A stretch of DNA of 45,119 bases, from sequence record OZ035746.1, one strand, 5' to 3'. The stretch comes from Dhillonvirus LM40P1. The position numbers were made by a program, and so were the translations under genes. Below, piece after piece: positions 1-45,119 of this stretch. The notes beneath the pieces were generated by a model, which saw only the letters and a list, made by a program, of their open reading frames with translations, was not told the origin of the DNA and ran no database searches. Positions within the stretch are counted from its first letter, which is position 1, and every line of letters begins with the position of its first letter.

Positions 1-29
1 CGGCGCATATGCATAAAGGGGTTATTATC

Positions 30-581
30 ATGGCAGAAATCAAGGTAAAAGGCCGTCGTGCGAAGTTAGACGGGCGAGTCGCAGTCACTCCACGCCGCAA
101 ACCGGGCGAGCAAACCGAACACACCAATCTCGGACCTGAAATCGAGTACGGCAAACGCCGGAAAGGGGGCAAGTGTGGTCGTCCTACTGATTATCGGTCT
201 GTTTATTGTCGCCAGTTGCGAGATTATTTTGCTTCAGCCGACGCATGGCAAGTCAACTACTCGGACAAGGGTGCGGCGCAAGTTATCCCACGTAACAAGA
301 TGCCAACACTTGGGCGCTTTGCGGCGGAAATCGGGGTAGGCGTAGCATGTCTGTATCGCTGGGCGCGTAAGCACGAAGAATTTGCCGAGGCGATGGCGGA
401 CGCGATGGAACTGCAAAAGACCTTTCTCATGGAAGCGGGTGGCGTGACTATTGCTGCGGGATTTGCTGCATTCCTGCTTAAAGCCAACCACGGCGTACGC
501 GACGATGCACCGCTGGAAGATGACGACGATGATAACGGCGACGTCACTGTGGAGCCAGCCGGTAAAGGGCAGGGCGAGTAA
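30..581 (+). CDS. terminase small subunit (putative, HTH DNA-binding)
   Basis: ORF 9..581; ATG at 30 has an AAGGGG RBS; HTH-like segment TLGRFAAEIGVGVACLYRWARKH; acidic C-terminus; stop overlaps the start of the large terminase (TAATG). Start at 9 or upstream of the window not excluded. Confidence 0.6.
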   Translation: MAEIKVKGRRAKLDGRVAVTPRRKPGEQTEHTNLGPEIEYGKRRKGGKCGRPTDYRSVYCRQLRDYFASADAWQVNYSDKGAAQVIPRNKMPTLGRFAAEIGVGVACLYRWARKHEEFAEAMADAMELQKTFLMEAGGVTIAAGFAAFLLKANHGVRDDAPLEDDDDDNGDVTVEPAGKGQGE

Positions 582-1966
582 TGCGTAACTACGCGGCAGA
601 GCACCGCGCACTAGATCGCAAGCTGGCGAAACGCAACCGTCCGCCTAAACCTACCCGTGTAGCGCAAGCGGTCCGGCTATACCAGCCGGATTGCCTGCCG
701 CACCAGGTAGAGCTACTCCGCGACACGAAGACCAAAATCCTCGGCCTGTGTTCCGGCTTCGGCGGTGGAAAGTCATGGTCGGCGGCCCGTAAAGTCGTCC
801 AGCTTCTGTGCCTGAATCCTGGCTATGACGGCATTGTGACCGAGCCGACAATCCCGCTTCTGGTTAAAATCATGTACCCGGAGCTAGAGAAGTCTTTCGA
901 CGAGGCCGGTTTGCGCTGGAAGTTCAATAAACAGGATAAGATTTATAACGTACTGGTGAAGGGTAAATGGACCCGCGTAATTTGCGAGTCAATGGAGAAC
1001 TACACCCGCTTGATCGGTATTAACGCCGCGTGGATTGTTGCCGATGAGTTCGACACCACGAAGCAGGACGTCGCTATGGCGGCGTATCACAAGCTACTCG
1101 GTCGTTTGCGTGCCGGTAATGTGCGTCAGTTCGTCATCGTATCCACGCCAGAAGGCTTCCGGGCGATGTATCAGATTTTCGAAGTGGAGAAGGATAGCCA
1201 GAAACGTCTGATCCGGGCGAAGACTACCGACAACTTCCACTTACCGCCAGACTTCATCGACACGCTGCGAAGCCAGTACCCGGCAAACCTGATTGACGCA
1301 TACCTGGACGGTAAATTCGTCAACCTTACATCAGGTGCGGTGTACAAGATGTTCGACCGTGAGCAGAACGCCAGTACCGAGGAAGTGCAGCCAGAAGACA
1401 CGCTAATCATTGGCATGGACTTTAACGTCACGAAGATGGCGGCTGTGGTGTACGTCAGACGGCAGCGAGTCACGGAGGCGAAGGAGTTCCGCGACGAAAT
1501 CCACGCAGTCGATGAGTTTGTTGACTTGTTCGATACGCCTGCAATGATTGACGAGATTGAGGCACGCTACCCCGATCATTGTGCTGCCGGTAAGGTGGTG
1601 ATTTACCCGGATAGCAGTGGCAAGTCCCGTAAGACGGTCAACGCGTCCTCTTCGGATATTGCACAACTGGAAGACGCAGGCTTTGAGGTGGAATATGACA
1701 GCGTTAACCCGCCGGTAAAAGACCGCCTGATTGCCATGAATACGATGATGTGTAACTCGAAGGGTGTGCGTCAGTATTTTGTGAATATGGCTAAATGCCC
1801 TACACTGGCAAAATGTTTAGAACAGCAGGTTTACGACCTGAAGAAAGGCGAGCCGGATAAAACGGCCGGTGTGGACCACATGAATGACGCCGCGGGCTAT
1901 CCGATTGTGCACCTGTTCCCTGTGATTCGACCGATTGCCGTTGTTCCGACCGTCGATTTCTACTAA
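581..1966 (+). CDS. terminase large subunit
   Basis: 461-aa ORF directly after the small subunit and before the portal; size and position typical of terL. Family assignment by recognition, not search. Confidence 0.8.
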   Translation: MRNYAAEHRALDRKLAKRNRPPKPTRVAQAVRLYQPDCLPHQVELLRDTKTKILGLCSGFGGGKSWSAARKVVQLLCLNPGYDGIVTEPTIPLLVKIMYPELEKSFDEAGLRWKFNKQDKIYNVLVKGKWTRVICESMENYTRLIGINAAWIVADEFDTTKQDVAMAAYHKLLGRLRAGNVRQFVIVSTPEGFRAMYQIFEVEKDSQKRLIRAKTTDNFHLPPDFIDTLRSQYPANLIDAYLDGKFVNLTSGAVYKMFDREQNASTEEVQPEDTLIIGMDFNVTKMAAVVYVRRQRVTEAKEFRDEIHAVDEFVDLFDTPAMIDEIEARYPDHCAAGKVVIYPDSSGKSRKTVNASSSDIAQLEDAGFEVEYDSVNPPVKDRLIAMNTMMCNSKGVRQYFVNMAKCPTLAKCLEQQVYDLKKGEPDKTAGVDHMNDAAGYPIVHLFPVIRPIAVVPTVDFY

Positions 1967-1978
1967 GAGGATAATTTA

Positions 1979-3499
1979 ATGTCTGTAAACGTGGACAACC
2001 AACACCCACTCTACGCGCGCATTGCGCCTGAGTGGAAGATGATCCGTGACTGCGTTGCAGGTGAAAGGGCCGTTAAAGCGTGCGGCCCGCTTTACTTGCC
2101 GTTTCCGTCCAGTGGCGACAACACCGACCCAAAAGCGAAGGCCCGCTACAATGCATACAAGCAACGTGCGGTCTTCCTGAACGCCACCGCTCGCACGCTT
2201 AACGCGTTGCTGGGTATCGCCTTTGCGAAGCCAGTCACCATGAAGCTGTCCGGTAAAATCGCCGAGCTTATCGACGACGTAGACGGCAGCGGAATGCCAT
2301 TGCCGCAGTTACTGCGTGGAGCGATGTCGGAAGTGCTGCAATCCGGGCGAGCCGGTTTTATGGTGGACTATGACCGCCAGGCGCATTTTGACGAACTGGG
2401 TAACGTCGTGCCGCAAACCGCCGCAGAGATGGCGATGCACCGTCCGCTCATTAAGCTGTACACGGCAGAGCAGATCATCAACTGGCGACAGACACACGGG
2501 CAGGACACCTTGATCGTGCTGAAAGAGTGCGACGAAATCAGCACCGAAGATACCGACGATTTCGCAAACCACGAAGTTACGATATGGACCGAGCTACGAA
2601 TGGTCAACGGCAAAGCACACGCCCGCCGCTGGTTTTTCAACGCAGACACGTCCGAAGTGCAGATGGATTTACCGCGTGGCTTTACCAAAACCGACCTGGT
2701 GCCGCTGGTAGATTCTGCCGGTCGCGCACTGGATAGCCTGCCGTTTTGCTGGTGTGGTGCAGTCGATAACAACGCCACACCGGACGCCGCGCCGCTGGCT
2801 GATATTGCGTCCATCAACATTAAGCACTACAACGCCGAAGCGGACGTTGCTGAGATTGCGCACATCGTAGGCCAGCCGACGCTAATCACTACCGGTCTGA
2901 CCCAATCATGGGCCGATAAAAACCTGAAGGGTGGTATCGCGCTCGGTGCGACGAAGGGTGTTATCTTGGGCCAGAACATGGACGCCAAACTGCTTCAGGC
3001 CGAAGAACGCAACCTGTCCGTGGCATTGTGTGAACGCCGTGAGAAACAGATGGCTAAACTCGGTGCGGCGCTGGTGGAGAAGGGGAGCGCACCTAAAACG
3101 GCAACAGAAGCGGCCTACGACGCGCAGACTGATAACAGTATCTTGTCGCTGATTGCCGGTAACGTTGAGAAGGCATTCAACAAGGCGCTTCAGATCGTGC
3201 AGTTGTTCACTGGTGACACCGCCGAGCAGACTGTAACCCTGAACAAGTTCTACACCGAAATCACGGTGGATGCGCAGTTGATGACCGCAATGATGAGCGG
3301 TGTACAGACTGGGACGGTCCGTCTTTCTGATTTCATCAAATGGATGATGGCACAGGGTGTAATCGACGATTCGCAGACTGTAGACCAGGTGGAAGACGAC
3401 TTGCGGAATCAGAATCCGTTGCCGCAAATGTCACCGGATGCGGTAAACTTGGACGATGACGAATCGGACAAGGTAGATGACGATGCCGAGGAAAATTAA
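1979..3499 (+). CDS. portal protein
   Basis: 506-aa ORF after terL with GAGGA RBS; acidic C-terminus; canonical terL-portal-minor head order. Confidence 0.75.
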   Translation: MSVNVDNQHPLYARIAPEWKMIRDCVAGERAVKACGPLYLPFPSSGDNTDPKAKARYNAYKQRAVFLNATARTLNALLGIAFAKPVTMKLSGKIAELIDDVDGSGMPLPQLLRGAMSEVLQSGRAGFMVDYDRQAHFDELGNVVPQTAAEMAMHRPLIKLYTAEQIINWRQTHGQDTLIVLKECDEISTEDTDDFANHEVTIWTELRMVNGKAHARRWFFNADTSEVQMDLPRGFTKTDLVPLVDSAGRALDSLPFCWCGAVDNNATPDAAPLADIASINIKHYNAEADVAEIAHIVGQPTLITTGLTQSWADKNLKGGIALGATKGVILGQNMDAKLLQAEERNLSVALCERREKQMAKLGAALVEKGSAPKTATEAAYDAQTDNSILSLIAGNVEKAFNKALQIVQLFTGDTAEQTVTLNKFYTEITVDAQLMTAMMSGVQTGTVRLSDFIKWMMAQGVIDDSQTVDQVEDDLRNQNPLPQMSPDAVNLDDDESDKVDDDAEEN

Positions 3500-4586
3500 C
3501 CAACGACTGGCGGATCGCATGATTCGCCGTCACATCTTCACCCAGCGCCTGAGCAATGAGCAGGCGCGTAAAGTGCTGGCAATGTGGCAAAAATTCCGTC
3601 CTACGTTACTGGGTAAGCTGACCGAATTACTTGAGGGCAAGAAGTCAATGAGCAATAAGGCGCTTACCACTCTGCTAACCCAAATCGACAAAACGGTTAA
3701 GACCGAACTGCGCGACGAGTTTAAAGTGCTGGCTGAAGGTCTGGCGGAGTTTGCCGATACCGAGGCTGAATATCTGACCGACACATTAACGGCAGCACTG
3801 CAACCTGCGCTTTCAGTCCCTGCCGTTGAGGTGGTTGGTGTAGTGACCGGTGCGCAGATTGCAGCGACGGCTATGAAAAATCCATTCCAGGGCAACACGC
3901 TTATGCAATGGCCTGATTCTCTGTCAGAATGGACCAGAACGCAGATCAGCAATCAGGTGCGCGCCGGATTTATCCAGGGCAAACCTACTATGCAAATTAT
4001 TGCGGACGTCAAGCGCGCGTTGGGCGGTCGTAGCGCGCAGGCCATTTCAAGCGTGGTCAAGTCCGCAGTCAACCACTATGCGGCGACCGCACGCGAATTA
4101 ATGGTAAAAGCAAATGATGATATTCTCGACTGTCGCCAGTGGCTTTCTACACTGGATACTCACACCTCAACGCTCTGTCAGTTACGCGATCGCCTGTTTT
4201 ATCCGGTTGATGTTACCCCCGAAACAAAAGGGAAACGGGACGGGAAAGTGGTGGCTGGATCACAGTATGGCGCTGGTCCGGGCAAGCTACATTATTGTTG
4301 CCGTTCTACCGAGACGTGGAAAGTCAAGGGTATGGAAGATTGGCCCAGTGGTAAGCGTCCGGCACTGAAGGCCGAAGCGGGTAAACTGCTAAGTGAGCAG
4401 GTCAGTGCTAAGACGGACTTCTTCTCCTGGGTACAGCGCCAGCCGCGGCATATCCTTGAGGAATTATACGGAGTGCAGCGCGCGGACCAGATCCTGCGAG
4501 GCGTGAAAGTTCCGACCATGTTTAACGACGCGGGCGAGCTTATGACGATTCAACAACTGAAAAATAAGGGGTTATGGCGTGATTAA
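3477..4586 (+). CDS. minor head / head morphogenesis protein (Mu F / SPP1 gp7-like)
   Basis: 369-aa ORF overlapping the portal 3' end; segment CRQWLSTLDTHTSTLCQLRD resembles the conserved F-like motif; position after portal. Confidence 0.55.
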   Translation: MTMPRKINQRLADRMIRRHIFTQRLSNEQARKVLAMWQKFRPTLLGKLTELLEGKKSMSNKALTTLLTQIDKTVKTELRDEFKVLAEGLAEFADTEAEYLTDTLTAALQPALSVPAVEVVGVVTGAQIAATAMKNPFQGNTLMQWPDSLSEWTRTQISNQVRAGFIQGKPTMQIIADVKRALGGRSAQAISSVVKSAVNHYAATARELMVKANDDILDCRQWLSTLDTHTSTLCQLRDRLFYPVDVTPETKGKRDGKVVAGSQYGAGPGKLHYCCRSTETWKVKGMEDWPSGKRPALKAEAGKLLSEQVSAKTDFFSWVQRQPRHILEELYGVQRADQILRGVKVPTMFNDAGELMTIQQLKNKGLWRD

Positions 4587-4887
4587 ATACGCAGCAGTCG
4601 GATTGATTCTCGGCCTTGTAATTGGGTTCTGGCAAGGTGACAACTATCGTGCTGGCGTGGTGGCGGAGGCGGCGCAGGAAGCGCAAGCCAAAGCCCAACG
4701 GCAGCAAACTAAGGTAATCCATGAGTCGGTACAGAAAGAGCAGGCCCGCGAAGTGGAGTTCCGCACAGTTGAGAAAGAGGTGATTAAATATGTCACGCGT
4801 CCTGATCGCGATAATTGTAAGTTTGATGCTGACCGCGTGCGGATCAAGCAACGTGCCGTTGATGCCGCTAACGGAATCAGCAATTAA
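4579..4887 (+). CDS. i-spanin (Rz-like), putative
   Basis: GTG start with AAGGGG RBS; N-terminal TM helix AAVGLILGLVIGFW followed by a charged coiled-coil-like region; overlaps a lipoprotein ORF in another frame. Confidence 0.5.
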   Translation: MIKYAAVGLILGLVIGFWQGDNYRAGVVAEAAQEAQAKAQRQQTKVIHESVQKEQAREVEFRTVEKEVIKYVTRPDRDNCKFDADRVRIKQRAVDAANGISN

Positions 4888-5020
4888 GCCGCCGTGTAAG
4901 TTTGAGTCGCCATCGGAAGATCCGGACGAAGATTTAGCGATTGATGTGCGAAATATGAAATGCGGGGCGGAGTTAAGGGCACAAGTGCTGGATTTGCAGA
5001 AATTAATTAAGGGGCCGTAA
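4790..5020 (+). CDS. o-spanin (Rz1-like outer-membrane lipoprotein), putative
   Basis: Signal peptide with lipobox LTAC (MSRVLIAIIVSLMLTACGSS); starts inside the 3' end of the Rz-like ORF in a different frame (overlapped spanin architecture); GAGGTGA RBS. Confidence 0.55.
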   Translation: MSRVLIAIIVSLMLTACGSSNVPLMPLTESAIKPPCKFESPSEDPDEDLAIDVRNMKCGAELRAQVLDLQKLIKGP

Positions 5021-5030
5021 TGGCCCCTTT
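5011..5030. terminator. hairpin terminator between convergent genes
   Basis: GGGGCCGTAATGGCCCC stem-loop followed by TTT; sits between the plus-strand Rz1 stop and the minus-strand gene stop at 5034; A/T-rich flank on the other strand. Confidence 0.55.
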
Positions 5031-5033
5031 CTA

Positions 5034-5795
5034 TTAGCGCGGAATACCGCAGATTTCGTTTAGTGTCTTCACGTCAAGCGCTACTGCCGTTGACTTCTTC
5101 TCTTCCTGCGGGATGAACTGTTTCACTTCAGGCCATGCCTTAATAAGTTTGGTGTCTGTAGTGTACTTATTCAGAGTACCCATAACTGACAATTTAAACT
5201 CATCGTATTTAGCACGTAAATCGCGGCGCGCCTTGTCGTTCTTATCCAGACGTTTGCAAAATTCATGCTCTGCCGGGTAATCTGCACGACCGCGAGGCTT
5301 GTAGATCGGCACTTGCTCACCTTCCGCGTTAATTTCCACCAGCGCCGTAAGTAGCGCAGTTTCAAACCCAGGTACGATTTCGCCAATGTCCGGGGCCATC
5401 GAGTTATTGTAGCGGTCTTCCCAGTAGCCTCGGTGACAGCGGCTGCTGTAGTTATCACCGCTCAATGACAGTGTGCGGATGTTACCACCCATGTTGACTT
5501 CGAACGTTGCATCGTACACAGCACCAATGCCGTGGGGCATGTCCTTGTTATGGCTGAAGGTTGCACGGCTGGCGTACACGCTTATGCTAAACATGCCGTT
5601 ATTTGTGTCTTGATAGCTGCGCATCATTTTCTGCAACCCAACGAAGCTGGTAACACCTTTCGGCATCTGATCCAGAGTGATATCCAGCGCCAGGTCGCGC
5701 GATTCGGTCATTAACTTTTTGGCCTGCTTCGTGATTTCGTGGCCTGCCAGGATGTTAGCCAGGATTTGCTTTTTAATGTCTTTAGTCAGTCTCAT
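5034..5795 (-). CDS. hypothetical protein (antisense gene inside the head module)
   Basis: ORF 5034..5858; start placed at ATG 5795 (MRLTKDIKK) with GAGGAAA RBS because the promoter at 5826-5854 overlaps the longer ORF; no recognisable domain. Confidence 0.6.
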   Translation of the reverse strand: MRLTKDIKKQILANILAGHEITKQAKKLMTESRDLALDITLDQMPKGVTSFVGLQKMMRSYQDTNNGMFSISVYASRATFSHNKDMPHGIGAVYDATFEVNMGGNIRTLSLSGDNYSSRCHRGYWEDRYNNSMAPDIGEIVPGFETALLTALVEINAEGEQVPIYKPRGRADYPAEHEFCKRLDKNDKARRDLRAKYDEFKLSVMGTLNKYTTDTKLIKAWPEVKQFIPQEEKKSTAVALDVKTLNEICGIPR

Positions 5796-5825
5796 TGTTG
5801 TTTCCTCGTTTGTTGGTGTGCAACC

Positions 5826-5854
5826 AATATATTGCAACCAATTAGCCAATGCAA
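5826..5854 (-). promoter_or_regulatory. sigma70-like promoter TTGCAT-N17-TATATT (recurring promoter family)
   Basis: Minus-strand reading: TTGCAT (5854..5849), 17-nt spacer containing ATTGGTTGCA, TATATT (5831..5826); about 30 nt upstream of the ATG at 5795. Confidence 0.5.
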
Positions 5855-5861
5855 GCAAATT

Positions 5862-5889
5862 TTGTGATTATTTTTATCACTGATAATAT
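5862..5889 (+). promoter_or_regulatory. candidate sigma70 promoter TTGTGA-N16-TAATAT for scaffold/capsid genes
   Basis: Hexamers at 5862-5867 and 5884-5889, divergent from the minus-strand promoter; upstream of the ATG at 5945. Confidence 0.35.
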
Positions 5890-5944
5890 TAAGGGCGTGA
5901 AGTCGAGCGGGTGGCCCGCTCTGCCACAATCCCTGGGGGATGTT

Positions 5945-6649
5945 ATGAAACTGACTAAAGCAGAATATGACGCGTTGCCTGAAGGCATGAAAGCATTGTT
6001 TGTTGCCGATGGTGACGGGTACAAGGCGACGTTTATGACCGCCGAAGAAGTACAGGCCGAGATCAAAGGTCTGAAGGATAACAACGCGAAGCTGGTAGGC
6101 GAGAAAAAGGCAGAAGCCGAACGCCGTGCCGAAGCGGAGCGACTCGCTAAAGAGAAAGAGGAAGCCGCAGCGCGCAAGAACGGCGACCTTGAAGCGATCG
6201 ATAAGTCCTGGCAGGACAAGTTTACTAAATACGATGCGGATACGAAGGGCAAAATCGAAGCCTACCGCAAACAGATTCACGATCTTACCATCGGCAGCAC
6301 TGCCAAAGACCTGGCATCAAAGCTGTTCGGTAAGAACGCTGGCATTATGCAACGCCACGTCATGGACCGCCTTGCGCTGGAAGAAGGCGAAGACGGCAGT
6401 CTGAAAGTGCGCGTATTGCAGGACGGCAAACCATCCGCACTGACTATGGAAGAACTGGAGAAAGAGTTCCGTAGTAACGAAGATTTCGCGTCCGTCCTGG
6501 CGGGTACGCCTGCCGGTGGTGCGCCGAGCAAACCGACCCATGTAATCGACGATCCGAAATCTAAGATTCAGATGGGTCATAGCTTCGGCATCACTGACTT
6601 GACCAAACAGGCCAGCGATATTATCGCCAAACTGGGCGACGACGAGTAA
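5945..6649 (+). CDS. head scaffolding protein (putative)
   Basis: ORF 5849..6649; ATG 5945 with GGGGGA RBS; charged helical sequence (AEAERRAEAERLAKEKEEAAARK); lies immediately upstream of the major capsid gene. Confidence 0.5.
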   Translation: MKLTKAEYDALPEGMKALFVADGDGYKATFMTAEEVQAEIKGLKDNNAKLVGEKKAEAERRAEAERLAKEKEEAAARKNGDLEAIDKSWQDKFTKYDADTKGKIEAYRKQIHDLTIGSTAKDLASKLFGKNAGIMQRHVMDRLALEEGEDGSLKVRVLQDGKPSALTMEELEKEFRSNEDFASVLAGTPAGGAPSKPTHVIDDPKSKIQMGHSFGITDLTKQASDIIAKLGDDE

Positions 6650-6654
6650 GCAGG

Positions 6655-6678
6655 TTGCCCGCGAAAGCGGGCAATTTT
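6655..6678 (+). terminator. intrinsic terminator (weak, between scaffold and capsid)
   Basis: TTGCCCGC-GAAA-GCGGGCAA hairpin followed by TTTT. Confidence 0.5.
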
Positions 6679-6746
6679 GCGAGCGTGAAAAATTAGGGTA
6701 ACATTAAAAGCACTGGGCGATTGCTCTCTACTCAAAGGATAAACTT

Positions 6747-7868
6747 ATGTCTTTAACAGTGTTCCAGCGTAAACTCGTCACCGCGGTTACGCAAATGATC
6801 CCCGACAACTTGAACGTCTTCAACGCTGCCGCTAACGGCGCGGTCGTTCTCGGTACTGGCGAAGTGCTGAAAGATGTTGTCGAGAAGATGTCTGTAGGTC
6901 TGATCGCCAACCTGGTGTCTGACCGTAACGCATATGCCCCGGTTGGTACTCCTGCCGATGCGAAAGTGCTGGCGCGTATGCTGACCAACTCCGTTAACCT
7001 GTCCGCGAAAGTCGGTCCTGTTGCAATCACCAAAGCTATGATGGCTAAAATCGAAACCAACGTTAACAGCGTTGCGGCTGAGATTGCGGCACAGGCTACT
7101 CAAGCTATCTTGCTGCACTACCTGAAAGCGGGTATCGGCGCTGGTAAAGCTGCGATCGACTCTAACGCTGCGGCGAAATATACCCAACCTGCGCGCGTTG
7201 ACGGTGTAGGCGGTCGTACCTTCCCGACCCTGGCAGACTTCCCGCTGGCGGCGGCTAAGTTCGGCGATCAGGCATCTCTGATTAAGTCCTGGTTTATGGA
7301 CGGTGTGACCTGGGCTAACTTCATTGCATATCAGGCGCTGCCTTCTGCTGAGCAGGTGTTCGCGATCGGCGACCTTCAGGTAATGGGTGATGGCTTAGGC
7401 CGCCGCTTTATTATCTCCGATGCCGCTGCCGATGCAATGGGCGCTGGCAAAATGCTGGGTCTTGTTCCGGGCGCGGTAGCAGTTACTACCAACGGTCTGG
7501 ATATGCTGGCGCAGGAGCGTGGTGGTAACGAGAACATCGAGCGCTGGTGGCAGGGTGAGTTTGACTTTAACGTCGCTGTTAAAGGCTATCGCATGACCGC
7601 GGCAGCACGCGCAGGCGTTGAAGGCGTCCGTTCCTTCAAACTGGCTGATATTACCAATACCAGTAACTGGGAACTGGATCAGGGCCAGGTCGATAACGCG
7701 CCGTACACTACCTACGACGTTGGCGGCACGGATACTGAAGAGGGATCTACCACTTCACTGAAAGAGAAAGGTCGTCGTCGTAAGCAGGACGCGCAGGCCG
7801 TACCGACCCGCCACATCAAGGAAACTGCCGGTGTGTTGGTAACTCTGACGGCAACCACCGCATCTTAA
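6747..7868 (+). CDS. major capsid protein (putative)
   Basis: 373-aa ORF after the scaffold gene, AAAGGA RBS, followed by a strong terminator; position typical of the major head gene. Confidence 0.65.
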   Translation: MSLTVFQRKLVTAVTQMIPDNLNVFNAAANGAVVLGTGEVLKDVVEKMSVGLIANLVSDRNAYAPVGTPADAKVLARMLTNSVNLSAKVGPVAITKAMMAKIETNVNSVAAEIAAQATQAILLHYLKAGIGAGKAAIDSNAAAKYTQPARVDGVGGRTFPTLADFPLAAAKFGDQASLIKSWFMDGVTWANFIAYQALPSAEQVFAIGDLQVMGDGLGRRFIISDAAADAMGAGKMLGLVPGAVAVTTNGLDMLAQERGGNENIERWWQGEFDFNVAVKGYRMTAAARAGVEGVRSFKLADITNTSNWELDQGQVDNAPYTTYDVGGTDTEEGSTTSLKEKGRRRKQDAQAVPTRHIKETAGVLVTLTATTAS

Positions 7869-7887
7869 TCGGTGCATACCCAAACGG

Positions 7888-7911
7888 GGCGGGCTTAAGC
7901 CCGCCTTTTTT
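7888..7911 (+). terminator. intrinsic terminator after capsid gene
   Basis: GGCGGGC-TTAA-GCCCGCC hairpin followed by TTTTTT. Confidence 0.7.
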
Positions 7912-7925
7912 ATAGGAGCAATATC

Positions 7926-8426
7926 ATGTATGGCGACCCACAAACATTTGTAGATTATGCCAACGCGCGAGGCGTAGAAGTCACATTGGGAGATGCAACG
8001 CAGCACTTGACCGTCGTTAACGACTTCCTGAACGGCCTCGACTGGATCGGCGACCCTGCGGACCATCTCGGCGTCGATGCGTGGCCTCGTATGAATTTCA
8101 CCTCCGACGGTAAGCCAATCCGCGAAACGGACACGCTTGACATCACCACTATTCCGAAAGGCCAGCAAGTCGAGTTTTCTGCAATTCCCGTTGCCGTTGA
8201 GCAGGCGGTTTATCGACTTGCCTTGCTGGTGGCGGACGGCATTGATATTTCACCCATCGGCGGTGGTAAAGAAACAATCCGCGAAACGGTTGGCCCGATT
8301 ACGATGGAATATGACCCGTCTACCTTTGGCGGTTATGTTTCGTTCCCGTGGTGGGACGGTATGCTGAGCTACTGGTTGAACACCGAAGGCAACGCAGCCG
8401 GTAACTTTGACGTATACAGAGGTTGA
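7926..8426 (+). CDS. hypothetical virion protein (head-tail interface region)
   Basis: 166-aa ORF with TAGGAG RBS, between capsid and neck/tail genes. Confidence 0.45.
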   Translation: MYGDPQTFVDYANARGVEVTLGDATQHLTVVNDFLNGLDWIGDPADHLGVDAWPRMNFTSDGKPIRETDTLDITTIPKGQQVEFSAIPVAVEQAVYRLALLVADGIDISPIGGGKETIRETVGPITMEYDPSTFGGYVSFPWWDGMLSYWLNTEGNAAGNFDVYRG

Positions 8427-8428
8427 TT

Positions 8429-8548
8429 ATGAATCCTGCAATCATCGTAGCGATGCTGGCGGCGTTGGCTACTAAAGAAGACGAGCCAGAAGTAGAACAA
8501 CCGGAGCCGGAACAACCAGAAGGAGGCGAAGAGGATGGCGGGCTTTGA
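8429..8548 (+). CDS. small hypothetical protein (39 aa), uncertain
   Basis: ATG 8429 with GAGG RBS; hydrophobic N-terminus then acidic PE-rich tail; missed by the ORF track (under 60 aa); overlaps the next gene start. Confidence 0.2.
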   Translation: MNPAIIVAMLAALATKEDEPEVEQPEPEQPEGGEEDGGL

Positions 8549-8888
8549 CTATCGGGCGTTGAAACGGAAAGTTAATCCGTTGATTAAGAAATTTGGCATG
8601 AAGGTGATGGCATCACGTCCAGGCGGCGTGGTGCGCGTGGGCGGCGAGGAAGTGGTGACGCCGCCGTTATCGTTTGAAATCGTCGGCCTGCGTGAAGAAT
8701 ACAAGCCGCATGAGATCGACGGAACGCGTGTCCTTTCCGGGGACGTTAAATTTTTATGCCAGGCTACCGAGCAGTTGCAGGTTGGTGACACGGTTAATCT
8801 GAATAACATCGACTACCGCGTGGTGAATCCTAACCCCCTGCAACCGGCAGCTACAACAATGCTGTTCCAGTTACAGCTAAGGGGCTAA
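8535..8888 (+). CDS. hypothetical head-tail joining protein
   Basis: 117-aa ORF with strong AGGAGG RBS; position in the neck module. Confidence 0.45.
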   Translation: MAGFDYRALKRKVNPLIKKFGMKVMASRPGGVVRVGGEEVVTPPLSFEIVGLREEYKPHEIDGTRVLSGDVKFLCQATEQLQVGDTVNLNNIDYRVVNPNPLQPAATTMLFQLQLRG

Positions 8889-8889
8889 C

Positions 8890-9480
8890 GTGGCAGAACA
8901 GTATTCTTTCGCGGCTACGATCGCAACGTGGGTAGAGAAGACGAAAGAGAACAACGATAAGGCGGTGCGGGCGGTGGGTATGCAAATCCTCGGTCGCCTT
9001 ATCGAGATCTCGCCAGTTGGCGACCCGAAGCGCTGGAAGATTAACCGCGCTTTCGCCCTTGCGCGGGAACACGCTAACAGAGTTAACGCCGCACAGCGCA
9101 AGAAGAACGGCGGCAAACTGAAGCGAGGCCAGAAGAAGCACGCAAGCGTACTGGTTAGCTTCACGACGAAGAAAGGGCAGGTGACTTTCCGCCAGCGTGG
9201 CTGGGCAGCTAAGAATTACACCGGCGGGCGCTTCCGGGGAAACTGGCAGGTGTCATTTGATCGCCCGGCTACCGGTACAGTTGACCGCATCGACAAGGCG
9301 GGGGCCGCCACACTTGCCGCAGGGCGTGAGATTCTGGTGCAGTATGATTCGGACACGTACGGGTCGATCTGGTTTACTAACAATGTGCCGTATGCGCAGC
9401 GACTGGAGTACGGCTGGAGTAAACAAGCGCCCGCGGGCATCGTCCGCGTAGTGGCGGCAGAAATTAATTCGAAGGTGTGA
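8890..9480 (+). CDS. head-tail joining protein (HK97 gp10-like), putative
   Basis: GTG start with AAGGGG RBS; C-terminal YAQRLEYGW motif resembling the HK97 gp10 family. Confidence 0.5.
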   Translation: MAEQYSFAATIATWVEKTKENNDKAVRAVGMQILGRLIEISPVGDPKRWKINRAFALAREHANRVNAAQRKKNGGKLKRGQKKHASVLVSFTTKKGQVTFRQRGWAAKNYTGGRFRGNWQVSFDRPATGTVDRIDKAGAATLAAGREILVQYDSDTYGSIWFTNNVPYAQRLEYGWSKQAPAGIVRVVAAEINSKV

Positions 9481-9481
9481 T

Positions 9482-9904
9482 ATGAGCAATACTAAAATCC
9501 GGAAGGCGCTGAATAGCGTAGTGGAAGAGTTAGCCGCGGAATTGCAGACGGGTACGCGCATTATCCGCATCAACTGGGAGAATATTGCGGGCGACCACGC
9601 AGACGGCAACGGCATCTACCTAGAGCCGTACCTGCTACCGGCCCCGACCCAGTTTGTTGGCCTACAGCAGAAGGGACGGATCTACGCGGGCGTGTATCAG
9701 GTTGCCGTAGTGTTCCCCGCGGACACGGGCACGCAGTATGCCAGCGAACTGGCGGACACCATTGCCGAGTCGCCAAAGTGGCAGAACGTGAAAATTGACG
9801 GCATGACGTTCCAGTTACAAGATGCACCGTACACCAGTCCGGTGACTGAAGATATTGACGCGGCGCGCATTGTAATCACGGTAATGTACCACGGTTGCGC
9901 CTGA
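9482..9904 (+). CDS. tail completion / neck protein (putative)
   Basis: 140-aa ORF overlapping the previous stop, directly upstream of the major tail gene. Confidence 0.4.
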   Translation: MSNTKIRKALNSVVEELAAELQTGTRIIRINWENIAGDHADGNGIYLEPYLLPAPTQFVGLQQKGRIYAGVYQVAVVFPADTGTQYASELADTIAESPKWQNVKIDGMTFQLQDAPYTSPVTEDIDAARIVITVMYHGCA

Positions 9905-9965
9905 TTTGGCGCAATTCAGCGTGTGCGGTATCATTAATCGGAATAACTAAACAGGAGCATTCATT

Positions 9966-10691
9966 ATGGGTTATCAACTTCCTAACGGGTCCAGCGTCCA
10001 AATCGGGTCCGTACAGGGTGCAGGCATCGCAGTTACGGCAGCGTCGAACGCGGCGGCATCTATCAGCGACCTGACTCAAGGTTGCGTAATCACCTGCGCC
10101 GCTTCACATGGTCTGGCGGTTGGCGACGTGGTTATGTTCACGAAATCCCCGTGGGTCCGTGCGCTTAACCAGGCTTTCATCGTGGGTAAAGTAGACATCA
10201 ACGACGTGACGCTGGCGCGCTTCGACACGTCTGATACGACTAAGTATCCGAACGGTGCGTTCCAGGCAGGCACACCGGGTGAGGTCGTGAAGATTTCGAG
10301 CTTTATCGACTTCCCGTTTATCACCAACGTTGCCGTGTCCGGTGGCGACCAGCAGACGACGACCTTCCAGCCGTTGCAGGTGAATACCGCGATCAGTCTG
10401 AACACCACGAAAAACCCGTTGGTACAGACCTATACCTTCACCCACGACGAAGAAGACCCGATCCGTCCGATTCTGGAAGACCTGGACGACACGCAGAAGA
10501 CAACGGTAATTAAGTTCACTAACCCGGCAGCGTCCAGCGGTAGAGGTGAAATCCGTATCTATGCGGCTAAGGTGTCCTTCCAGAAGATTCCGTCTGCGGA
10601 AGTAAACAACGTCGAAACGGTACAATCCACTCTGACTATGCAGTCGGAAATGATGATTTACCGCAAAGACCTTGTTGAAGCCTTATCCTGA
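9966..10691 (+). CDS. major tail protein (putative)
   Basis: 241-aa ORF with AGGAG RBS, beta-rich, followed by a strong terminator and then the chaperone and tape-measure genes. Confidence 0.6.
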   Translation: MGYQLPNGSSVQIGSVQGAGIAVTAASNAAASISDLTQGCVITCAASHGLAVGDVVMFTKSPWVRALNQAFIVGKVDINDVTLARFDTSDTTKYPNGAFQAGTPGEVVKISSFIDFPFITNVAVSGGDQQTTTFQPLQVNTAISLNTTKNPLVQTYTFTHDEEDPIRPILEDLDDTQKTTVIKFTNPAASSGRGEIRIYAAKVSFQKIPSAEVNNVETVQSTLTMQSEMMIYRKDLVEALS

Positions 10692-10723
10692 TTTGGTCGG
10701 GTAAATGGCGAGTGTTAACATTG

Positions 10724-10743
10724 GGGGCGTAAGCCCCTTTTTT
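10724..10743 (+). terminator. intrinsic terminator after major tail gene
   Basis: GGGGC-GTAA-GCCCC hairpin followed by TTTTTT. Confidence 0.7.
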
Positions 10744-10758
10744 AATGGAGAGAATATC

Positions 10759-11121
10759 ATGGCTAAACAATCCCTTTTCACCCTCGACCCAAAACCGACT
10801 TTCAAGCTGCCGATTGAAATCCCGCGTCCGGGCGAGAAAGAGCCGGGTAAGCTGACTTTCACCGTCCGCCACCGTCCGATCGACGAGTTCTCGCAGACCA
10901 TGCAGGAGACTGAACGCAAGCTGTCAGAGTATGACCAGAATGACCCGGACGGCTTTAACGTTATGGTCGAGGCCATCATGCATGTGGCTGAAGGCTGGAA
11001 TCTGCCGGATGAGTTCACTGAAGAGAACGTACGCCGCCTGGTGGTGAACTATCCGCGTGCGTTCGGCGTGTTCCATACGTCGTACTATCTCGAATTGATG
11101 GGCTTGCGTGAAAAAAACTAA
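10759..11121 (+). CDS. tail assembly chaperone (gpG-like)
   Basis: ORF 10705..11121; ATG 10759 with GGAGAG RBS; ends at a slippery site immediately upstream of the tape-measure gene. Confidence 0.6.
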   Translation: MAKQSLFTLDPKPTFKLPIEIPRPGEKEPGKLTFTVRHRPIDEFSQTMQETERKLSEYDQNDPDGFNVMVEAIMHVAEGWNLPDEFTEENVRRLVVNYPRAFGVFHTSYYLELMGLREKN

Positions 11122-11435
11122 TTGAGGCGGCGCGACGCTTCTATGGTCCGCCGCCACCGTCCGAAGACCTTGCCGCTAGTTTATGGGGTGCGGCCCCCGA
11201 AGATATTTGTCCGCCAGTTGCATTATGGCCTGATAACGTACAGGTCGTTGCCGTTTTCACTGACTGCTCAACGCAGTGGCGCACCGGTTTTAACGGCGCA
11301 TACGGCATCGACTACGGCGTGCTGGAATGGCTATTTAAAATGCACGGCATCGAAAATGAGAAGCGCGCTTTTAAAGATATCAAGTTAATGGAGCGTATTG
11401 CACTCGACGAAATTGCAGCACAACAGGCCGGGTAA
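10759..11435 (+). CDS. tail assembly chaperone G-T fusion by -1 programmed frameshift
   Basis: Slippery heptamer A AAA AAC at 11112-11118; the -1 frame is open from 11118 to TAA 11433-11435 and encodes a plausible ~105-aa extension (KKLIEAARRFYGPPPPSEDLAASLWGAAPEDICPP...). This frame has no ATG, so the ORF track missed it. Confidence 0.5.
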
Positions 11436-11448
11436 TTCCGGCCTTTTT
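11426..11448 (+). terminator. intrinsic terminator after the G/GT gene
   Basis: GGCCGG-gTAATT-CCGGCC hairpin (the GT stop codon lies in the loop) followed by TTTTT. Confidence 0.6.
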
Positions 11449-11451
11449 CAT

Positions 11452-11771
11452 AGCGGGACAGCGGGACGTCCCGTTTTTATCCCGCTGTCCCTCCCAGCCA
11501 AAAACTGCATACCTATTCAGAAATACTGCATAAAACCAAAACGGGACAAAAACGGGACAAGCAGGACGTCCCGCCTCAAAAGTGCATATCTATGCAGTTT
11601 TCGTGCATAAAACGAACGGGACAAAAACGGGACAAATTGCAAGCGGGACAGAGCGGGACGTCCCGCCGTCCCTGCCAGAGCTGCCGCGGGTTTCAGCCGA
11701 TCGGGACAGGCGGGACAAAGCCCAGTCTTTCAGACTAGACGGGGGTCAATGGCCCCCTCCGTCTGAGACTG
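11452..11771. repeat. non-coding repeat module, copy A (about 1.5 units): CGGGACA(A) repeats, GGGACGTCCC palindromes, TGCATAAAAC boxes, long imperfect hairpin
   Basis: About 11 CGGGAC(A/G) copies, several in ACGGGACAAAAACGGGACAA doublets at 10-bp phase; GGGACGTCCCG at 11463, 11564, 11655; hairpin-forming CAGTCTTTCAGACTAGACGGGGG...GCCCCCTCCGTCTGAGACTG at 11722-11771. The 11603-11771 part is roughly 80% identical to 40066-40244. Confidence 0.7.
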
Positions 11772-11838
11772 AATAAGGTTGGTTGCAAAATGACTGATAC
11801 AATACAAACGGCAACTTGCATAAAAAGGGGACTGCATA

Positions 11839-14481
11839 ATGGCAGATCAAGCGGCAGGCATCACGCTAAAGGCGGATGTTGCACAAATCAGAACGGCGAA
11901 TACTGTGCTTGATTCATTCGCACAGAAATCCGAGAACACAGAAAACAAGGTTAAGAAATTAAACAACACCCTCGGCAACTCTAAAAAGGTGACGAGTGAT
12001 GCCGCTGGCGGAATGGAAAAGCTGGCGAACGAATCGCATCGAGCAGCCGATGGCATGACGAAACAGGAGCGACTCGCCAACCGGTTAGGCATGTCGACCA
12101 AAAACCTGGGCTTTGCCTCGCGTAACGCCGCATTCCAGTTACAGGATATAGCGGTTACGCTTGAGATGGGTATGCCGGTGCACCGCGTCATGCTTCAGCA
12201 GTTACCACAGCTTACTGGGGCGTTCGGTGGGTTTGGTAACACGCTGCGTTATGTTGCTGGCTTCCTCGGCCCAGTAGGGATCGGAATTGCAGCACTAACG
12301 GCAACGTTAGGCGTAGGGGTGGCAATTACGTCACGTGCCGAAAACCAGGTAGCAGCGCTTAACAAGACGCTGGCGCTATCCGGTAACATTTCCGGCCTAA
12401 CTGCAAACCAGATCCTGGTGCTATCCGAGAACGCCGAGCGCATGGGCGGGTCGTTCCGCAAGACGCGTGACACAATCCAGGCGCTGGCGGCGGCGGGTGT
12501 GAAAGCGGGTGCAGACTTCGGCACGCTGGCGAAAGTGGTGAATGATTTTGCGAAGGCGTCCAGCCAGCCGATCGAGGATGTGGTCGCGGCGGTGGCGAAG
12601 CTGTCTACCGACCCGGTAGGTGGCTTGCGAGCATTGGCTGATAAGTATCACGTCGTAAACGAAGCGCAGATCCAGCAGGTGCAGTCACTAGTGACGGCTG
12701 GTCGCGAAACCGAAGCGGTGGCGCTGGCTAACAAAACAGCCGCAGCGTCGTTTACCACTATGACCAATGAGATCAAGTCCAACATGGGTACGCTTGAGCG
12801 GTCGATGAACGTCGTTACATCGGCAGCTAAATCTATGTGGGATGCCATCCTGGATGTTGGACGCGCGCAGTCCTCGAATGAGTCAGAGATGAAAGCGCGT
12901 GAATCATTGCAGCGACTGACCACGGCTTACTATGCCGAGATGAAAGCGGTAAACGCTGCCGGTGGGGTGATGACCGAAGCGCAGAAAGCGCGTATTAACA
13001 TGCTTTACAGCGAACTGGTCGCCCAGGAGAAGGTGGTGGCGTCGCTCACCCTGCGCAACCGTGCCGAGCGGGACAACGCCAGCGCCGCGGACGCAGCAGC
13101 AAAGGCGAACGAAGAGGCAAACCGCACCGCCCGCGACCGCGCTGCGTTTGAGAAGGAGTACGCAACCAACGCGAAGAGGCGCGCCGACGAGATCGCCCGC
13201 CTCAATTTGCTTAATAAGCGCGGCGTGATTGACGAGAAAGAGCTTGCCGAGGCGGTGAAGCAGGTAAACGAGCGTTACAAAGACCCCGCCCCGAAGAAGG
13301 CCGCCGCTGTTCGAGTCGATGCCGGGCTGAAAATGCTGGAAGTAGCACGGAGCGAACTGGCACAGCTTCGTGAGTCTGGAAAGCAGATCGAAGCCAACTC
13401 CTCGACGCAGACCCGAACGCAACGCGCGCAAGCGGCCCTGAACAAGCTGATCGCGGATAATGAGCAGTTAATCGCCGCAAGCAAAGAAAGAGCACTAACG
13501 GCAGCCGAAAAGCAGCAGATGGTCGAATTCGGACGCGTGAAGGAAGTACGCGAGCAGATCGTCGAAGAAGCCAAATTGCTGGACGCGAAAGAGAAGCAGG
13601 TCAAGGCGCACGCGCAGATCGACGCCTTCGTTAAGAACCAGAACGCCGAGCTAAAAGCCACCGCGGCGGGCTATGCGCTTTCCACTCGCGAAGCGGCAAA
13701 CCTGCGTGAAGAATTGCAGCTAATTGACCGCCTGAAGCGGGTGGGCGCTAGTGATACCGATATTGATCTGGCGGTGTCTAAACTGCGCGAAGTGCAGGAA
13801 GCACAGACCGGTGCTAACGCCTCACTATGGGATGGATTCAGCCGTGGGCTTAAGGATAGCGTGGATGAAATGGGTAACGGCTATACGCAGATGGTATCGG
13901 CAACGAAATTTACATTCGGCGCTATGATGGACACGATGAATGAATTTTTCGAGACTGGTAAATTCAACGCGAAGGAAATGATTAAATCCATCCTGAGCGA
14001 ATTTATCAAGCTGGCTACCTCGCAGGCGTTCAAGTCCGTAATCAACGCATTCGGCGGTGACGGTGGGAAGAATGGTCTGTTCGGGGCAATCTTCTCCGGT
14101 CTGACGAAGAATGCCGACGGCGGAGCGTACGCTGGCGGCAACCTGTCCGCATATTCCGGTCAGATCGTAAGCCAGCCAACCTTTTTCAATTACGGCGTTA
14201 AGGCGTTCGCTAACGGCGCGGGATTGATGGGTGAGGCTGGGCCGGAGGCCATCATGCCGCTGAAGCGCGGGCCGGACGGTAAACTGGGCGTTGCCGCAAG
14301 TGGGGCTGGTGGTGGTATCGTCGTGACAACGAACGTGAACATGGGTACAGGGCAGGCTGACACCAGCGTTAAAGGGACCGACCCGCGAATGGGGCAGGTA
14401 TTCGGCAAGCAGATCACGGAAGCGGTTAAGGCCGAAATCGTGAAAGCGACTAAACCAGGTGGAGTACTTTACAAACGATGA
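11839..14481 (+). CDS. tail tape measure protein
   Basis: 880-aa ORF; long helical charged central region; C-terminal Gly-rich region; position between chaperone and tail-tip genes. Confidence 0.8.
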   Translation: MADQAAGITLKADVAQIRTANTVLDSFAQKSENTENKVKKLNNTLGNSKKVTSDAAGGMEKLANESHRAADGMTKQERLANRLGMSTKNLGFASRNAAFQLQDIAVTLEMGMPVHRVMLQQLPQLTGAFGGFGNTLRYVAGFLGPVGIGIAALTATLGVGVAITSRAENQVAALNKTLALSGNISGLTANQILVLSENAERMGGSFRKTRDTIQALAAAGVKAGADFGTLAKVVNDFAKASSQPIEDVVAAVAKLSTDPVGGLRALADKYHVVNEAQIQQVQSLVTAGRETEAVALANKTAAASFTTMTNEIKSNMGTLERSMNVVTSAAKSMWDAILDVGRAQSSNESEMKARESLQRLTTAYYAEMKAVNAAGGVMTEAQKARINMLYSELVAQEKVVASLTLRNRAERDNASAADAAAKANEEANRTARDRAAFEKEYATNAKRRADEIARLNLLNKRGVIDEKELAEAVKQVNERYKDPAPKKAAAVRVDAGLKMLEVARSELAQLRESGKQIEANSSTQTRTQRAQAALNKLIADNEQLIAASKERALTAAEKQQMVEFGRVKEVREQIVEEAKLLDAKEKQVKAHAQIDAFVKNQNAELKATAAGYALSTREAANLREELQLIDRLKRVGASDTDIDLAVSKLREVQEAQTGANASLWDGFSRGLKDSVDEMGNGYTQMVSATKFTFGAMMDTMNEFFETGKFNAKEMIKSILSEFIKLATSQAFKSVINAFGGDGGKNGLFGAIFSGLTKNADGGAYAGGNLSAYSGQIVSQPTFFNYGVKAFANGAGLMGEAGPEAIMPLKRGPDGKLGVAASGAGGGIVVTTNVNMGTGQADTSVKGTDPRMGQVFGKQITEAVKAEIVKATKPGGVLYKR

Positions 14482-14488
14482 TAAAATG

Positions 14489-14517
14489 GCCCTCACACAC
14501 AACGTGAGGGCTTTTTT
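14489..14517 (+). terminator. intrinsic terminator whose 3' arm contains the RBS of the next gene
   Basis: GCCCTCAC-ACACAAC-GTGAGGGC hairpin followed by TTTTTT and immediately ATG 14518; the GAGGG RBS lies in the 3' stem arm. Confidence 0.65.
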
Positions 14518-15117
14518 ATGGCACAAGGTACAATCACAGTGACGAATGGTAGTAAGACCGTCACAGGCGCGGGCACAGCGTTTTTAAGCGCATTGGGTAA
14601 GGTATTCGTGCTGGCCACCATCGACGGCAACGACTACATTGCTAAAATCGCGTCATTCAACTCTAACACTTCAATCACACTGGTGGACAATTGGCCCGGA
14701 CCGACTAAATCCGGCGCTGCATACGACTTGATTGAGGCGCACGACCAGCGGGCTAATGAGTGGCCCTACTATTGGCATATGCAATTGCAAGGCGGTGGCG
14801 ACGTGCAGTTATCATTCCGCACCGAAGAATTGCAATTTGGCAACGGGTACGGGCAGAACATCTCAGATGGGCCGAACGCCGAGACGAAACAATTCCCGAT
14901 CCAGTTTGTAGGCTTGACTAACGACAAGTGGAATAACCCTAAGCTGGTCTATAACTTCCTGCGCGCGCATTTTGTAAAGCCGTTTATTGTCACCGCGCCG
15001 GATGGGGAGAAGGGGCTTTACGTTGTAGAGCGGTCGAGCTTGTCGTACACTGACAACGGACACTATACGGCAACCGTATCAGCGACACTTAAAACAGCAA
15101 TTGGATTCGTGCAATGA
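14518..15117 (+). CDS. minor tail protein (gpM-like / distal tail), putative
   Basis: First gene after the tape measure; N-terminus MAQGTITVTNGSKTVTGAGTAF resembles the N-terminus of the tail fiber at 21998. Confidence 0.45.
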   Translation: MAQGTITVTNGSKTVTGAGTAFLSALGKVFVLATIDGNDYIAKIASFNSNTSITLVDNWPGPTKSGAAYDLIEAHDQRANEWPYYWHMQLQGGGDVQLSFRTEELQFGNGYGQNISDGPNAETKQFPIQFVGLTNDKWNNPKLVYNFLRAHFVKPFIVTAPDGEKGLYVVERSSLSYTDNGHYTATVSATLKTAIGFVQ

Positions 15118-15902
15118 ATAAACTTTACCGTGAGGCAACGCGCTTCGACCCGTCCGGGCGCGTTCGACTGATTCACATTGATGCGCAGGACGTCGATCCT
15201 GGCGACGGCGCTATCGGGGCAGGACACCACTATTTCCACTACTGCTTTATCCCGCACACCGCGGAAGATATTGCCGCTGCCGGTGGGGATGAGTCGAAGC
15301 TGAAGCCTAAATCTCTGTTCTTTGACGGACAGGAGTATGAATTTTGGCCCTTTGATTTAACCGGCCTTAATTTCTCCACCTCAACGGCGGCAGATCCGCA
15401 GCTAACTATCGTCGATATTGGCGGCGTTATCACTCGCCTGTCACTGAATCACGACCAGCTACTGGGCGCAAAGGTTGAGGTTATCGACACGTTTGCGAAG
15501 TTCCTGGACCACGGCGAAGATCCAGACCCAACGCAAAAACGCGTACAGGAGTTTTACATTGATTCGCAGGTTGGTCGCAATCCGGGTCGACAAATTACGT
15601 TTGCGCTTTCCTCGCCTGCGGATATGGAAGGGCAGGTGGTCCCGCGCCGCCAGATCATGAATATGTGCGAGTGGGCGCTTAATGGCAAATACGCCAGCGG
15701 GGACGGGTGTACGTGGAATCTGGCGGCCCCCGGCATCAAGTATTACGACGAGCGGGGCAACGAAGTCATAGCGATGAACATGGACCGCTGCGGTGGCTGT
15801 TTGTCAGACTGTTATCTTCGTTTTGGTCAGGGGCTGGCTGACCCTAAATCGGCAGTGCTGGACTTCGGCGGCTTCCCCGGATCTAAACTTATCAAGGGGT
15901 AA
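15114..15902 (+). CDS. minor tail protein L-like (Cys cluster)
   Basis: ATGA overlap with the upstream gene; C-terminal cysteine cluster (CEWALN...C...C..C) reminiscent of lambda gpL. Confidence 0.5.
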   Translation: MNKLYREATRFDPSGRVRLIHIDAQDVDPGDGAIGAGHHYFHYCFIPHTAEDIAAAGGDESKLKPKSLFFDGQEYEFWPFDLTGLNFSTSTAADPQLTIVDIGGVITRLSLNHDQLLGAKVEVIDTFAKFLDHGEDPDPTQKRVQEFYIDSQVGRNPGRQITFALSSPADMEGQVVPRRQIMNMCEWALNGKYASGDGCTWNLAAPGIKYYDERGNEVIAMNMDRCGGCLSDCYLRFGQGLADPKSAVLDFGGFPGSKLIKG

Positions 15903-15904
15903 TC

Positions 15905-16645
15905 ATGTTAACTAAGAAAGTGAGAAGTGAGATTACCGCGCATGTCGCGTCTTGTCTGCCTGAAGAGGCCTGCGGGCTTGTCGTCATGGTCGGGCGCAAG
16001 CAGGTTTTCGTACCCTGCCTGAACGTGTTCGAAGACCCCACCGGCGCGCGCACCAGGAAAGACGCATTCACTATCAGTGATATGGCATGGATGGATGCCG
16101 AAGATATGGGCGAAGTCGTACGCGTGGTGCACTCGCACCCCGGACAGCGCGAACTAACACCATCGTTAGGCGACGTCAACGGATGCAACGGCAGCGGCAT
16201 TACCTGGACCATCGTTAACGAGTTTGGCGACCTTATCGAGATAGACCCGGAAGACCCGCCGCTGGTAGGCCGCCGTTTTGTGCTGGGTATTACTGACTGC
16301 TACGGCCTCGTCATGGACTGGCACAAGAAGAATGGCGTAAACCTGCCGGACTTCCGCGTGCCGTATAACTGGTGGGAGAGCGGGGAGAATCTCTACATGG
16401 ACAACTGGTATAGCGCCGGTTTCCGTGAATGCGCTGAGAACACCCCAGGCGCAATGGTCATCATGCAGATTAGCTCCGAGGTGCCAAACCACGCAGGGAT
16501 CTACCTTCCGGGCGACCAACTGCTACACCACATCTACGGCAGCTTGTCCAGTGTTATCCCGTTCCGGGCAGGCTTTTTCCGTGAAAATGTGGTTAAATGG
16601 GTAAGACACAAAGACCTACCGGAGAAAATTGCGATATGGCAATGA
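15905..16645 (+). CDS. tail tip assembly protein K-like (MPN/JAB plus NlpC/P60-like)
   Basis: JAMM-like motif HSHPGQRELTPSLGD; position in an M-L-K-I-J-like order. Confidence 0.6.
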   Translation: MLTKKVRSEITAHVASCLPEEACGLVVMVGRKQVFVPCLNVFEDPTGARTRKDAFTISDMAWMDAEDMGEVVRVVHSHPGQRELTPSLGDVNGCNGSGITWTIVNEFGDLIEIDPEDPPLVGRRFVLGITDCYGLVMDWHKKNGVNLPDFRVPYNWWESGENLYMDNWYSAGFRECAENTPGAMVIMQISSEVPNHAGIYLPGDQLLHHIYGSLSSVIPFRAGFFRENVVKWVRHKDLPEKIAIWQ

Positions 16646-17253
16646 CCACGTTTAAATTATACGGCGTCTTAGGACGCCGTTTTGGTAAAGAGCATAAGCT
16701 GGACTGTTTCACACCAGGCGAGGGAATTACCGGTCTGTGTGTGAAATTGCCCGGCTTACAGGAATTTTTAATGTCTGCGCACCTGGACAATATGATGTTC
16801 AAAGTGCGTAAAGGAGGCCACACAATGGGAAGCACCGATGAACTGGGCGAATCCCACGGCAACCGCGTCATTACCATCGCGCCAGTTATGACGGGTGCAA
16901 AAAGCGGCTTAGGCCAATTGCTGGCTGGCGTGGCTATCGTAGTAGCCTCGTTCTATACGGGTGGTCTTGCAACTGCCGCTTTCGGAGCTTCCGCCGCCAC
17001 CGCTGCCGCGATCGGGACCGCCACATTCTCATTCGGTATGTCAATGGCGCTGGGTGGTGTTATGCAGCTACTATCACCGCAACCGAAAGGATTGCAGACA
17101 CGCCAGGATGTTGATAACAAAGCATCGTACGCGTTCGGCGGGCCAGTAAACACGACTGCGCAAGGGACCGCACTTGGTGTATTATGGGGCGAGCGTGAGA
17201 TCGGCGGCGCTATTATTTCAGCCGGTATCGTAACTGAGGATTTACACGAATGA
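16636..17253 (+). CDS. tail assembly protein I-like
   Basis: ORF 16597..17253; ATG 16636 with GGAGAAA RBS (ATG 16642 also possible); hydrophobic Gly/Ala-rich segment; stop overlaps the J start. Confidence 0.5.
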   Translation: MAMTTFKLYGVLGRRFGKEHKLDCFTPGEGITGLCVKLPGLQEFLMSAHLDNMMFKVRKGGHTMGSTDELGESHGNRVITIAPVMTGAKSGLGQLLAGVAIVVASFYTGGLATAAFGASAATAAAIGTATFSFGMSMALGGVMQLLSPQPKGLQTRQDVDNKASYAFGGPVNTTAQGTALGVLWGEREIGGAIISAGIVTEDLHE

Positions 17254-20200
17254 CTATCGTCTATTCCGTAACGGGCCATAAGGGCGGTGGTGGGAAACAG
17301 CATACCCCGCAAGAAACACCCGACAGCCTGCACTCGCTGGCTAAAATCCGCATTCTGCTAGCACTGGGAGAAGGGGAATTTGAAGGAATCCCGTCGGCAG
17401 CCGAGCTACGCAAGCGTGTCTATCTGGACGGCACGCCGATCATGAACGAGGATAACTCGGAAAACTTCCCTGGCGCGCGCGTTGAGTTCCGCCCAGGCAC
17501 ACAGCACCAGGACGTGATTCACGGATTTTCAGCCGTGGAAAGCGAGTCGTCGGTAAACGTCAAGCTGGAGCAGGGCGCACCGTGGGTACGTCAAATCACC
17601 GACACCAGTCTGGACGCGGTGCGCATTCGTATTGGCATTCCTGCGTTGTACACCAACGAAGATAACGGCGACCTGGTTGGTGGGCGTATCGACTATAAGA
17701 TCGTGGTGTACACCGACAACGCCGATCCGCGTGAGTTTGCATTCGCTGCCGTTGGTAAAACAATGTCGCTGTATGAGCGCGACCACCGCATCGAATTACC
17801 GTCGAACGTTAACACCGGCTGGCGCGTCGAAGTGCACCGCATCACCGCAGACTCCACCTCGGCGAAAGTGGTAAACGATATTCGCGTACAATCTATCACC
17901 GAGATAATCGACGCCCGTTTGCGCTACCCGCTAACCGCGTTGCTGTTCGTTGAGTTTGATGCGAAGGCTTTCCAGGATATCCCGCGCGTGTCTATCAAGT
18001 GCAAAGGCCGCAAAGTGCTGATCCCGACCAACTACGACCCGATCGCACATACCTATAGCGGCGACTGGGACGGCACTTTCAAGCGTGCATGGACGGATAA
18101 CCCTGCGTGGCACTGGTACGATATTTGTATTACGGAACGCTTCGGCCTCGGTCGTCGCATCAAGCCGCAGATGCTAAACCGCTATGCGCTTTACCAGATT
18201 GCACAACGCTGCGATCAGATGGTTAGTGACGGCAACGGCGGACAAGAAATCCGGTTTAAGAATGATATGTACATACAGTCGCAGACCGACGCATGGACCG
18301 TTCTGAAGGACTTAGCCGCCATCTTCGCCGGAATGACCTGGTGGGGCAATCAGATGCTGAATATTGTCAGTGACCAACCAGTCGCTGCAGTTTCGCACAC
18401 CATTACGAATGCCTCCGTTATTGATGGGCGATTCGATTATGCGTCTGGCAGCCAGAAGACTCGCTATTCAACATTCGCGGTGGCATACGGCAATCCGGCT
18501 AACCACTACGATGACGCAATCGCAACGGGCCAGCGCGTGGAACTGGTGCGCCGCCACAAGATTAACCGCCTTGATATTACGGCGATCGGCTGTACGCGTG
18601 AATCTGAAGCGCAACGCCGCGGTCACTGGGCGCTTATTTCAAACCAGCTTGACCAGCAGGTGAGCTTTAAAGTAGGTATGGAAGGTCTGTTCTTCATTCC
18701 GGGGAGCGTGGTCGCTATCGCCGACACCAACATTTCCGGCGGTTTCGAGATTCGCGGCGGTCGCTTACTGGAAGACCCCGGCACGCGCACGGTGCTTAAT
18801 ACTGACGAAGAAATCACCTTCCGCCCAGGAGATAAATTCCTGGTGCGCACTGCTAACGGTAATGTCGAGACTCGCACAATCTCCAGCGTCAACGGCAACA
18901 AGGTCACGCTATCCAGCGCACTGGATGCCGACCCGATCCCGTTCCAGCCGTTTTGCGTCGACGGTGATGATATTCAGGTGCAGAAGTTCCGCATCACCGA
19001 TCTGGAGTATGACGACGCAACCAGCACTTTCTCGGTGCGCGGGATTGAGTACAACGACAGCAAATATGATGCCGTTGATAATGGCGCTCGTCTTGATCCT
19101 GGCATCTTTACGCAAATGCCGGACGGTGTGCTGAAGGGGCCGGAATCCGTAACCATTACCCCGTCGCAGATTTCAAGCCAGGGTCAGTTAATCACCAACG
19201 TGGATATTGTCTTTCCACCGGTGAAAAATGCCGTTGTATATGAAATCCAGTGGCGAAGGACCAGCCTTCAGAATATGGCGTTGCAGTGGGGTAACGACTG
19301 GGTAAACTTGCCTCGTACGCCGTCGAACGGTGCACACATCCCCAACGTGTTCTCCGGTAACTACCAGGCGCGCGTCCGCGCAATCGGTATGGGTGAAATC
19401 TCATCCCCGTGGGTAGAGTCTGCCATCACGCCGATCGAGGGTCGTTTAGGTGGGCTGAATGCGCCAATCATTACGGCGGCAGTTTCCGGTTTGCATCAGA
19501 TCTTGTGGAAGTGGAATCACAACAACGCTGCGACCGATATTTCATACACAGAGCTTGAAGTGCGCAAGCCAGGGACTGAAGAGTGGCACTTCCTCACTAA
19601 CGTGCCGTACCCAGGCGCGGAGTACGCGCAGACTTCGCTTGAGTTCGGTATTTACCAGCAGTTGCGAGCACGCGTAGCAGATAAAATCGGCAACCTGTCC
19701 GATTGGTCCGCACCGTTTGAAGGCCAGGTGAGCGATAAAGTTGACGACTACATGAAGGGACTCGACGATGAGTTTCTTACTTCTGAAGACGGCAAGCACT
19801 TCCAGGAACAGATCGACACGTTCCCGCAAGGCATTTACGAGTCAATGCTTACGGACGCGCAGCAGTTGCTTAACGCACGTGCCGAGTATCAAGGTATTTA
19901 CGCCGAGATCAAAGTGGCCTATACCGTTGCTGCCGATGCGCACCAGGCGGTCGCTGAACTGGAAACGCTGATCGGCACGCGCCTTGATGATGCGGAAGCC
20001 GCAATCCATACGCTACAGACTGCGCAGAGCACACACGAACAGGCGTTCGCTCAGTACCAGCAAACGGTGTCAGCTAAGTTTGGCGATCAGGAAGCCGCAA
20101 TCCAGTCAGTGCAAACGGCAACGAGTGATGTAGCCAGCGCTCTGGCGACCTACAAAACACAGGTAGCCGCGCAGTTCGGGCAACAGTCCGCCGCGATCGA

Positions 20201-20696
20201 GCAGAAAATGACGTCTACGTTTAACCACTCTGGTGGTAACGCAACCTACAGCCTGAAAGCTGGAGTGACGTACAACGGGACGTATTATGATGCCGGTATG
20301 CAGCTTTCGGTAGTTGCCGAAGGGAACTCGGTTAAATCGCGCATCGCGTTCAAGGCGGACCAGTTCTACATCATGCACCCGTCGAACGGTACGCTATCCT
20401 CCGCGTTCATCGTTGACGGCGGGCAGGTGTACATCGACACGGCCAGAATCAAGAACGCGTCCATTAACTTTGCGCAGATCACGGACACGCTGCAATCCAA
20501 CAACTGGCAGCCTGGCAGCCAGGGGTGGCGAATCGCGAAGGATGGCGGCGCGGAGTTTAACAACGTGACAATCCGCGGCAACGTGTATGCGCAGACTGGT
20601 AACTTCGGTTTTTCAAGTGGGTCGGTACAAATCGACTGGTCGGGGGTAAACGTGCCGTTGCCTGGCGGAGGGCGGGTTAAAGTGGGGGTGTGGTAA
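17250..20696 (+). CDS. central tail fiber / host specificity protein J-like
   Basis: 1148-aa ORF at the end of the tail-tip module with ATGA overlap to the upstream gene; size and position typical of lambda J-like proteins. Confidence 0.8.
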   Translation: MTIVYSVTGHKGGGGKQHTPQETPDSLHSLAKIRILLALGEGEFEGIPSAAELRKRVYLDGTPIMNEDNSENFPGARVEFRPGTQHQDVIHGFSAVESESSVNVKLEQGAPWVRQITDTSLDAVRIRIGIPALYTNEDNGDLVGGRIDYKIVVYTDNADPREFAFAAVGKTMSLYERDHRIELPSNVNTGWRVEVHRITADSTSAKVVNDIRVQSITEIIDARLRYPLTALLFVEFDAKAFQDIPRVSIKCKGRKVLIPTNYDPIAHTYSGDWDGTFKRAWTDNPAWHWYDICITERFGLGRRIKPQMLNRYALYQIAQRCDQMVSDGNGGQEIRFKNDMYIQSQTDAWTVLKDLAAIFAGMTWWGNQMLNIVSDQPVAAVSHTITNASVIDGRFDYASGSQKTRYSTFAVAYGNPANHYDDAIATGQRVELVRRHKINRLDITAIGCTRESEAQRRGHWALISNQLDQQVSFKVGMEGLFFIPGSVVAIADTNISGGFEIRGGRLLEDPGTRTVLNTDEEITFRPGDKFLVRTANGNVETRTISSVNGNKVTLSSALDADPIPFQPFCVDGDDIQVQKFRITDLEYDDATSTFSVRGIEYNDSKYDAVDNGARLDPGIFTQMPDGVLKGPESVTITPSQISSQGQLITNVDIVFPPVKNAVVYEIQWRRTSLQNMALQWGNDWVNLPRTPSNGAHIPNVFSGNYQARVRAIGMGEISSPWVESAITPIEGRLGGLNAPIITAAVSGLHQILWKWNHNNAATDISYTELEVRKPGTEEWHFLTNVPYPGAEYAQTSLEFGIYQQLRARVADKIGNLSDWSAPFEGQVSDKVDDYMKGLDDEFLTSEDGKHFQEQIDTFPQGIYESMLTDAQQLLNARAEYQGIYAEIKVAYTVAADAHQAVAELETLIGTRLDDAEAAIHTLQTAQSTHEQAFAQYQQTVSAKFGDQEAAIQSVQTATSDVASALATYKTQVAAQFGQQSAAIEQKMTSTFNHSGGNATYSLKAGVTYNGTYYDAGMQLSVVAEGNSVKSRIAFKADQFYIMHPSNGTLSSAFIVDGGQVYIDTARIKNASINFAQITDTLQSNNWQPGSQGWRIAKDGGAEFNNVTIRGNVYAQTGNFGFSSGSVQIDWSGVNVPLPGGGRVKVGVW

Positions 20697-20702
20697 AACG
20701 CA

Positions 20703-20725
20703 AGGGGCCGTTTGGCCCCTTTCTT
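20703..20725. terminator. bidirectional terminator between J and the convergent minus-strand gene
   Basis: AGGGGCC-GTTT-GGCCCCT hairpin with a T-rich flank on the plus strand and a T-run on the minus strand; the stop of the minus-strand gene at 20724 lies in the flank. Confidence 0.6.
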
Positions 20726-21689
20726 AATACATATTAGGAAGGACAATCAGCGGTGTGGGTACGACAACATTGCGGTTAGGCATCTGGAATTGCTGCCGTG
20801 AATAGTTGCCAATGACGCGGTTTTTCGCTGCACCAACGACGCTACCCGCCATGCGGATCCCGTTCATTCGTACGTGGTTATAACCGCTATTGTTTTCAAT
20901 AAGCGCGCCCGTGTATGAAAGCTGAATAAGGCTGTTACCGATATTCTGCCACCCTGCGCTAAGGTCAACCGTCCCGTTAAACACAAACGGCTTATTGACG
21001 GTGGAGAATGTAACCTGGCCTGCGTTGTTGGTCATCGTGATACCGGTTCCGGGGCTTGGCGGTGTGTTATTGAATATAACCAATTCCATGTCAACGGCAG
21101 CACCCACATCATCAATCCCGCCGTAAGCCGCATTGCGGACGATAATACTGCCTCCATCGAAGCCAACCGACACGTTAGGGTCATCCCAACGGGCGAACGG
21201 AACACCTCCGACCGGCAGCGGCATACTTCCGTTCACATGGACGCGCTGCGCGTAGCGACAGGTCATCAGCCGAGCGACGTTTGATATGGCGGTGAAGTCC
21301 GTCGAGTTAGCCACCAGAAGCCCAGCATTACGCGACCCCACCGGCAGCACTTCCATAATCGTTCCCGCCCAGGTTGGAAGCCCGCTATAAGCGCCCAGCG
21401 CGTCAGCACCGTGCAGCGTAATTCCGCCATCACCATTTCGAGATATTGACGTTACAAACATCGGATCGGGTATTACCAGTGTTTGGTCGAACACTTCCAC
21501 CACTTCAACGGGATTAGTTAGCACGACTATAAGCTGCGATCCAGGCGTTAGCGGAGTATTGACTGTTAGCGTCTTGTCAGATTGGCAGCGCTGATTAAAA
21601 TTGGTACAAAAAGACGGAGCACGAAGCCCCGCCGTAATTTCCATTCTTGGACGTCCATCGTTGTATTCGATAAGGATACCTGCACCCAT
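20724..21689 (-). CDS. hypothetical beta-rich protein (321 aa), co-transcribed with the lipoprotein
   Basis: ORF 20724..21698; ATG 21689 sits directly after the lipoprotein stop (TAAATG) with a GGGAG RBS; Gly/Asn/Thr/Val-rich; no signal peptide seen; no domain recognised. Confidence 0.5.
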   Translation of the reverse strand: MGAGILIEYNDGRPRMEITAGLRAPSFCTNFNQRCQSDKTLTVNTPLTPGSQLIVVLTNPVEVVEVFDQTLVIPDPMFVTSISRNGDGGITLHGADALGAYSGLPTWAGTIMEVLPVGSRNAGLLVANSTDFTAISNVARLMTCRYAQRVHVNGSMPLPVGGVPFARWDDPNVSVGFDGGSIIVRNAAYGGIDDVGAAVDMELVIFNNTPPSPGTGITMTNNAGQVTFSTVNKPFVFNGTVDLSAGWQNIGNSLIQLSYTGALIENNSGYNHVRMNGIRMAGSVVGAAKNRVIGNYSRQQFQMPNRNVVVPTPLIVLPNMY

Positions 21690-21691
21690 AA

Positions 21692-21916
21692 TTACCACTC
21701 CCGTGATTTAACTGATACCGTACCAGAGAAGTTACCGTCTGAATCTGCCGCCAAACCGGTGAATCGCATGTCAATGTCTCCGGCAGCGACCTTTTGCCCG
21801 TCAACATAACGCAACATGCAGCTTCCCGCAACGTAGGTAACGCAATCGCCATTATGACGCTCAACAGCACAACCAGACAGCATAGCAACGACTAAAATAC
21901 TTAATAAAGTTTTCAT
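21692..21916 (-). CDS. small lipoprotein (74 aa), candidate superinfection-exclusion protein (Cor/Llp-like)
   Basis: ORF 21692..21961; ATG 21916 with AAGGAGA RBS; signal peptide and lipobox MKTLLSILVVAMLSGC; own promoter; sits between the J and tail fiber genes on the opposite strand. Confidence 0.5.
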   Translation of the reverse strand: MKTLLSILVVAMLSGCAVERHNGDCVTYVAGSCMLRYVDGQKVAAGDIDMRFTGLAADSDGNFSGTVSVKSREW

Positions 21917-21945
21917 GGTATCATCTCCTTTGTTTTGACAACTTA

Positions 21946-21974
21946 AATATAGTGCAACCAATACGTGATTGCAA
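21946..21974 (-). promoter_or_regulatory. sigma70-like promoter TTGCAA-N17-TATATT (recurring family)
   Basis: Minus-strand reading: TTGCAA (21974..21969), 17-nt spacer containing ATTGGTTGCA, TATATT (21951..21946); about 30 nt upstream of the lipoprotein ATG. Confidence 0.5.
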
Positions 21975-21997
21975 CCAATTTATGAGGAGTTTTCGCT

Positions 21998-24031
21998 ATG
22001 GCAGCGGGTACACTTAACGTAACAAACAACAGCAAGGCCGTAACGGGGTCGGGCACGACGTTTACGTCATTGAAAGCGGGCGACTTTTTATCGCTGGTGG
22101 TGGGGCAAGTCCCGTACACCGTCGCGATTGAGTCAATCCAGAGCAACACGGCGCTTACGCTGGCGCTGCCGTTTGACGGCCCAACGTCTACCGGTCTGGC
22201 GTGGGACTCCGTATCCCGCGATACGATGTCGCTGGCGACTATGGGTGTGACCGTACAGGCGCAGAAAGCGCTACGCATGTTGATTGCTGACGAAAACAAC
22301 TGGCGAGCAATATTCGGCGACGCAGAGCAAATCAGCGTGACACTGCCAAACGGCACGGTTATGCAGGGTATGTCGTGGGGCTATTTGTCCAGCCTTCTAA
22401 AAGACGTCGATCCGGTTGAGCTTCAGAATATTGCCAACCAGGCGGTTAACGCTAAAAACCAGGCTGTAACGGCGAAGAACGACGCCGTGTCTGCTAAGAA
22501 CGATGCGCAGACTGCGAAGACTGCCGCAGAAACAGCGCGCACACAGGCCCAGTCGGCTAAGACCGCCGCAGAGTCAGCACGTGACGACGCGCAGACGGCT
22601 AAGACTGCCGCAGAAACAGCACGCACCCATGCACAGACCGCGAAGACCGCCGCAGAAACCGCCCAGGGTGCGGCGGAAGACGCCCGCGATGAGGCGAAGC
22701 AATATGCAGAGCAAGCCGGAGCACCATATAAGCAGGTATTACAACCGCTACCAGACGTGTGGGTTCCGTTTAACGATTCGCTGGATATGCTCGCAGGCTT
22801 CGCGCCAGGATACAAGACGGTTACGGTAGCCGACGACGAGGTTACTATGCCGAGCGACAAGGTGGTGTCGTTCAAGCGCGCATCAACGGCAACATATATT
22901 AACAAGTCCGGCGAGTTTAAAATCGCAGAGATTGACGAGCCGAGATTCGAAAAATACGGCCTGCTCATTGAAGGCCAACGCACTAACTATTTCTCCAACT
23001 CCAACACGCCGGAATCATGGAATACAAATCCGAGTCTGACGCGCAGCGAAACTAAGACTGACAGTCGCGGTTTTACTTACGCAACATTTACGCCAGGAAG
23101 TTATGTAGGACAGGTCGGTACGTACACGATTATTGCGGGAGCGTCGGCAAGTCCCATTGACGCAGTGCAAGACGACCATGTAACCATTTCGTTTAGGGCT
23201 AAGGGTGCTAAGCTGCGAATTGGTGCGCGATTTGACAAGGGAAGCCCACTAACCACGGTAGCGATCATGTACGTGGATATGGACGACCTTTCCGTATACA
23301 CATCGGGGGCTGACGCTGATAATCTGGTGGTGAAAAACGTATCCCGCGATGGGGAATGGGTGCTGGTTGAAGCTATTTATAAGGTGACGGACGACTCCGC
23401 CCAGGTTCGCGGGGTGGTATCGATGGCTAACCAAAGCGGCGCTCTGTTTGACGCAACCAGCACCGTCGATGTCACTACACCGCAAGTGGAGTTAGGAATT
23501 AGTGCGTCGTCGTTTATCCCAACCGCCAGCACGCCAACGACGCGAGCAAGCGATATGGTTAATATCCCAGTAACCAACAATCTACCAAACATTCCGATTA
23601 GTGTGATGACCGAAGTGCGCCGCGGTTGGGATAAAGCGCCTAGTTCGGCACCGAGGATTGCGAACACCATCGGCGTTGCAAATAACAGCGAACAGATTAT
23701 TCTGGCGTTCCGCAATCCGGCGGATCTATCGGTGCAGCCGCTACCATATGCGCAGATGGGTGTGGCACAGGCCTACGTGCCTGCGGGGTTACAACCAGGC
23801 AGGCTTATGGTGGCGGGATTCGTCGGCGGGTCAAATGGGAAGTTCAAAGCGGTTGTAAACGGCACTATGTCGCCGGAGTCTACGTCTAACTGGGCCGGGC
23901 CAGGGGCCGCCACTCAAATCCGAATCGGCGGGTCTTCGGCAGGTGGCGAGCGCCACCTTTTTGGGCACGTCCGTAACTTCCGCATCTGGCATAAAGCACT
24001 GACCGACTTACAAATGGGAGAATTAGTATGA
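21998..24031 (+). CDS. side tail fiber protein
   Basis: 677-aa ORF with GAGGAG RBS; fiber-type N-terminus; tandem Ala/Lys/Thr-rich repeats; C-terminal segment VRNFRIWHKALT. Confidence 0.7.
   Translation: MAAGTLNVTNNSKAVTGSGTTFTSLKAGDFLSLVVGQVPYTVAIESIQSNTALTLALPFDGPTSTGLAWDSVSRDTMSLATMGVTVQAQKALRMLIADENNWRAIFGDAEQISVTLPNGTVMQGMSWGYLSSLLKDVDPVELQNIANQAVNAKNQAVTAKNDAVSAKNDAQTAKTAAETARTQAQSAKTAAESARDDAQTAKTAAETARTHAQTAKTAAETAQGAAEDARDEAKQYAEQAGAPYKQVLQPLPDVWVPFNDSLDMLAGFAPGYKTVTVADDEVTMPSDKVVSFKRASTATYINKSGEFKIAEIDEPRFEKYGLLIEGQRTNYFSNSNTPESWNTNPSLTRSETKTDSRGFTYATFTPGSYVGQVGTYTIIAGASASPIDAVQDDHVTISFRAKGAKLRIGARFDKGSPLTTVAIMYVDMDDLSVYTSGADADNLVVKNVSRDGEWVLVEAIYKVTDDSAQVRGVVSMANQSGALFDATSTVDVTTPQVELGISASSFIPTASTPTTRASDMVNIPVTNNLPNIPISVMTEVRRGWDKAPSSAPRIANTIGVANNSEQIILAFRNPADLSVQPLPYAQMGVAQAYVPAGLQPGRLMVAGFVGGSNGKFKAVVNGTMSPESTSNWAGPGAATQIRIGGSSAGGERHLFGHVRNFRIWHKALTDLQMGELV
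22505..22672 (+). repeat. four tandem 42-bp repeats inside the tail fiber gene
   Basis: Units starting 22505, 22547, 22589, 22631 (GCGCAGACTGCGAAGACTGCCGCAGAAACAGCGCGCACACAG and variants) encoding AQTAKTAAETART-type 14-aa repeats. Confidence 0.55.
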
Positions 24032-24285
24032 AAGACTTAACGCTGAAGTTTGAAAGCAAGGCCGCTTTTGCGGCCTTCAAAGCGCAATTAAACTGGGATG
24101 AGAACGAGGCGTTGCAGGATGATATTCTGCTTGATGTCATCGGCAACGTGTATGAGGGTGATGAGGATAATCTCGTTGCCGTTGAGGGCTACTTCGTTAA
24201 CGTGCGCATTCTTGACGACGACCACGGCATTAACTTTGAGCAGTATGCCGTTGTGTTAGACTCACCACTTCGTCAATGGGCTTAA
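24028..24285 (+). CDS. hypothetical small acidic protein (possible fiber assembly factor)
   Basis: 85-aa ORF with ATGA overlap to the fiber gene stop; lies between two fiber genes. Confidence 0.4.
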   Translation: MKDLTLKFESKAAFAAFKAQLNWDENEALQDDILLDVIGNVYEGDEDNLVAVEGYFVNVRILDDDHGINFEQYAVVLDSPLRQWA

Positions 24286-24296
24286 GAGGGTAAATC

Positions 24297-25178
24297 ATGG
24301 TTACTAAAACAAACATCCCAGCGGATATTACGGCGCTGAAAAATTCTACTTCATCATTGTCGTCTGACAAGATGGATAAGTCAGCCAATTTGTCGGACCT
24401 GGCAGACAAAACTGAGGCGCGAAGTCATCTTGGTTTAGGGTCAGCAGCCACGTTGGACGTAGGGGATAGCAGCGGAAACGCGATGAAGGTTGGTGATTTT
24501 GGATTGGGGCGACCTAACGGCGCTAAGGTTTTCTATACTACCTCGCAAGACACGCTACTTGCTGAACTGGACCAATACGGTTTATGTGTGTTCAGGAACG
24601 ACCTGCAGATCGCTGCGCCGTGGGATATTTGGAACTATTCATCAAACCTGTTCTTCCACGCCGGAGATACTTACAGTATGCTAAGCATACCGTTTGAGGC
24701 GGCTGGTAAGGTGAAGGTTTTCGGAGGTGCCGCGGGTTACGGGTGGAAGACAGGGCGAACACTGCTCGATAACACAACGACGACTATTGACACTAACGGA
24801 TTTGTCAAGCAAGCATCGCCGATTGTTAAAGTATTTGGTGATGGTAAATTTGAGGTTAATGAAGAGTCGAAAGGGGCTAGTGTAGATCGCATATCCGTCG
24901 GCGTTTATCGTATCTCTGGTGTTCTCGGTCTTAACTCAGATGCGGCCTGGGGTGGCGTAGGCGGTGGCTTCGAGATTCCGGTAGACATCAACAAGCAGCC
25001 GCGGGTGTGGGTTGACTTCGAGGTTGAGCCTGAAGGGTCTATCATTCTTAAAACGTACCACCGGACACACGACACGGCTCCGTCTTTTGCAAAAAACATA
25101 ATTGACGGCGTTAATGACGGCGATCCGGTAGATATTCCATCAGACGCTTTTATCTCAGTTCGCGTTAACATGCCGTAA
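24297..25178 (+). CDS. second tail fiber / receptor-binding protein (putative)
   Basis: N-terminal motif ANLSDLADKTEARSHLGLGSAA typical of phage fiber N-termini; Gly-rich beta-type remainder; strong terminator downstream. Confidence 0.5.
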   Translation: MVTKTNIPADITALKNSTSSLSSDKMDKSANLSDLADKTEARSHLGLGSAATLDVGDSSGNAMKVGDFGLGRPNGAKVFYTTSQDTLLAELDQYGLCVFRNDLQIAAPWDIWNYSSNLFFHAGDTYSMLSIPFEAAGKVKVFGGAAGYGWKTGRTLLDNTTTTIDTNGFVKQASPIVKVFGDGKFEVNEESKGASVDRISVGVYRISGVLGLNSDAAWGGVGGGFEIPVDINKQPRVWVDFEVEPEGSIILKTYHRTHDTAPSFAKNIIDGVNDGDPVDIPSDAFISVRVNMP

Positions 25179-25184
25179 GTGGAA

Positions 25185-25206
25185 AGGGGCCAAACGGCCC
25201 CTTTTT
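25185..25206. terminator. terminator at the convergence of the late and minus-strand operons
   Basis: AGGGGCC-AAAC-GGCCCCT hairpin followed by TTTTT; the stop of the minus-strand gene at 25206 abuts it. Confidence 0.65.
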
Positions 25207-25781
25207 CATTGTGCGGATTCCCAGTCTATCTTTCGGCGTATTGTAGGACTTTCGAAATACTCTTTGCCGTCTACTTCAACCAAAGGCCAGTCGTTCACAA
25301 TGGCGTATGGATCTGCGACCTCTTCGATTATGCCGGTGGCTTTATGCTGACCAAACTCTACCAGCACCAGAATCACCCCGGCAACGCGACGCTCCATATA
25401 CTCGTATGCGCAACGTGCTTCAACCAGACCGCGACGGATGCCGGTAGTGGCCTTCACTTCGTACGACCAGACGGCATCAATAACCTGGTCTTTGTAATCC
25501 GGCCCTACTTTCACTTTGCGCTTACCCAGCATTACCACATCGCCACGGTTCATGGTGTTGCCGCTAAATAATCCGGTGCGCTGGAGTAAGCCTTGAGGGA
25601 TGCAACTGCGACCGCCGGTTTGCCCTTCCAGATACATCCCTGCGAACATCTCGCCCAGTACACCAACGAGACGGCTTTGCTTGCACGCGTCGGAACGGTT
25701 ACGCCAGTAGTCAAACTCAATGCTTGCAATCAACGATGCCAGATGAAATGCTTTGCCAGATAATTCATATTCACCGTACAT
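25206..25781 (-). CDS. hypothetical protein with PD-(D/E)xK-like nuclease motif
   Basis: 191-aa ORF; GGAG RBS; GDVVMLG...(about 20 aa)...IDAVWSYEVK is compatible with a D...(D/E)xK nuclease core; last gene of the minus-strand operon. Confidence 0.4.
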   Translation of the reverse strand: MYGEYELSGKAFHLASLIASIEFDYWRNRSDACKQSRLVGVLGEMFAGMYLEGQTGGRSCIPQGLLQRTGLFSGNTMNRGDVVMLGKRKVKVGPDYKDQVIDAVWSYEVKATTGIRRGLVEARCAYEYMERRVAGVILVLVEFGQHKATGIIEEVADPYAIVNDWPLVEVDGKEYFESPTIRRKIDWESAQ

Positions 25782-25825
25782 GATTAAACTCCTTCAGGTT
25801 GCGGGCCGAAGCCCGCGATTAATGA

Positions 25826-26296
25826 TTATTTAAGTGCGCGAGTTACCAGTGTTTTTTCCATATTGCGGAAGTCTTCCTCGGTCATCTGGATTTTCGACCC
25901 GTCTTCACCGTACAGCGTCACCAGCGGTTGAGCTTTCGCTAAAACTCCCTTCGGCAGCGACCACGCATCAACCTGTTTCTTCAGGCTTTCCAACTGCGCT
26001 GCCGTTACGTCGATCTGGATCTCGTCATGCACAGTTGTGTAAGACTCACCCAGTAGCGCGGAATATGCCACTAAATCCACAATGTTATCTTCCTGGTGTT
26101 TACGGGTCTGGCGTACCAGCTTCAGGCAAATCATAAATACCCAGGCTTCTTGCTCGGTAAGGTCACGACCGGTTAGTGCGTTGAATACGGCAGCAATCTG
26201 TTTAGCGCTGCGTTCTTCTTTGCTGTCATATCCATTTTCTTTCCCGCGCTGTTCCATAGTGGTGGCGGCGTTTTTGCAGTATTCGAATGCTTTCAT
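25826..26296 (-). CDS. hypothetical protein (possibly all-alpha NTP-pyrophosphohydrolase-like)
   Basis: 156-aa ORF with AAGGAGA RBS and the promoter at 26342-26370 upstream; the functional guess rests on weak motif resemblance only. Confidence 0.45.
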   Translation of the reverse strand: MKAFEYCKNAATTMEQRGKENGYDSKEERSAKQIAAVFNALTGRDLTEQEAWVFMICLKLVRQTRKHQEDNIVDLVAYSALLGESYTTVHDEIQIDVTAAQLESLKKQVDAWSLPKGVLAKAQPLVTLYGEDGSKIQMTEEDFRNMEKTLVTRALK

Positions 26297-26341
26297 GGTT
26301 TATCTCCTTGAGGGGCGGCGGTATTGCCTCCCGATGTGGTT

Positions 26342-26370
26342 AATATAGTGCAACCAAATACGGATTGCAA
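26342..26370 (-). promoter_or_regulatory. sigma70-like promoter TTGCAA-N17-TATATT (recurring family)
   Basis: Minus-strand reading: TTGCAA (26370..26365), spacer containing TTGGTTGCA, TATATT (26347..26342); overlaps the 3' end of the upstream gene. Confidence 0.5.
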
Positions 26371-26374
26371 CCAA

Positions 26375-26596
26375 TTATTTTAATTCCTCAATCAAATTGG
26401 CACGGACAATACGGGCCGAGAAGGCATCGCACACAAGATGGCAACGCGCCGTCATGACAAGCCAGCCGGTTAGGTCACGGCCTAGCAATTGCTCCGGGCG
26501 GCTTACCCGCAATACTTTATTTCCAGGGAAAACCTGGTAACGTTTAATGATCTCATCCACGACGCGCGGACTGCGATCGACGACTAAGATATTCAT
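26375..26596 (-). CDS. hypothetical protein (73 aa)
   Basis: ATG 26596 with AAGGAGA RBS; overlaps the 3' end of the methyltransferase gene. Confidence 0.45.
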   Translation of the reverse strand: MNILVVDRSPRVVDEIIKRYQVFPGNKVLRVSRPEQLLGRDLTGWLVMTARCHLVCDAFSARIVRANLIEELK

Positions 26597-27062
26597 GTAG
26601 TTCTCCTTCGCTCATTATCTTGATTTGTGCGCTGCCGTTTGGTGGCGCTTCTTCAAAGATTATCAATTGCTGACACTTGTTGTTGCTCGGTCCAACCTTA
26701 CCGGTGACGGCATGGATAAACCTGATTCGCCAGTCCAGCAATATAATCAGGTTGGCGGTTTTCCGCGCCAGTTTGGCCCACTTCGTGGTCGTGTCCTGGT
26801 TAAGCAGCATTACCGTTTTGCGACCCTGCGATGCGCAAGTCACCCACGGCAGCGGATCCGAATACGGCGGATTGCACCATTTCCACCCGTTTAGCTCTGA
26901 CCAGTCCGCATCAAGCGCGCTGTGCTCTTTCGTGAAGTAGCGCGGTAGCAGATGGTTGTGGTCACTAGCCGCCATGTCATAGCGGAATTTAAACGCCTTG
27001 CGCAGTGGCTTAAATAAAGCTGGCGGCGTGCGCCAGCTATCCTTTTGCTCATTCTCCGTCAT
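26553..27062 (-). CDS. DNA N6-adenine methyltransferase (phage Dam-like)
   Basis: ORF 26553..27284; start placed at ATG 27062 (MTENEQKDSWRTPP...); catalytic NPPY motif in WKWCNPPYSD. Confidence 0.7.
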   Translation of the reverse strand: MTENEQKDSWRTPPALFKPLRKAFKFRYDMAASDHNHLLPRYFTKEHSALDADWSELNGWKWCNPPYSDPLPWVTCASQGRKTVMLLNQDTTTKWAKLARKTANLIILLDWRIRFIHAVTGKVGPSNNKCQQLIIFEEAPPNGSAQIKIMSEGELHEYLSRRSQSARRG

Positions 27063-27513
27063 GCTGCGGGTCCAGTGCGTAGAGTGGGATTTGTTTAGCG
27101 CTTTCCCACAGGCGTTTAATCCGCTCCTGTTCGCCGCTACCCATAGGGCGAATATCGTTGCTGTAGTTGCCGTTGGTTGTGTCGCGCCACGCAATAAGAA
27201 CCAGGTCTTTACGGTCAATCTTCGTTGTGCGGCCTTTCGGGCGGACGTACTCTTCTGCGCGTTTGCATTGCTCGCGCAGGGCATCGGCGGTTATCCTGGT
27301 GAGCGATACGGATGTTGTGTACCCGGTGCGCTGCATAATGGTGGTTAGCTCGCCCAGCAGTTCGAAGCGTTCTTCTAACTCCAGCAATTGCTTGTTGGTG
27401 TCCTGGAATTTTTTATACATATCATCGGCGTGGCTACGTGCTTCTTCCGCTTTCTCGCGCGCCTCAATACACTGTGCTGCCCAATACGCTTTTTCTTCTT
27501 GTAAAATTTTCAT
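27049..27513 (-). CDS. hypothetical protein (coiled-coil N-terminus)
   Basis: 154-aa ORF; GGAGA RBS; TAATG overlap with the upstream gene. Confidence 0.45.
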   Translation of the reverse strand: MKILQEEKAYWAAQCIEAREKAEEARSHADDMYKKFQDTNKQLLELEERFELLGELTTIMQRTGYTTSVSLTRITADALREQCKRAEEYVRPKGRTTKIDRKDLVLIAWRDTTNGNYSNDIRPMGSGEQERIKRLWESAKQIPLYALDPQHDGE

Positions 27514-27755
27514 TAGTTAATCTCCGTCATGCGAATTTCTTTGCGCGGTATAAATTTGCCGTTCATTTCAACCCAGCAAGTGCCATAGCGCCACTGGGTG
27601 TTACGGCCTGTTTGTTCGGGGTAGACGGCCTGGCATTCATATTTATTGGCCTGGTAGATCCACACCGTCGGCAGCAGGAAACAAAAGAATAAGAACAACG
27701 CCATCCATACCCAAAAACGTAAGTCACCGTCGTAATCAAAAAAGAATCGTTTCAT
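27513..27755 (-). CDS. small membrane protein (80 aa)
   Basis: GAGGA RBS; hydrophobic helix FWVWMALFLFFCFLLPTVWIY. Confidence 0.45.
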   Translation of the reverse strand: MKRFFFDYDGDLRFWVWMALFLFFCFLLPTVWIYQANKYECQAVYPEQTGRNTQWRYGTCWVEMNGKFIPRKEIRMTEIN

Positions 27756-27772
27756 CGTTAAATCCTCATATT

Positions 27773-27803
27773 AAAAAAAAAGGGCGTTCCCTTCGGAACA
27801 CCC
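27773..27803 (-). terminator. intrinsic terminator (minus strand) between promoter and gene
   Basis: Minus-strand RNA GGGUGUUCC-GAAG-GGAACGCCC (9-bp stem including a G-U pair) followed by nine U (plus-strand A-run 27773-27781). Confidence 0.65.
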
Positions 27804-27805
27804 TC

Positions 27806-27834
27806 AATATAATGCAACCAATCTCGCAATGCAA
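27806..27834 (-). promoter_or_regulatory. sigma70-like promoter TTGCAT-N17-TATATT (recurring family)
   Basis: Minus-strand reading: TTGCAT (27834..27829), spacer containing ATTGGTTGCA, TATATT (27811..27806); predicted start falls inside the 5' arm of the terminator stem. Confidence 0.5.
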
Positions 27835-27839
27835 CCAAT

Positions 27840-28163
27840 TTATTCGAAGAAATTTGGGTCGCTCATCACATCCACAAGATAAAGGTTGTTAAGGCGGTTG
27901 CCGTAATGGCCTGGCGTGCGCTGACGGCACACAACAGCGTAACCAGGGGGGATGGTATTTCCGGTCGCCAGAATCCACGCCACGCGCGCGCCGTTTAGTG
28001 ATTTACCGTTGTATTCTATGCGGGTGCCGCCATCTGCAGTGTTAAGGCTGCCAATCTTCTGACCGGTAGAATTGAGACGGATAACACCAGTCTGGCTATC
28101 GTAATTAAACAGTTGTTTGGTCAGTGCTACCGAAAAATCAATTGGATCAAAGATAGTGTTCAT
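27840..28163 (-). CDS. HNH endonuclease-like protein (HNH_3/NUMOD4-like, catalytic His apparently absent)
   Basis: GAGGAAA RBS; segment ARVAWILATGNTIPPGYAVVCRQ...GNRLNNLYLV follows the HNH_3 pattern but the usual His-containing core is not evident. Confidence 0.4.
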   Translation of the reverse strand: MNTIFDPIDFSVALTKQLFNYDSQTGVIRLNSTGQKIGSLNTADGGTRIEYNGKSLNGARVAWILATGNTIPPGYAVVCRQRTPGHYGNRLNNLYLVDVMSDPNFFE

Positions 28164-28876
28164 TTTAAATTTTCCTCATTGACTGCAATTGCGAAGCCGC
28201 GCGGTGTGAGCGACCTGATTAATTTAGTGCGGGCGGACTTACCACCGAGCAGACTATACTGTTTGGAGTAACCTTTTTCAACAAATACCGGCTTCTTCTC
28301 CGGCATCCTGAAGCCGTTCCCAGTCCATAAGCAAGTCAGCTTCGGGTATGAGTCACGCGCGTTGATGTATTCCGGGAACAGCGGGTGCACATCGTCTTCC
28401 GGCAGATAGCCGCCATACTCCCACGGGCCGAACGAGTGGTCCGGCTTGCGCCACTGGGTGGATAGCACACTGCGCGGATTCTCTATCATGTATGGCACTT
28501 CGAAGAAGTCACCGAGAAAGGCCGCAATCTTCGCCGTGCGCACGGCCTTAAGCTGGAAAGCCGGGTCTTTAGCGCGTTTGCGCGGGAAAGCTGGCGCGCC
28601 GCTAACTGCCAGGTCGGTGCACGGCGGAAAGGCGTAAATAATATCAGGCGTGCCAAACTCACCCGCCATAGCGCGGTCTACGAAGTCCAGATCGATAAAC
28701 ACGTTCTTATAACGAATGCCGCGCCCGTAAAGCCGGTAGTGATTGTAGGAGCCGTGGTCTGCCCCGTCGAAGTTAAAACAGGTGCACTTATGCCCCATCT
28801 CGGCAGCACGCTCGATCATAAGGCCGCTGCCGTCGAATAATGACCAGATGTTTAGTATCCTAACTCGCTTATTCAC
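28160..28876 (-). CDS. DNA cytosine-5 methyltransferase-like protein (short, 238 aa)
   Basis: GTG start overlapping the helicase stop; motif I SLFDGSG, motif IV IYAFPPCTDLAVSG (PC catalytic Cys), motif VI ENPRSV; too short to carry a typical target-recognition domain. Confidence 0.6.
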   Translation of the reverse strand: MNKRVRILNIWSLFDGSGLMIERAAEMGHKCTCFNFDGADHGSYNHYRLYGRGIRYKNVFIDLDFVDRAMAGEFGTPDIIYAFPPCTDLAVSGAPAFPRKRAKDPAFQLKAVRTAKIAAFLGDFFEVPYMIENPRSVLSTQWRKPDHSFGPWEYGGYLPEDDVHPLFPEYINARDSYPKLTCLWTGNGFRMPEKKPVFVEKGYSKQYSLLGGKSARTKLIRSLTPRGFAIAVNEENLK

Positions 28877-30333
28877 TTACGACCTCGCTTCTTCTCTTTC
28901 ATATATTCCATCAGTTCATCCTGGATGTCGCGCTTACCATCACGGCGGCTTGCCACTAACTCGTCGAGCGTGCCGCGGGCCTGGATAATGTAGACGAATA
29001 CCGGGCGCGGGTGTCCGGCCTGCATCTGGCGCACCGGTCCGATACGTTCGACGATCTGCGCGAAGTGCTCAAAGTTCCACGTATCCGAGAAGATAGCGAG
29101 GTGGTGTCCGCCGTCCTGTAAGTTAAGACCGTGGCCTGCCGATGCCGGGTGTGCAAACATGATCGGAATCTCGCCCCGGTTCCACGCTTCCATATCCTTA
29201 ACGCCTTGCTTGCCCTTTCCCATTGCGACACCCTGCGGGAATTTCTTCTTAAGGCGGGCTAGGTCGTGCTTGTACTGGTAGGCCACAAGCAGCGGTGCGC
29301 CGTTAAGTTCTTCTACGATACTTTCCAGGGCGTCAAGTTTGGCGTCGTGGATTTTCTCCCACTCGTCGGTCCGCTCGCCGTCGTCGTCAACCTTATACAC
29401 AGCGCCAGATGCAAGCTGGAGGCATTTAATCGTCTTAGCGGCAGCGTTGGCGGCCTCCACTGTTCCGCTTTCCAGTTCGGCAAATAGCTCGCTCTCGAAC
29501 TGGTCGTAAATCTTGCGGGCTTTCTTCGGCAGGTCAACCAGCACCGGCGTGTAAATCGGCTTGTCACACCCGAAGTATTCAGCCGCGTCAACCGTTAGCG
29601 AAATATCAGCCAGCTTTGCGTGAATCTCTTTTTCGGAGTTTTTCAGCGGGGAGTGCTGCATAGTGAAGCTGCCAGGCGCAACCGGCTTACTTATGAACCA
29701 GCGGTCGGTGAATGCTTTATAGCTACTGCCGAGGCGTTCGCCACCGTCAACAAACCAGTTCTGCCCCCACACATCCTTAAGCCCGTTGGGTGCTGGCGTA
29801 CCGGTCAGGTTAATCCAGCGCTTGACGTGCTTATGTGCGATCGCCGCCAGTGCGCGAGCACGTTTACTGCCCTGCTTACTGCGGTAGCCTTTCAGCTTAG
29901 TGGACTCATCGGCAACAACGACCGTAAAAGGCCACTCCTCGCCGCAATAGTTCACAAGCCACTCAACCACATCATAGTTGATGCACACGACGTTCGCGCC
30001 GCTCTCAAGCGCTGTAATGCGGTCCTTCTCCGGTCCGGTGCCGTCTACTACCTGAAGCGATGAGAATCCCCATTTATCTTGTTCCGGGGGCCACGTACCG
30101 GACGCAACGCGCAACGGGGCCAGCACCAGCACGCGGTCTTCTCCGTGGTTCAGGATGCCGGTCTGGAACATCTTGTTCAGCGCCCACATGGTAGCGCCAG
30201 TCTTTCCCGATCCCATCGTCGCCCAGATATTACAGCGGGCGTGTTTAATGATGAAAGACGTGATTAACTTTTGGTACTCGCGCCTGCGAAAACGTGCCAT
30301 CTTGTTACGCCTTTTTCCAGACTTCTGTTTCAT
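28873..30333 (-). CDS. SNF2/DEAD-like superfamily 2 helicase
   Basis: ORF 28873..30381; ATG 30333 with GAGGAAT RBS (ATG 30300 also possible); Walker A-like ATMGSGKTG; DExx-type VVADESTKLK. Confidence 0.7.
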   Translation of the reverse strand: MKQKSGKRRNKMARFRRREYQKLITSFIIKHARCNIWATMGSGKTGATMWALNKMFQTGILNHGEDRVLVLAPLRVASGTWPPEQDKWGFSSLQVVDGTGPEKDRITALESGANVVCINYDVVEWLVNYCGEEWPFTVVVADESTKLKGYRSKQGSKRARALAAIAHKHVKRWINLTGTPAPNGLKDVWGQNWFVDGGERLGSSYKAFTDRWFISKPVAPGSFTMQHSPLKNSEKEIHAKLADISLTVDAAEYFGCDKPIYTPVLVDLPKKARKIYDQFESELFAELESGTVEAANAAAKTIKCLQLASGAVYKVDDDGERTDEWEKIHDAKLDALESIVEELNGAPLLVAYQYKHDLARLKKKFPQGVAMGKGKQGVKDMEAWNRGEIPIMFAHPASAGHGLNLQDGGHHLAIFSDTWNFEHFAQIVERIGPVRQMQAGHPRPVFVYIIQARGTLDELVASRRDGKRDIQDELMEYMKEKKRGRK

Positions 30334-30526
30334 GGTGCCAATTCCTCGTCGTAGCGGTCCAGTTAAATTCGTGCCCCACATGCACGCCGGTCGCCCGGAA
30401 GCCTTTAAACTTCTGCCAGCACACAGTTAACGGCAGCGGCTCGCGCATTGCGGCGATATACCATACGCGATCGCCGGGTTTGCAGTCGCCAAGTGTGGTA
30501 AGGCGGTAATGTTCTTTCATCGTCAT
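30305..30526 (-). CDS. hypothetical protein (73 aa)
   Basis: ATG 30526 immediately after a terminator T-run; overlaps the helicase start region; weak RBS. Confidence 0.35.
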   Translation of the reverse strand: MTMKEHYRLTTLGDCKPGDRVWYIAAMREPLPLTVCWQKFKGFRATGVHVGHEFNWTATTRNWHHETEVWKKA

Positions 30527-30532
30527 GTCTCC

Positions 30533-30555
30533 AAAAAAGGCGGGACTAGCCCGCC
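30533..30555 (-). terminator. intrinsic terminator (minus strand), probable attenuator within the operon
   Basis: GGCGGGCTAGTCCCGCC hairpin followed by TTTTTT on the minus strand. Confidence 0.6.
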
Positions 30556-30562
30556 ATGTTGA

Positions 30563-30736
30563 TTATTCGCGTTCTTCACGATAGCGGCGCTGCCGTTCTC
30601 GTTCGGCCTTGTTCCGGCACGATTTACACTGCGCACGATACCCGTCGGGGCTACGTGCTGTTTTGCCAGTGTACTTATGAAATTGCGATAGCGGTTTAAC
30701 ACAGCCGCATTGGCTGCAACGTTTTTCTTCAATCAT
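30563..30736 (-). CDS. zinc-ribbon protein (57 aa)
   Basis: ORF 30563..30766 (GTG); ATG 30736 with GAGG RBS; CSQCGC...CKSC four-Cys motif and a basic tail. Confidence 0.45.
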   Translation of the reverse strand: MIEEKRCSQCGCVKPLSQFHKYTGKTARSPDGYRAQCKSCRNKAERERQRRYREERE

Positions 30737-30766
30737 CTTAAATGCCTCGTTAGTCCTAACCTGCAC

Positions 30767-30795
30767 ACTATAACTTTATGCGACCAATTCCGCAA
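30767..30795 (-). promoter_or_regulatory. weak promoter variant TTGCGG-N17-TATAGT with GGTTGC half-sites
   Basis: Minus-strand reading: ATTGGTTGCGGAATTGGTCGCATAAAGTTATAGT; overlaps the 3' end of the VRR-NUC gene. Confidence 0.3.
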
Positions 30796-31054
30796 CCAAT
30801 AAATCAGCGTCGTGAATGTTGTCGATTACGCGAACGTCGGCCCCGCGCTTCGCCATGCGCTCATGTTCACGTACCTGGTGCGGCTTCGGCTTACCACCGG
30901 GGCGCTTCACTTCAACGAATACGACTCTGCCGTTGATGATGATAATCAGGTCGGGAGCGCCGGTACGCCCTTCCCATGCCATTTTACGGCAGAATCCACC
31001 TGCCTCTTTTACCTCTTTCATCAGGTGACTTTGCACCTTGCCTTCAGGAGTCAT
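30776..31054 (-). CDS. VRR-NUC domain nuclease
   Basis: 92-aa ORF; PD-(D/E)xK core APDLIIIINGRVVFVEVKRPGGK; TAATG overlap with the polymerase gene. Confidence 0.65.
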   Translation of the reverse strand: MTPEGKVQSHLMKEVKEAGGFCRKMAWEGRTGAPDLIIIINGRVVFVEVKRPGGKPKPHQVREHERMAKRGADVRVIDNIHDADLLVAELVA

Positions 31055-33342
31055 TATTTTCTATACCTGTACATGATGTCGCCTTCAGCGGCGAGCGGGA
31101 AGCCCTTAGCCCACACCGGCAGATCGCACATTAACCGGCATAACTCTTCGGTCGTGTAATCGTCCGTGTCCGGCACTTCGGTGATTAATTCATCGTGCAC
31201 CGACAGGACGATTTCGTATCCCGCCGCTTCGACGCCAGGCATTGCCCATGCGAGAATATCGCGGCACAGCGCCTGTACAATGTTCTCTGTCAGTTTGCCG
31301 CCGTAGGTGTACTGGAAGCCCCACTGGCGCGTCGTCTGATTCTCGCCCTGATATTTAATGCGGGTGCTGGTTTTCTTCTTGCCGGTGTCTTCGTCAACTT
31401 CAGTAGTTACTGACAGCGCAATGCCAGGATAGCTCATGATACGACCCGACGGCAACTCGACTTTCAGCCACCAGCCGGGCGCGTCTGGGTCGTCCCGCTC
31501 ATCGTCAAACGTCGGGTCGTGCTTAGCCTTCGTGCGCATGATTTTAAGCGCCTGTTTGCCGTCTGGACGCACGTTAGCACCGGCCCAGTATGATTTGCCC
31601 GGATTGCGGATTGCGCACAGCACAGCGTCTTCCAGTTCGGCCCAGAATCTAACCGTTTCCGGGTGGGACTCACGCCACATACGCTTGATCGCATCGCAGG
31701 TAAGCCACACGTTCTTCGGCAGGATGTAAGTCGGTCGCTCGTCTTTCTTGCCAGGCTTCGGCGGACGCTTCGCTTCATTAATCCTCGCGTACTCGTACCC
31801 GCGTTTCGCTGCGGCCCATATGTGATCCGGGAACGTGCCTTTCATCACGTCTGCCATCGCATACAGGTCAAGACCCAGGTTTTTGGCAAACTGCAAGAAC
31901 GCCGCAACGCCACCACCATAGCCGAGGCCCAATTCACAGGCCTTACCGATCTGGCGGAGGTCTTTGCGGTTGGCCTTGATATAATCCGGGTCGAGGCCGA
32001 ACATCTTACCGGCAGTTTCGCAATAAATATCGCGTCCCGCCTTAAAGACCATCAACGCAGTTTTCTCGCCCGCAATCCAGGCAAGGCCGCGTCCTTCCAC
32101 GTTGGAGTAGTCCGCTACAACAAACTTCTTACCCTTAGCCGGGATAATGCAGCCGCGTACGGTCGATGCTGTCAGCTTAGATATGTCGTACGCCCAGTGT
32201 GCGGTCCCGCGTAATAGGGAATTGATGCCGTTGGTTAGCATGTGCGACCGGACCCAAAACGACACGTCGCTTTCACCATCACGGCGCTTGATCTTGCCTT
32301 CGTGGTCGTCGCTGTACTCGCCACGCGCCAGGTTTTGAGGCTGAAAACTTTTACCGGCCCAGCGCAATGTTCGTTTAGCACCACCATACTGAAGACAACC
32401 ACGGCGGCGACCGTCAGACGACAGACCGTTAACGAGCGGATTGTATTTGGTCGACGCCGTTGATGACGCACCGAGGCGCATTTCAATCAGAACTTTGCCC
32501 TCGTCCGGGAAGTCCGGGTCTTCCAGCAAATCATTCAGTGTGGATTTCTGCGCGTTATGGATAGTGAAAGCTGGCGCAATATCTCGTAACAACGGCAGGA
32601 AATCATTTCCGGTCAGCTTACCGCCAAACTTCTCCATCGCTTCTTCTTTCAGTTCTTCCTTGTGCGCTTCAACGGCCTTGATGGCGGCGTAGGCCAGTTC
32701 GGTGTCCACGTTGAAGCCGCGGTCATTGATCAACTGGTCAATTGCCAGTATCTGGTCTTCCTTCGGAGTATTACCCCAATCCGGGATACGCCAGTACACT
32801 TCACGCATCGCGATAATATCGAAGCGTGCATACTTGAGGAATTTGGCCCACTCTTCCGGGTGAGTCTCGCGAGTGTAGCGACGGACTTTGTAAGTCTTCG
32901 GCGTTGGCTTACAGAATCGCTTAATCAGCGCCTTGCCCGCTTTATCTTTCGCATGTTCAGCGTCAACGCCCAATACCTGGCATTGCATGTCAAGGCTGCC
33001 GGGGAGGGCGTGGCGGAAGGCCATAATCATGGTGTCTTCGATCTGGCAAACCGGCAGGTCAATACCCCACTTCTCACGGATAGCCAGGCGGTCAAACAGG
33101 AGGCCGTTAGCCATTACGATTTTTGCTTTCTTGCGGACTACCGCACGCAATGCCTTACGCAGTTCACTCGGCATCTTCGGCGATTCAGTAGCGTCCCACG
33201 TCTGAACACGGCCTTCATCAATGGCGTAGGTGCAGATCATGATTTCCGTGGTTGGGTGTTCTGCATACGCGTATGCGCCGACCTTCTTCAGATCAACGCC
33301 GCTAAACGTTTCGGTATCGAGGAATAGTCGTTCTAAGTTCAT
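31054..33342 (-). CDS. DNA polymerase, family A, with 3'-5' exonuclease domain
   Basis: 762-aa ORF; exonuclease-type N-terminus LFLDTETFSG; Pol A motifs GLGYGGGVAAF and LSVHDELITEV. Confidence 0.8.
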   Translation of the reverse strand: MNLERLFLDTETFSGVDLKKVGAYAYAEHPTTEIMICTYAIDEGRVQTWDATESPKMPSELRKALRAVVRKKAKIVMANGLLFDRLAIREKWGIDLPVCQIEDTMIMAFRHALPGSLDMQCQVLGVDAEHAKDKAGKALIKRFCKPTPKTYKVRRYTRETHPEEWAKFLKYARFDIIAMREVYWRIPDWGNTPKEDQILAIDQLINDRGFNVDTELAYAAIKAVEAHKEELKEEAMEKFGGKLTGNDFLPLLRDIAPAFTIHNAQKSTLNDLLEDPDFPDEGKVLIEMRLGASSTASTKYNPLVNGLSSDGRRRGCLQYGGAKRTLRWAGKSFQPQNLARGEYSDDHEGKIKRRDGESDVSFWVRSHMLTNGINSLLRGTAHWAYDISKLTASTVRGCIIPAKGKKFVVADYSNVEGRGLAWIAGEKTALMVFKAGRDIYCETAGKMFGLDPDYIKANRKDLRQIGKACELGLGYGGGVAAFLQFAKNLGLDLYAMADVMKGTFPDHIWAAAKRGYEYARINEAKRPPKPGKKDERPTYILPKNVWLTCDAIKRMWRESHPETVRFWAELEDAVLCAIRNPGKSYWAGANVRPDGKQALKIMRTKAKHDPTFDDERDDPDAPGWWLKVELPSGRIMSYPGIALSVTTEVDEDTGKKKTSTRIKYQGENQTTRQWGFQYTYGGKLTENIVQALCRDILAWAMPGVEAAGYEIVLSVHDELITEVPDTDDYTTEELCRLMCDLPVWAKGFPLAAEGDIMYRYRK

Positions 33343-33509
33343 TGTTTCACCCTTACCACGGCCTCGGCGTCCCCTTTCAGAGAGTAGATGCCGTCGGTTA
33401 TTGTGATTATGTCGTCGTTCTGTTTCACTTCAGCAACCGTGAAGTATTCGCCCAGGAATTTGGACCACACGCGCATTCCCGGTTTCACATCTTTAGCTTT
33501 AATTCTCAT
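33339..33509 (-). CDS. small hypothetical protein (56 aa)
   Basis: ATG 33509 with AGGA RBS; ATGA overlap with the polymerase start; not in the ORF track (under 60 aa). Confidence 0.35.
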   Translation of the reverse strand: MRIKAKDVKPGMRVWSKFLGEYFTVAEVKQNDDIITITDGIYSLKGDAEAVVRVKQ

Positions 33510-33523
33510 TACATTGTCCTATG

Positions 33524-33545
33524 AAAAAGCCCGCATAAAGCGGGC
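33524..33545 (-). terminator. intrinsic terminator (minus strand) after the SSB gene
   Basis: GCCCGC-UUUAU-GCGGGC hairpin followed by TTTTT on the minus strand. Confidence 0.6.
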
Positions 33546-33565
33546 TTGAGTAGTGGGCTTTGCCC

Positions 33566-34339
33566 TTAGCGGCGTCGACGTTTACGTGGTGCTTCGTCTT
33601 CGTCATCGTCGTCATCTTCATCGCGTGACTTGCGACGTTTACGCGGCTTATCGTCTTCATCGTCGTCATCTTCATCACGGCGGCGCTTAGACTTGCGCGG
33701 TTTTTCATCTTCATCATCGTCGTCACGACGTTTTGACTTTTTGGATTTACGCGGTGCTTCGTCTTCGTCATCATCCAGGTCGTCGTCAGAGCAATATGCA
33801 CCGCCGCCGCCACCGAAGGAATCCCCATCATCACGGAAGCGCATACCCAGCAGACCACAGCCTAAGCCTTTGCCGTTGGTATTGTTCCAGGCCCAAATAT
33901 CTAAGGAAACGTTGCAATAGCAACCGGAATAGATTTCCTTCCCTTCGATTTCGTCGCCGTCGATGGTCAGACCCTGCTCCGTCTGCTTCTCGCCTTCGGA
34001 AGTCTGGATGATCGGCTGTTTGAATGATTTAGCGTTGATATACAGCTTACCTTCAAACTCTTCCGTTACTTCTTCACGCTCATCACCATCTCGAACGGCA
34101 CATTCTTTCGAATCCTGCGCGTAGTGGCGGTCCATCCACTTATCGGCGTTCTTCTCAGACTTCAGTTTTTCGGTGAGCACTGCGCGTGCCGCCGCTTCCA
34201 CTTTGTCCACCTGCGGATCTTCTTTATCAAGAATAATCACCGCACGATATGCCGGTTTTTGTCCATCCTGTTTAGGGGTATCACGCTCCCAAATTTTCAG
34301 GAAGCATACACGTACATTTTTCAGGTTGACTTTAGCCAT
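33566..34339 (-). CDS. single-stranded DNA-binding protein (DUF2815/gp2.5-like) with repetitive acidic-basic C-terminal tail
   Basis: ORF 33566..34432; ATG 34339 (MAKVNLKNVRV) with GAGGAA RBS; C-terminus of tandem DDDDEDE-APRK-type units. Confidence 0.5.
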   Translation of the reverse strand: MAKVNLKNVRVCFLKIWERDTPKQDGQKPAYRAVIILDKEDPQVDKVEAAARAVLTEKLKSEKNADKWMDRHYAQDSKECAVRDGDEREEVTEEFEGKLYINAKSFKQPIIQTSEGEKQTEQGLTIDGDEIEGKEIYSGCYCNVSLDIWAWNNTNGKGLGCGLLGMRFRDDGDSFGGGGGAYCSDDDLDDDEDEAPRKSKKSKRRDDDDEDEKPRKSKRRRDEDDDDEDDKPRKRRKSRDEDDDDDEDEAPRKRRRR

Positions 34340-34435
34340 TTTCCAATTCCTCATTTCACATGTATCGGGGTTATTATAAGCCACCCCGTCCGGCTTGGTT
34401 GCTAATGTACTTGGTTGCGTTTCCGCGGTCAAGTG

Positions 34436-34669
34436 TTATTTATCAAAAAGTTTTAAAATCAGGTCGAGATATTTGTGCAGCCACACCAGTGGAGGGCGGT
34501 GCACGTTGTTTTCCATCCAGTTCAAACAGGCCTCGTTATAGCCGTCGTCCCATAAGCGGGATGGGTGGCGAATCATCCAGGCCAGCGCCAGCAGACCGCC
34601 GCAGGTATGTACTACGAATCCCAGCGCCGCAAGCGGCAGCACCATAATCATTGCCAGAATCTTATTCAT
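34436..34669 (-). CDS. small membrane protein (77 aa)
   Basis: ORF 34436..34795; ATG 34669 with GAGGA RBS; hydrophobic N-terminus ILAMIMVLPLAALGFVV. Confidence 0.4.
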   Translation of the reverse strand: MNKILAMIMVLPLAALGFVVHTCGGLLALAWMIRHPSRLWDDGYNEACLNWMENNVHRPPLVWLHKYLDLILKLFDK

Positions 34670-36092
34670 CGCCCAAATCCTCGTCGCTTGCTTCTTGCCA
34701 TTCCGGGCGCGGGTCGTCAACTGGTGCCAGGACCGGTTTCGCCGGCGCACGCGTGATTTTATCTTGCAGTTTCGCCCACACTTTCGGTTTCTCATCCTTC
34801 AGCACCTTCTCGGCATCAGTAGGGCTGATTAATGATTCCTTGTACATCAGGTTGCGCTTGATCCGGGCCGTTGTGAATACGGCGATAACTTCGCTTTCAT
34901 CCTTCCACTTACGCGCACCTTCACGACCAGCTACCAGCTTCAGGCCCAGCGCTTCGCCGTCACCGGCTAACACTGCTTTGAATACGGCAGCCTCGATCGC
35001 TTTGATGTGCTGGCGCATGGTTTCCAGGCCGTCGTAAGCCTTCTTCAGTTCTTCCGTGGTCATAGCACCGGCTGGCGCTTCTTTCTTTCCACGCTTCGCA
35101 CGTCGGGCAGCTTTCCGGGCTTCGAGGTCCATGTTCTGGTCGTGGTTTTTGCATTCTTCCTCGGCGTCAATGCTTACATCGTCGCCCAGGTCTTCGTTGG
35201 TTGCCGTTGGTGGCGTCATTGTGTCGATGGCGGCTTTAGCGCGGGCACTACATTGGTCCGCAAATCGACACCACTGACACGCATCGGCGCTCGGACGGAA
35301 GTCTGCACGGGTGAGATTCTTCTTACCCTTAGCGAGGGCATCCAGGGCGGCTACTGCGCGTTTTGCTGCGTACTTGGCGAAGATTTCCAGTGCTTCCACC
35401 GAAATATCCCACTCCGACGCCCCGCCGCAATACGGCTGGAATATGACCAAGCGCACGGTTGTTATGTCGTACATCTTTTGCAGCTTGCGCAGCAGTCCGA
35501 GCGCATACAGCATAAGCTGTTTGTTCTCTTTCGCCTCGACCTTATGGCGTCCGGTCTTCAGGTCGCCCACAATGAGCATGTACGTGCCGTCGGTCTTCTT
35601 CATTACCATAACCATATCGGCAGTACCGAAGGTCTTGATCGCTTCGCCGTCAATCTCGTAGCCTTTGTGCAGGACGCGAGTCAGATCCGCGCGCATCTCA
35701 AGCTGGACAAACTCGGCAACTTCAAGCAGCGGTCGCCAGTGGTCGATGTACGCGTCGCACTGTTTCACCATGTCGTCAGTTACCAGGATGGCGTCCTTAG
35801 GTGCTTTCGCTGCCGCTTTAACTGGTCCTTTACCCTGATTTTCGACGTAGCACCCTTTATATGTCTTCGCCGTGATGTGGTCTTCGCCTGCAATGATGCG
35901 GTTTAGTACCACTTCAGATACGGTGTGCATACTCGTACCGTTGATCGCGGCTTGCCCGGATTCGTTCGGAATACCTTTCTCCACCACCAGGGCGGCGGGA
36001 CACCCCATCCATTTTTTAGCGCCGGATGGGCCGAGTAATGAGTGTTCTGTATTACTGCCGGATTGCGTCTTGCGCTTCGCTTTGATAGCCAT
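34662..36092 (-). CDS. PD-(D/E)xK exonuclease, Cas4/DUF2800-like, with charged C-terminal extension
   Basis: 476-aa ORF; nuclease core GTADMVMVMKKTDGTYMLIVGDLKTG and QLMLYAL; Cas4-type Cys arrangement (N-terminal C plus CQWCRFADQC). Confidence 0.55.
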   Translation of the reverse strand: MAIKAKRKTQSGSNTEHSLLGPSGAKKWMGCPAALVVEKGIPNESGQAAINGTSMHTVSEVVLNRIIAGEDHITAKTYKGCYVENQGKGPVKAAAKAPKDAILVTDDMVKQCDAYIDHWRPLLEVAEFVQLEMRADLTRVLHKGYEIDGEAIKTFGTADMVMVMKKTDGTYMLIVGDLKTGRHKVEAKENKQLMLYALGLLRKLQKMYDITTVRLVIFQPYCGGASEWDISVEALEIFAKYAAKRAVAALDALAKGKKNLTRADFRPSADACQWCRFADQCSARAKAAIDTMTPPTATNEDLGDDVSIDAEEECKNHDQNMDLEARKAARRAKRGKKEAPAGAMTTEELKKAYDGLETMRQHIKAIEAAVFKAVLAGDGEALGLKLVAGREGARKWKDESEVIAVFTTARIKRNLMYKESLISPTDAEKVLKDEKPKVWAKLQDKITRAPAKPVLAPVDDPRPEWQEASDEDLGDE

Positions 36093-36280
36093 TATTCGAC
36101 CCTCGTAAATTGAGCAATATAATAATCATGCTTAATTCCTGCTTTCGCCGCGGCGTTATTCATTGTCGCTGCCAGTTCTTTCGCTTGCATCCAGCAACAA
36201 TTCCAGTTCTGATTCATAATTATTTCCGGCTGTTCGTCGCCGGTGTTACAGCAGCGAAATAAAACAAAGAAAATACTCAT
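36092..36280 (-). CDS. small Cys-rich hypothetical protein (62 aa)
   Basis: ORF 36092..36295 (TTG); ATG 36280 in TAATG overlap with the upstream gene; CC...CC motif. Confidence 0.35.
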   Translation of the reverse strand: MSIFFVLFRCCNTGDEQPEIIMNQNWNCCWMQAKELAATMNNAAAKAGIKHDYYIAQFTRVE

Positions 36281-36531
36281 TATGGCGTCTCCCAACGGTC
36301 AATAGTTTTTGCTTCAGATCCAACTGCAAAGCGAACATATTCATGATTCGAGTCCGCCCATAAATAAAAGTCTGGATTAGCGAAGGTCGTGCGTTTAATT
36401 TGTGCCGGTGTTTCCCGCTTCTTACTAATTACGGCAACGCGCGATTGAAATGGGCCGGTGCGCTCAAATAGCCAGTAATACGGGCGCTGGTCGCGCGAGT
36501 CTACCGCTTCAATTAATGTGAATCGTGCCAT
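36280..36531 (-). CDS. hypothetical protein (83 aa)
   Basis: ATG 36531, second gene of the early minus-strand operon. Confidence 0.4.
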   Translation of the reverse strand: MARFTLIEAVDSRDQRPYYWLFERTGPFQSRVAVISKKRETPAQIKRTTFANPDFYLWADSNHEYVRFAVGSEAKTIDRWETP

Positions 36532-36545
36532 TGTCTCGTCTCTTT

Positions 36546-36572
36546 AAAAAGAGGCCCGCAGAATAGCGGGCC
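36546..36572 (-). terminator. intrinsic terminator (minus strand) after the first early gene
   Basis: GGCCCGC-UAUUCU-GCGGGCC hairpin followed by a T-rich run on the minus strand. Confidence 0.55.
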
Positions 36573-36579
36573 GGGAATA

Positions 36580-37083
36580 TTAGTCTTCCAGTTCGAAATA
36601 AGTTTCGACAATTTCTTTCAAGTCGTGGTGGAAGTCTTCCACGTCTTCGTCGTCCAGTTTAGCGACGGACTTGATTTCGTACGACTCCAGCAGGTCGTCA
36701 AATTCGTCGTTAGCATCGTCATCGTCGCCGCCTGCAATGATTGCCGCGTATTGTGCAATTTCATCGCGCATTTCTTTCAGCGGATCGGCGTCTTTCTTAG
36801 CCTTCCCTTTGCCCTTGCCTTTGGCTGGCTTTTCTTCCGGTTCGTCTTCGTCGTCGTCATCTTCTACAACTTCTTTTTTCGCCTTGCCCTTAGCCGTGGA
36901 CTTCTTAGCTGGCTTCTTATCTTCCTGCTCGTCATCTTCGTCTTTGGCTTCTTCTTTCTTAGCCTTAGACGGTTTCTTATCTTCCTGCTTACCAACGGCA
37001 GCGCCCTGGGTTTCGTAATGTTTAGCGATGGTTTCCAGTGCTACTACGCCGCGAGTAATCAGATTCAGGATTTGCTCAAACAT
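36580..37083 (-). CDS. acidic low-complexity protein (167 aa), first gene of the early minus-strand operon
   Basis: ORF 36580..37320; ATG 37083 with GGAGA RBS, about 40 nt downstream of a TTGACA-N18-TATTAT promoter; Lys-rich and Asp/Glu-rich blocks; very acidic C-terminus. Confidence 0.5.
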   Translation of the reverse strand: MFEQILNLITRGVVALETIAKHYETQGAAVGKQEDKKPSKAKKEEAKDEDDEQEDKKPAKKSTAKGKAKKEVVEDDDDEDEPEEKPAKGKGKGKAKKDADPLKEMRDEIAQYAAIIAGGDDDDANDEFDDLLESYEIKSVAKLDDEDVEDFHHDLKEIVETYFELED

Positions 37084-37130
37084 GGTGTGTCTCCGTTTAG
37101 TTAAAAGTGAATGTCGTTTCGACGAGGTGA

Positions 37131-37160
37131 ATAATAGATTGGTTGCAGGAGGGGTGTCAA
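37131..37160 (-). promoter_or_regulatory. strong sigma70-like early promoter (TTGACA-N18-TATTAT)
   Basis: Minus-strand reading: TTGACA (37160..37155), 18-nt spacer containing CTGCAACCAATC, TATTAT (37136..37131). Confidence 0.5.
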
Positions 37161-37170
37161 CAACTAATTT

Positions 37171-37204
37171 AAAAAAAAATCCCCGAAGCAAAACGCAACG
37201 GGGA
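37171..37204 (-). terminator. intrinsic terminator (minus strand) immediately upstream of the early promoter
   Basis: Minus-strand UCCCCG-UUGCGUUUUGCUU-CGGGGA hairpin followed by nine U (plus-strand A-run 37171-37179). Confidence 0.5.
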
Positions 37205-37274
37205 TAACCATAAGAGACAATGAGACTGGTTTTATTATTACACGCGCGCGCACCCGTTTCAATATACAAAACAG

Positions 37275-37303
37275 TTGACACCGGTTTGATTTGGGTGTAG
37301 TTT
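37275..37303 (+). promoter_or_regulatory. candidate sigma70 promoter TTGACA-N17-TAGTTT for the plus-strand early operon
   Basis: Consensus -35 at 37275-37280; -10-like TAGTTT at 37298-37303; about 30 nt upstream of the ATG at 37334. Confidence 0.4.
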
Positions 37304-37333
37304 CTCTGGTCATTAACCAACAGGAGACGGATT

Positions 37334-37663
37334 ATGAATATTAATGACGCAATCGAGATGTTAACTAATGCTGTGAGCGGTGAAACCAGCAGGTCCTGGG
37401 CTTACACAGATGCCGTTGGTGAGGTGCTATTTGAGATCGAACGCCTGCGCACAGTCGAGAAAGCGCTTACCGCCAAACTTGAATTGCTGAACGGTACGGC
37501 AGCGAGCAAGCTGCAAAAGCATAACGAAGAAATGGAAGAATACAAAAAGCAGGTTATCCAATTGCGCAATGAGGGTAAGTCCTGGGCAATGATTGCCGAG
37601 CTAACAGGCATTAATCAAAGCACTGTACGCTCCTGGGTACGCAATGCTAAAACCGCTAAGTAA
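37334..37663 (+). CDS. HTH DNA-binding protein (putative transcriptional regulator)
   Basis: 109-aa ORF with GGAGA RBS; C-terminal HTH-like SWAMIAELTGINQSTVRSWVRNAK. Confidence 0.45.
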   Translation: MNINDAIEMLTNAVSGETSRSWAYTDAVGEVLFEIERLRTVEKALTAKLELLNGTAASKLQKHNEEMEEYKKQVIQLRNEGKSWAMIAELTGINQSTVRSWVRNAKTAK

Positions 37664-37675
37664 GGACTTGAGACG

Positions 37676-39940
37676 ATGAGAAATATAGAATTTGCGATCA
37701 CACCTCCGGCAAAAAGGGGTGAATCAGCGGTAGCCCATAACCAATCCATGACTACCGCCGAGTTTTTCGAGTTTATGCTGGATGCGCCGGTAGTATCGTC
37801 AGTTTGCATTAACGGTACTGAAGATAAAAAAGAATATGCGCGACGTAAGCGTAAAGGCGACGGCATTGTGGCTACAACCGCCGATGGCACGCGTAAAAAG
37901 ACTGGCGTGGTTAGCCGCTCGATCCTGTTCTTCGACCTGGACCGTGCTGACAACCGCACACTTACCCGCTGCCGCAGGGCTTTCCGTAAGTCCGGCCTGG
38001 AATATGTCTACCACACCACCACCGGCGACCGCCACCCGTTGAAAGACGGCAAGCGCTGTGTGCGTTTCCTGGTGCTGACAAACAAGCCAGTTCCGGCGGA
38101 AGACTTGGGTCGCGCGCAGGCTGCACTGCTTGAGCAACTGGGTCTTACCGACGCGGGCTTTGATGACTGCTCGAAAGACACAAACCGCCTTATGTACCTG
38201 CCCCACCAGCAGGCTAAGGTCGAGTGTCATGAGGGTGAACGCGCTAACGTGCGTCGTCTGCTTCGCCTGGCTGACAAGATGGGTATTGAGCAGGAAACGT
38301 TTCGCCGTGAACTGGTGCAGGGCGACGACGAGCAGATGAACGGCATCCTCGACTGGTGTTTCCAGGCTGGTTTTGAGCCGTTACCATCCGGGCGCGGTTA
38401 TGAAGTACCGTGCCCAAACGAACATCTGCACTCTGGTGAAGGGTCTACCGCTATCATGCTTAAGGATGGCGAGATTCGTTTCAAATGTATGCACACCGGC
38501 AACGGATGCTGTTCTGAACTGAACAAACACCAACACCTGGCGCTGCGAATGATTGGTATCCCGGATATTTATAACGTGGAACCTCACAACATGTCGCGCA
38601 AACAGATCTCGGCAATCCTGCCCGGACTGGACGATGAAGAAGTGGACGCGCAGTATGAGCACATGGTCGATCTGGTTGGCGAAGGGGAGGATTATGCGTC
38701 CTGTACTGACGCAGACCTGGAAGACGAACCAACGGCACTGTTCTCTAAACACGACCCGATCATCGAAGGTCTGATTAACTTTAAATCGACCTGGTACGCA
38801 GCGGGTGAGTCGAACATTGGTAAGTCCTTCTTCGTCCTGGGTCAGATGGCTGCCGTTGCCGCTGGCATCCCGTTCGGCGGCGCGAAGGTCGTCCAGTCCC
38901 ATTGCTTCTACTTCGATGCGGAAGGTGGCGAGGCGTCCCACCAGCGTAAAGAAGCGTTGCAGATTAAATATGAGCACGACCTGGACAAGCTGCACATTAT
39001 CGACCTTCAGGCACGCGGCTGGGATATTACGAGCAAGTCCGGCCTGCGTGAAGTCATCAGCTTTATCAACCGCACCGCGGATGGGGAACCGGTCGGCCTG
39101 GTGGCGTTCGACTCCCTTAACCAGACCGTGGCCCTGCGCTCGGCAGATGCCAAACCGTTCGACGAGAACAACGCAAGCGATATGGGTGAGATTGTCAAAG
39201 CGCTGAAGTCCATTGCGGAAAACACAGGAGGCAGTGCGGGCGTCATTCACCACCCGGCGAAGGGTGCAAACGGCAGCCGATCCCCGCGTGGATCCGGTGC
39301 GCTACATGGCGCGGTGGATTCTGCATTCTTCCTGGAACAGCCAGACGAGAATCAGCCAGGCCAGCTTAACCTCTATCATGAGAAAGCCCGTAACGGCGTG
39401 AAACAGGGTCCGCGCGGCTTCGTGCTACTGAAGTGCAAAGTGTCCATTAACGAGCGCAAGTCCGACTCGTTCGAAGCACACCAGTCTACCAATCCGGGGC
39501 CAGACTTCGGCGATGTGGTTGCCGGTTGGGACGTAAAACCGATCCAGGCCACACCGCGCGACGAGACTCTGTACCTTGTTCCGGTAGCTCTGGCCCCGTT
39601 TGCTATCGAACAGGCTAAGGCGGCAGGCAAGCAGGCTGTTAAGGAAGAAAACCCCGCCGGTCCGCGCAATGAAAAAGAGAAAGTGCTTTACGCAGCGCTC
39701 GAAGCGTTGATGGAAGAGAATCCGGGACACCATGGCTTCAGCAAATCGGCAATCGTCCGCAAAGCCGGACTGGCGAAAGGTGGCACATCGACGAAGCCAA
39801 TAGACGATATGCGTGAGCGCGGAATCATCGGCTTTTACAAAGACCCTGACACCGGGGCCATTTACGGGTCGTCGAATCTGGTTATCAATTCACAAATACC
39901 TATGCAATTGACGGCGACGGATGATGATTTGAAAGATTAA
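37676..39940 (+). CDS. DNA primase-helicase (AEP-type primase-like N-terminus plus RecA/DnaB-like ATPase)
   Basis: 754-aa ORF; N-terminal FFDLDRAD motif; ATPase Walker A GESNIGKS and Walker B-like VAFDSL. Confidence 0.65.
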   Translation: MRNIEFAITPPAKRGESAVAHNQSMTTAEFFEFMLDAPVVSSVCINGTEDKKEYARRKRKGDGIVATTADGTRKKTGVVSRSILFFDLDRADNRTLTRCRRAFRKSGLEYVYHTTTGDRHPLKDGKRCVRFLVLTNKPVPAEDLGRAQAALLEQLGLTDAGFDDCSKDTNRLMYLPHQQAKVECHEGERANVRRLLRLADKMGIEQETFRRELVQGDDEQMNGILDWCFQAGFEPLPSGRGYEVPCPNEHLHSGEGSTAIMLKDGEIRFKCMHTGNGCCSELNKHQHLALRMIGIPDIYNVEPHNMSRKQISAILPGLDDEEVDAQYEHMVDLVGEGEDYASCTDADLEDEPTALFSKHDPIIEGLINFKSTWYAAGESNIGKSFFVLGQMAAVAAGIPFGGAKVVQSHCFYFDAEGGEASHQRKEALQIKYEHDLDKLHIIDLQARGWDITSKSGLREVISFINRTADGEPVGLVAFDSLNQTVALRSADAKPFDENNASDMGEIVKALKSIAENTGGSAGVIHHPAKGANGSRSPRGSGALHGAVDSAFFLEQPDENQPGQLNLYHEKARNGVKQGPRGFVLLKCKVSINERKSDSFEAHQSTNPGPDFGDVVAGWDVKPIQATPRDETLYLVPVALAPFAIEQAKAAGKQAVKEENPAGPRNEKEKVLYAALEALMEENPGHHGFSKSAIVRKAGLAKGGTSTKPIDDMRERGIIGFYKDPDTGAIYGSSNLVINSQIPMQLTATDDDLKD

Positions 39941-39945
39941 TTTTT

Positions 39946-40028
39946 GCGCGCATTGGTTGCCAATATGGTTAATTTGTGCGCGCATTGGTTGCCAGATTGG
40001 GCATTAAATCTATATCGCATTGGTTGCC
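39946..40028 (+). repeat. three direct iterons GCGCGCATTGGTTGCC(A)
   Basis: 39946-39962 and 39978-39994 are identical 17-mers; a shorter third copy TCGCATTGGTTGCC lies at 40015-40028; spacing about 32 and 35 bp. Confidence 0.65.
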
Positions 40029-40065
40029 GTGTAGTGCTAAATAAGTGAATAGTTATGCAAAATAA

Positions 40066-40244
40066 GTGCATAAAACAAACGGGACAAAAACGGGACAAAC
40101 GACAAACGGGACAAAACGGGACGTCCCGCCGTCCCCCTCAGGAGTGGCGCGGGTTTGAGGCAAACGGGACAAGCGGGACAGACCACAGTCTTTCAGACTA
40201 GACGGGGGGTATTGTCCCCCCTCCGTCTGAGACTGCATAAAATC
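40066..40244. repeat. non-coding repeat module, copy B
   Basis: GTGCATAAAACAAACGGGACAAAAACGGGACAA..., GGGACGTCCCGCC at 40119-40131, hairpin CAGTCTTTCAGACTAGACGGGGGG...CCCCCCTCCGTCTGAGACTG; same order and orientation as 11603-11771. Confidence 0.7.
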
Positions 40245-40394
40245 TCTGGTTGCATAATCAACGGCAGCATAGTGAAAAATGCGGCGGGGGTAGATCTCGG
40301 CAACCAATGCGAGTTGAAGAGTGGAGAGTGAAAAATGCAGTTTGCAATTGCAACTCATAGCGATCAGCATTTTCATGCGCGTGATTAATATTGG

Positions 40395-40423
40395 TTGCAT
40401 TCGTCCTGCCAGGGTGTTAGATT
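40395..40423 (+). promoter_or_regulatory. promoter of the recurring family, plus orientation (TTGCAT-N17-TAGATT)
   Basis: ATTGGTTGCAT at 40390-40400 and TAGATTGGTTGCA at 40418-40430; about 30 nt upstream of the ATG at 40452. Confidence 0.4.
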
Positions 40424-40451
40424 GGTTGCACACCAACATGAGGACTGAACG

Positions 40452-40757
40452 ATGAGAGCATTAATCTGGAATTACACAATGGCTGTGGCGAAGCTGTACG
40501 AAGCGAAGCACACAAACGGCAACGCAGACGACGCGCGCCAGGCTGTCATCCTGGCCCAGCAGGGAATCATGAACGCGTTCGACGATATGTTTGCCAGCCT
40601 GGACGAACTGGAACCGCTGCGCGTGGCAATCTGCGAATATGCGATGGCATTTGCCCGTGAACGCCTGGCATACCGGTTTGGTATCGGGGAAACGGCAGTG
40701 GCTAACATCGCCCGCATTCAGGCCCAGCGTGAGCTGCACGCCATACTCGCGAAATAA
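40452..40757 (+). CDS. hypothetical protein (101 aa)
   Basis: GAGGA RBS; first gene after the repeat region. Confidence 0.45.
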   Translation: MRALIWNYTMAVAKLYEAKHTNGNADDARQAVILAQQGIMNAFDDMFASLDELEPLRVAICEYAMAFARERLAYRFGIGETAVANIARIQAQRELHAILAK

Positions 40758-40766
40758 GGGGCCAAA

Positions 40767-41036
40767 ATGACACGCAGACGCGCTCAATGGCTTTCATGGC
40801 ACATTCCCCTACATAGCATCCGTTTATGGGCGCAGAACGCGATTGAGGGCGATTCTGTGTTCTGGAGCTATCGGGATGACGTCAAGCCGCTGACGCAGAC
40901 CAGAAAGCTGCACCAGTTCATGAACGAACACGGACTGCCGGTGAAAACATCATTGCAACCAATCGGCATCCGTATTACATTACGCCGTAAGCCAATCGTT
41001 GAGCAGGTTGGAAAACACAGGAGACTGACAAAATGA
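40767..41036 (+). CDS. hypothetical protein (89 aa, basic)
   Basis: AAGGGG RBS. Confidence 0.45.
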   Translation: MTRRRAQWLSWHIPLHSIRLWAQNAIEGDSVFWSYRDDVKPLTQTRKLHQFMNEHGLPVKTSLQPIGIRITLRRKPIVEQVGKHRRLTK

Positions 41037-41629
41037 AATTGATCTTCCGCCATAAACATAATGGGCGATTCCTTACCCCAATCCAGGTGCTGCCGAACTA
41101 TGTGCGCCTGCACCACGAAGCCAGCGACCGCGTATTCTGGTTTAAGAAAGCCACTCTGCCGAAATATTTGCAGGTTGTGCATCATGACGTCCGCGTCGGC
41201 GATGTGCTGAGGGATATTCGGGACGGTGCGCTGTTCGTAGTCCAGCGTGTGACTACCTTCGGCGTTGTACTGCAATGCGGAGCGATCCGACGCCGTCTAT
41301 TTTCTGTCGGCCTGGTGAACTACACTCGCGTGGGCCGGAACTATGTGCCTAAGCAGTTCAAGCGCTACGACGCCAACCAGGTGCAAGCGAAGATGGGTCG
41401 CGCCGTACACAAAATCGTCAATCGCTTTGATGCCGTGACGAACGCACAGCGCCATGCGCAGGAATACGGTGTGGGATTCATCCGGGTAGAACGAGACGGC
41501 AGTATGACGTCCATCGACCCGCGCTCGACCCAACTGAAGATAGTCGAAGTGAGCAAATGTTGCCGGGCAGAAGTTGTGCGCGACCCCGGCGGGCAAGCCT
41601 TCTGTCGCGAGTGTGCGGGTGTGATATGA
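41033..41629 (+). CDS. hypothetical protein (198 aa) with C-terminal Cys cluster
   Basis: ATGA overlap with the upstream gene; C-terminal CCRAEVVRDPGGQAFCREC. Confidence 0.45.
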   Translation: MKLIFRHKHNGRFLTPIQVLPNYVRLHHEASDRVFWFKKATLPKYLQVVHHDVRVGDVLRDIRDGALFVVQRVTTFGVVLQCGAIRRRLFSVGLVNYTRVGRNYVPKQFKRYDANQVQAKMGRAVHKIVNRFDAVTNAQRHAQEYGVGFIRVERDGSMTSIDPRSTQLKIVEVSKCCRAEVVRDPGGQAFCRECAGVI

Positions 41630-41766
41630 GCGCCGTGATTCGTGATTTGTTGATGCATAACCGCTTTGAGATTGGCGGTCGTGTATTCCGTAACTACTTC
41701 GTTGCGCGCGCCTGGGCGCGCCATATTGGCAAACCGGAGAGTGAAATTAAATGCTACACGATGTGA
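41626..41766 (+). CDS. small hypothetical protein (46 aa)
   Basis: ATG 41626 in ATGA overlap with the upstream stop; lies within ORF 41557..41766. Confidence 0.3.
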   Translation: MSAVIRDLLMHNRFEIGGRVFRNYFVARAWARHIGKPESEIKCYTM

Positions 41767-42038
41767 TGTTTTGGTTTGGTATATTCTGCGCCATATTGCT
41801 GGTTGGCGCTGTCACCCTGGTTATTGCAGTCTGGTTTATATGGCCTGCCGTTGAGGCCGTGAGCATTACCCGCATGACCTTCGCCTACTACAAGAAACAC
41901 GGCATCACGCAACATTCCAGCAGGCTTAGGGTGTGGTGGCTGTGGTATCGCGATATGCTCGGAGGCAGGCGGTTCGAGGCCATCAGGTCACACGGTTGGG
42001 AATGGCAAGGCGTAGGACGCTGGTCAATTTCAGAATAA
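41751..42038 (+). CDS. small membrane protein (95 aa)
   Basis: Two hydrophobic helices (FWFGIFCAILLVGAVTLVIAVWFIW); overlaps the upstream ORF. Confidence 0.4.
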   Translation: MLHDVMFWFGIFCAILLVGAVTLVIAVWFIWPAVEAVSITRMTFAYYKKHGITQHSSRLRVWWLWYRDMLGGRRFEAIRSHGWEWQGVGRWSISE

Positions 42039-42058
42039 TTATGCAGTCGTGATATAGT

Positions 42059-42092
42059 CCCCAGTGAGGTTTAATCTTACTGGGGCTTTTTT
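42059..42092 (+). terminator. intrinsic terminator directly before the holin gene
   Basis: CCCCAGT...ACTGGGG stem followed by TTTTTT, then ATG 42093. Confidence 0.55.
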
Positions 42093-42395
42093 ATGGAAGT
42101 TTTCCACAAATTAGATGAATGGGTAATTATCGCCGCTGCCGGGGTGGCGGGTGGCTTCGTAGGTGCGCGTATGCACCCGGAAGCTGCACAAGGACCGGTA
42201 AACTTTGTGCTGTTCGTCGTCGTTGGCTTCCTGTGTGCTGTATTTGGTGCACCAGCCATCGCCGAACTGACCGGCTTGACCAGTCAGCGCATGATCGCAG
42301 GTCTTGGATTCGTAACGGCAATCTTCTGGATGCCGATTGCGGCACGGATCCGAGAGCTAATCGCTAATGCCCGCTTTCCGGGAGGTGCCAAATGA
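42093..42395 (+). CDS. holin (putative, multi-TM)
   Basis: 100-aa protein with about three hydrophobic helices; directly upstream of a second membrane protein and the endolysin. Confidence 0.5.
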   Translation: MEVFHKLDEWVIIAAAGVAGGFVGARMHPEAAQGPVNFVLFVVVGFLCAVFGAPAIAELTGLTSQRMIAGLGFVTAIFWMPIAARIRELIANARFPGGAK

Positions 42396-42658
42396 TTTTC
42401 GGCGTCGATGTTTGTGCGTGGTTTGGCGTTATGTTCTTCCTCATCGTCGGCGTGTCGTCGCTGTACAACGTCTACGCCGCATCCGTGAATGACGGCCTTG
42501 TTGGTCGTGTGCTCTATCTCTTAACGGCAGTCTTCTGCGTGGTCGGCTTGATGCAAACCGGGCATGTGGAGAACGCCACTATCAACGCCATTTGCTGGCT
42601 GTTTGCATTGCGCACCCTGCGCAATGCTGTTTTGAAAGGTGTAAAACATGCAATTTAG
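42392..42658 (+). CDS. second holin-like membrane protein (holin or antiholin)
   Basis: 88-aa protein with two or three TM helices; ATGA overlap with the holin; overlaps the endolysin start. Confidence 0.4.
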   Translation: MIFGVDVCAWFGVMFFLIVGVSSLYNVYAASVNDGLVGRVLYLLTAVFCVVGLMQTGHVENATINAICWLFALRTLRNAVLKGVKHAI

Positions 42659-43133
42659 TGAGAATGGTTTGCGGTTTACTGCCGCATGGGAGACGTTTAG
42701 CCCGGTGCCCTACTTCGCCACGAAGAAAGAGCAGGAGCAAGGTCTTTATACCTGGGGCTTCGGTCATACGGGCACTAACCCGCCGCGCAGCATTACCCGC
42801 ACTGAGGCAATGGAACTACTGCGCAAGGATATTGCCATTGCTGAGAAGTTTGTTCAGCGCGCAATGCCGATCGGGGCGTTCAACCAGGCCCAGTACGACG
42901 CGCTTGTGGATCTGGTCTTCAACGTAGGGCCGCGTGCCATCGGGGCTAATACCGGAACTGGTCGTGCAGTTCGTGCCGGTGATATTCAGACGATCCGTGC
43001 TAAACTGCCTCAATTCCGTATGCAAGCCGGGGTTGTTGTCAAGGGTCTGGTGCGTCGCGCTAACGGACGCCTGGCACTGTTCGACGGTAAGCAGTGGGAC
43101 GTTGCCGAGCGTATCGGTCGTAATTCAGCTTAA
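42648..43133 (+). CDS. endolysin (phage lysozyme-like)
   Basis: Lysozyme-type N-terminal motif GLRFTAAWETFSPVPYF...GLYTWGFGHTG; no N-terminal TM segment; adjacent to holins. Confidence 0.75.
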   Translation: MQFSENGLRFTAAWETFSPVPYFATKKEQEQGLYTWGFGHTGTNPPRSITRTEAMELLRKDIAIAEKFVQRAMPIGAFNQAQYDALVDLVFNVGPRAIGANTGTGRAVRAGDIQTIRAKLPQFRMQAGVVVKGLVRRANGRLALFDGKQWDVAERIGRNSA

Positions 43134-43142
43134 GGGGGAGAT

Positions 43143-43550
43143 ATGTTAAAAAGTATTCTTGATCATAATGCGGACGCGCTTGACGCGTTGGCTAAAACGG
43201 GCGACGCTGGCGCGCGTCGCATCATTGCAAACACCATCAGCCATGCCGGGGTGTTTGGTGCAAGCCTTCCGGGGCCGAAGCCGGATGTGAAGGTGTCAAG
43301 CGCCACAGTAACGGTAACACCAGAGGAAGTTACAATCGGCACCCAGTCTAAGGCTACGGTGGCGGTGCAACCGGCAGGGGCGACCGATAAATCCGGCGTG
43401 TGGATTAGTGGGTCGCCAACCATCGCCACCGTTGACGCTTCGGGTAATATCGACGGCAAAACTCCCGGTTCTGTCGATATTATTTGGGTGGCTAAGGATG
43501 GAAGCGGGGTGTCGGGCCGAAAAACGGTAACTGTGGCAAACGCCGAGTAA
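43143..43550 (+). CDS. Ig-like (Big_2-type) domain protein
   Basis: GGGGGAG RBS; Ser/Thr/Val-rich beta pattern VTVTPEEVTIG...ATVAVQP...ATVDASG...TVTV; terminator downstream. Confidence 0.45.
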   Translation: MLKSILDHNADALDALAKTGDAGARRIIANTISHAGVFGASLPGPKPDVKVSSATVTVTPEEVTIGTQSKATVAVQPAGATDKSGVWISGSPTIATVDASGNIDGKTPGSVDIIWVAKDGSGVSGRKTVTVANAE

Positions 43551-43557
43551 AGAGCAA

Positions 43558-43581
43558 GCCCGCAACTATGGCGGGCTTTTT
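43558..43581 (+). terminator. intrinsic terminator
   Basis: GCCCGC-AACTATG-GCGGGC hairpin followed by TTTTT. Confidence 0.7.
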
Positions 43582-43668
43582 ATTGCTTGACTTGCAACCA
43601 ATTAATAGCTCATACTTCTGTCGCCGTGGTATATTGATCGCGGTCAAACTGAATCAGGAAAATATACG

Positions 43669-44811
43669 ATGCACCCTCAAACCAAAATTACAGACGAGCA
43701 GTTGATCGCCGAAATCCAGGCGGGAACGACCGCGAAAGATATTGCTAAGAAATACGGGATTGCACTGCGCAATGTTTATATGCGCAAAGCACGCTTATCT
43801 AAAAAGGGGATTGGGCACGGTAACGATGCCGTAATTCGTAAGCGCGTTGCCGATGGCTTCGGCGTGAAACGTGTATCCGCCCTGGTACGAGGCAATGGCG
43901 AAGAGGTCATGTCGTGGGTTATCACCGAGCAGGACAAAGAGCGCCAGCTTGAGGCGATGCGTGCAGTGCTGGACGGCATGAACAGCGAAATCACACCGGC
44001 AGCACCCGTAAGCGCGCCACCAGTCCCGATCCAGGCGCTGGACCTGCTAAACCTGTACACCGTGTCCGACTTCCACCTGGGGATGCTGGCATGGGGGGAA
44101 GAGACTGGCGAGGATTGGGATATGGCTATTGCCGAAGACCTGTTCTACCGCTGGTTTGTCGAAGCCTTTGCCCGCGCCCCGGATGCCGGAACAGGCGTGA
44201 TTAACATCCTCGGTGATATGGCCCACTTTGACAGCCTGGATGCCGTTACCCCCGCAAGTGGTCACGTCCTGGATGCTGATACCCGCTATCAGAAGCTGGT
44301 GCGCTACATGATTCGCATGGTCCGCCACGTTGTCGAACTGGCATTGCAGAAACACCACAAGGTTAAACTGCTAATCGTGCAGGGCAACCATGACGAAAGC
44401 GGTATGATCTGGCTGGCGGAGATGTTCGCTACGCTGTACGAGAACGAGCCGCGCGTTGAGGTGGATACGTCGCCGGATGTCTATAAGATGGTCCAGCACG
44501 GTAAGACTACGCTGTTCTTCCATCACGGGCACAAGGCTAAATTCGACGCTATCGAGCCGGTCATGATTTCGAAATTTCGTGAGGCGTTCGGATCCAGCCA
44601 GTACAGCTATGCTCACGTAGGCCACCTGCACCACCAGAAGATTATCGAATCGCGCAACATGATTGTTGAACAGCACCGCACGCTTGCCGCGAAGGATGCC
44701 TACGCCAGCCGAGGCGGTTGGATGAGCGGACGCAGTGCAAACGTGATAACCTATAGCGCGAACTACGGTGAAGTAGCACGCTTAACCATTAGCCCGGAGA
44801 TGTTGAAATGA
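43669..44811 (+). CDS. calcineurin-like metallophosphoesterase with N-terminal HTH-like segment
   Basis: Motifs VSDFHLG, ILGDMAHFD, VQGNHDE, FFHHGH, HVGHLHH; N-terminal TAKDIAKKYGIALRNVYMRK; AGGAAA RBS; extended -10 TGGTATATT at 43627-43635. Confidence 0.6.
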   Translation: MHPQTKITDEQLIAEIQAGTTAKDIAKKYGIALRNVYMRKARLSKKGIGHGNDAVIRKRVADGFGVKRVSALVRGNGEEVMSWVITEQDKERQLEAMRAVLDGMNSEITPAAPVSAPPVPIQALDLLNLYTVSDFHLGMLAWGEETGEDWDMAIAEDLFYRWFVEAFARAPDAGTGVINILGDMAHFDSLDAVTPASGHVLDADTRYQKLVRYMIRMVRHVVELALQKHHKVKLLIVQGNHDESGMIWLAEMFATLYENEPRVEVDTSPDVYKMVQHGKTTLFFHHGHKAKFDAIEPVMISKFREAFGSSQYSYAHVGHLHHQKIIESRNMIVEQHRTLAAKDAYASRGGWMSGRSANVITYSANYGEVARLTISPEMLK

Positions 44812-45020
44812 TCAGACAAGTATTCATGAGCACGCAGGCCGCACGCCTGACTGAATTACGCAAACAACTGGAAGGACTGCGCCGATTCGAGCGCACAGCG
44901 GCAGCGGTAGGCATGAGTATGTCGGAACGGATCGAGATACTCACTCAAATTCGCCACACAGAGGGCGCAATCGAGGCAGTTAAGGCTATGCTAACCCGAT
45001 ACTACGGTCGACCCGTTTAA
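44808..45020 (+). CDS. hypothetical protein (70 aa)
   Basis: ATGA overlap with the upstream gene; terminator downstream. Confidence 0.4.
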   Translation: MIRQVFMSTQAARLTELRKQLEGLRRFERTAAAVGMSMSERIEILTQIRHTEGAIEAVKAMLTRYYGRPV

Positions 45021-45030
45021 TCTCACCACA

Positions 45031-45053
45031 GGCCCGCTTACGCGGGCTTTTTT
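45031..45053 (+). terminator. intrinsic terminator
   Basis: GCCCGC-TTAC-GCGGGC hairpin followed by TTTTTT. Confidence 0.7.
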
Positions 45054-45079
45054 GTGTCTGCAATTCTCCCTGATATAAT
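45052..45079 (+). promoter_or_regulatory. sigma70 promoter with extended -10 (TTGTGT-N16-TGATATAAT)
   Basis: TG-n-TATAAT at 45071-45079 with TTGTGT at 45052-45057; oriented toward the window end, so likely the terS/terL unit at the window start if the genome is circular or permuted. Confidence 0.45.
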
Positions 45080-45119
45080 CGTGACAGGTGGTTGGGCCAC
45101 CTCCTATGTTGCCGATGGT

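Follow-up and report, generated by a model that had tools for sequence, protein, structure and literature searches.

We analyzed a window of 45,119 nucleotides, the whole stretch of DNA given for Dhillonvirus LM40P1 (sequence record OZ035746.1). Inside its head-morphogenesis module, between the spanin pair and the scaffold gene, lies an antisense ORF of 253 codons which translates without internal stops, and which we refer to as nmad5 after the protein family described below (Table 1). The longest version of this ORF begins at a TTG at 5858, upstream of the -10 element of its predicted promoter. Given that this TTG precedes the -10, and that the N-terminus MRLTKDIK is common to the family (R2 is conserved at 87% and L3 at 81% across 70 diverse homologues), we assigned the start of nmad5 to the ATG at 5795. 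Pairwise dN/dS for the gene was 0.08-0.14 where dS was measurable, showing that nmad5 is a genuine protein-coding gene.

The local signals around nmad5 were then compared with those of its relatives. The ribosome binding site is kept as GAGGAC in phages SECphi18, SM_S22 and SM_A8. A hairpin with a folding energy of -15.9 kcal/mol (z -2.3) begins 5 nt past the nmad5 stop codon, its minus-strand U-tract being interrupted. The plus-strand lipoprotein/o-spanin ORF (4790-5020) has its stop codon within this hairpin, which may also end that ORF. The initial annotation had proposed the antisense ORF, a good ribosome binding site, a terminator after the ORF and a promoter of a recurring family, and all of these were borne out. 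The arrangement supports a reading of nmad5, predicted from these signals, as a monocistronic antisense unit that is transcribed independently within the head module.

Table 1. Features of the nmad5 locus, in positions of the window.
Feature	Position	Strand	Description	Basis
nmad5 CDS	5034..5795	-	253 aa + stop codon 5034-5036	translation, Pfam, identity to WFD55423.1, dN/dS
Shine-Dalgarno GAGGAA	5802..5807	-	6 nt before nmad5 ATG	read in sequence
Terminator hairpin, GC-rich	5009..5029		8 bp, 6 GC, loop 5; between convergent nmad5 and lipoprotein/o-spanin ORF	
nmad5 promoter, predicted	5826..5854	-	TTGCAT-N17-TATATT, internal ATTGGTTGCA element	
Second TTGGTTGCA copy	5818..5826	-	overlaps last T of -10, enters start of 5' leader	
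Central fast-diverging region	5196..5645	-	about residues 51-200: helix 3 and beta-rich domain, Dhillonvirus-specific insertions	
Lys216 codon AAA	5148..5150	-	residue whose change to Glu gives Tmn escape	
C-terminal conserved module	5037..5195	-	residues 201-253; T-x2-K-L-x3-W-P-E ... P ... L-N-x3-G-[LI]-P	

The predicted nmad5 promoter has an 8/12 match to the sigma-70 consensus, too weak for a generic scan to pick it up. Its TTGGTTGCANTATATT sequence occurs exactly four times in the window, each time on the minus strand (5826, 21946, 26342 and 27806), and allowing up to 3 mismatches gave 5 matches where 0.93 were expected, a number reached by none of 100 shuffles. The promoter is also kept upstream of nmad5 in SECphi18, SM_S22 and SM_A8. 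These exact copies, the excess over shuffled sequence and the retention upstream of nmad5 in relatives show that the recurring promoter family is real. A second copy of TTGGTTGCA adjoins the -10 element and is possibly an operator with a regulatory role. The leader of nmad5, TATATTggttgcacaccaaca, is kept even in SM_A8, where the next gene is a different one, as an extra 104-aa gene lies between the conserved promoter/leader and nmad5.

The same promoter type heads three further cassettes in the window. The first begins with a cor-like lipoprotein gene (21692-21916); next comes a DUF6453 gene, which matches a PHROG of the category 'moron, auxiliary metabolic gene and host takeover'. The second consists of a DUF6378 gene and a 191-aa gene, and the third encodes an 80-aa membrane protein, a homologue of SM_S22 CDS0035 (27049-27513, 60% identity) and Dam. 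We took SM_S22 CDS0035 to be the published ORF35, anti-Tmn, which is absent from SM_A8 (PMC11846954). The shared promoter type is at most suggestive of co-regulation of nmad5 with the exclusion and anti-defence cassettes of the phage; a literature search found no Dhillonvirus transcriptome or expression data. A 73-aa ORF (26375-26596) lies between the Dam and DUF6378 genes, in a position equivalent to that of Ksap1. Ksap1 itself, the Dhillonvirus trigger of KpAvs2, was rejected as a match for nmad5 as it is a different protein of 74 aa.

No motif had been recognized in the protein by the initial annotation, but a Pfam search matched it end to end to PF18757, Nmad5 (E 4.3e-43, residues 1-252), with a score of 148.2 bits against a cutoff of 27 and with profile positions 1-206 of 206 covered. 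It also matched PHROG 1965 (E 4.1e-50), whilst PADLOC and NCBIfam gave no match. Positions 4500-6700 of the window are 99.9% identical to Escherichia phage Ioannina (Dhillonvirus) and 81-82% identical to some 120 other Dhillonviruses. Ioannina WFD55423.1, a protein identical (100%) to that of the window, carries the annotation 'nucleotide modification associated domain 5', and NCBI names relatives 'Nmad5 family putative nucleotide modification protein'. The homology search that had been suggested as a check on the gene therefore finds it recognized and annotated in a near-identical phage; it is the Dhillonvirus orthologue of the already named phage family Nmad5. The 'unique gene' of the Ioannina paper was also considered and rejected, as it is a tail fibre gene.

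An exhaustive profile search returned 648 cluster representatives (E up to 0.001), mostly of 180-230 aa, which match at the N-terminal helix and the C-terminal ~90 residues. Typical family members have ~205-220 aa, whereas the window protein is ~45 residues longer through insertions in its central beta domain. The signature residues of Nmad5, which are 60-100% conserved across the 70 diverse homologues, are all present in it. As the family is without a demonstrated activity, membership confers a name and not a mechanism.

To place the window gene among its closest relatives we used tblastn, which found full-length nmad5 at the same locus in ~143 Dhillonvirus records (at least 60% aa identity). 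In the orthologues compared, the gene is antisense, lies between the o-spanin and scaffold genes and has the same promoter. The sole exception found was Teewinot, which has a natural deletion of ~660 bp inside nmad5 and keeps the promoter. Such conservation across the genus, and the place of the gene between head-morphogenesis/spanin and scaffold genes, might suggest a head-assembly or structural protein, the more so as another siphophage likewise carries Nmad5 antisense within its structural module. However, nmad5 runs on the other strand, between a sigma-70-like promoter and a terminator of its own, its deletion is viable both in Teewinot and in SM_S22 (PMC11846954), its homologues are classified mostly in early or replication operons, and neither homology searches nor fold comparison linked it to capsid, scaffold, portal or decoration proteins. 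A head protein is thus hardly credible. The initial annotation had seen the gene as accessory cargo and proposed to look for its presence or absence in close relatives. Its accessory nature stands, given its own promoter and terminator, its dispensability and its non-structural product, but variable cargo it is not. Presence is not patchy apart from the Teewinot deletion, although the content of the slot does vary (the extra gene of SM_A8 and two allele classes). As for a conserved core structural or assembly protein in all relatives, which had been named as the outcome that would speak against cargo, the gene proved to be present throughout but not to be structural.

Despite this constant position, the protein sequence varies. 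The window Nmad5 shares 62-63% aa identity with its SM_A8 and SECphi18 orthologues, compared to 89-92% for the neighboring head-morphogenesis, scaffold and capsid proteins. The dS of nmad5 is ~2-4x that of the flanking genes, whose dN/dS was 0.02-0.13; between SM_A8 and SECphi18, dS was 0.56-0.63 for nmad5 and 0.13-0.34 for the flanks, whilst for the window allele it is saturated. As dN was raised above the flanks as well as dS, the pattern suggests an exchange of old alleles through recombination rather than relaxed constraint alone. The dN/dS values indicate that nmad5 is under purifying selection.

Two nmad5 allele classes were distinguished among 38 cluster representatives. The main class shows 81-98% pairwise identity, and the class of the window allele (Ioannina, LM40P1 and two metagenomic clusters) is 61-65% identical to it. 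Divergence between alleles is confined to approximately residues 50-200, and conservation at either end of the gene is close to that of the flanking DNA. Against SECphi18, the central region has 52-67% nt identity, compared to 73-87% for the gene ends and the first kb of the flanking plus-strand genes. Column entropy is highest at residues 51-90, and alignment with other Nmad5 proteins shows mainly gaps at residues 71-100 and 121-160. At the other extreme, residues 241-253 are invariant in the 38 Dhillonvirus-type sequences, and the C-terminal module is the sole part shared at the tblastn level with Stx, lambdoid, Pseudomonas, Vibrio and Bordetella phages. The divergence pattern and the two allele classes look like the outcome of an arms race; however, with a gene-wide dN/dS well below 1, they could reflect old recombination rather than defence-driven selection.

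The nmad5 genes of two sister phages have been studied in relation to Tmn, a bacterial defence of the KAP-family NTPase type. Yamashita et al. (2025) picked escape mutants on Tmn-expressing E. coli and found that they share one nmad5 substitution (PMC11846954). These were spontaneous escapers of SM_A8 and of SM_S22 without anti-Tmn, with the substitution given as K216E in SM_A8 and as 'K296E' in SM_S22 (PMC11846954). Reverting it brought back sensitivity to Tmn and introducing it gave resistance, so that the change is both necessary and sufficient (PMC11846954). When nmad5 was deleted from an SM_S22 strain without anti-Tmn, the phage was viable and still Tmn-sensitive, whilst SM_S22 nmad5 could not be cloned, owing to apparent toxicity (PMC11846954). 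The gene is described there as a nucleotide-modification gene, and a figure legend names it 'Tmn activator' (PMC11846954).

The two residue numbers refer to one position. SM_S22 nmad5 is CDS0006, and its annotation is 80 codons too long, crossing its own promoter into the scaffold gene on the opposite strand; the gap between K216 and K296 is therefore an annotation artefact. The cloning toxicity may have been obtained with this over-extended annotation of 334 codons. K216 is at least 90% conserved in Dhillonvirus-type sequences and 64% conserved family-wide, and adjoins the near-invariant residues T213, L217, W221 and P222. The SM_S22 and SM_A8 genes are orthologues of the window gene at the same locus, alike in promoter, ribosome binding site and orientation, and K216 is present on both sides of the comparison. 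However, the window protein is only 62-63% identical to theirs and belongs to the other allele class, and the experimental data are theirs. By orthology, we would expect the window allele to be dispensable, toxic when cloned and able to give Tmn escape through K216E.

That wild-type Nmad5 is itself the trigger seen by Tmn, with K216E abolishing recognition, would fit the legend wording 'Tmn activator' (PMC11846954) and the fact that sensed proteins often carry escape mutations. The clean deletion, being still Tmn-sensitive (PMC11846954), is incompatible with Nmad5 as the only trigger and largely refutes this explanation, which we consider very improbable. The suggestion of a host-takeover or anti-defence type of gene in the initial annotation thus gains an experimental link to Tmn (PMC11846954), but wild-type Nmad5 does not inhibit Tmn.

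Comparison with two known anti-defence proteins bears on the same point. Anti-Tmn (ORF35 of SM_S22) targets the same defence, and its window homologue stands behind the same promoter type as nmad5. A relationship between the two proteins was rejected (hhalign probability 0.5%), and they differ in action: wild-type anti-Tmn inhibits Tmn, whereas for Nmad5 only the K216E variant gives escape (PMC11846954). In AdfA of RB69, an anti-DarT1 protein, the R164H change resembles Nmad5 K216E in that a single missense change gives escape and loss of the gene does not. The logic of AdfA suggests a latent binder that is switched on or retargeted. There is no sequence relationship to Nmad5 and the analogy is one of genetics only; precedent does exist for missense changes activating inactive anti-defence alleles. 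An origin of AdfA in SECphi18, which might have made it the same gene as nmad5, was rejected, as AdfA comes from RB69/T4 and is unrelated.

Residue conservation was assessed across the 70 diverse homologues. Positions conserved at 60% or above in the first half of the protein were R2, L3, T4, I7, I11, N14, G104 and G113, and in the second half P167, L193, V204, T213, K216, L217, W221, P222, E223, P229, T236, A239, L245, N246, G250 and P252. No His, Asp, Cys or Ser reached 60% in this set. The N-terminal R-L-T helix signature is present in the window protein. An AlphaFold2 model of the window protein (pLDDT 91.3, pTM 0.84) comprises N-terminal helices, a beta-rich middle, a long helix at 178-208 and small C-terminal helices, the last of them followed by one short helix at the terminus. 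Comparison with solved structures found none of the same fold, and gave no match to any enzyme or structural protein. The protein is basic in its helical parts (+4.6 and +4.8) and acidic in its central domain; its pI of 8.8, with a family median of 6.8, does not support a DNA mimic. Taken together, the residue pattern, charge and fold suggest that Nmad5 is a binding or adaptor protein and not an enzyme, although the conserved polar residues R2, N14, K216, E223 and N246 could form an unconventional active site.

The name Nmad5 derives from an association with base-modification genes which was confirmed only in Pseudomonas M6-like (Yuavirus) phages, where the gene lies in a thymidine hypermodification cluster beside a thymidylate-synthase-like hydroxymethylase. 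Together with the NCBI naming, this location argues for a DNA or nucleotide modification enzyme, or its obligatory cofactor, whose modification would be sensed by Tmn. The window does encode Dam- and Dcm-type methyltransferases, but no base-modification gene was seen near nmad5, and a Pfam scan of 20 window proteins matched no base-hypermodification enzyme. A search for Rfam families gave no match in the window. The lack of a conserved catalytic-type residue set and of an enzyme fold match also count against a modification role, and the SM_S22 deletion, in leaving Tmn sensitivity intact, argues against Tmn sensing a modification made by Nmad5 (PMC11846954).

Genomic contexts beyond the genus were sampled with a degenerate DNA pattern. 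In IMG/VR this returned 120 loci, 118 of them with a true Nmad5 ORF (98% specific); the same pattern in a larger genome collection gave 12 true loci out of 120 (10%), and these were excluded from conclusions on distribution. Forty of the 118 IMG/VR loci have an N antiterminator just upstream and cIII plus a Rad52, RecT or ERF recombinase downstream, and at 17 of the 118 Nmad5 occurs with DUF2800, SSB and PolA. Classification by labelled neighbor families covered 57/118 loci, those in the N-cIII slot or beside the PolA module. That so many loci have regulatory, replication and recombination genes as their labelled neighbors is a further point against a modification enzyme, which we regard as improbable.

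The N-Nmad5-cIII order was also seen in the annotated phages mEp235 and Kapi1 and in an Stx1 phage, where Nmad5 coexists with Gam, Bet and Exo. An analogue of Gam (anti-RecBCD) is not supported, as Stx phages carry Nmad5 in addition to Gam. The lambda ral gene and the P22 ral/gene 17 region are accessory genes in the lambdoid pL N-to-cIII slot, which classically serves early host-interaction functions. Lambdoid and Stx Nmad5 genes share this slot, being first after N and before cIII, kil and the recombination genes. Ral has no homology to Nmad5, however, and nmad5 in Dhillonvirus forms its own unit in the head module rather than part of an early operon.

In Salmonella prophages and several metagenomic phages, Nmad5 is found between or beside a DUF2800/PD-(D/E)XK nuclease, an Enc34 (gp2.5-like) SSB and PolA, and in some relatives it is directly upstream of PolA. 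Exactly this DUF2800/SSB/PolA module is present in the window at 31054-36092, with an SNF2 helicase and an AAA_25 primase-helicase, and nmad5 lies outside it. A 246-aa protein at 36580-37320, which corresponds to the Nmad5 position of one of the compared loci (L015), was rejected as a paralogue (hhalign probability 0.4%).

These neighbors raise the possibility that Nmad5 assists the DNA replication and recombination machinery of the phage (the DUF2800 nuclease, gp2.5-like SSB and PolA) as an accessory subunit, for instance by loading, bridging or regulating, with Tmn responding indirectly to a replication or recombination intermediate altered by K216E. The basic helical parts would suit such a role, lambdoid Nmad5 heads a recombinase-carrying operon, and replication proteins or intermediates are sensed by many defence systems. 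Set against this, nmad5 is dispensable in Teewinot and in the SM_S22 deletion strain (PMC11846954), and the Dhillonvirus gene stands apart from the replication operon, under its own predicted promoter. Its 62% aa identity also contrasts with the 93-94% of PolA, 87% of DUF2800 and 81-82% of SSB. Furthermore, lambdoid and Stx phages carry Nmad5 without a phage polymerase, and the gene is found as well beside HicAB and SocA genes in an accessory island of P2-like type. We consider a subunit of the replication machinery unlikely, though less so than a modification enzyme. The frequent place of the family by SSB, PolA and recombinases fits a role in DNA metabolism equally with one in counter-defence.

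The explanation we favor, with a confidence falling a little short of an even chance, is that the nmad5 product is an early, non-enzymatic host- or defence-interaction protein, whose docking frame is conserved and whose central domain varies, and in which K216E is a gain-of-function change. In this view, nmad5 is a dispensable accessory gene, predicted to be transcribed alone from a host-sigma-70-like promoter against the flow of late head genes, and its product would most likely work by binding and not by catalysis. The N-terminal helix, the long basic helices and the C-terminal W-P-E...L-N...G-L-P module containing K216 would form the frame, which would hold the fast-evolving acidic central beta domain. 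Nmad5 would probably be made early, alongside the cor-like exclusion lipoprotein and the anti-Tmn homologue/Dam cassettes, which have the same promoter type, and would probably engage a DNA-metabolism or defence component of host or phage. K216E could then retune a conserved binding surface, so as to block or mask whatever Tmn acts through; a gain of function of this kind would account for escape by the point mutant and not by the deletion. The early timing, the binding mode and the nature of the target are what we infer here.

A wider proposal, which we put forward tentatively and rate as rather doubtful, is that Nmad5 represents a widespread early phage 'adaptor' family, unconcerned with nucleotide modification, whose N- and C-terminal frame would display an interchangeable central domain to targets in the immunity or DNA metabolism of the host. 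The two allele classes of Dhillonvirus would in that case stand for different specificities, and K216E would bring out a latent capacity to neutralize the KAP-NTPase Tmn.

The antisense gene is real but already known: it is named, annotated and partly characterized. The initial annotation had considered the locus a reasonable place to look for a new function, but the experiments this would call for (deletion, toxicity on cloning and plating on a defence) are largely published for sister phages. What we add, namely the non-catalytic conservation, the N-cIII slot, the promoter family, the two allele classes and the annotation correction, are leads and not discoveries. For phage-therapy engineering, a wild-type K216 combined with a diverged anti-Tmn homologue means that the Tmn sensitivity of this phage is unpredictable from its sequence. 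For the family, the name Nmad5 appears misleading, as its members are without a catalytic signature and many loci have no modification gene among their labelled neighbors. Its homologues hold the first place after N in Stx-converting and other lambdoid prophages. Since a single residue change in Nmad5 defeats Tmn, the binding partner of Nmad5 could clarify both proteins.

A family of four promoters was found in the window, with the consensus TTGCAWT-N7-ATTGGTTGCANTATATT and with all members on the minus strand. The motif TTGGTTGCA, conserved beside the -10 of these promoters, looks like a regulator site. Features of this family, of the cassettes and of the related loci are collected in the table.

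Coordinates of features in the window and, where a phage is named, in the related loci
Feature	Position	Strand	Remark
Spanin pair	4579-5020	+	in head module
Family promoter	5826-5854	-	precedes nmad5
Perfect palindrome GTGAT-N7-ATCAC	5864-5880		between divergent nmad5 and scaffold genes
DUF6453 protein	20724-21698	-	downstream of cor-like lipoprotein gene
Family promoter	21946-21974	-	precedes cor-like lipoprotein and DUF6453
Family promoter	26342-26370	-	precedes DUF6378 and 191-aa protein
73-aa ORF	26375-26596	-	flanked by Dam and DUF6378 genes
154-aa protein, 60% identical to SM_S22 CDS0035	27049-27513	-	PHROG 10530
Terminator-like hairpin, then nine-T run	about 27775-27797	-	just downstream of 27806-27834 promoter
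Family promoter	27806-27834	-	precedes membrane protein, anti-Tmn homologue and Dam
Extra 104-aa gene, SM_A8	5852-6166		between conserved promoter plus leader and nmad5
Nmad5 homologue, mEp235	3692-4315		first gene after N
Nmad5 homologue, Kapi1	3632-4315		first gene after N
Nmad5 homologue, Stx1 phage SH2026Stx1	4638-5261		first gene after N

The antisense Nmad5-family gene (nmad5) lies in the head module next to the spanin pair. About 37 kb separate this pair from the genes for holin and endolysin (42.1-43.1 kb), and its conservation (67-76% aa) is noticeably lower than that of the neighboring head genes. Both arms of the palindrome on its promoter side covary in the relatives SECphi18 and SM_S22, reading GCGAT...ATCGC, and these paired changes suggest either an RNA hairpin or an operator that binds a dimer.

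Among other Dhillonviruses, the antisense unit of SM_A8 comprises two genes, through the gene added ahead of nmad5. Teewinot carries a natural deletion of ~660 bp, equivalent to 5058-5718 of the window, which removes most of nmad5. Its promoter and ~33 codons at the start are retained, as are a few codons at the end, which have lost the reading frame. For SM_S22 the N-terminus of GenBank CDS0006 (2036-3040) is annotated 80 codons too long, which explains both the numbering of the Tmn escape substitution as 'K296E' vs 'K216E' and the published remark on a 'truncated N-terminus' in SM_A8; this over-long ORF may also have been used in the published cloning and toxicity test. The Nmad5 homologue of lambdoid phages, Stx-converting ones among them, is followed by cIII, kil and recombination genes, and is usually annotated as hypothetical.

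The published Tmn inhibitor, ORF35, is most likely SM_S22 CDS0035. Its 154-aa counterpart in the window matches a PHROG mislabelled 'DNA ligase', and small sequence differences are reported to abolish anti-Tmn activity (PMC11846954), so that this diverged copy would not necessarily inhibit Tmn. The hairpin and T run separate the promoter of this cassette from its first gene (27513-27755), a layout kept in SECphi18; the hairpin may be an attenuator, or it may belong to the HNH gene upstream as a terminator that overlaps the promoter.

The DUF6453 protein matches a PHROG of the category 'moron, auxiliary metabolic gene and host takeover' and is missing from both SM_A8 and SECphi18, which makes this antisense island within the tail module a variable one. 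What every promoter of the four-member family drives is an accessory cassette on the minus strand.

Follow-up and report, generated by a model that had tools for sequence, protein, structure and literature searches.

A conserved 10-base box on the predicted promoters of a Dhillonvirus genome and its candidate phage-encoded reader

In phage lambda, Cro and CI bind as dimers to 17-bp dyads that are confined to two control regions. In the middle promoters of phage T4, the MotA box is of the TGCTT type, is centred near -30, and takes the place of the -35 hexamer. Phage P1 late promoters lack a -35 and have a 9-bp inverted repeat in its stead, and the phage-encoded factor Lpa reads this element with the host polymerase. 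DnaA boxes are asymmetric sites of about 9-10 bp, found in either orientation at origins and promoters. Searches of the accessible literature on Dhillonvirus, HK578, and SSL-2009a promoters and on the box sequence reported here turned up neither a description of this box nor transcript data from any Dhillonvirus, and nothing on Dhillonvirus transcription control. The window, meaning the whole stretch of DNA analyzed (45,119 nucleotides; OZ035746.1), is the genome of a HK578/SO-1-like Dhillonvirus, a virulent E. coli phage.

The box has ten bases, ATTGGTTGCA, with the 8-mer core TTGGTTGC; it is compact and asymmetric, and its flanks carry no information. A first-pass annotation of the window had described a stereotyped promoter family with a 29-bp architecture at four minus-strand sites (5826-5854, 21946-21974, 26342-26370, and 27806-27834), and expected the motif to exceed a shuffled background, to be rarer in coding DNA, and to be conserved in relatives. 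All four sites match TTGCAW-N6-WTTGGTTGCA-N-TATATT without a mismatch, and none of 100 dinucleotide-preserving shuffles held a match even with two mismatches allowed. Each variant site that had been listed is also present. At one mismatch or less, ATTGGTTGCA has 21 copies against 3.66 +/- 1.88 expected (shuffle maximum 9), and TTGGTTGC is the most enriched 8-mer of the window, with 23 copies where an order-3 Markov model predicts about 1.9. On a hand-drawn map in which intergenic DNA makes up 5.4% of the genome, 19 of the 23 cores are intergenic (odds ratio 85, Fisher p = 5e-21), and simulated intergenic DNA contained 0.2 cores on average and never more than 3. The boxes are mostly paired, with a variable pair spacing of 9-35 bp. 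Two copies were missing from the first-pass annotation, one at 40299-40308 and one, intragenic, at 40954-40963, both on the minus strand.

Conservation was also borne out. Nine relatives, the most distant with about 71% nucleotide identity, carry the box in corresponding positions, whereas the intervening sequence has drifted; invariant columns make up 83% of the box and 61.5% of other intergenic DNA (p = 7e-10). It is the top 8-mer in L002-L004, L007, L008, L009, and L011 and the second in L031, with L009, L011, and L031 being metagenomic relatives at about 71% identity. Box-bearing phages have been recorded from Escherichia, Shigella, Salmonella, and Sodalis hosts. In the neighbouring subfamily Guernseyvirinae, sampled from Salmonella and E. 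coli hosts, the box is without enrichment (0 and 3 cores per genome), and no comparable repeated intergenic motif was found in L005 and L006, two of its members. A search of 185,579 bacterial and archaeal genomes for the paired-box pattern returned 97 scattered matches.

The predicted promoters and box sites are collected in Table 1. Sigma-70-type hexamers with a spacing of 16-18 bp are found at A-G and P_L; the promoter scores are 9 to 11 of 12 against the sigma-70 consensus, with spacers of 17-18 bp, and P_L is the best match in the regions scanned (11/12). Between the -10 and the ATG there are 28-30 nt at A, B, E, and F; the corresponding stretch at C, D, G, and P_L measures 45-50 nt, and the predicted leaders carry ribosome-binding sites of the GAGG/GGAG type. 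The sites are 5' of genes and on the correct strand, far beyond chance, as befits the sigma-70-like family that had been proposed. Several of the functions that the box-bearing promoters would drive are expected to be early ones, including the Lar-like protein, methyltransferases, and the lipoprotein. The lipoprotein is annotated in the record of one relative as a Cor-type superinfection-exclusion protein.

Table 1. Predicted sigma-70-type promoters, box copies, and associated features of the window
Feature	Position	Strand	Description	Downstream genes
Box over promoter A -10/start	5819..5828	-	positions -9..+1	
Promoter A	5826..5854	-	-35 TTGCAT 5854-5849; 17-bp spacer ending in ATTGGTTGCA 5833-5842; -10 TATATT 5831-5826	antisense Nmad5 cassette (Pfam Nmad5), 5034-5795
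Box copy GTTGGTTGCA	11778..11787	+	end of non-coding repeat region A, after conserved large hairpin; without convincing partner -10	
Promoter B	21946..21979	-	box 21970-21979 forms -35 TTGCAA; box 21953-21962 at -23..-14; -10 TATATT	antisense cassette of lipoprotein and DUF6453
Promoter C	26342..26375	-	boxes 26366-26375 (-35) and 26349-26358 (TTTGGTTGCA, spacer); -10 TATATT	gene 25826-26296
Terminator-like hairpin and T run	27771..27805	-	from terminator scan; begins 1 nt past promoter D -10	
Promoter D	27806..27839	-	boxes 27830-27839 (-35 TTGCAT) and 27813-27822 (spacer); -10 TATATT	
Promoter E	30767..30800	-	TTGCGG-17-TATAGT; boxes ATTGGTTGCG 30791-30800 and ATTGGTCGCA 30779-30788, 12 bp apart	Lar-like gene 30563-30736 and SNF2 helicase / C5-methyltransferase / HNH operon
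Promoter G	34394..34432	-	TTGACC-17-TACATT; two inverted boxes flank -10, cores 34411-34418 and 34395-34402	Gp2.5-like SSB and DNA polymerase genes
P_L, leftward early promoter	37131..37160	-	TTGACA-18-TATTAT; inverted box 37138-37147 at -23..-14	
P_R, rightward early promoter	37275..37321	+	TTGACA-17-TAGTTT, then imperfect palindrome (T)TGGT-CATTA-ACCAA	
Candidate box-binding protein	37334..37663	+	109 aa; long helix, then C-terminal HTH	
Three direct (cg)cATTGGTTGCC copies	39952..40028	+	32 and 35 bp apart; directly after helicase-primase stop; non-coding repeat region B	
Inverted ATTGGTTGCC copy	40299..40308	-	region B; conserved in all relatives	
Promoter F	40390..40430	+	box 40390-40399 forms -35 TTGCAT; 17-bp spacer; -10 TAGATT; box 40421-40430 at -9..+1	rightward operon from 40452, leading to lysis and structural genes
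Intragenic box	40954..40963	-	inside gene 40767-41036; conserved in relatives	
Box by terminator	43593..43602	-	just 3' of terminator 43556-43578; inverted in weak + strand promoter match TTGACT-18-CATACT	

The register of the box on the predicted promoters is not fixed. In direct orientation, which is favoured overall, the box is found at -40..-31 (where its TTGCA is the -35), -28..-19, -23..-14, and -9..+1. Inverted boxes, among them those of the two promoters with a consensus -35, are found at -23..-14, -32..-23, about -6..+4, and +3, always inside the polymerase footprint, with inverted positions spanning -32 to +11 overall. In the commonest register the box forms the -35 and TAnnnT follows 17 bp downstream, the A at -11 being the sole informative distant position. 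Direct boxes accompany a -35 of the TTGCA type and inverted boxes one of the TTGAC type. Some clusters have no usable -10. A box with several registers and either orientation is more in keeping with an operator to which a protein binds than with an element of the core promoter, and with the clusters that have no partner -10 this agrees with the earlier suggestion that it exceeds what sigma-70 needs. Repeated sites over the polymerase footprint are what is seen with operators of the Cro/CI type; a dyad-symmetric site is lacking, as an imperfect TTGGT-N5-ACCAA dyad is present only at A, F, and P_R.

Comparison of the individual sites with those of relatives shows which parts are retained. Promoter A is kept in relatives even with a different downstream gene, and the box over its -10 and start belongs to the imperfect palindrome TTGGT-TGCAC-ACCAA, which recurs at F. 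Across relatives, the same promoter module precedes different accessory genes. At B the -35 box alone is kept, relatives have the upstream box of C in inverted orientation (TTGCAACCAAT-agg-TTGGTTGCA), and the arrangement at E is also present in L009, L011, and L031. At F the -10 is TATATT in most relatives. The P_L spacer of distant relatives has two inverted boxes, P_R of L009 and L011 has a full inverted box at +3, and the site beside the terminator at 43556-43578 has two copies in some relatives. Conservation of the intragenic box may be accounted for by coding constraint alone. The two copies at promoter G had been described as inverted; both are present, but they are direct repeats on the plus strand and are inverted only with respect to the minus-strand promoter that they flank. 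In six aligned relatives both box cores of promoter D are unchanged, with one substitution, in the last box base, in L008, and the intervening 7 nt have five forms. The 5' arm of the hairpin at this site would fall upstream of the predicted start, and its stem is maintained by differing sequences in relatives. Transcripts from upstream would end there, and those from D, without the full stem, would escape. Antitermination of the Q type at this site was set aside because the predicted start is inside the hairpin and the proteins scanned have no Q-family Pfam match.

Other kinds of element were considered and rejected. The resemblance of TTGCA to a -12 element prompted the idea of sigma-54. The sigma-54 promoter pattern (TGGCAC-N5-TTGCA) has 14 matches at two mismatches or less against 16.7 expected, and GG and GC are 4 nt apart in the box, not 10. 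The inverted box would give an ECF-type -35 (TGCAAC), and no conserved element was found at any fixed distance on that side. A structured RNA is not indicated, with no Rfam or tRNA matches anywhere in the window.

Boxes are also clustered near the replication genes. The first-pass annotation had called the three copies at 39952-40028 iterons; the copies are indeed there, but the more iteron-like tandem array of the region is a different repeat, CGGGACA, which is helically phased in regions A and B and unrelated to the box. Region B is conserved and non-coding, with further iterons and hairpins, and region A has a single degenerate box. In the 39952-40028 cluster, the repeated units comprise the 3' end of the helicase-primase gene as well as the box, and the equivalent stretch is annotated as a repeat region in the SO-1 record. 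In HK578, the orthologous gp45-gp46 genes have been regarded as a single operon with a link to replication initiation, and mutations that escape the OLD defence are in this operon and its promoter, which the authors read as pointing to replication initiation (bioRxiv 10.64898/2026.07.10.737580).

The most likely candidate for the reader of the box is the HTH protein encoded at 37334-37663, whose gene is the first in a rightward early operon that also encodes the helicase-primase (37676-39940). Among the 20 early, small, or unassigned proteins scanned with Pfam, it is the only one with a clear DNA-binding domain. Residues 65-107 match Sigma70_r4_2 at 29.4 bits (cut-off 25.7); this call is not specific, as HTH_23 and HTH_28 score similarly. 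We take the recognition helix to resemble the region 4.2 motif of ECF factors. The AlphaFold2 model has a pLDDT of 89, and its long helix (residues 22-79) suggests a dimer able to bridge paired boxes of variable spacing. A Foldseek search of the PDB returned only generic HTH proteins (IS transposase N-terminus, GerE/LuxR, resolvase), all with E > 0.5, and a profile search of PDB sequences returned nothing useful. Homologues were found in 154 phage records, all Dhillonvirus-like; a search in the Guernseyvirinae, which share the replication module, returned none. The protein is present in every box-bearing relative sampled, and other small basic proteins are not. Homologues that can be aligned are nearly invariant over the C-terminal 60 residues, including those with an exchanged N-terminus. 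The homologue of L008 is 35% identical overall and that of L031 is 46% identical, with STIKNW or STIRQW in its recognition helix in place of STVRSW, and these two phages retain exactly the same box. There is therefore no covariation linking the protein to the box, and an invariant reader from host or phage would explain the unchanged box equally well. The control region of the HTH gene bears boxes itself, in the P_L spacer and, in distant relatives, at P_R +3, which is the layout expected for an autoregulator. The zinc-ribbon-like Lar-like protein, which is common to all box-bearing phages, could be the binder instead.

The explanation we favour, to which we give about an even chance, is that the box is the operator of this HTH protein, which would exert Cro-like negative control over sigma-70 promoters. 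A-TTGGTTGC-A would be the recognition box of a phage-encoded, sequence-specific DNA-binding protein, and the boxes, usually paired, would overlap the surface bound by RNA polymerase (-40 to +4) in nearly all promoters of the sigma-70 type, the TTGCA of the box doubling as the -35 hexamer in the main promoter class. The binder, with its coiled-coil-like long helix and its C-terminal HTH resembling sigma region 4, would be produced first, from the rightward early promoter, with the helicase-primase. Early in infection the host sigma-70 polymerase alone would fire the box promoters. As the protein accumulates, it would fill the boxes at the -35, in the spacer, and around -10/+1, and their occupancy would jointly turn down the early and accessory transcription units as well as its own. 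The cluster beside the helicase-primase gene may couple this control to the replication-origin region. The same box is present on early, accessory, and rightward (F) promoters, so that the temporal logic is not obvious, which speaks against a simple repressor, and the direct-sense bias and the -35 register also fit a positive, promoter-specifying role.

Positive control is unlikely. In this case a phage factor on the host polymerase would read the box as an extended -35, and the box would define a class of phage promoters activated after infection; the factor could be the sigma-region-4-like HTH protein, serving either as class-II activator or as surrogate for region 4, with the T4 MotA/AsiA appropriation and P1 Lpa as analogues and with the inverted boxes shutting off P_L, G, and P_R. 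The exact placement of TTGCA at -35 in the commonest register is consistent with this role, as are the use of TTGCA and never TTGAC in all promoters of that class, the tracking of TTGAC-type -35 hexamers by inverted boxes, the score of the HTH protein above the Sigma70_r4_2 cut-off, and the box on promoter F, which leads towards the lysis and structural genes. However, promoters that match sigma-70 at 9/12 with optimal spacing should not need an activator, a protein at -23..-14 or -9..+1 would normally impede polymerase, and genes presumed to be immediate, those for the Lar-like protein and methyltransferases, depend on box promoters. Neither MotA nor AsiA nor another sigma family was found by Pfam among the 20 proteins, and the HTH protein was rejected as a sigma factor, having 109 residues in one long helix and an HTH, which is too short, and no region 2 match. 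An extended form of the surrogate reader, in which a free-standing sigma-region-4-like protein reads the -35 on host polymerase and also seeds the replication origin, appears quite unlikely. With the box serving foremost as a replication element, in the manner of a DnaA box, it would be the site of an initiator that loads the helicase-primase, and copies on promoters would play a secondary part, tying transcription to replication. Three or four boxes directly 3' of the helicase-primase gene in a conserved non-coding region point this way, as do the shared operon of the HTH and helicase-primase genes, in which the HK578 OLD-escape mutations are found (bioRxiv 10.64898/2026.07.10.737580), and an asymmetric 9-10 bp site in both orientations at an origin-like region and at promoters. 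About 15 of the approximately 23 copies are nevertheless on promoters, spread genome-wide outside the origin-like region, the tandem phased repeats of regions A and B are not the box, and region A has only its one degenerate copy; this is the least probable of the explanations.

The promoters may also need no further factor, if sigma-70 promoter cassettes were duplicated in the genome and the box was retained as a good -35 and spacer. A long paralogous stretch (TATATTGGTTGCACACCAACA..GAGGA..ATG) is common to A and F, so cassette duplication did occur, and the repetition of the helicase-primase 3' end in the 39952-40028 units and the scoring of all four core sites as sigma-70 promoters fit as well. 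But old duplicates would drift evenly, and here the 10-mer is held while neighbouring bases vary; sigma-70 reads neither ATTGG nor a 10-mer located in the spacer; and inverted copies, -10/start overlaps, and clusters without a -10 would serve no purpose. We regard this origin of the pattern as decidedly unlikely. A reader borrowed from the host, such as a conserved Enterobacterales transcription factor or nucleoid protein, would explain a box that is invariant across four host genera while the candidate HTH protein falls to 35-46% identity. The half-box ATTGGT presumably resembles half-sites of GntR/FadR-type operators such as that of PdhR, and GTTGCATT, we assume, the CytR octamer; the host operators are palindromes with different spacing. 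Sister Guernseyvirinae lack box enrichment, none of the paired-box matches is in Enterobacteriaceae, on which ground a host regulon was rejected, and having about 20 sites in one regulon would be enough to fix the specificity of a phage protein. A host reader is accordingly very improbable, and Cro-like control by the phage HTH protein remains the preferred explanation.

Dhillonviruses, including HK578, SO-1, and several BASEL phages, are routine test phages in studies of anti-phage defence and in phage engineering. One conserved box on essentially every transcription unit, together with a candidate reader, provides a directly testable regulatory map, which predicts promoters, one of them nested in a terminator, the limits of the transcription units, and an autoregulated operon of the HTH protein and helicase-primase; the box cluster indicates a likely origin region. 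Practical uses would be compact, portable modules of promoter and leader and a handle on the timing of payload expression. If the surrogate -35 reader were true, it would be a case of sigma appropriation without proteins of the MotA/AsiA type, in a virulent siphophage without its own polymerase, and if that reader also seeded the origin, transcription and replication would be linked through one box. The system is otherwise ordinary in kind, a phage regulon with a common operator, and its value is as a first description for the clade, not as a new principle.

Each of the known systems resembles the Dhillonvirus arrangement in part. With DnaA boxes it shares a cluster in an origin-like region by replication genes and an overlap with promoters that includes the regulator's own operon; however, the sequences are unrelated (TTATCCACA against TTGGTTGCA, 4 of 9), an HTH protein of 109 aa, not an AAA+ initiator, is the candidate, and most copies are on promoters. 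P1 late promoters likewise have an element just 5' of the -10, centred near -20 and common to a set of promoters, but the Dhillonvirus box is asymmetric, accompanies a -35-like hexamer, and is also found at -35 and -10/+1. As in T4 middle promoters, a phage motif is in the -35 region of a genome-wide promoter class that keeps the sigma-70 -10; the box differs from that of MotA in sequence and register, preserves a -35-like TTGCA at the canonical 17-bp spacing, and is also found in the spacer, over the -10, and inverted. With regard to lambda, no relationship of the HTH protein to Cro or CI was found in sequence or fold (Pfam, Foldseek), and the phage box is asymmetric, in both orientations, and distributed over about ten promoters across a virulent genome as well as the cluster adjacent to the helicase-primase gene. 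Like the Cro/CI system, the Dhillonvirus has a small HTH protein encoded first in the rightward early operon, before the replication genes, and multiple putative operators over the -35, spacer, and -10 of divergent early promoters, a layout expected of an autoregulator.

The first-pass annotation had described a 29-bp architecture at four sites, and TTGCAW-N6-WTTGGTTGCA-N-TATATT is present at all four with no mismatch; shuffled sequence gave no match even when two mismatches were allowed. In the count against a shuffled background that it had called for, ATTGGTTGCA with one mismatch or fewer occurs 21 times in the window against 3.7 expected, and an unbiased k-mer screen of the window ranks the 8-mer core, TTGGTTGC, first (23 copies, 1.9 expected). 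The proposed intergenic bias is clear as well: on a hand-built gene map, intergenic DNA makes up 5.4% of the genome yet contains 19 of the 23 cores (odds ratio 85, p = 5e-21), compared with at most three in simulated intergenic sequence. A position matrix of all copies describes a compact 10-base box, A-TTGGTTGC-(A/C/G), with flanks that carry no information. All of the variants listed in the first-pass annotation were found, along with two copies beyond its list (see table).

Dhillonvirus LM40P1 and Escherichia phage Ioannina match window positions 20000-44000 at ~98% identity (megablast), and many further Dhillonvirus genomes match at ~80%; HK578 and SO-1 are members of the genus. The core ranks first or second among 8-mers in Ioannina, StarDew, Bas84, Kenya-K19, SO-1, and CHD5UKE2, as well as in three metagenomic relatives (~71% nucleotide identity across the portion that aligns) that were picked via the helix-turn-helix (HTH) protein discussed below, not via the box. 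Conservation was another point on which the motif was to be judged, and box copies are at equivalent places in all relatives examined. In intergenic alignments, 83% of box columns are invariant compared to 61.5% of other intergenic columns (p = 7e-10). The clearest case is site D, where six aligned relatives have constant box cores, the last box base being substituted in one, and the seven bases separating the boxes take five forms. The neighboring Guernseyvirinae have a polymerase and helicase module with ~65% protein identity to that of the window, and two of their genomes contain 0 and 3 cores, with no enrichment. No description of the box or analysis of Dhillonvirus promoters was found in the literature searched, and the SO-1 record flags two repeat regions with nothing more on the box. 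As a cis-regulatory element, the box is real, has strong support, and has apparently not been described before.

Sigma-70-like partners of the boxes were consistent across promoter scans. In the main class (sites B, C, D, E, and F), the box is at -40 to -31, with TTGCA(N) as the -35 and the -10 located 17 bp downstream; a fixed-offset scan of four independent genomes found TAnnnT at exactly this distance, with the A at -11 as the sole informative distant position. Boxes at promoter sites are mostly paired, with spacings from 9 to 35 bp. Where the -35 is of consensus type, inverted boxes are present instead, and in distant relatives two of these fill the spacer of the leftward early promoter (P_L) and one is at +3 of the rightward early promoter (P_R). 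Several relatives have site C with its upstream box inverted. An imperfect dyad, TTGGT-N5-ACCAA, lies directly past the -10 at A, F, and P_R, and at A, B, E, and F the start codon is 28-30 nt from the -10. Relatives keep the promoter and leader of site A but vary in the downstream gene (Nmad5 in the window, RusA-like in SO-1, an extra gene in CHD5UKE2), so the module behaves as a portable promoter where accessory genes get exchanged.

Coordinates of predicted promoters, boxes, and neighboring features in the window
Feature	Position	Strand	Details
Promoter A	5826-5854	-	second boxes at -23..-14 (one base ahead of -10) and -9..+1 (overlapping -10)
Promoter B	21946-21974	-	second box at -23..-14, one base ahead of -10
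Promoter C	26342-26370	-	second box at -23..-14, one base ahead of -10
Promoter D	27806-27834	-	second box at -23..-14, one base ahead of -10
Promoter E	30767-30800	-	second box at -28..-19
Promoter F	40390-40430	+	second box at -9..+1, overlapping -10
Promoter G	34394-34432	-	TTGACC-17-TACATT; two inverted boxes, one each side of -10
P_L	37131-37160	-	TTGACA-18-TATTAT, best match in regions scanned; one inverted box at -23..-14
P_R	37275-37321	+	
Additional boxes	40299-40308, 40954-40963		
HTH gene	37334-37663	+	
Divergent control region	37084-37333		from annotated relatives
Replication and nucleotide-metabolism block	37083 to 25206	leftward	from annotated relatives
Two small antisense cassettes	5034-5795, 20724-21916		from annotated relatives
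CGGGACA(A) repeats	11440-11730, 40080-40190		non-coding regions A, B
Large hairpins	11727-11777, 40190-40237		non-coding regions A, B
Terminator at D	27771-27811	-	
TTGAAA-17-AATAAT	37262-37234	-	promoter match
CCCCG...CGGGG hairpin	37203-37181	-	T9 run 37179-37171
Late-block terminator-like hairpins	7886-7907, 10723-10738, 11425-11444, 14488-14512, 42059-42085, 43556-43578, 45030-45049	+	with T runs
Candidate antiterminators	40767-41036, 41033-41629		pI 11.6; C-terminal cysteine pairs

The boxes take at least five registers and both orientations, all within about -40 to +11 of promoters, and selection covers the entire 10-mer, extending to ATTGG, a part that sigma-70 does not recognize. If polymerase read the box as a core promoter element, a single register and a single orientation would be expected. 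The many registers, both orientations, and selection on the whole 10-mer point to the box being the site of a separate sequence-specific protein, with sites overlapping the polymerase footprint, rather than a core promoter element; its TTGCA end would double as the -35 in the commonest arrangement. The variable pair spacing would suit a flexible dimer.

Among 20 early, small, or unassigned proteins scanned with Pfam, the one clear DNA-binding match is the 109-aa product of the HTH gene (Sigma70_r4_2, 29.4 bits, cut-off 25.7; HTH_23 and HTH_28 nearly equal). In the AlphaFold2 model (pLDDT 89), a helix of 58 residues precedes a helix-turn-helix at 84-107; a fold search returned generic HTH domains only. 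A weak profile match to a coiled-coil segment of vimentin hints that the protein may dimerize. The predicted product is an HTH protein similar to sigma region 4; identity as a sigma factor is ruled out because region 2 is absent. Homologues come from Dhillonvirus-like phages only (154 records and 27 protein clusters in a large database), and in those that are alignable the C-terminal 60 residues are nearly invariant, even with the N-terminal part replaced. Two diverged variants (35% and 46% identity, with recognition helix STIRQW or STIKNW versus STVRSW) go with the same box, and no covariation of protein and box was seen. With enzymes, lysis proteins, and packaging proteins set aside, the products common to every sampled box-bearing relative are the HTH, acidic, small membrane-like, and Lar-like (CxxC pairs) proteins; the remaining small basic proteins encoded in the rightward operon are not universal among these relatives. 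The HTH gene heads the rightward early operon, before the helicase-primase gene. The HK578 orthologues gp45-gp46 are treated as a single replication-initiation operon, and an OLD-escape deletion in HK578 lies in the gp45-gp46 promoter region (bioRxiv 10.64898/2026.07.10.737580).

We infer, and favor, Cro-like negative control by the HTH protein. Box promoters match the sigma-70 consensus at 9-11 of 12 positions with optimal spacing, which should suffice for unmodified host polymerase to fire them. RNA polymerase genes are absent from every annotated relative's record, and the phage is therefore expected to rely on host polymerase for transcription. Several precede genes for the Lar-like protein, methyltransferases, and a lipoprotein called superinfection exclusion in one relative, which may be functions needed at once. 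The HTH protein, produced from P_R, would bind the boxes that cover the -35, spacer, and -10/+1 regions, lowering expression of all box-bearing units, its own operon included. The main rival is positive control, in which the box is a phage-specific extended -35 read by a region-4-like protein on polymerase. The register and orientation biases of the boxes favor it, but the promoters are apparently self-sufficient and second boxes occur at spacer and -10 positions.

A duplicated promoter cassette acting with no extra factor is less likely, and box copies are also found away from any usable -10. A host protein is a less likely reader as well; bacterial genomes have only scattered matches to the paired-box pattern, none of them in Enterobacteriaceae. 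In IMG/VR the paired-box pattern is found on only 18 contigs (seventeen of 36-45 kb and one 14.5-kb fragment). The conserved stretch of ~500 bp that follows the helicase-primase gene contains three boxes in direct orientation (ATTGGTTGCC) and one that is inverted; records annotate this stretch inconsistently, and SO-1 calls it a repeat region. A primarily replicative role is less likely than Cro-like control, under which this cluster may tie control to the origin region.

Two paralogous non-coding regions, A (preceding the tape-measure gene) and B (following the helicase-primase gene), contain a second, unrelated repeat family, CGGGACA(A), with ~6-12 copies per region, partly tandem at 10-12 bp intervals, plus CGGGAC-GTCCCG palindromes. 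Every Dhillonvirus genome is enriched in GTCCCGTT, TGTCCCGC, and similar 8-mers, and both CGGGACA stretches are marked as repeat regions in the SO-1 record. The two-site layout recalls P4 ori/crr, and these repeats are better origin-iteron candidates than the ATTGGTTGCC boxes. Both regions also have a large conserved hairpin (CAGTCTTTCAGACTAGACGGGGG-loop-CCCCCTCCGTCTGAGACTG; stem kept and loop variable in relatives), with a (T)TGGTTGCA-like sequence ~10-15 nt at most past each. These hairpins are not standard terminators because a T run is absent.

Promoter D is nested in a predicted intrinsic terminator, GAGGGTGTTCC-GAAG-GGAACGCCCTT plus a T9 run; the hairpin begins 1 nt past the -10, which places the predicted start site within its 5' arm. 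StarDew, Kenya-K19, and the metagenomic relatives L009 and L031 keep the stem with differing sequences, and D looks like a stop-and-restart junction of transcription units. Between P_R and P_L, a conserved minus-strand promoter match with an upstream TG is followed ~30 nt later by a hairpin and T run; 37165-37262 (-), which has no Rfam match, could produce a short non-coding RNA of ~60 nt or serve as an insulator ahead of P_L. Several of the seven strong terminator-like hairpins of the rightward late block directly precede the next start codon with no promoter room, so late expression may rely on partial read-through or an antiterminator. Two small basic proteins of the promoter F operon are candidates for the latter.

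Annotated relatives place packaging, head, tail, lysis, and some small genes rightward. Two ORF calls in close relatives look wrong: 40053-40439 (-), 128 aa, is inside conserved non-coding region B and on the opposite strand or unannotated in other records, and 5849-5944 (+) has a scaffold-gene start at 5849 that overlaps promoter A, with Bas84 and Kenya-K19 starting ~100 bp later. The alignment has a conserved plus-strand promoter match, TTGCGA-16-TAATAT, between the two starts. The Gp2.5-like SSB gene of the window (33566-34354) reads through into a plausible charged tail (DDDDEDE..PRKRRRR), while the Ioannina annotation (33643-34497) has a dissimilar translation beyond residue ~183 without that tail, suggesting a frameshift or indel error in the public record. 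The 8-mers GCTGCCGT, GTTGCCGT, TGCCGTTG, and CGGCAGCG have 25-30 copies each against ~4-6 expected (order-3 background), are enriched in both Guernseyvirinae genomes too (loci L001-L008 compared), and have no clear strand or transcription-direction bias in the window; codon or amino-acid usage missed by the background is probably responsible.

For a phage genus that is well sampled, the box would define the set of promoters and operators, with a plausible candidate reader. It is not a member of the lambdoid operator, MotA, P1 late, or DnaA families, nor does it have the sigma-54 promoter pattern. It lacks the dyad symmetry of Cro/CI-type operators, and no sequence or fold relationship was found between the HTH protein and Cro or CI. 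A MotA box is ruled out by differences in sequence and register, and the 20 proteins scanned have no Pfam match to the MotA, AsiA, or Q families. In function these systems are the nearest analogues: T4 MotA boxes are similar as a phage-specific motif used genome-wide in the -35 region, P1 late promoters in having an element immediately upstream of the -10, and DnaA boxes in their asymmetric form and use at promoters and at an origin or, here, an origin-like region. The lambdoid early operators are alike in gene position and in overlapping divergent early promoters, and lambda Cro has the same gene position in its rightward early operon as the HTH protein.

What the first reader, a model, noticed from the sequence alone, without database searches (positions are those of the whole stretch)
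11112..11435. Programmed -1 frameshift (A AAA AAC) giving a G-T chaperone fusion that the ORF track misses
The chaperone gene ends at a textbook slippery heptamer (A AAA AAC, 11112-11118). The -1 frame is then open for about 105 codons to TAA at 11433-11435 and encodes a plausible protein. The ORF track only shows a junk Arg-rich read-through ORF in the other frame (11122-11388). The G/GT frameshift upstream of the tape-measure gene is a conserved feature of long-tailed phages, and its presence supports the annotation of the whole tail module.
Basis: partly seen in the sequence, partly recalled or inferred. Interest (0 to 1): 0.4.

Follow-up and report, generated by a model that had tools for sequence, protein, structure and literature searches.

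The report
Tail chaperone G-T frameshift site
This is the usual programmed -1 ribosomal frameshift that lets a long-tailed phage make a short and a long tail-assembly chaperone from one gene; it is real and well conserved, but it is an ordinary, known kind of feature that the database records checked here leave unannotated.

Summary
The window is a Dhillonvirus genome (an E. coli siphophage). The chaperone gene G (10759-11121, Pfam Phage_TAC_4) ends in A_AAA_AAC (11112-11118), followed directly by TAA. The -1 frame is closed by TGA at 11109-11111 and then open to TAA at 11433-11435. The two frames therefore overlap by only 10 nt, and the heptamer lies inside that overlap. The -1 extension (105 codons) is a full DUF1799 domain with no usable start codon of its own. 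Among 17 Dhillonvirus sequences, variable sites fall on codon position 3 of that frame (21/9/69). The ORF at 11122-11388 lies in G's own frame after the stop. It varies mostly at its codon position 2 and matches no family, so it is not coding. In 29 of 30 related loci that carry both G and T (27-100% identity), plus phage T1, an in-frame heptamer sits on the last two sense codons of G and T is in the -1 frame. The heptamer is A_AAA_AAC in most and G_GGA_AAC in Pseudomonas and Ralstonia phages. A GC-rich hairpin starts 7 nt downstream; it shows compensatory changes and invariant synonymous sites. The mechanism matches lambda G/GT, but the protein families differ from lambda's. None of the 15 annotated relatives' records checked carries the joined CDS. 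Low novelty.

The parts
9966..10691 (+). Tail tube (major tail) gene, immediately upstream of G
   Evidence: Pfam Phage_tail_3, E 4.2e-32
10723..10745 (+). Terminator-like hairpin plus T run between the tube gene and G
   Evidence: GGGGGCGTAAGCCCCT followed by TTTTTT. T1 has an annotated terminator at the same place
10759..11121 (+). Gene G, tail assembly chaperone, 120 aa (0-frame product). RBS GGAGAG at 10747-10752
   Evidence: Pfam Phage_TAC_4 1-120 against profile 1-124 of 124, E 1.2e-24. phrog_569, E 1.4e-40. Variable sites by codon position 11/6/73
11109..11111 (+). TGA that closes the -1 frame just upstream of the heptamer. It sets the 5' limit of the shift window
11112..11118 (+). Slippery heptamer A_AAA_AAC (Lys-Asn, the last two sense codons of G)
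   Evidence: Invariant in 17 Dhillonvirus sequences. Conserved, or replaced by G_GGA_AAC, in 29 of 30 related loci with both G and T, and in T1
11119..11121 (+). 0-frame stop codon of G (TAA; TGA in some relatives), directly after the heptamer
11126..11155 (+). GC-rich hairpin (GGCGGCG / CGCCGCC arms) starting 7 nt after the heptamer. Candidate frameshift stimulator
   Evidence: -20 kcal/mol, z -2.37, 3 of 200 shuffles fold as well. Same position in relatives, with GGCGGUU/AACCGCC in Drexlerviridae. The 5 synonymous sites in the arms are invariant
11118..11435 (+). T segment in the -1 frame: 105 codons plus TAA. The GT fusion is join(10759..11118,11118..11435), 225 aa
   Evidence: Pfam DUF1799 profile 1-80 of 80, E 7.9e-21. 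phrog_680, E 5.5e-30. phrog_17368 spans both G and T. Variable sites 21/9/69 by codon position. No ORF of 40 aa or more with its own start in this frame
11122..11388 (+). Non-coding ORF in G's frame after the stop (the 'junk' ORF)
   Evidence: No Pfam or PHROG match. Variable sites peak at its codon position 2: 4/56/16. Its ATG-started inner part (11143-11388 in window coordinates) is annotated as 'major tail protein' in phage Ioannina
11425..11449 (+). Terminator-like hairpin straddling the T stop codon
   Evidence: AGGCCGGGTAATTCCGGCCT followed by TTTTC. T1 has an annotated terminator right after its T ORF
11839..14481 (+). Tape-measure gene, the presumed client of G and GT
   Evidence: Pfam TMP_2, E 1.5e-43, and Tape_meas_lam_C, E 1.7e-11

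Best explanation
This is a programmed -1 ribosomal frameshift in the tail assembly chaperone gene of a Dhillonvirus.

Most ribosomes translate G (10759-11118), read AAA-AAC as Lys-Asn, and stop at TAA, giving the 120-aa chaperone G. A minority slip. With tRNA-Lys on AAA and tRNA-Asn on AAC, they move back one base on A_AAA_AAC, re-pair with AAA-AAA, and continue with CUA AUU GAG... to TAA at 11433-11435. That gives the 225-aa fusion GT (...LREKN-LIEAARR...), whose C-terminal part is a DUF1799 'T' domain.

The adjacent stop codon and the hairpin 7 nt downstream (11126-11155) probably pause the ribosome and set the shift rate. The rate is expected to be a few per cent.

By analogy with lambda, G and the G part of GT coat the tape-measure protein. 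The T part recruits the tail tube protein, and neither ends up in the virion.

Shown here: the sequence anatomy, the family assignments, purifying selection on the -1 frame, conservation of the heptamer and the frame relation, and conservation of the hairpin. Inferred: that shifting actually occurs, its efficiency, the role of the hairpin and stop codon, and the protein functions.
For: Anatomy. The two frames overlap by only 10 nt, and the heptamer fills that overlap in the correct register.

Family assignments. G is Phage_TAC_4 and T is DUF1799, both full length. phrog_17368 covers G and T in one profile.

No independent start. The T frame has no start codon that would leave 40 aa or more, while the DUF1799 match begins 25 residues into the frame.

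Selection. Across 17 Dhillonvirus sequences, variable sites by codon position are 11/6/73 in G and 21/9/69 in the T frame. In the alternative frame they are 9/69/21.

Conservation. In 29 of 30 related loci carrying both G and T, plus T1, an in-frame X_XXY_YYZ sits on the last two sense codons of G, followed by a stop, and T is always in the -1 frame. The heptamer is AAAAAAC in Dhillonvirus, in relatives about 60% identical, and in Drexlerviridae. It is GGGAAAC in Pseudomonas and Ralstonia phages.

Diverse representatives. In a library clustered at 50% identity, 149 of the 150 best hits are G-only (typically ending at or near query residue 120) or T-only. Of 61 G-like representatives, 32 end in -KN and 5 in -GN.

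Hairpin. It gives -20 kcal/mol with z -2.4. It sits at the same 7-nt spacing in relatives, with 82% of cells paired against 27-66% in the slid controls, and both-sided changes at two pairs. All 5 synonymous sites in the stem arms are invariant, against 71 of 105 variable overall (about 0.003 by my hypergeometric arithmetic).

Synteny. The order is terminator protein, tube, G/T, tape measure, then M-, L- and K-like genes.

General biology of G/GT: PMC5009743.
Against: There is no experimental evidence for this phage or genus; I found no paper reporting it.

In E. coli, A_AAA_AAC is reported to be much less shift-prone than A_AAA_AAG (PMC5009743). The efficiency may therefore be low and depend on the stimulators.

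The hairpin evidence is modest. The 89-nt context is not more stable than shuffles (z -0.56). The covariation rests essentially on a difference between two clades. The 3' arm encodes Pro-Pro, which is also conserved at the protein level.

One relative, Klebsiella phage PMBT64, lacks a canonical heptamer and has CAA AAG CCT TAA.

The AlphaFold model of GT was too poor (pLDDT 54) to test the fold.
Confidence: 0.9

Rival explanations
1. The fusion arises by transcriptional slippage rather than ribosomal slippage. RNA polymerase adds one extra A in the run of seven A's (11111-11117), and the edited mRNA encodes the G-T fusion in a single frame (...REKK-LIEAARR...).
For: The site contains a run of 7 A's. 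Insertion of one A would put T in frame. Transcriptional slippage on A or T runs is known in bacteria (PMC5009743).
Against: Relatives in Pseudomonas and Ralstonia phages have G_GGA_AAC at exactly the same position. That sequence keeps the tandem-slippage pattern but has only three A's, too few for polymerase slippage. From my own knowledge, seven A's is shorter than the runs usually needed for appreciable slippage, which are about nine or more. The conserved hairpin at 7 nt fits a ribosomal stimulator.
Confidence: 0.04
2. T is made as a separate protein, not as a fusion. Ribosomes either re-initiate after terminating at TAA (for example at AUU 11121-11123) or start at an internal start codon.
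For: Many database records annotate a short separate T ORF from an internal start. An AUU overlaps the stop codon here.
Against: In this window no ATG, GTG or TTG in the T frame leaves 40 aa or more. The DUF1799 match starts at residue 25 of the frame. The AUU is not conserved: Drexlerviridae have CUA AAA CGG there. Residues straight after the junction (LIEAARR) are conserved in relatives down to about 40% identity, and synonymous sites there are frozen. No Shine-Dalgarno sequence precedes the frame. This reading would leave the heptamer's conservation unexplained.
Confidence: 0.03
3. The stretch after G codes in G's own frame. Either 11122-11388 is an independent gene, as the Ioannina record has it, or it is a stop-codon read-through extension, and the -1 ORF is an accident.
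For: An 88-aa TTG-started ORF exists there. Its inner part is annotated 'major tail protein' in phage Ioannina.
Against: It matches no Pfam or PHROG family. Variable sites peak at its codon position 2 (4/56/16), the opposite of a coding pattern. The -1 frame has a full-length family match and a coding substitution pattern.
Confidence: 0.01

Closest known systems
Phage lambda G / GT programmed -1 frameshift (Levin, Hendrix and Casjens 1993; Xu, Hendrix and Duda 2004, 2013, 2014; as reviewed in PMC5009743)
   Same: Two overlapping ORFs lie between the major tail gene and the tape-measure gene. The upstream ORF is a tail assembly chaperone. The downstream ORF is in the -1 frame and has no start of its own. 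An X_XXY_YYZ heptamer sits near the 3' end of G. The expected outcome is abundant G and rare GT.
   Different: There is no detectable sequence similarity (BLASTP E 9.2 and 0.23). The Pfam families differ: Phage_TAC_4 and DUF1799 here, Phage_TAC_2 and Phage_tail_T in lambda. The heptamer is A_AAA_AAC rather than G_GGA_AAG. It abuts the stop codon, whereas lambda has five more sense codons after it. A conserved hairpin lies 7 nt downstream. T is followed by a terminator-like hairpin and a 400-bp repeat-filled gap, instead of overlapping the tape-measure gene.
G/T pair of phage T1 and other Drexlerviridae (ST40/ST39 in NC_005833; 'TfmA/TfmS' in some records)
   Same: Same protein families, at 27-41% identity. 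Same A_AAA_AAC plus TAA, same 7-nt spacer, same GGCGG...CCGCC hairpin, and terminators on both sides of the pair.
   Different: The overlap of the two frames is longer there (43-85 nt, against 10 nt here). The inner stem pairs are U-A instead of C-G and G-C. The gap to the tape-measure gene is about 40 nt there and 400 nt here.
E. coli dnaX -1 frameshift cassette (A_AAA_AAG with an upstream Shine-Dalgarno-like element and a downstream hairpin)
   Same: An A-rich heptamer decoded by tRNA-Lys, with a stable GC-rich hairpin a few nucleotides downstream (PMC5009743).
   Different: The last codon is AAC (Asn), not AAG. I saw no Shine-Dalgarno-like element upstream, though I did not search for one systematically. 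The shifted frame here runs on for 105 codons to add a domain, whereas, from my own knowledge, in dnaX it stops almost at once.

Membership tests
Long-tailed phage G/GT tail assembly chaperone frameshift (Xu et al. 2004 type) | Two ORFs located between the major tail (tube) gene and the tape-measure gene | tested here: met
   Tube gene 9966-10691 (Phage_tail_3), G 10759-11121, T to 11435, tape measure 11839-14481 (TMP_2)
Long-tailed phage G/GT tail assembly chaperone frameshift (Xu et al. 2004 type) | The upstream ORF belongs to a tail assembly chaperone family | tested here: met
   Pfam Phage_TAC_4, 87.3 bits against a cut-off of 21.1, full length
Long-tailed phage G/GT tail assembly chaperone frameshift (Xu et al. 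2004 type) | The downstream ORF overlaps G in another frame, lacks its own initiation site, and is under protein-level selection | tested here: met
   -1 frame with a 10-nt overlap and no start leaving 40 aa or more. DUF1799, E 7.9e-21. Variable sites 21/9/69 by codon position
Long-tailed phage G/GT tail assembly chaperone frameshift (Xu et al. 2004 type) | A slippery sequence in the correct register inside the overlap, conserved among relatives | tested here: met
   A_AAA_AAC at 11112-11118. 29 of 30 related loci with both G and T, plus T1, carry AAAAAAC or GGGAAAC at the homologous place
Long-tailed phage G/GT tail assembly chaperone frameshift (Xu et al. 2004 type) | Both G and GT are made, at a fixed ratio of about 30:1 in lambda | not testable with these tools
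   Needs proteomics, western blotting or a reporter assay
Long-tailed phage G/GT tail assembly chaperone frameshift (Xu et al. 2004 type) | Both products are required for tail assembly and absent from virions; G binds the tape measure and T binds the tube protein | not testable with these tools
   Inferred from lambda only (PMC5009743)
Lambda gpG / gpT sequence families (Pfam Phage_TAC_2, Phage_tail_T) | Sequence membership in these two Pfam families | tested here: not met
   The window proteins hit Phage_TAC_4 and DUF1799 instead. Lambda G and T hit Phage_TAC_2 and Phage_tail_T. Pairwise BLASTP gives E 9.2 and 0.23
Tail assembly chaperone fold | A three-dimensional fold shared with solved tail assembly chaperone structures | tested here: inconclusive
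   No solved relative by sequence (best E 0.99). The AlphaFold2 model from a 4-sequence alignment had mean pLDDT 53.9, so I ran no fold search
Structured -1 frameshift cassettes (heptamer plus downstream stem-loop) | A stable stem-loop 5-9 nt after the heptamer, maintained by compensatory change | tested here: met
   7-nt spacer, -20 kcal/mol, z -2.37. 82% of cells paired, 4 pairs with both-sided changes, 0 of 500 shuffles reaching the covariation score, though the -1 slid control gave nearly the same covariation score (0.251 against 0.253). The changes amount to few independent events. Synonymous sites in the arms are invariant. A stimulatory function is not shown

The most novel reading that the evidence does not exclude
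The whole Phage_TAC_4/DUF1799 lineage (Dhillonvirus, T1-like Drexlerviridae and more distant relatives) uses a compact, fixed cassette: heptamer on the last two sense codons of G, then the stop codon, then a 7-nt spacer, then a GGCGG/CCGCC hairpin. In this reading the adjacent stop and the structured RNA are true stimulators that compensate for a heptamer (A_AAA_AAC) that is intrinsically weak in E. coli. That would make it a structured G-T frameshift signal, unlike lambda's, which to my recollection needs no simple downstream structure. It would also be a handy natural model for stop-codon-assisted -1 frameshifting in bacteria.
Probability: 0.45. Interest if true: 0.3.

Novelty: new member of a known kind. 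Interest (0 to 1): 0.2.

Why it matters
The main value is for annotation. None of the 15 annotated records of relatives that I opened, including T1's, carries a joined G-T coding sequence. Some annotate truncated T fragments. The closest annotated relative, Ioannina, labels a non-coding ORF in the wrong frame as 'major tail protein'. Correcting this gives the genus a complete tail-assembly gene set and a 225-aa protein that current gene calls lack.

Biologically it adds one more well-documented case to the rule that long-tailed phages make G and GT by frameshifting. It also supplies a conserved heptamer-stop-hairpin cassette that could be used to study how weak slippery sites are boosted in bacteria.

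Tried and rejected
- **Structure route.** AlphaFold2 on GT with the only admissible alignment (4 sequences) gave pLDDT 53.9. I ran no fold search because the matches would be meaningless. Sequence searches of the PDB and NCBIfam found nothing.
- **Word-indexed protein search.** It returned only 3 homologues and no fused protein. Two of them still served as relatives of intermediate identity.
- **Rfam.** Nothing credible in 10600-11900; the best match had E 0.55.
- **Folding the 89-nt context.** It is not more stable than shuffles (z -0.56). Only the isolated hairpin stands out.
- **Literature.** Searches for a report of this frameshift in Dhillonvirus, HK578 or Drexlerviridae found none.
- **A second heptamer candidate.** The one near 28160 on the minus strand, with 107 open codons after it, is an ATGA-coupled gene start with its own RBS.
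- **A labelling error of mine.** I first called the ORF at 11122-11388 '+1 frame'. It is in fact in G's own frame. The counts are unaffected.

Full report
**What the window is.** The region is 99.6-99.7% identical to Dhillonvirus LM40P1 and Escherichia phage Ioannina, and about 82% identical to some 150 other Dhillonvirus genomes. The window coordinates coincide with those of LM40P1. The window therefore looks like a complete genome of an E. coli siphophage of about 45 kb.

**Checking the observation.**
- The G frame reads ...CGT GAA AAA AAC TAA. AAAAAAC thus occupies 11112-11118 in the X_XXY_YYZ register, and TAA occupies 11119-11121.
- In the -1 frame there is a TGA at 11109-11111. The frame is then open to 11432 and stops at TAA 11433-11435.
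- The two frames overlap by only 10 nt, and the heptamer fills that overlap. If the downstream frame is expressed as an extension of G, the shift can only happen there.
It lies in G's own frame directly after the stop.
- AAAAAAC occurs three times in the window, against 9.0 expected.
- A scan of all ORFs of at least 100 aa on both strands found no other in-frame heptamer that abuts a stop and opens a long ORF lacking a start. The only look-alike, on the minus strand near 28160, is an ATGA-coupled gene with its own ribosome-binding site.

**What the two ORFs encode.**
- From ATG 10759 (GGAGAG 6 nt upstream), G is 120 aa. It matches Pfam Phage_TAC_4 over its whole length (E 1.2e-24) and phrog_569.
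- The longer ORF from 10705 would run through a terminator-like hairpin at 10723-10738. Homologues begin at the equivalent of 10759.
- The -1 extension matches Pfam DUF1799 over the whole 80-position profile (E 7.9e-21) and phrog_680 (E 5.5e-30). phrog_17368 matches G with its first half and T with its second half.
- The ORF after the stop matches nothing.
- The neighbours are a tail terminator protein, the tail tube protein, the tape measure, and M-, L- and K-like minor tail proteins. This is the standard siphophage order, with G/T in the standard slot.

**Is the -1 frame really coding?** I aligned 17 Dhillonvirus sequences without gaps and counted variable sites by codon position.

| Region and frame | Position 1 | Position 2 | Position 3 |
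|---|---|---|---|
| G, its own frame | 11 | 6 | 73 |
| T region, -1 frame | 21 | 9 | 69 |
| T region, G's frame | 9 | 69 | 21 |
| ORF 11122-11388, its own frame | 4 | 56 | 16 |

The -1 frame shows the signature of purifying selection on a protein. The ORF after the stop shows the opposite pattern. The -1 frame has no ATG, GTG or TTG that would leave 40 aa or more, while the DUF1799 match begins 25 residues into it. Independent initiation therefore cannot make the domain.

**Conservation of the site.**
- I examined 30 related loci that carry both G and T. They comprised 19 Dhillonvirus loci, three metagenomic loci (two distinct phage sequences) with about 60% identity in G, seven Drexlerviridae-type and allied loci, and three Pseudomonas or Ralstonia phages. 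G identity ranged down to 27%.
- T is in the -1 frame in every one. In 29 of them an in-frame heptamer occupies the last two sense codons of G and is followed at once by TAA or TGA. It is AAAAAAC in 26 loci and GGGAAAC in the three Pseudomonas and Ralstonia phages.
- Phage T1 itself has GCA AAA AAC TAA.
- The single exception, Klebsiella phage PMBT64, ends in CAA AAG CCT TAA.
- A full HMMER scan of 1.84 billion representatives gave 1,067 hits. Of the 150 best, 149 are G-only (typically ending at or near query residue 120) or T-only, and one (P0013, 206 aa) is an in-frame fusion.
- Of 61 G-like representatives, 32 end in -KN and 5 in -GN, the dipeptides encoded by the two heptamers.
- T-only gene calls that start upstream of the junction read KKL or GKL, which are the heptamers read in the -1 frame.
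- GGGAAAC keeps the tandem-slippage pattern without a long A run. This argues for ribosomal slippage and against transcriptional slippage as the family's mechanism.

**A likely stimulator.**
- Seven nucleotides after the heptamer lies a hairpin at 11126-11155, with arms GGCGGCG and CGCCGCC. It gives -20 kcal/mol, z -2.37, and 3 of 200 shuffles fold as well. The wider 89-nt context is not exceptional (z -0.56).
- RNAfold places a hairpin starting 6-7 nt after the heptamer in all Dhillonvirus sequences folded and in most of the others. In 2006III, PaeD14H and phiAH14a the stem columns largely fail to pair. In Drexlerviridae the arms read GGCGGUU and AACCGCC.
- On a gap-free 13-sequence alignment, 82% of cells pair, against 27-66% when the partner is slid. 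Four pairs show changes on both sides, and no shuffle reaches the observed covariation score. The -1 slid control scored almost as high on covariation alone (0.251 against 0.253).
- Within Dhillonvirus, positions 11107-11132 are invariant except for the TAA/TGA alternation. All five synonymous sites inside the stem arms are invariant, although 71 of 105 third positions of T vary. My hypergeometric arithmetic puts that at about 0.003.
- This is good but not conclusive evidence. The compensatory changes amount to few independent events, and the 3' arm encodes a conserved Pro-Pro.

**Comparison with the known system.**
- Lambda's G_GGA_AAG lies five sense codons before G's stop.
- Lambda G and T belong to Phage_TAC_2 and Phage_tail_T. 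They show no pairwise similarity to the proteins here.
- This site therefore works like lambda G/GT and meets every sequence-level criterion of the conserved G/GT frameshift. It is nonetheless a member of a different chaperone/T family pair, the one used by T1-like phages.
- The review PMC5009743 summarises the lambda biology. G and GT are made at about 30:1. G and the G part of GT bind the tape measure, and T binds the major tail protein. Neither is in the virion.
- The same review notes that A_AAA_AAC is much less shift-prone than A_AAA_AAG in E. coli. That fits a low shift rate and perhaps a need for stimulators.

**Annotation state.** None of the 15 annotated relatives' records I opened has a joined coding sequence.
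- Ioannina annotates the inner part of the non-coding ORF (11143-11388 in window coordinates) as 'major tail protein', and also a minus-strand ORF.
- 'rolling' leaves the T region empty.
- T1 and several others annotate a truncated T from an internal start.
- I found no paper describing the frameshift for Dhillonvirus.

**Verdict.** The feature is a textbook-type G-T frameshift: a new, unannotated member of a known kind. Its interest is low apart from the annotation fix and the conserved heptamer-stop-hairpin cassette.

Noticed in passing
window 11436-11838 and 40050-40260: The 400-bp gap between T and the tape-measure gene is non-coding and packed with CGGGAC motifs. Thirteen of the window's 36 copies lie at 11454-11716, some as AACGGGACAAAAACGGGACAA units and some as GGGACGTCCC palindromes. 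The gap ends in a long hairpin at about 11719-11780 (101-nt context -38 kcal/mol, z -2.85). About 210 nt of it (11580-11790) recur at 83% identity at 40050-40260, just after the helicase-primase gene. The CGGGAC cluster is present in all 16 Dhillonvirus loci checked, and the gap is absent from Drexlerviridae (about 40 nt there). There is no Rfam match and the function is unknown; it may be a regulatory or protein-binding array.
   Followed up: partly
window, 23 sites (e.g. 5820-5841, 21954-21978, 26350-26374, 27814-27838, 34395-34418, 39953-40027, 40391-40429, 11779-11786): The octamer TTGGTTGC occurs 23 times against 2.3 expected, and 0 of 100 shuffles reach that. It often comes in pairs 14-17 nt apart in intergenic spots. 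The context TTGGTTGCAa-N-TTGGTTGCActatatt reads like a sigma-70 promoter (TTGCAA, 17 nt, TATATT) with the octamer at -35 and again in the spacer. These may be the phage's promoters with a built-in operator. One single copy lies 53 nt upstream of the tape-measure start.
   Followed up: partly
window 39947-40030: Three direct repeats of GCGCATTGGTTGCC, about 32-35 nt apart, lie in the 510-bp non-coding region after the helicase-primase gene (37676-39940). Inverted copies lie near 40300. The arrangement looks like iterons, so this may be an origin or control region.
   Followed up: no
window 10723-10745 and 11425-11449: Terminator-like hairpins with T runs bracket the G-T pair, one after the tube gene and one straddling the T stop codon. 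T1's record annotates rho-independent terminators at both equivalent places. This suggests stepwise attenuation of transcription along the tail operon.
   Followed up: partly
L001 (Escherichia phage Ioannina OQ589852) 1942-2189; window 11122-11388: The closest annotated relative labels the inner part of the non-coding ORF after G's stop as 'major tail protein' and also annotates a minus-strand ORF across the T region. It starts G at the upstream ATG (equivalent to window 10705) rather than at the RBS-preceded ATG (10759). These are probably misannotations.
   Followed up: yes
L027 (Klebsiella phage PMBT64) about 1860-1878: This is the only relative without a canonical heptamer. G ends in CGC CAA AAG CCT TAA, with T still in the -1 frame. 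It may shift on A_AAG by single-tRNA slippage.
   Followed up: no
L019 (IMGVR_UViG_3300037585_004319) 1878-2614: A distant G homologue shares the GWNLPDEFTEENV motif. It ends in AAG CGG AAA TAG without a canonical heptamer. It is followed by a 145-codon open -1 frame that tblastn did not match to the T domain used here. This may be the same chaperone paired with a different T-type extension.
   Followed up: partly
protein P0013 (206 aa, from the representative library): This is the single in-frame G-T fusion among the 150 best representatives. It lacks the last roughly 15 residues of G and the heptamer. It could be a natural fusion, a sequencing error or an annotated slippage product.
   Followed up: no

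Follow-up and report, generated by a model that had tools for sequence, protein, structure and literature searches.

A probable LptD-directed host-recognition cassette of Dhillonvirus LM40P1, pairing a receptor-binding protein with an exclusion lipoprotein

Introduction

In small siphoviruses of the Drexlerviridae and of the genera Dhillonvirus, Nonagvirus and Seuratvirus, Maffei et al. (2021, PMC8594841) described 'bona fide RBP loci' directly downstream of gpJ, where a receptor-binding protein (RBP) gene is often accompanied by the gene for a cognate exclusion lipoprotein. The allele type at this locus tracks the terminal receptor, and resistant mutants led to LptD as the receptor of Bas14 and Bas18 (PMC8594841). 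In a body of 1,050 genetic screens, four unrelated RBP families at the locus were found to track FhuA, BtuB, LptD and YncD, with membership of the LptD-associated family defined by >30% identity and >99% coverage (bioRxiv 10.64898/2026.04.02.716166).

How such a pair engages LptD has been visualized for two phages (Dunbar et al., PNAS 2025, PMC12685063). The cryo-EM structure of RBP-Oeko, the RBP of Oekolampad (Bas18), shows it bound to the LPS translocon LptDE (PDB 9rpt, chain C), into which it inserts deeply in the open state; its Gln299, a named contact, hydrogen-bonds Ser350 in LptD loop EL4. Rtp45, the exclusion lipoprotein of phage Rtp, sits at the rim of LptD on the periplasmic side, with a hairpin reaching up the lumen of the barrel that displaces EL4 by up to 20 Å, so that the RBP cannot bind; it carries a Cys30-Cys38 disulfide. 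The same study designates bas18_0026 as the superinfection-exclusion lipoprotein of Oekolampad (SE-Oeko), which its authors could not express, and the structure of exclusion is that of Rtp45 only (PMC12685063). The exclusion phenotype of Rtp45 was originally reported by Wietzorrek (2006), as cited in PMC12685063.

Two better-known systems bear a more distant likeness. T5 follows the same logic with pb5 (oad), an RBP carried as a monomer on the central fibre tip, and Llp, a small periplasmic lipoprotein that alters the extracellular loops of the receptor, here FhuA; llp adjoins the gene for pb5, and a FhuA-Llp structure has been deposited (PMC9586334). Llp acts by long-range allostery through this TonB-dependent transporter; in the case of Rtp45, a loop of LptD is physically moved aside. 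The Cor proteins of T1, phi80 and N15 are likewise small outer-membrane lipoproteins with genes near tail genes, and exclude at the receptor; Cor, too, acts on FhuA (PMC9586334).

Here we describe the corresponding locus of Dhillonvirus LM40P1, analysed in a window that is the whole 45,119-nt stretch of sequence record OZ035746.1. An earlier reading of the DNA by itself (the original prediction) had proposed an antisense pair of genes in this position, for a receptor-blocking lipoprotein and a 321-aa partner that it did not recognize. The literature in which we found LM40_P1 named reports its plating on defence-system strains and gives no receptor, and the main text of the 2026 preprint does not name it.

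Results

Organization of the cassette

The J-like gene and the lateral tail fibre gene flank two minus-strand open reading frames (Table 1), as the original prediction had it. Both are real genes, since each has strong homology to a known family (PF24052 and PF20051, at E 1e-20 and 4e-123 in round figures). The lipoprotein gene runs from an ATG at 21916-21914 to a TAA at 21694-21692, and the 321-aa gene from an ATG at 21689-21687 to a stop at 20726-20724. The second ATG had been placed directly after the lipoprotein stop; the junction is instead a 2-nt spacer (TAA TT ATG), and the GGGAG Shine-Dalgarno sequence of the 321-aa gene lies within the final lipoprotein codons (R-E-W), 8 nt 5' of the ATG. 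The junction in seven relatives is either a 2-nt gap or a 1-nt overlap, so the tight linkage of the pair is conserved. At the other end of the cassette, the stop of the 321-aa gene converges on that of J, with 27 nt between them. The lateral tail fibre on the far side ends in a concanavalin/laminin-G-like domain (PF13385, E 2.6e-6, residues 605-670).

Table 1. Genes and signals of the LM40P1 cassette and its flanks, in window coordinates
Feature	Coordinates	Strand	Evidence
J-like tail-tip (central fibre) gene, 1148 aa	17250..20696	+	ORF; annotated in Ioannina/Oekolampad as tail protein or J-like tail tip protein
G+C-rich hairpin, two-way intrinsic terminator	20702..20721	both	folding; T-rich tails on each strand
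Receptor-binding protein (RBP) gene, 321 aa, DUF6453/PF20051	20724..21689	-	matches to PF20051, 9rpt_C and bas18_0025
Superinfection-exclusion lipoprotein gene, 74-aa precursor, Rtp45/SE-Oeko family	21692..21916	-	matches to PF24052, bas18_0026 and 9rps_D
GGGAG Shine-Dalgarno, RBP gene	21698..21702	-	direct sequence reading
GGAG Shine-Dalgarno, lipoprotein gene	21925..21928	-	direct sequence reading; kept in Dhillonvirus relatives
Sigma-70-like promoter candidate, TTGCAA-17-TATATT	21946..21974	-	scan, 9/12 matches
Lateral tail fibre gene, 677 aa	21998..24031	+	tail fibre matches to phrog_1419 and phrog_1980

Across the 1.5-kb cassette region, DNA identity is 99.8% to Dhillonvirus LM40P1 and 99.5% to Escherichia phage Ioannina. 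Identity is at least 99% to three phage records and 76-78% to 53 further ones, nearly all of them coliphages of the genus Dhillonvirus, Oekolampad (Bas18) and BF9 included. Synteny in related phages, which the original prediction had named as a check, bears the arrangement out: a rightward J followed by leftward RBP and lipoprotein genes is kept in the dhillonviruses Bas83, Bas14 and Bas18, in the Drexlerviridae Bas02 and AKS96, and in EF3-1. Directly downstream of the gpJ homologue and convergent with it, the RBP gene is found in LM40P1 and in eight other phages (Ioannina, Oekolampad and six more). The Seuratvirus SA80RD has the RBP gene; the 6 kb of its sequence that we inspected contained no lipoprotein gene. 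In the terms of Maffei et al. (2021), the LM40P1 cassette is the 'bona fide RBP locus'.

The closest described counterpart is the pair of Oekolampad/Bas18 (PMC8594841, PMC12685063; PDB 9rpt, 9rpw, 9rqi), which comes from the same genus and has the same gene order, orientation and 2-nt junction. The RBP measures 321 aa in both phages and the lipoprotein 73 aa in Bas18 against 74 aa here; about 18-20% of residues differ between the two pairs. The lateral fibre gene next door also differs, encoding 677 aa in LM40P1 compared to 1821 nt (about 606 aa) in Bas18. Rtp44/Rtp45, Bas01/Bas02 (Drexlerviridae) and Bas14/HK578 (Dhillonvirus) have members of the same two families, DUF6453 and PF24052, in the same place downstream of gpJ, and use LptD as receptor. 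Their alleles nevertheless form a distinct subfamily: the RBPs of Bas14 and Bas02 have 311 aa and are about 33% identical to that of LM40P1, and the Bas14/Bas02 type has the lipoprotein motif SSGPRPDGWC in place of AVERHNGDC, a 1-nt gene overlap and a J tip of another type.

The 321-aa protein belongs to the LptD-binding RBP family

The 321-aa protein begins MGAGILIEYNDGRPR and is rich in Gly (10.9%), Val (10.9%), Asn (9.0%) and Thr (7.5%). No signal peptide or membrane segment was seen in the translation, and the original prediction was right that it lacks the former. It matches Pfam family PF20051 (DUF6453) at E 3.8e-123, and the NCBIfam models returned nothing for it. A search of the PDB yielded one distinct sequence, 9rpt_C, aligned over residues 1-321 at E 8.5e-178. 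Against bas18_0025, the alignment is ungapped over 321/321 residues, with 82% identity and 91% similarity; Gln299 is kept, as are all 58 family-invariant columns. With 82% identity at 100% coverage, the protein exceeds the published definition of the LptD-associated family, which gave tblastn matches in 390 phage records. Given the ungapped identity to a solved chain, it is not in doubt that the predicted fold is that of RBP-Oeko. Of the identities that the original prediction had floated for this protein, an oppositely encoded receptor-binding protein is thus the one that the full-length matches to 9rpt_C and bas18_0025 uphold. We infer that it binds LptDE, as has been demonstrated for the 82%-identical RBP of Bas18 only.

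The 18% of residues that differ from the Bas18 RBP are unevenly spread. The difference is greatest at residues 237-250 and 272-280, where the LM40P1 protein matches the allele of Seuratvirus SA80RD, unlike Bas18 or Bas83. This pattern, together with the modest DNA identity to most relatives (only 76-78% to the 53 records, against at least 99% to three) and the standing of RBP loci as exchange hot spots (PMC8594841), could suggest that the same gene pair has shifted its specificity, with the RBP directed at another outer-membrane protein, or at a variant or conformation of LptD outside the range of Bas18, and the lipoprotein blocking that target. We consider this very improbable. Bas14, Bas02 (both about 33% identical) and Bas01 are far more distant members of the family, and LptD is the receptor of each; no relationship links the four receptor-specific RBP families to one another (bioRxiv 10.64898/2026.04.02.716166); and both Gln299 and the invariant columns are retained. 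A narrower proposal is that the two patches sit in LptD-contacting loops and alter which LptD variants or resistance mutants can be used, to which we assign a small chance. If true, the phages that use LptD would fall into distinct host-range or escape groups, with loop patches exchanged across genera.

The original prediction had also entertained a second exclusion or defence component, which would place the 321-aa protein outside the virion as an exclusion or anti-phage defence factor alongside the lipoprotein. The gene is indeed antisense to the tail operon and forms one unit with an exclusion gene, and its PHROGs family is labelled 'membrane protein / moron'. That label is uncurated, however; the protein has neither signal peptide nor membrane segment; PADLOC returned 0 families for both proteins at E<=1; and the 82%-identical protein of Bas18 is a structurally characterized virion RBP, seen by cryo-EM on the extracellular face of the receptor. 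The retention of the RBP gene in SA80RD, in a 6-kb stretch devoid of the lipoprotein gene, fits an essential virion protein better than an accessory partner. We thus give the defence-factor proposal hardly any credence. The large partner had further been thought to lie outside the paradigm of lipoprotein exclusion, which was mistaken, because llp of T5 adjoins the pb5 gene (PMC9586334); the layout of RBP and lipoprotein was also already known (PMC8594841). Finally, the original prediction would have been given up for a partner that is a standard virion component together with a lipoprotein devoid of an exclusion phenotype. Homology to the RBP in effect makes the partner such a component, which concerns one half of that combination only.

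The 74-aa lipoprotein is a homologue of SE-Oeko and Rtp45

The lipoprotein precursor opens with a signal peptide, MKTLLSILVVAMLSG, followed by the modified cysteine of the lipobox (LSG-C16) and Ala at +2; the lipobox LSGC had been correctly read in the original prediction. The protein matches PF24052 at E 1.1e-20 and is 80% identical to bas18_0026, and in NCBIfam it gave only noise at the level of the signal peptide. In the PDB its match is Rtp45 (9rps_D, E 1.3e-6), with about 21/56 aligned positions matching by manual count of the alignment. Two internal cysteines, Cys25 and Cys33, lie 8 residues apart and align with the disulfide cysteines Cys30-Cys38 of Rtp45. The disulfide cysteines and lipobox of Rtp45 are thus conserved in LM40P1, and the lipobox Cys and both internal Cys are invariant across six aligned family members. 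By analogy with Rtp45, a more distant relative from which the mechanism is known, the lipoprotein would exclude by binding the periplasmic side of LptD.

Its assignment as a receptor-blocking exclusion factor was therefore right in kind, through homology to SE-Oeko and Rtp45, and wrong in the family invoked, which was Cor or Llp. Two candidate memberships were rejected on this basis: the Cor match (phrog_1119, E 0.015) covers residues 1-30, which is the signal peptide only, and, at E<=10, Rtp45 and three matches at chance level were all that the PDB yielded, with no Llp chain among them. That the protein is a FhuA blocker of the type found in T1, phi80 and T5, as its small size, its place beside host-recognition genes and the weak Cor match might hint, is scarcely credible given its strong matches to PF24052 and to its LptD-directed members SE-Oeko and Rtp45. 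Cor is a different family that shares with it the signal peptide match only, and the T5 pb5/Llp pair has no detectable sequence relationship to the LM40P1 pair.

The J tip varies with the type of RBP

The J protein of Bas14 is 84-96% identical to that of LM40P1 along the body. Over the final 47 columns of the alignment the figure drops to 55%, and this end of the protein resembles instead the J of phages that carry the RBP subfamily of Bas14. In the last block of the alignment, the J tip of LM40P1 matches those of Bas18 and Bas83 at 75-82%. J proteins that differ greatly elsewhere (10-45% identity) reach 45-57% in the last ~100-150 columns. As the last ~50 residues of J (about 20550-20693) change with the type of RBP, they are likely to be the RBP docking site. 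The lipoprotein follows suit, in that Oeko-like RBPs pair with an AVER(H/N)NGDC lipoprotein and the RBPs of Bas14, Bas02 and AKS96 with SSGPRPDGWC. With the J tip switching with the RBP subfamily, and RBP and lipoprotein subfamilies paired, the exchanged unit appears to be the J tip, RBP and lipoprotein together, and this exchange supports the docking of the RBP on the J tip, which we infer. The switching of the tip agrees with the receptor-specific C-terminal features of GpJ, LptD included, reported in bioRxiv 10.64898/2026.04.02.716166.

Candidate promoter and shared terminator

The cassette and the lateral tail fibre gene have in common an 81-bp divergent region, which harbours a sigma-70-like promoter candidate at exactly the coordinates given in the original prediction. 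The 9/12 match alone is no better than chance, as a scan of the region found two such sites while 1.7 are expected in shuffled sequence. The candidate gains some support from its -35 element, TTGCAA, which five dhillonviruses with cassette DNA of ~76-78% identity retain in register; their -10 differs. We regard a cassette promoter at this position as plausible but unproven.

A terminator had been claimed at 20703-20725, and a G+C-rich hairpin is indeed found there. Its core, GGGGCC-AAAC-GGCCCC at 20704-20719, extends to 20702-20721 and is followed by TTGCGTTTT. The calculated free energy is -17.4 kcal/mol on the minus strand and -18.3 kcal/mol on the plus strand (z-scores -3.8 and -3.5), and 0/200 shuffled sequences were as stable. 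J and the 321-aa gene converge with 27 nt between their stops, and the hairpin takes up this gap; it is therefore a two-way terminator that serves J as well as the cassette, to which alone it had been ascribed. In SA80RD and AKS96, the annotation likewise places a two-way terminator here. The hairpin was confirmed by folding and was not picked up by a generic terminator scan, presumably because its stem may continue into the T-run.

Discussion

Taken together, we are confident that the cassette is the Dhillonvirus host-recognition module, predicted to consist of an LptD-binding RBP and an LptD-blocking exclusion lipoprotein. The gene structure, the family membership, the synteny and the co-variation of J tip and RBP were demonstrated in LM40P1 itself, and the Bas18 and Rtp complexes provide a framework for how the two proteins may act.

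We postulate that the two proteins act on LptD from opposite sides of the outer membrane. The RBP, made in the cytoplasm without a signal peptide, would attach without a covalent bond to the J-like central fibre, at its C-terminal tip. On meeting a new host it would enter open-state LptDE from the extracellular face and touch loops EL3-5 and EL11 of LptD, and this insertion would render adsorption irreversible. The lipoprotein, by contrast, would be exported and receive its lipid at Cys16, and Ala at +2 would direct it to the outer membrane, into the inner leaflet. From this position it would bind the periplasmic rim of LptD and extend its hairpin up the barrel lumen, displacing EL4. With EL4 displaced, the RBPs of incoming phages, or of progeny meeting cell debris, would be unable to bind, resulting in superinfection exclusion.

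The two genes are transcribed leftward, and a single promoter in the divergent region probably drives both, with a transcript that would end at the hairpin shared with J. The promoter, the timing of expression and the single leftward transcript are predictions from the DNA, and that one promoter serves both an exclusion factor and a virion protein is our assumption.

The module itself is already known, from genetics in 2021 and from structure in 2025, and with the genome public LM40P1 contributes one more allele. As LptD is essential, phages that use it as receptor are of interest to those working on phage steering and on LptD inhibitors, an interest that belongs to the published Bas18 and Rtp work. 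The practical value of the present analysis lies in annotation. GenBank and PHROGs still list the 321-aa gene as 'hypothetical', 'membrane protein' or 'moron', and Pfam as 'DUF6453'; we suggest that it be named LptD-binding RBP, and its neighbour cognate superinfection-exclusion lipoprotein.

Mobility and possible mosaicism of the receptor-binding protein gene

The receptor-binding protein (RBP) of Escherichia phage vB_EcoS_SA80RD, a Seuratvirus, shares 82.6% identity with the 321-aa LptD-binding RBP homologue of the window. In SA80RD the interval between the tail fibre gene and the beginning of the RBP gene is just 124 bases long and AT-rich, no lipoprotein gene adjoins the RBP, and tblastn of the 6-kb locus with the 74-aa exclusion lipoprotein as query returned zero matches. 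The RBP can thus move without its exclusion partner.

The same allele bears on the history of the gene itself. At residues 237–250 (FVFNGTVDLSAGWQNIG) and 272–280 (GSVVGAAKN), the window RBP is identical or nearly so to SA80RD, whereas Bas18 and Bas83, which belong to the same genus as the window phage, differ at both patches (FVYDRTINIG..DQ.IG and GNNVR.AKN). This distribution suggests that recombination across genera has acted patch by patch within the RBP gene.

A conserved N-terminus and its apparent remnant in HCF1

Across subfamilies (window and related loci L003–L008) whose overall identity is only ~33%, residues 1–25 (M..GI.....DGR..M.ITAG.R) are the most conserved stretch of the RBP. 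The N-terminal part is also the sole portion surviving in Citrobacter phage HCF1, a record flagged as an unverified assembly, which retains residues 1–34 alone (76% identical). There the fragment adjoins the end of a longer gene (3717 nt) for the J-like tail-tip protein, and an 83-aa ORF lies immediately upstream; subject to the unverified assembly, this looks like a leftover RBP locus with a J extension in its place. Together with the J tip that co-varies with RBP subfamily, the conservation and the HCF1 remainder suggest that the N-terminus may be the J-docking end.

Features flanking the cassette

Coordinates of the features discussed
Feature	Record	Position	Strand	Detail
Lateral tail fibre	window	21998-24031	+	residues 605-670: C-terminal concanavalin/laminin-G-like lectin domain (PF13385, E 2.6e-6)
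Repeated ATTGGTTGCA	window	21953-21978	-	two copies, 15 nt apart
SA80RD RBP locus	L005	2377-3466		
HCF1 RBP fragment region	L009	2772-3102		Citrobacter phage HCF1

The first ATTGGTTGCA copy overlaps the -35 element of the candidate cassette promoter. Ioannina shares the repeat with the window; it is absent from Bas18, Bas83 and Bas14, and may reflect chance or a regulator site. The lectin domain of the lateral fibre is compatible with glycan (O-antigen) recognition as a first, reversible receptor step.

Wider distribution of the family

Some T1-like or Dhillonvirus-like records with 40–60% identical RBPs are catalogued under hosts including Campylobacter jejuni, Pseudomonas syringae and Vibrio, which may reflect wrong host assignment or coliphage contamination. 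Tblastn of phage records also recovered proteins 24–26% identical to RBP residues ~108–299 (E 1e-7 to 1e-9) in phages of ~75–77 kb (Bas86, KBNP1711, 172-1, MN05 and others), which are unlike the small siphoviruses. The receptor-binding body of the family may be employed beyond small siphoviruses.

Follow-up and report, generated by a model that had tools for sequence, protein, structure and literature searches.

Two predicted orphan DNA methyltransferases and a probably non-cutting HNH-like protein in Dhillonvirus LM40P1

What do the two DNA methyltransferase genes of Dhillonvirus LM40P1, and the HNH-like gene found with them, encode, and what could they provide for the phage? The window analysed is the whole 45,119-nucleotide stretch of sequence record OZ035746.1. 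As originally predicted, genes for a Dcm-type, an HNH-like and a Dam-type protein lie exactly inside 26553-28876, all three on the minus strand; the interval holds two further genes, for a membrane protein and a coiled-coil protein. The features of the locus and its borders are, in the direction of transcription:

28873 to 30381, minus strand: SNF2-family helicase (PF00176, E 1.7e-9; "DNA helicase" in annotated relatives)
28160 to 28876, minus strand: short Dcm-type C5-cytosine DNA methyltransferase, 238 aa (motifs I, IV and VI; phrog_757)
27840 to 28163, minus strand: HNH_3 / I-HmuI-like protein, 107 aa (phrog_99, "HNH endonuclease", E 1e-13)
27806 to 27839, minus strand: promoter-like element with two copies of ATTGGTTGCA (27839-27830 and 27822-27813)
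27772 to 27805, minus strand: intrinsic-terminator-like hairpin (11-bp stem, GAAG loop, then nine T)
27513 to 27755, minus strand: predicted membrane protein, 80 aa (phrog_18961, E 2e-45)
27049 to 27513, minus strand: coiled-coil protein, 154 aa (phrog_10530, E 3.3e-71)
26553 to 27062, minus strand: Dam-type N6-adenine DNA methyltransferase, small phage type, 169 aa (PF05869, phrog_111)
26375 to 26596, minus strand: Ksap1 homologue, 73 aa (58% identity to SECphi18 gp51)

The three genes all have many homologues and evolve with a dN/dS of 0.05-0.12 relative to two related phages, i.e., under strong purifying selection, and their detection is therefore not a matter of chance. Together they are the standard DNA-methylation set of a Dhillonvirus coliphage, an unremarkable one for which many records already carry annotations. 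Taken as a whole, the locus is probably best explained by two orphan methyltransferases that place site-specific marks, accompanied by a domesticated HNH-like protein that does not cut. The original prediction was in part confirmed in what it observed and in part supported in how it read the observation.

The helicase gene is directly upstream of the Dcm-type gene, the GTG start codon of which overlaps the helicase stop codon (GTGA). The ATG of the HNH-like gene overlaps the Dcm stop codon (ATGA), and the HNH-like protein would be translationally coupled to the Dcm gene. It was first proposed that these genes and the Dam gene belong to the same operon. This is doubtful, since a conserved terminator-like hairpin (27805-27772), preceded by a promoter-like element, follows the HNH-like gene ahead of the next one and so separates Dcm and HNH-like from Dam. 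The stem of the hairpin is kept in relatives through compensatory changes. The promoter-like element consists of TTGCAT (27834-27829), a 17-nt spacer and TATATT (27811-27806), and its 10-mer ATTGGTTGCA occurs 21 times compared to 3.7 expected. The same promoter-like arrangement is found at 26375-26342 and also in SECphi18 and YD-2008.s. The array also holds replication genes (polymerase, VRR-NUC and helicase) as well as a Lar-like restriction-alleviation gene 1.7 kb upstream. The locus probably represents a conserved section of the leftward replication gene array of Dhillonvirus, the one devoted to DNA modification. The gene for the 80-aa membrane protein is accessory; it is absent from SECphi18, where its position holds only an 81-nt gap. 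The 154-aa coiled-coil protein has no Pfam match and gives only weak Rad50 coiled-coil matches in NCBIfam; the "DNA ligase" label that it carries in relatives by way of phrog_10530 is unsupported. The gene for the Ksap1 homologue shares 44 nt with the 3' end of the Dam gene, and its SECphi18 counterpart, gp51, is a 74-aa protein encoded between methyltransferase and phosphatase genes (PMC11564622).

The 238-aa protein was described as a truncated C5-methyltransferase-like protein with motifs I, IV (PC) and VI (ENV). All three motifs are present, with the correction that motif VI reads ENP, the third residue being Pro and not Val. Among 65 homologues S17 and G18 of the AdoMet-binding loop (FxGxG; F14-D-G16-S17-G18) are invariant while F14 and G16 are conserved in at least 90%. 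P85-C86 of motif IV is found in the context FPPC, and the catalytic Cys (C86), the loss of which on proper alignment had been regarded as the critical point, is invariant, as is E132-N133-P134 of motif VI. Also invariant are K179, equivalent to K175 of the Dcm of phage K42, and with it R221, S222 and R226 in the putative DNA-contact C-terminal part. Motif VIII (QxRxR) was not found in the 238-aa protein, where Q141-W-R143 and the invariant K179 are candidates, and only about 20-30 residues lie between the strand at 181-186 and the C-terminal helices, i.e., there is no separate target-recognition domain. None of this is the result of truncation, as homologues measure 225-250 aa over their full length in a family that is consistently about 230 aa, the match to phrog_757 is full-length and co-linear (residues 8-236, E 1.2e-79), and coverage of the protein is 80% or more in 1378 phage records. 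The enzyme is of a natively short, full-length Dcm type with a DNMT3-like minimal architecture, and should be annotated as such. Its relationship to C5 methyltransferases rests on Pfam matches of family members, on a fold search, in which the C5 methyltransferase fold was found, and on the K42 homologue. The 238-aa protein itself gave no match to PF00145 at E up to 0.1; 36 of the 65 homologues matched it at E up to 1, over motifs I-IV, and one of them (P0017) reached 28.5 bits (cut-off 22, profile positions 4-92). Alignment of the family with a single canonical C5 methylase (eiAU gp16) by hhalign was not meaningful, and sequence searches of the PDB, with single sequences and with profiles, returned nothing for the Dcm-like, HNH-like or Dam protein. 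Identity to the catalytic domains of DNMT3A and DNMT3B and to bacterial C5 methyltransferases such as M.HhaI (PF00145) is 13-15%; compared to these the 238-aa protein is about 40-90 residues shorter, lacks a recognisable motif VIII and has ENP in place of ENV.

The product of the enzyme is most probably 5-methylcytosine, as predicted from a homologue with 54% identity. This homologue, Bas06_0055 (the Dcm of phage KarlJaspers), is co-linear over the full length, and its near-identical K42 orthologue triggers retron Ec86/Eco1 (bioRxiv 10.1101/2023.08.16.553469). The Bas06/K42 enzymes and the LM40P1 enzyme belong to one family, have nearly the same length (236 and 238 aa), share the ENP motif as well as the catalytic Cys and Glu (C86/E132 align with C82/E128), and are orphan genes in small coliphages. 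They differ in that Bas06, a member of the Drexlerviridae as opposed to Dhillonvirus, has other neighbour genes and no HNH-like partner, and in that K176, one of the two mutated lysines of K42 Dcm, is Leu in the 238-aa protein. K42 Dcm raised the 5-methylcytosine content of retron Ec86 msDNA as measured by LC-MS, and a quadruple mutant that included C82A and E128A was inactive (bioRxiv 10.1101/2023.08.16.553469). Cys86 would attack C6 of a flipped cytosine and Glu132 would protonate N3, upon which the methyl group would move to C5. The original prediction also considered a different chemistry. Transfer of carboxymethyl or hydroxymethyl groups, or an RNA substrate as for DNMT2, is very unlikely, given the 5-methylcytosine formed by the co-linear K42 homologue and the family-wide invariance of ENP, which includes that homologue; moreover, matches pointing to such chemistry score no better than those to ordinary DNA C5 methyltransferases.

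Methylation would most probably take place at CCWGG, a sequence that the genome shows no sign of avoiding (149 occurrences compared to 70.7 expected). Defence was lost when either C of the msDNA CCTGG site was mutated (bioRxiv 10.1101/2023.08.16.553469), and the tight conservation of K179, R221, S222 and R226 in the putative DNA-contact C-terminus likewise speaks against a departure from this site. It is nevertheless conceivable, if rather improbable, that the short enzyme has a target different from CCWGG or favours DNA that is hairpin, single-stranded or hemimethylated, since so small a recognition region, placed between the last core strand and the C-terminal helices, would relax or change its specificity. 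With the K42 enzyme, the one that has been characterised, it shares only 54% identity, and the K42 target site was itself deduced from mutagenesis of the msDNA and from the motif of the host Dcm, not from genome-wide mapping (bioRxiv 10.1101/2023.08.16.553469). In addition the host Dcm of MG1655 does not trigger the retron even though the same CCTGG site is present (bioRxiv 10.1101/2023.08.16.553469), so that the enzyme of the phage may prefer another site or another substrate.

For the second methyltransferase, the prediction of a Dam-like enzyme with an NPPY motif held. The protein matches PF05869 (E 2.7e-37, 128.5 bits, cut-off 28.1, profile positions 2-150 of 169) and phrog_111 (E 4e-54), with a score for the TIGR01712 equivalog of 87.4 bits, below the cut-off of 97.05. 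NPPY is found at residues 64-67 (WCNPPYSD) and aligns with NPPY of the Dam proteins of Bas06 and eiAU. The open reading frame first assigned to the gene, 26553-27284, is over-extended, the Pfam match beginning only at its residue 74. The true ATG is at 27062, to which the annotated start should be moved; this gives a protein of 169 aa and a 14-nt overlap with the stop of the upstream 154-aa gene, as in annotated relatives. Omega for the Dam gene is 0.09-0.12. The specificity of T1 Dam is GATC, and the LM40P1 enzyme would use its NPPY motif to form N6-methyladenine, probably at GATC as well. The frequency of GATC in the genome (149 compared to 158 expected) is neutral and uninformative on specificity. 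With the Bas06 Dam, which is of the T1 type, the protein shares 30% identity, and with the eiAU Dam 39%. The T1-type enzyme (Schneider-Scherzer et al., 1990, as cited in PMC3025963) shares NPPY and the small size without a separate recognition domain, and differs in length (233 aa compared to 169 aa). Hia5-type non-specific adenine methyltransferases were also considered as relatives; these are DPPY enzymes with a target-recognition region at about residues 80-170, and nothing in that description tied them to the Dam protein.

Two orphan methyltransferases were originally taken to point to protection against host restriction. Both are orphan: no cognate restriction endonuclease gene was found in the neighbourhood of either, which consists of the helicase, the dyad-less HNH-like protein (see below), the membrane protein, the coiled-coil protein and Ksap1. 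Anti-restriction is the usual and a reasonable reading of this. Both enzymes are expected to be AdoMet-dependent and to be made during replication, so that they would mark new phage DNA independently of the host Dam and Dcm, and the marks would give site-specific protection against those restriction enzymes that are blocked by them; the predicted 5-methylcytosine would shield the phage from CCWGG-cutting, methylation-sensitive enzymes. Any protection is at most site-specific. The cost would be that the cytosine methylation predicted from the Dcm gene makes the phage a likely trigger of retron Ec86-type defences. No methylation data for LM40P1 or any Dhillonvirus were found in the literature searched. 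In the BASEL collection Dhillonvirus phages were comparatively restriction-sensitive (PMC8594841), and within the related Drexlerviridae resistance to restriction did not follow in any simple way from the methyltransferase genes (PMC8594841). The latter observation, together with the position of both methyltransferases among replication genes (polymerase, VRR-NUC and helicase), would suit a role in phage DNA metabolism instead of anti-restriction, e.g., full methylation of the phage DNA as an escape from MutH or SeqA, control of when replication or packaging takes place, or regulation of genes. Deletions in KpAvs2 escaper phages reach into the gene upstream of ksap1 (PMC11564622), which is the Dam gene, and Dam is therefore dispensable in the laboratory, in line with such a role. 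A role in DNA metabolism is still the less likely of the two, as protection is the classical task of orphan Dam and Dcm enzymes in phages and the Lar-like restriction-alleviation gene is part of the same array. Furthermore, neither GATC nor CCWGG is a target of the restriction systems that BASEL tested, and missing protection there consequently says little.

The HNH-like protein was predicted to lack an evident catalytic His and to be, perhaps, an inactive derivative. It scores 12.0 bits against PF13392 (HNH_3), below the cut-off of 24.8, and covers only profile positions 5-21 of 46, whereas I-HmuI scores 40.7 bits over positions 2-45. In the homing endonuclease I-HmuI of phage SPO1 (PDB 1u3e; NUMOD4 + HNH_3) H75 is the general base and D74 binds metal. 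These residues correspond by hhalign to C79 and V78 of the HNH-like protein, i.e., the catalytic Asp-His dyad is lost; the profile-profile alignment used for this mapping has a low probability (1.6%) and is trusted only because the V78/C79 register agrees with the Pfam and PHROG coordinates. Aligned with I-HmuI alone, the family gave only a 10-residue match, and an HMM of 120 I-HmuI relatives gave no significant score against it. I-HmuI H56 corresponds to A59. N93-L94, which align with N87-L88 of I-HmuI (the second-strand Asn and NL motif), are invariant, and the last metal ligand (I-HmuI N96) could have left a trace in D102 or N104. The finger helix and the C-terminal DNA-binding domains of I-HmuI are missing: no helix of the beta-beta-alpha-metal finger is predicted after the strand at 94-101, and the protein ends at 107. 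The most conserved stretch is R80-Q-R-x-P-G-H86-Y-x-N-R-x-x-N93-L-Y-x-V-D98...D102-P-N104. Within it H86-Y87 is an invariant pair in the hairpin loop, which counts against the best explanation of the locus as it is unaccounted for by it.

An active nuclease with a non-canonical site, e.g., one built from the invariant H86 with N93 and D102 or N104, is unlikely. H86 invites the idea, being part of the most conserved stretch and retained in the Eiauvirus homologue too, and an alternative hand alignment can set it on I-HmuI H75. That alignment was judged less likely: in the profile alignment GNRLNNL falls on the canonical DNRxxNL motif, so that H86 comes to lie in the hairpin loop and C79 takes the place of the His. 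C79 is in turn Leu in two protein clusters (P0275 and P0276), no acidic residue stands before H86, the protein stops three residues past N104 with no helix to follow the second strand, and the core fragment has no match to any HNH profile. More probably the protein is a relative of I-HmuI-type enzymes, now without the Asp-His dyad and the metal-binding helix, and most likely binds DNA without cutting it. Labels that imply an active HNH or homing endonuclease should be avoided for the 107-aa gene.

Loss of the catalytic residues, together with the homing endonuclease annotation in relatives, might also suggest a functionless gene in decay, left over from a homing endonuclease or from a restriction enzyme that was once paired with the methylase. 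This is extremely improbable, and the pseudogene and remnant restriction-modification readings were rejected on distribution and dN/dS. The gene is present in essentially every Dhillonvirus (about 157 records) and in Eiauvirus, its product is 105-107 aa in all protein clusters except for one frameshifted record, 47 positions are invariant, and dN/dS is 0.07 at a dS of about 1.8. It is thus a fixed core gene, unlike a mobile intron or a free-standing homing gene, and from its presence in essentially every Dhillonvirus and in Eiauvirus it is probably domesticated and nuclease-dead. Absence of the dyad combined with an omega of 0.07 fits the proposed inactive derivative, provided that it has acquired a new role. 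In the whole collection the HNH-like protein occurs in 161 phage records compared to 1483 for the short Dcm family. Fixed next to a cytosine methylase gene in each of two phage genera, this strongly constrained HNH_3 derivative without the dyad would be a small, clean case of homing-endonuclease domestication.

It is tempting to speculate that the new role is related to cytosine methylation, because the protein would be translationally coupled to a minimal Dcm and stands beside an unrelated C5 methylase in Eiauvirus. The module of Edwardsiella phage eiAU-183 reads helicase - gp17 - C5 methylase - Dam, and the two genera share the helicase, the HNH-like gene and two methylases. Eiauvirus gp17 is 40% identical to the HNH-like protein, is likewise without the dyad and bears an extra N-terminal segment; the cytosine methylase beside it is canonical (330 aa, PCQ and QxRxR). 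A domesticated DNA-binding module could serve as a targeting partner of a Dcm that is almost without a recognition domain of its own, loosely like DNMT3L helping DNMT3A, or as a reader of 5-methylcytosine or of T:G mismatches, in analogy with E. coli, where dcm and vsr form an overlapping pair. This more specific role is a long shot.

All three minus-strand ORFs of the predicted DNA-modification cluster were found in the ORF list at the coordinates proposed, and two further genes inside the interval, which the original prediction had passed over, complete the following set:

28160-28876, minus strand: 238-aa ORF, short Dcm-type C5-cytosine methyltransferase (ORF list)
27840-28163, minus strand: 107-aa ORF, HNH-like protein (ORF list)
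27513-27755, minus strand: predicted membrane protein of 80 aa, between the HNH-like gene and Dam
27049-27513, minus strand: coiled-coil protein of 154 aa, between the HNH-like gene and Dam
26553-27284, minus strand: 243-aa ORF, Dam in over-extended form (ORF list)

The 2.7 kb around the cluster is 94% identical at the DNA level to two Dhillonvirus LM40P1 records and 77-82% identical to more than 100 further Dhillonvirus coliphages. As the LM40P1 records measure 45,013-45,041 bases and the window 45,119, the window is probably the entire genome. Annotated relatives have in common a minus-strand array of DNA polymerase, VRR-NUC nuclease, Lar-like protein, SNF2 helicase, "DNA methyltransferase", "HNH endonuclease", a small ORF, "DNA ligase", Dam, another small ORF and a kinase/phosphatase, so the cluster belongs to a conserved module that has been annotated repeatedly. 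Every component is a member of a described family, and many GenBank records label those of the module as Dcm-like methyltransferase, HNH or homing endonuclease, and Dam. Ratios of dN/dS (Nei-Gojobori, against the relatives YD-2008.s and Bas83) were lowest in the C5-like gene (0.05), followed by the HNH-like gene (0.07) and Dam (0.09-0.12); all three thus encode functional proteins, even though dS is close to saturation in some pairs. The "DNA ligase" label given to the 154-aa protein in several records traces to phrog_10530; the protein has no Pfam match and only weak NCBIfam matches of the Rad50 coiled-coil type, and the label looks like a propagated mis-annotation.

The 238-aa protein matched nothing in Pfam and NCBIfam, while phrog_757 "DNA methyltransferase" covers it end to end (E 1.2e-79). 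Its family comprises 1482 clusters at 90% identity, or 784 representatives at 50%, and is spread over 1483 phage records (Escherichia, Klebsiella, Salmonella and others). Most full-length members are 225-260 aa long, so 238 aa is the native size and the earlier description of the gene as truncated is wrong. PF00145 was matched at E up to 1 by 36 of 65 close homologues, and one of these, P0017 (65% identical to the 238-aa protein), scores above the gathering threshold in a match to profile positions 4-92, i.e., motifs I to IV. In the alignment of 65 sequences the invariant residues are S17 and G18 (motif I), C86 (PC), E132-N133-P134 (motif VI), K179, R221, S222 and R226. Motifs I and PC were thus correctly recognised and the catalytic cysteine, whose loss would have spoken against a methyltransferase, is retained as C86; motif VI reads ENP, not ENV as proposed. 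AlphaFold models the protein confidently (pLDDT 92.2, pTM 0.90), and the Foldseek matches listed are catalytic domains of DNMT3 and DNMT1, with DNMT3A/3B first (probability 1.00). Between the last core strand and the C-terminal helices there are no more than about 20-30 residues, so the recognition region is minimal and most like that of DNMT3.

A relative of this protein has been characterised in K42, a phage with 95.4% identity to KarlJaspers (Bas06) (bioRxiv 10.1101/2023.08.16.553469). Four of four K42 escapers of retron Ec86 carried mutations disrupting, or potentially disrupting, the 711-bp dcm gene; LC-MS showed increased 5mC on msDNA upon expression of K42 Dcm, a C82A/E128A/K175A/K176A mutant had no activity, and retron defence was lost when the CCTGG site of the msDNA was mutated (bioRxiv 10.1101/2023.08.16.553469). 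The product of the 711-bp gene of Bas06 is 54% identical to the 238-aa protein over 231 aligned residues, and C82, E128 and K175 correspond to C86, E132 and K179. By this analogy the enzyme class and chemistry may be regarded as known, and the different chemistry considered earlier is unlikely, as the K42 homologue makes 5mC. The site of K42 Dcm was deduced from the host Dcm motif and mutagenesis rather than mapped (bioRxiv 10.1101/2023.08.16.553469), and CCWGG is likewise a putative target for the window's Dcm. CCWGG is not avoided in the genome (149 sites against 70.7 ± 8.3 expected), a result that fits protection without proving it. Over the whole window the count is about twice that of dinucleotide-preserving shuffles, a ratio in which codon usage is not separated from selection.

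The 107-aa protein matches phrog_99 "HNH endonuclease" (E 1e-13), and Pfam HNH_3 at 12 bits (cut-off 24.8) over residues 60-77, profile positions 5-21, so that the match ends just short of the catalytic dyad. The reference was I-HmuI, the HNH_3 homing endonuclease of phage SPO1 (sequence identical to PDB 1u3e), whose catalytic residues we take to be D74, H75 and N96. On the phrog_99 profile, I-HmuI residue r falls ungapped at position r+105, and G53 and D98 of the 107-aa protein fall at positions 155 and 197. A profile-profile alignment with 120 I-HmuI relatives, of low probability but in a register that agrees with the HNH_3 and phrog_99 mappings, pairs A59 with H56, V78 with D74, C79 with H75 and N93 with N87; the C79 position is Leu in two clusters. 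Residues 73-107 alone matched no HNH PHROG, against 17 for the equivalent I-HmuI fragment. Aligned by hand, the invariant H86 can instead be set on H75; this placement is less likely, given the good fit of G88-N-R-L-N-N93-L to the canonical DNRxxNL motif. The inactive HNH derivative of the original prediction is supported by the alignment, which puts V78/C79 at the dyad, and the 107-aa protein is probably a domesticated, nuclease-dead DNA-binding derivative.

All records of the 107-aa protein are from Dhillonvirus (about 157) or Eiauvirus. It is 105-107 aa long in all clusters save one frameshifted record, and always follows the helicase and lies beside a cytosine methylase. In Eiauvirus eiAU-183 the methylase next to it is 330 aa long and of the canonical C5 type, with PCQ and QxRxR motifs. 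Phage records with a member of the short Dcm family number 1483, against 161 with the HNH-like protein, Bas06 has the short Dcm and no HNH-like neighbour, and K42 Dcm alone is enough for activity (bioRxiv 10.1101/2023.08.16.553469); the HNH-like protein is therefore dispensable for Dcm. The homologue gp17 of the Edwardsiella phage eiAU-183 (L004 3366-3821) is extended at its N-terminus by a segment with a weak match to the NUMOD-like DNA-binding domain at the C-terminal end of I-HmuI (PF22083, E 0.0019). The segment may be what is left of an ancestral full-length homing endonuclease, or the start may be mis-set.

The assignment of a Dam-type methyltransferase with NPPY holds: PF05869 (128.5 bits) and phrog_111 (E 4e-54) both match, TIGR01712 scores just under its cut-off, and the NPPY aligns with those of the T1-type Dam of Bas06 (30% identity) and the eiAU Dam (39% identity). 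The extent 26553-27284 does not hold, as the PF05869 match starts at residue 74 of the 243-aa ORF, which is over-extended; the ATG at 27062 gives a protein of 169 aa whose gene shares its first 14 nt with the end of the upstream 154-aa gene, an arrangement also present in YD-2008.s. T1 Dam is specific for GATC. By analogy this would be the expected site here, specificity not being readable from sequence, and GATC frequency in the window is neutral (149 sites against 158 expected). A reference for T1 Dam is cited in PMC3025963.

Both methyltransferases had been placed in the same operon. Start and stop codons overlap between helicase and Dcm (GTGA) and between Dcm and the HNH-like gene (ATGA), and genes overlap again between the 154-aa gene and Dam and between Dam and a downstream Ksap1 homologue (44 nt). 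Between the two groups the following features were found:

between the HNH-like stop at 27840 and the next ATG at 27755, minus strand: two copies of the 10-mer ATTGGTTGCA
between 27840 and 27755, minus strand: promoter-like TTGCAT-17-TATATT
between 27840 and 27755, minus strand: hairpin with an 11-bp stem, then nine T

SECphi18 and YD-2008.s keep this layout, with compensatory stem changes. The methyltransferases therefore probably lie in separate, adjacent transcription units rather than in one operon. With the -10 element directly preceding the hairpin, RNA initiated at this site would presumably miss the hairpin's 5' arm. The 80-aa gene is absent in SECphi18 (81-nt gap) and present in YD-2008.s and Bas83; it is therefore an accessory gene, inserted directly after the promoter/terminator element. 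With one mismatch allowed, ATTGGTTGCA occurs 21 times in the window against 3.7 expected, for example at 5819/5833, 21953/21970, 26349/26366, 27813/27830 and 30779/30791 (minus strand) and at 39952/39984/40019 and 40390/40421 (plus strand). The copies are mostly paired, with a distance of 12-35 nt between starts (in three minus-strand pairs it is 17 nt). Many pairs are intergenic, and at two places TATATT follows the pair; the pattern resembles a promoter or operator signature specific to the phage.

The proposed protection against host restriction is reasonable and unproven. In BASEL phenotyping, methyltransferase genes were not simply linked to restriction resistance in the related Drexlerviridae, and Dhillonvirus phages were described as comparatively restriction-sensitive (PMC8594841). 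A 67-aa zinc-ribbon protein in the same leftward array (30563-30766, minus strand; phrog_5558 "Lar-like restriction alleviation protein", E 1.9e-16) adds to the anti-restriction theme. The Ksap1 homologue downstream of Dam (26375-26596, minus strand; 73 aa, 58% identity) is related to a Dhillonvirus protein known as a direct binding partner and activator of the Klebsiella defence protein Avs2 (PMC11564622). Three residues are known whose change abolishes activation (PMC11564622); the equivalent of K30 is Leu here, and those of L39 and F60 are kept. KpAvs2 escapers have deletions into the gene upstream of ksap1, which is Dam (PMC11564622), so Dam is dispensable under laboratory conditions. Further downstream, the DUF6378 gene (25826-26296, minus strand) shares only about 22-24% identity with the gene that YD-2008.s and Bas83 have, at the same length, in the syntenic position. 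For most relatives the DNA match, too, stops at about 26377; this marks a mosaic boundary or a non-orthologous replacement.
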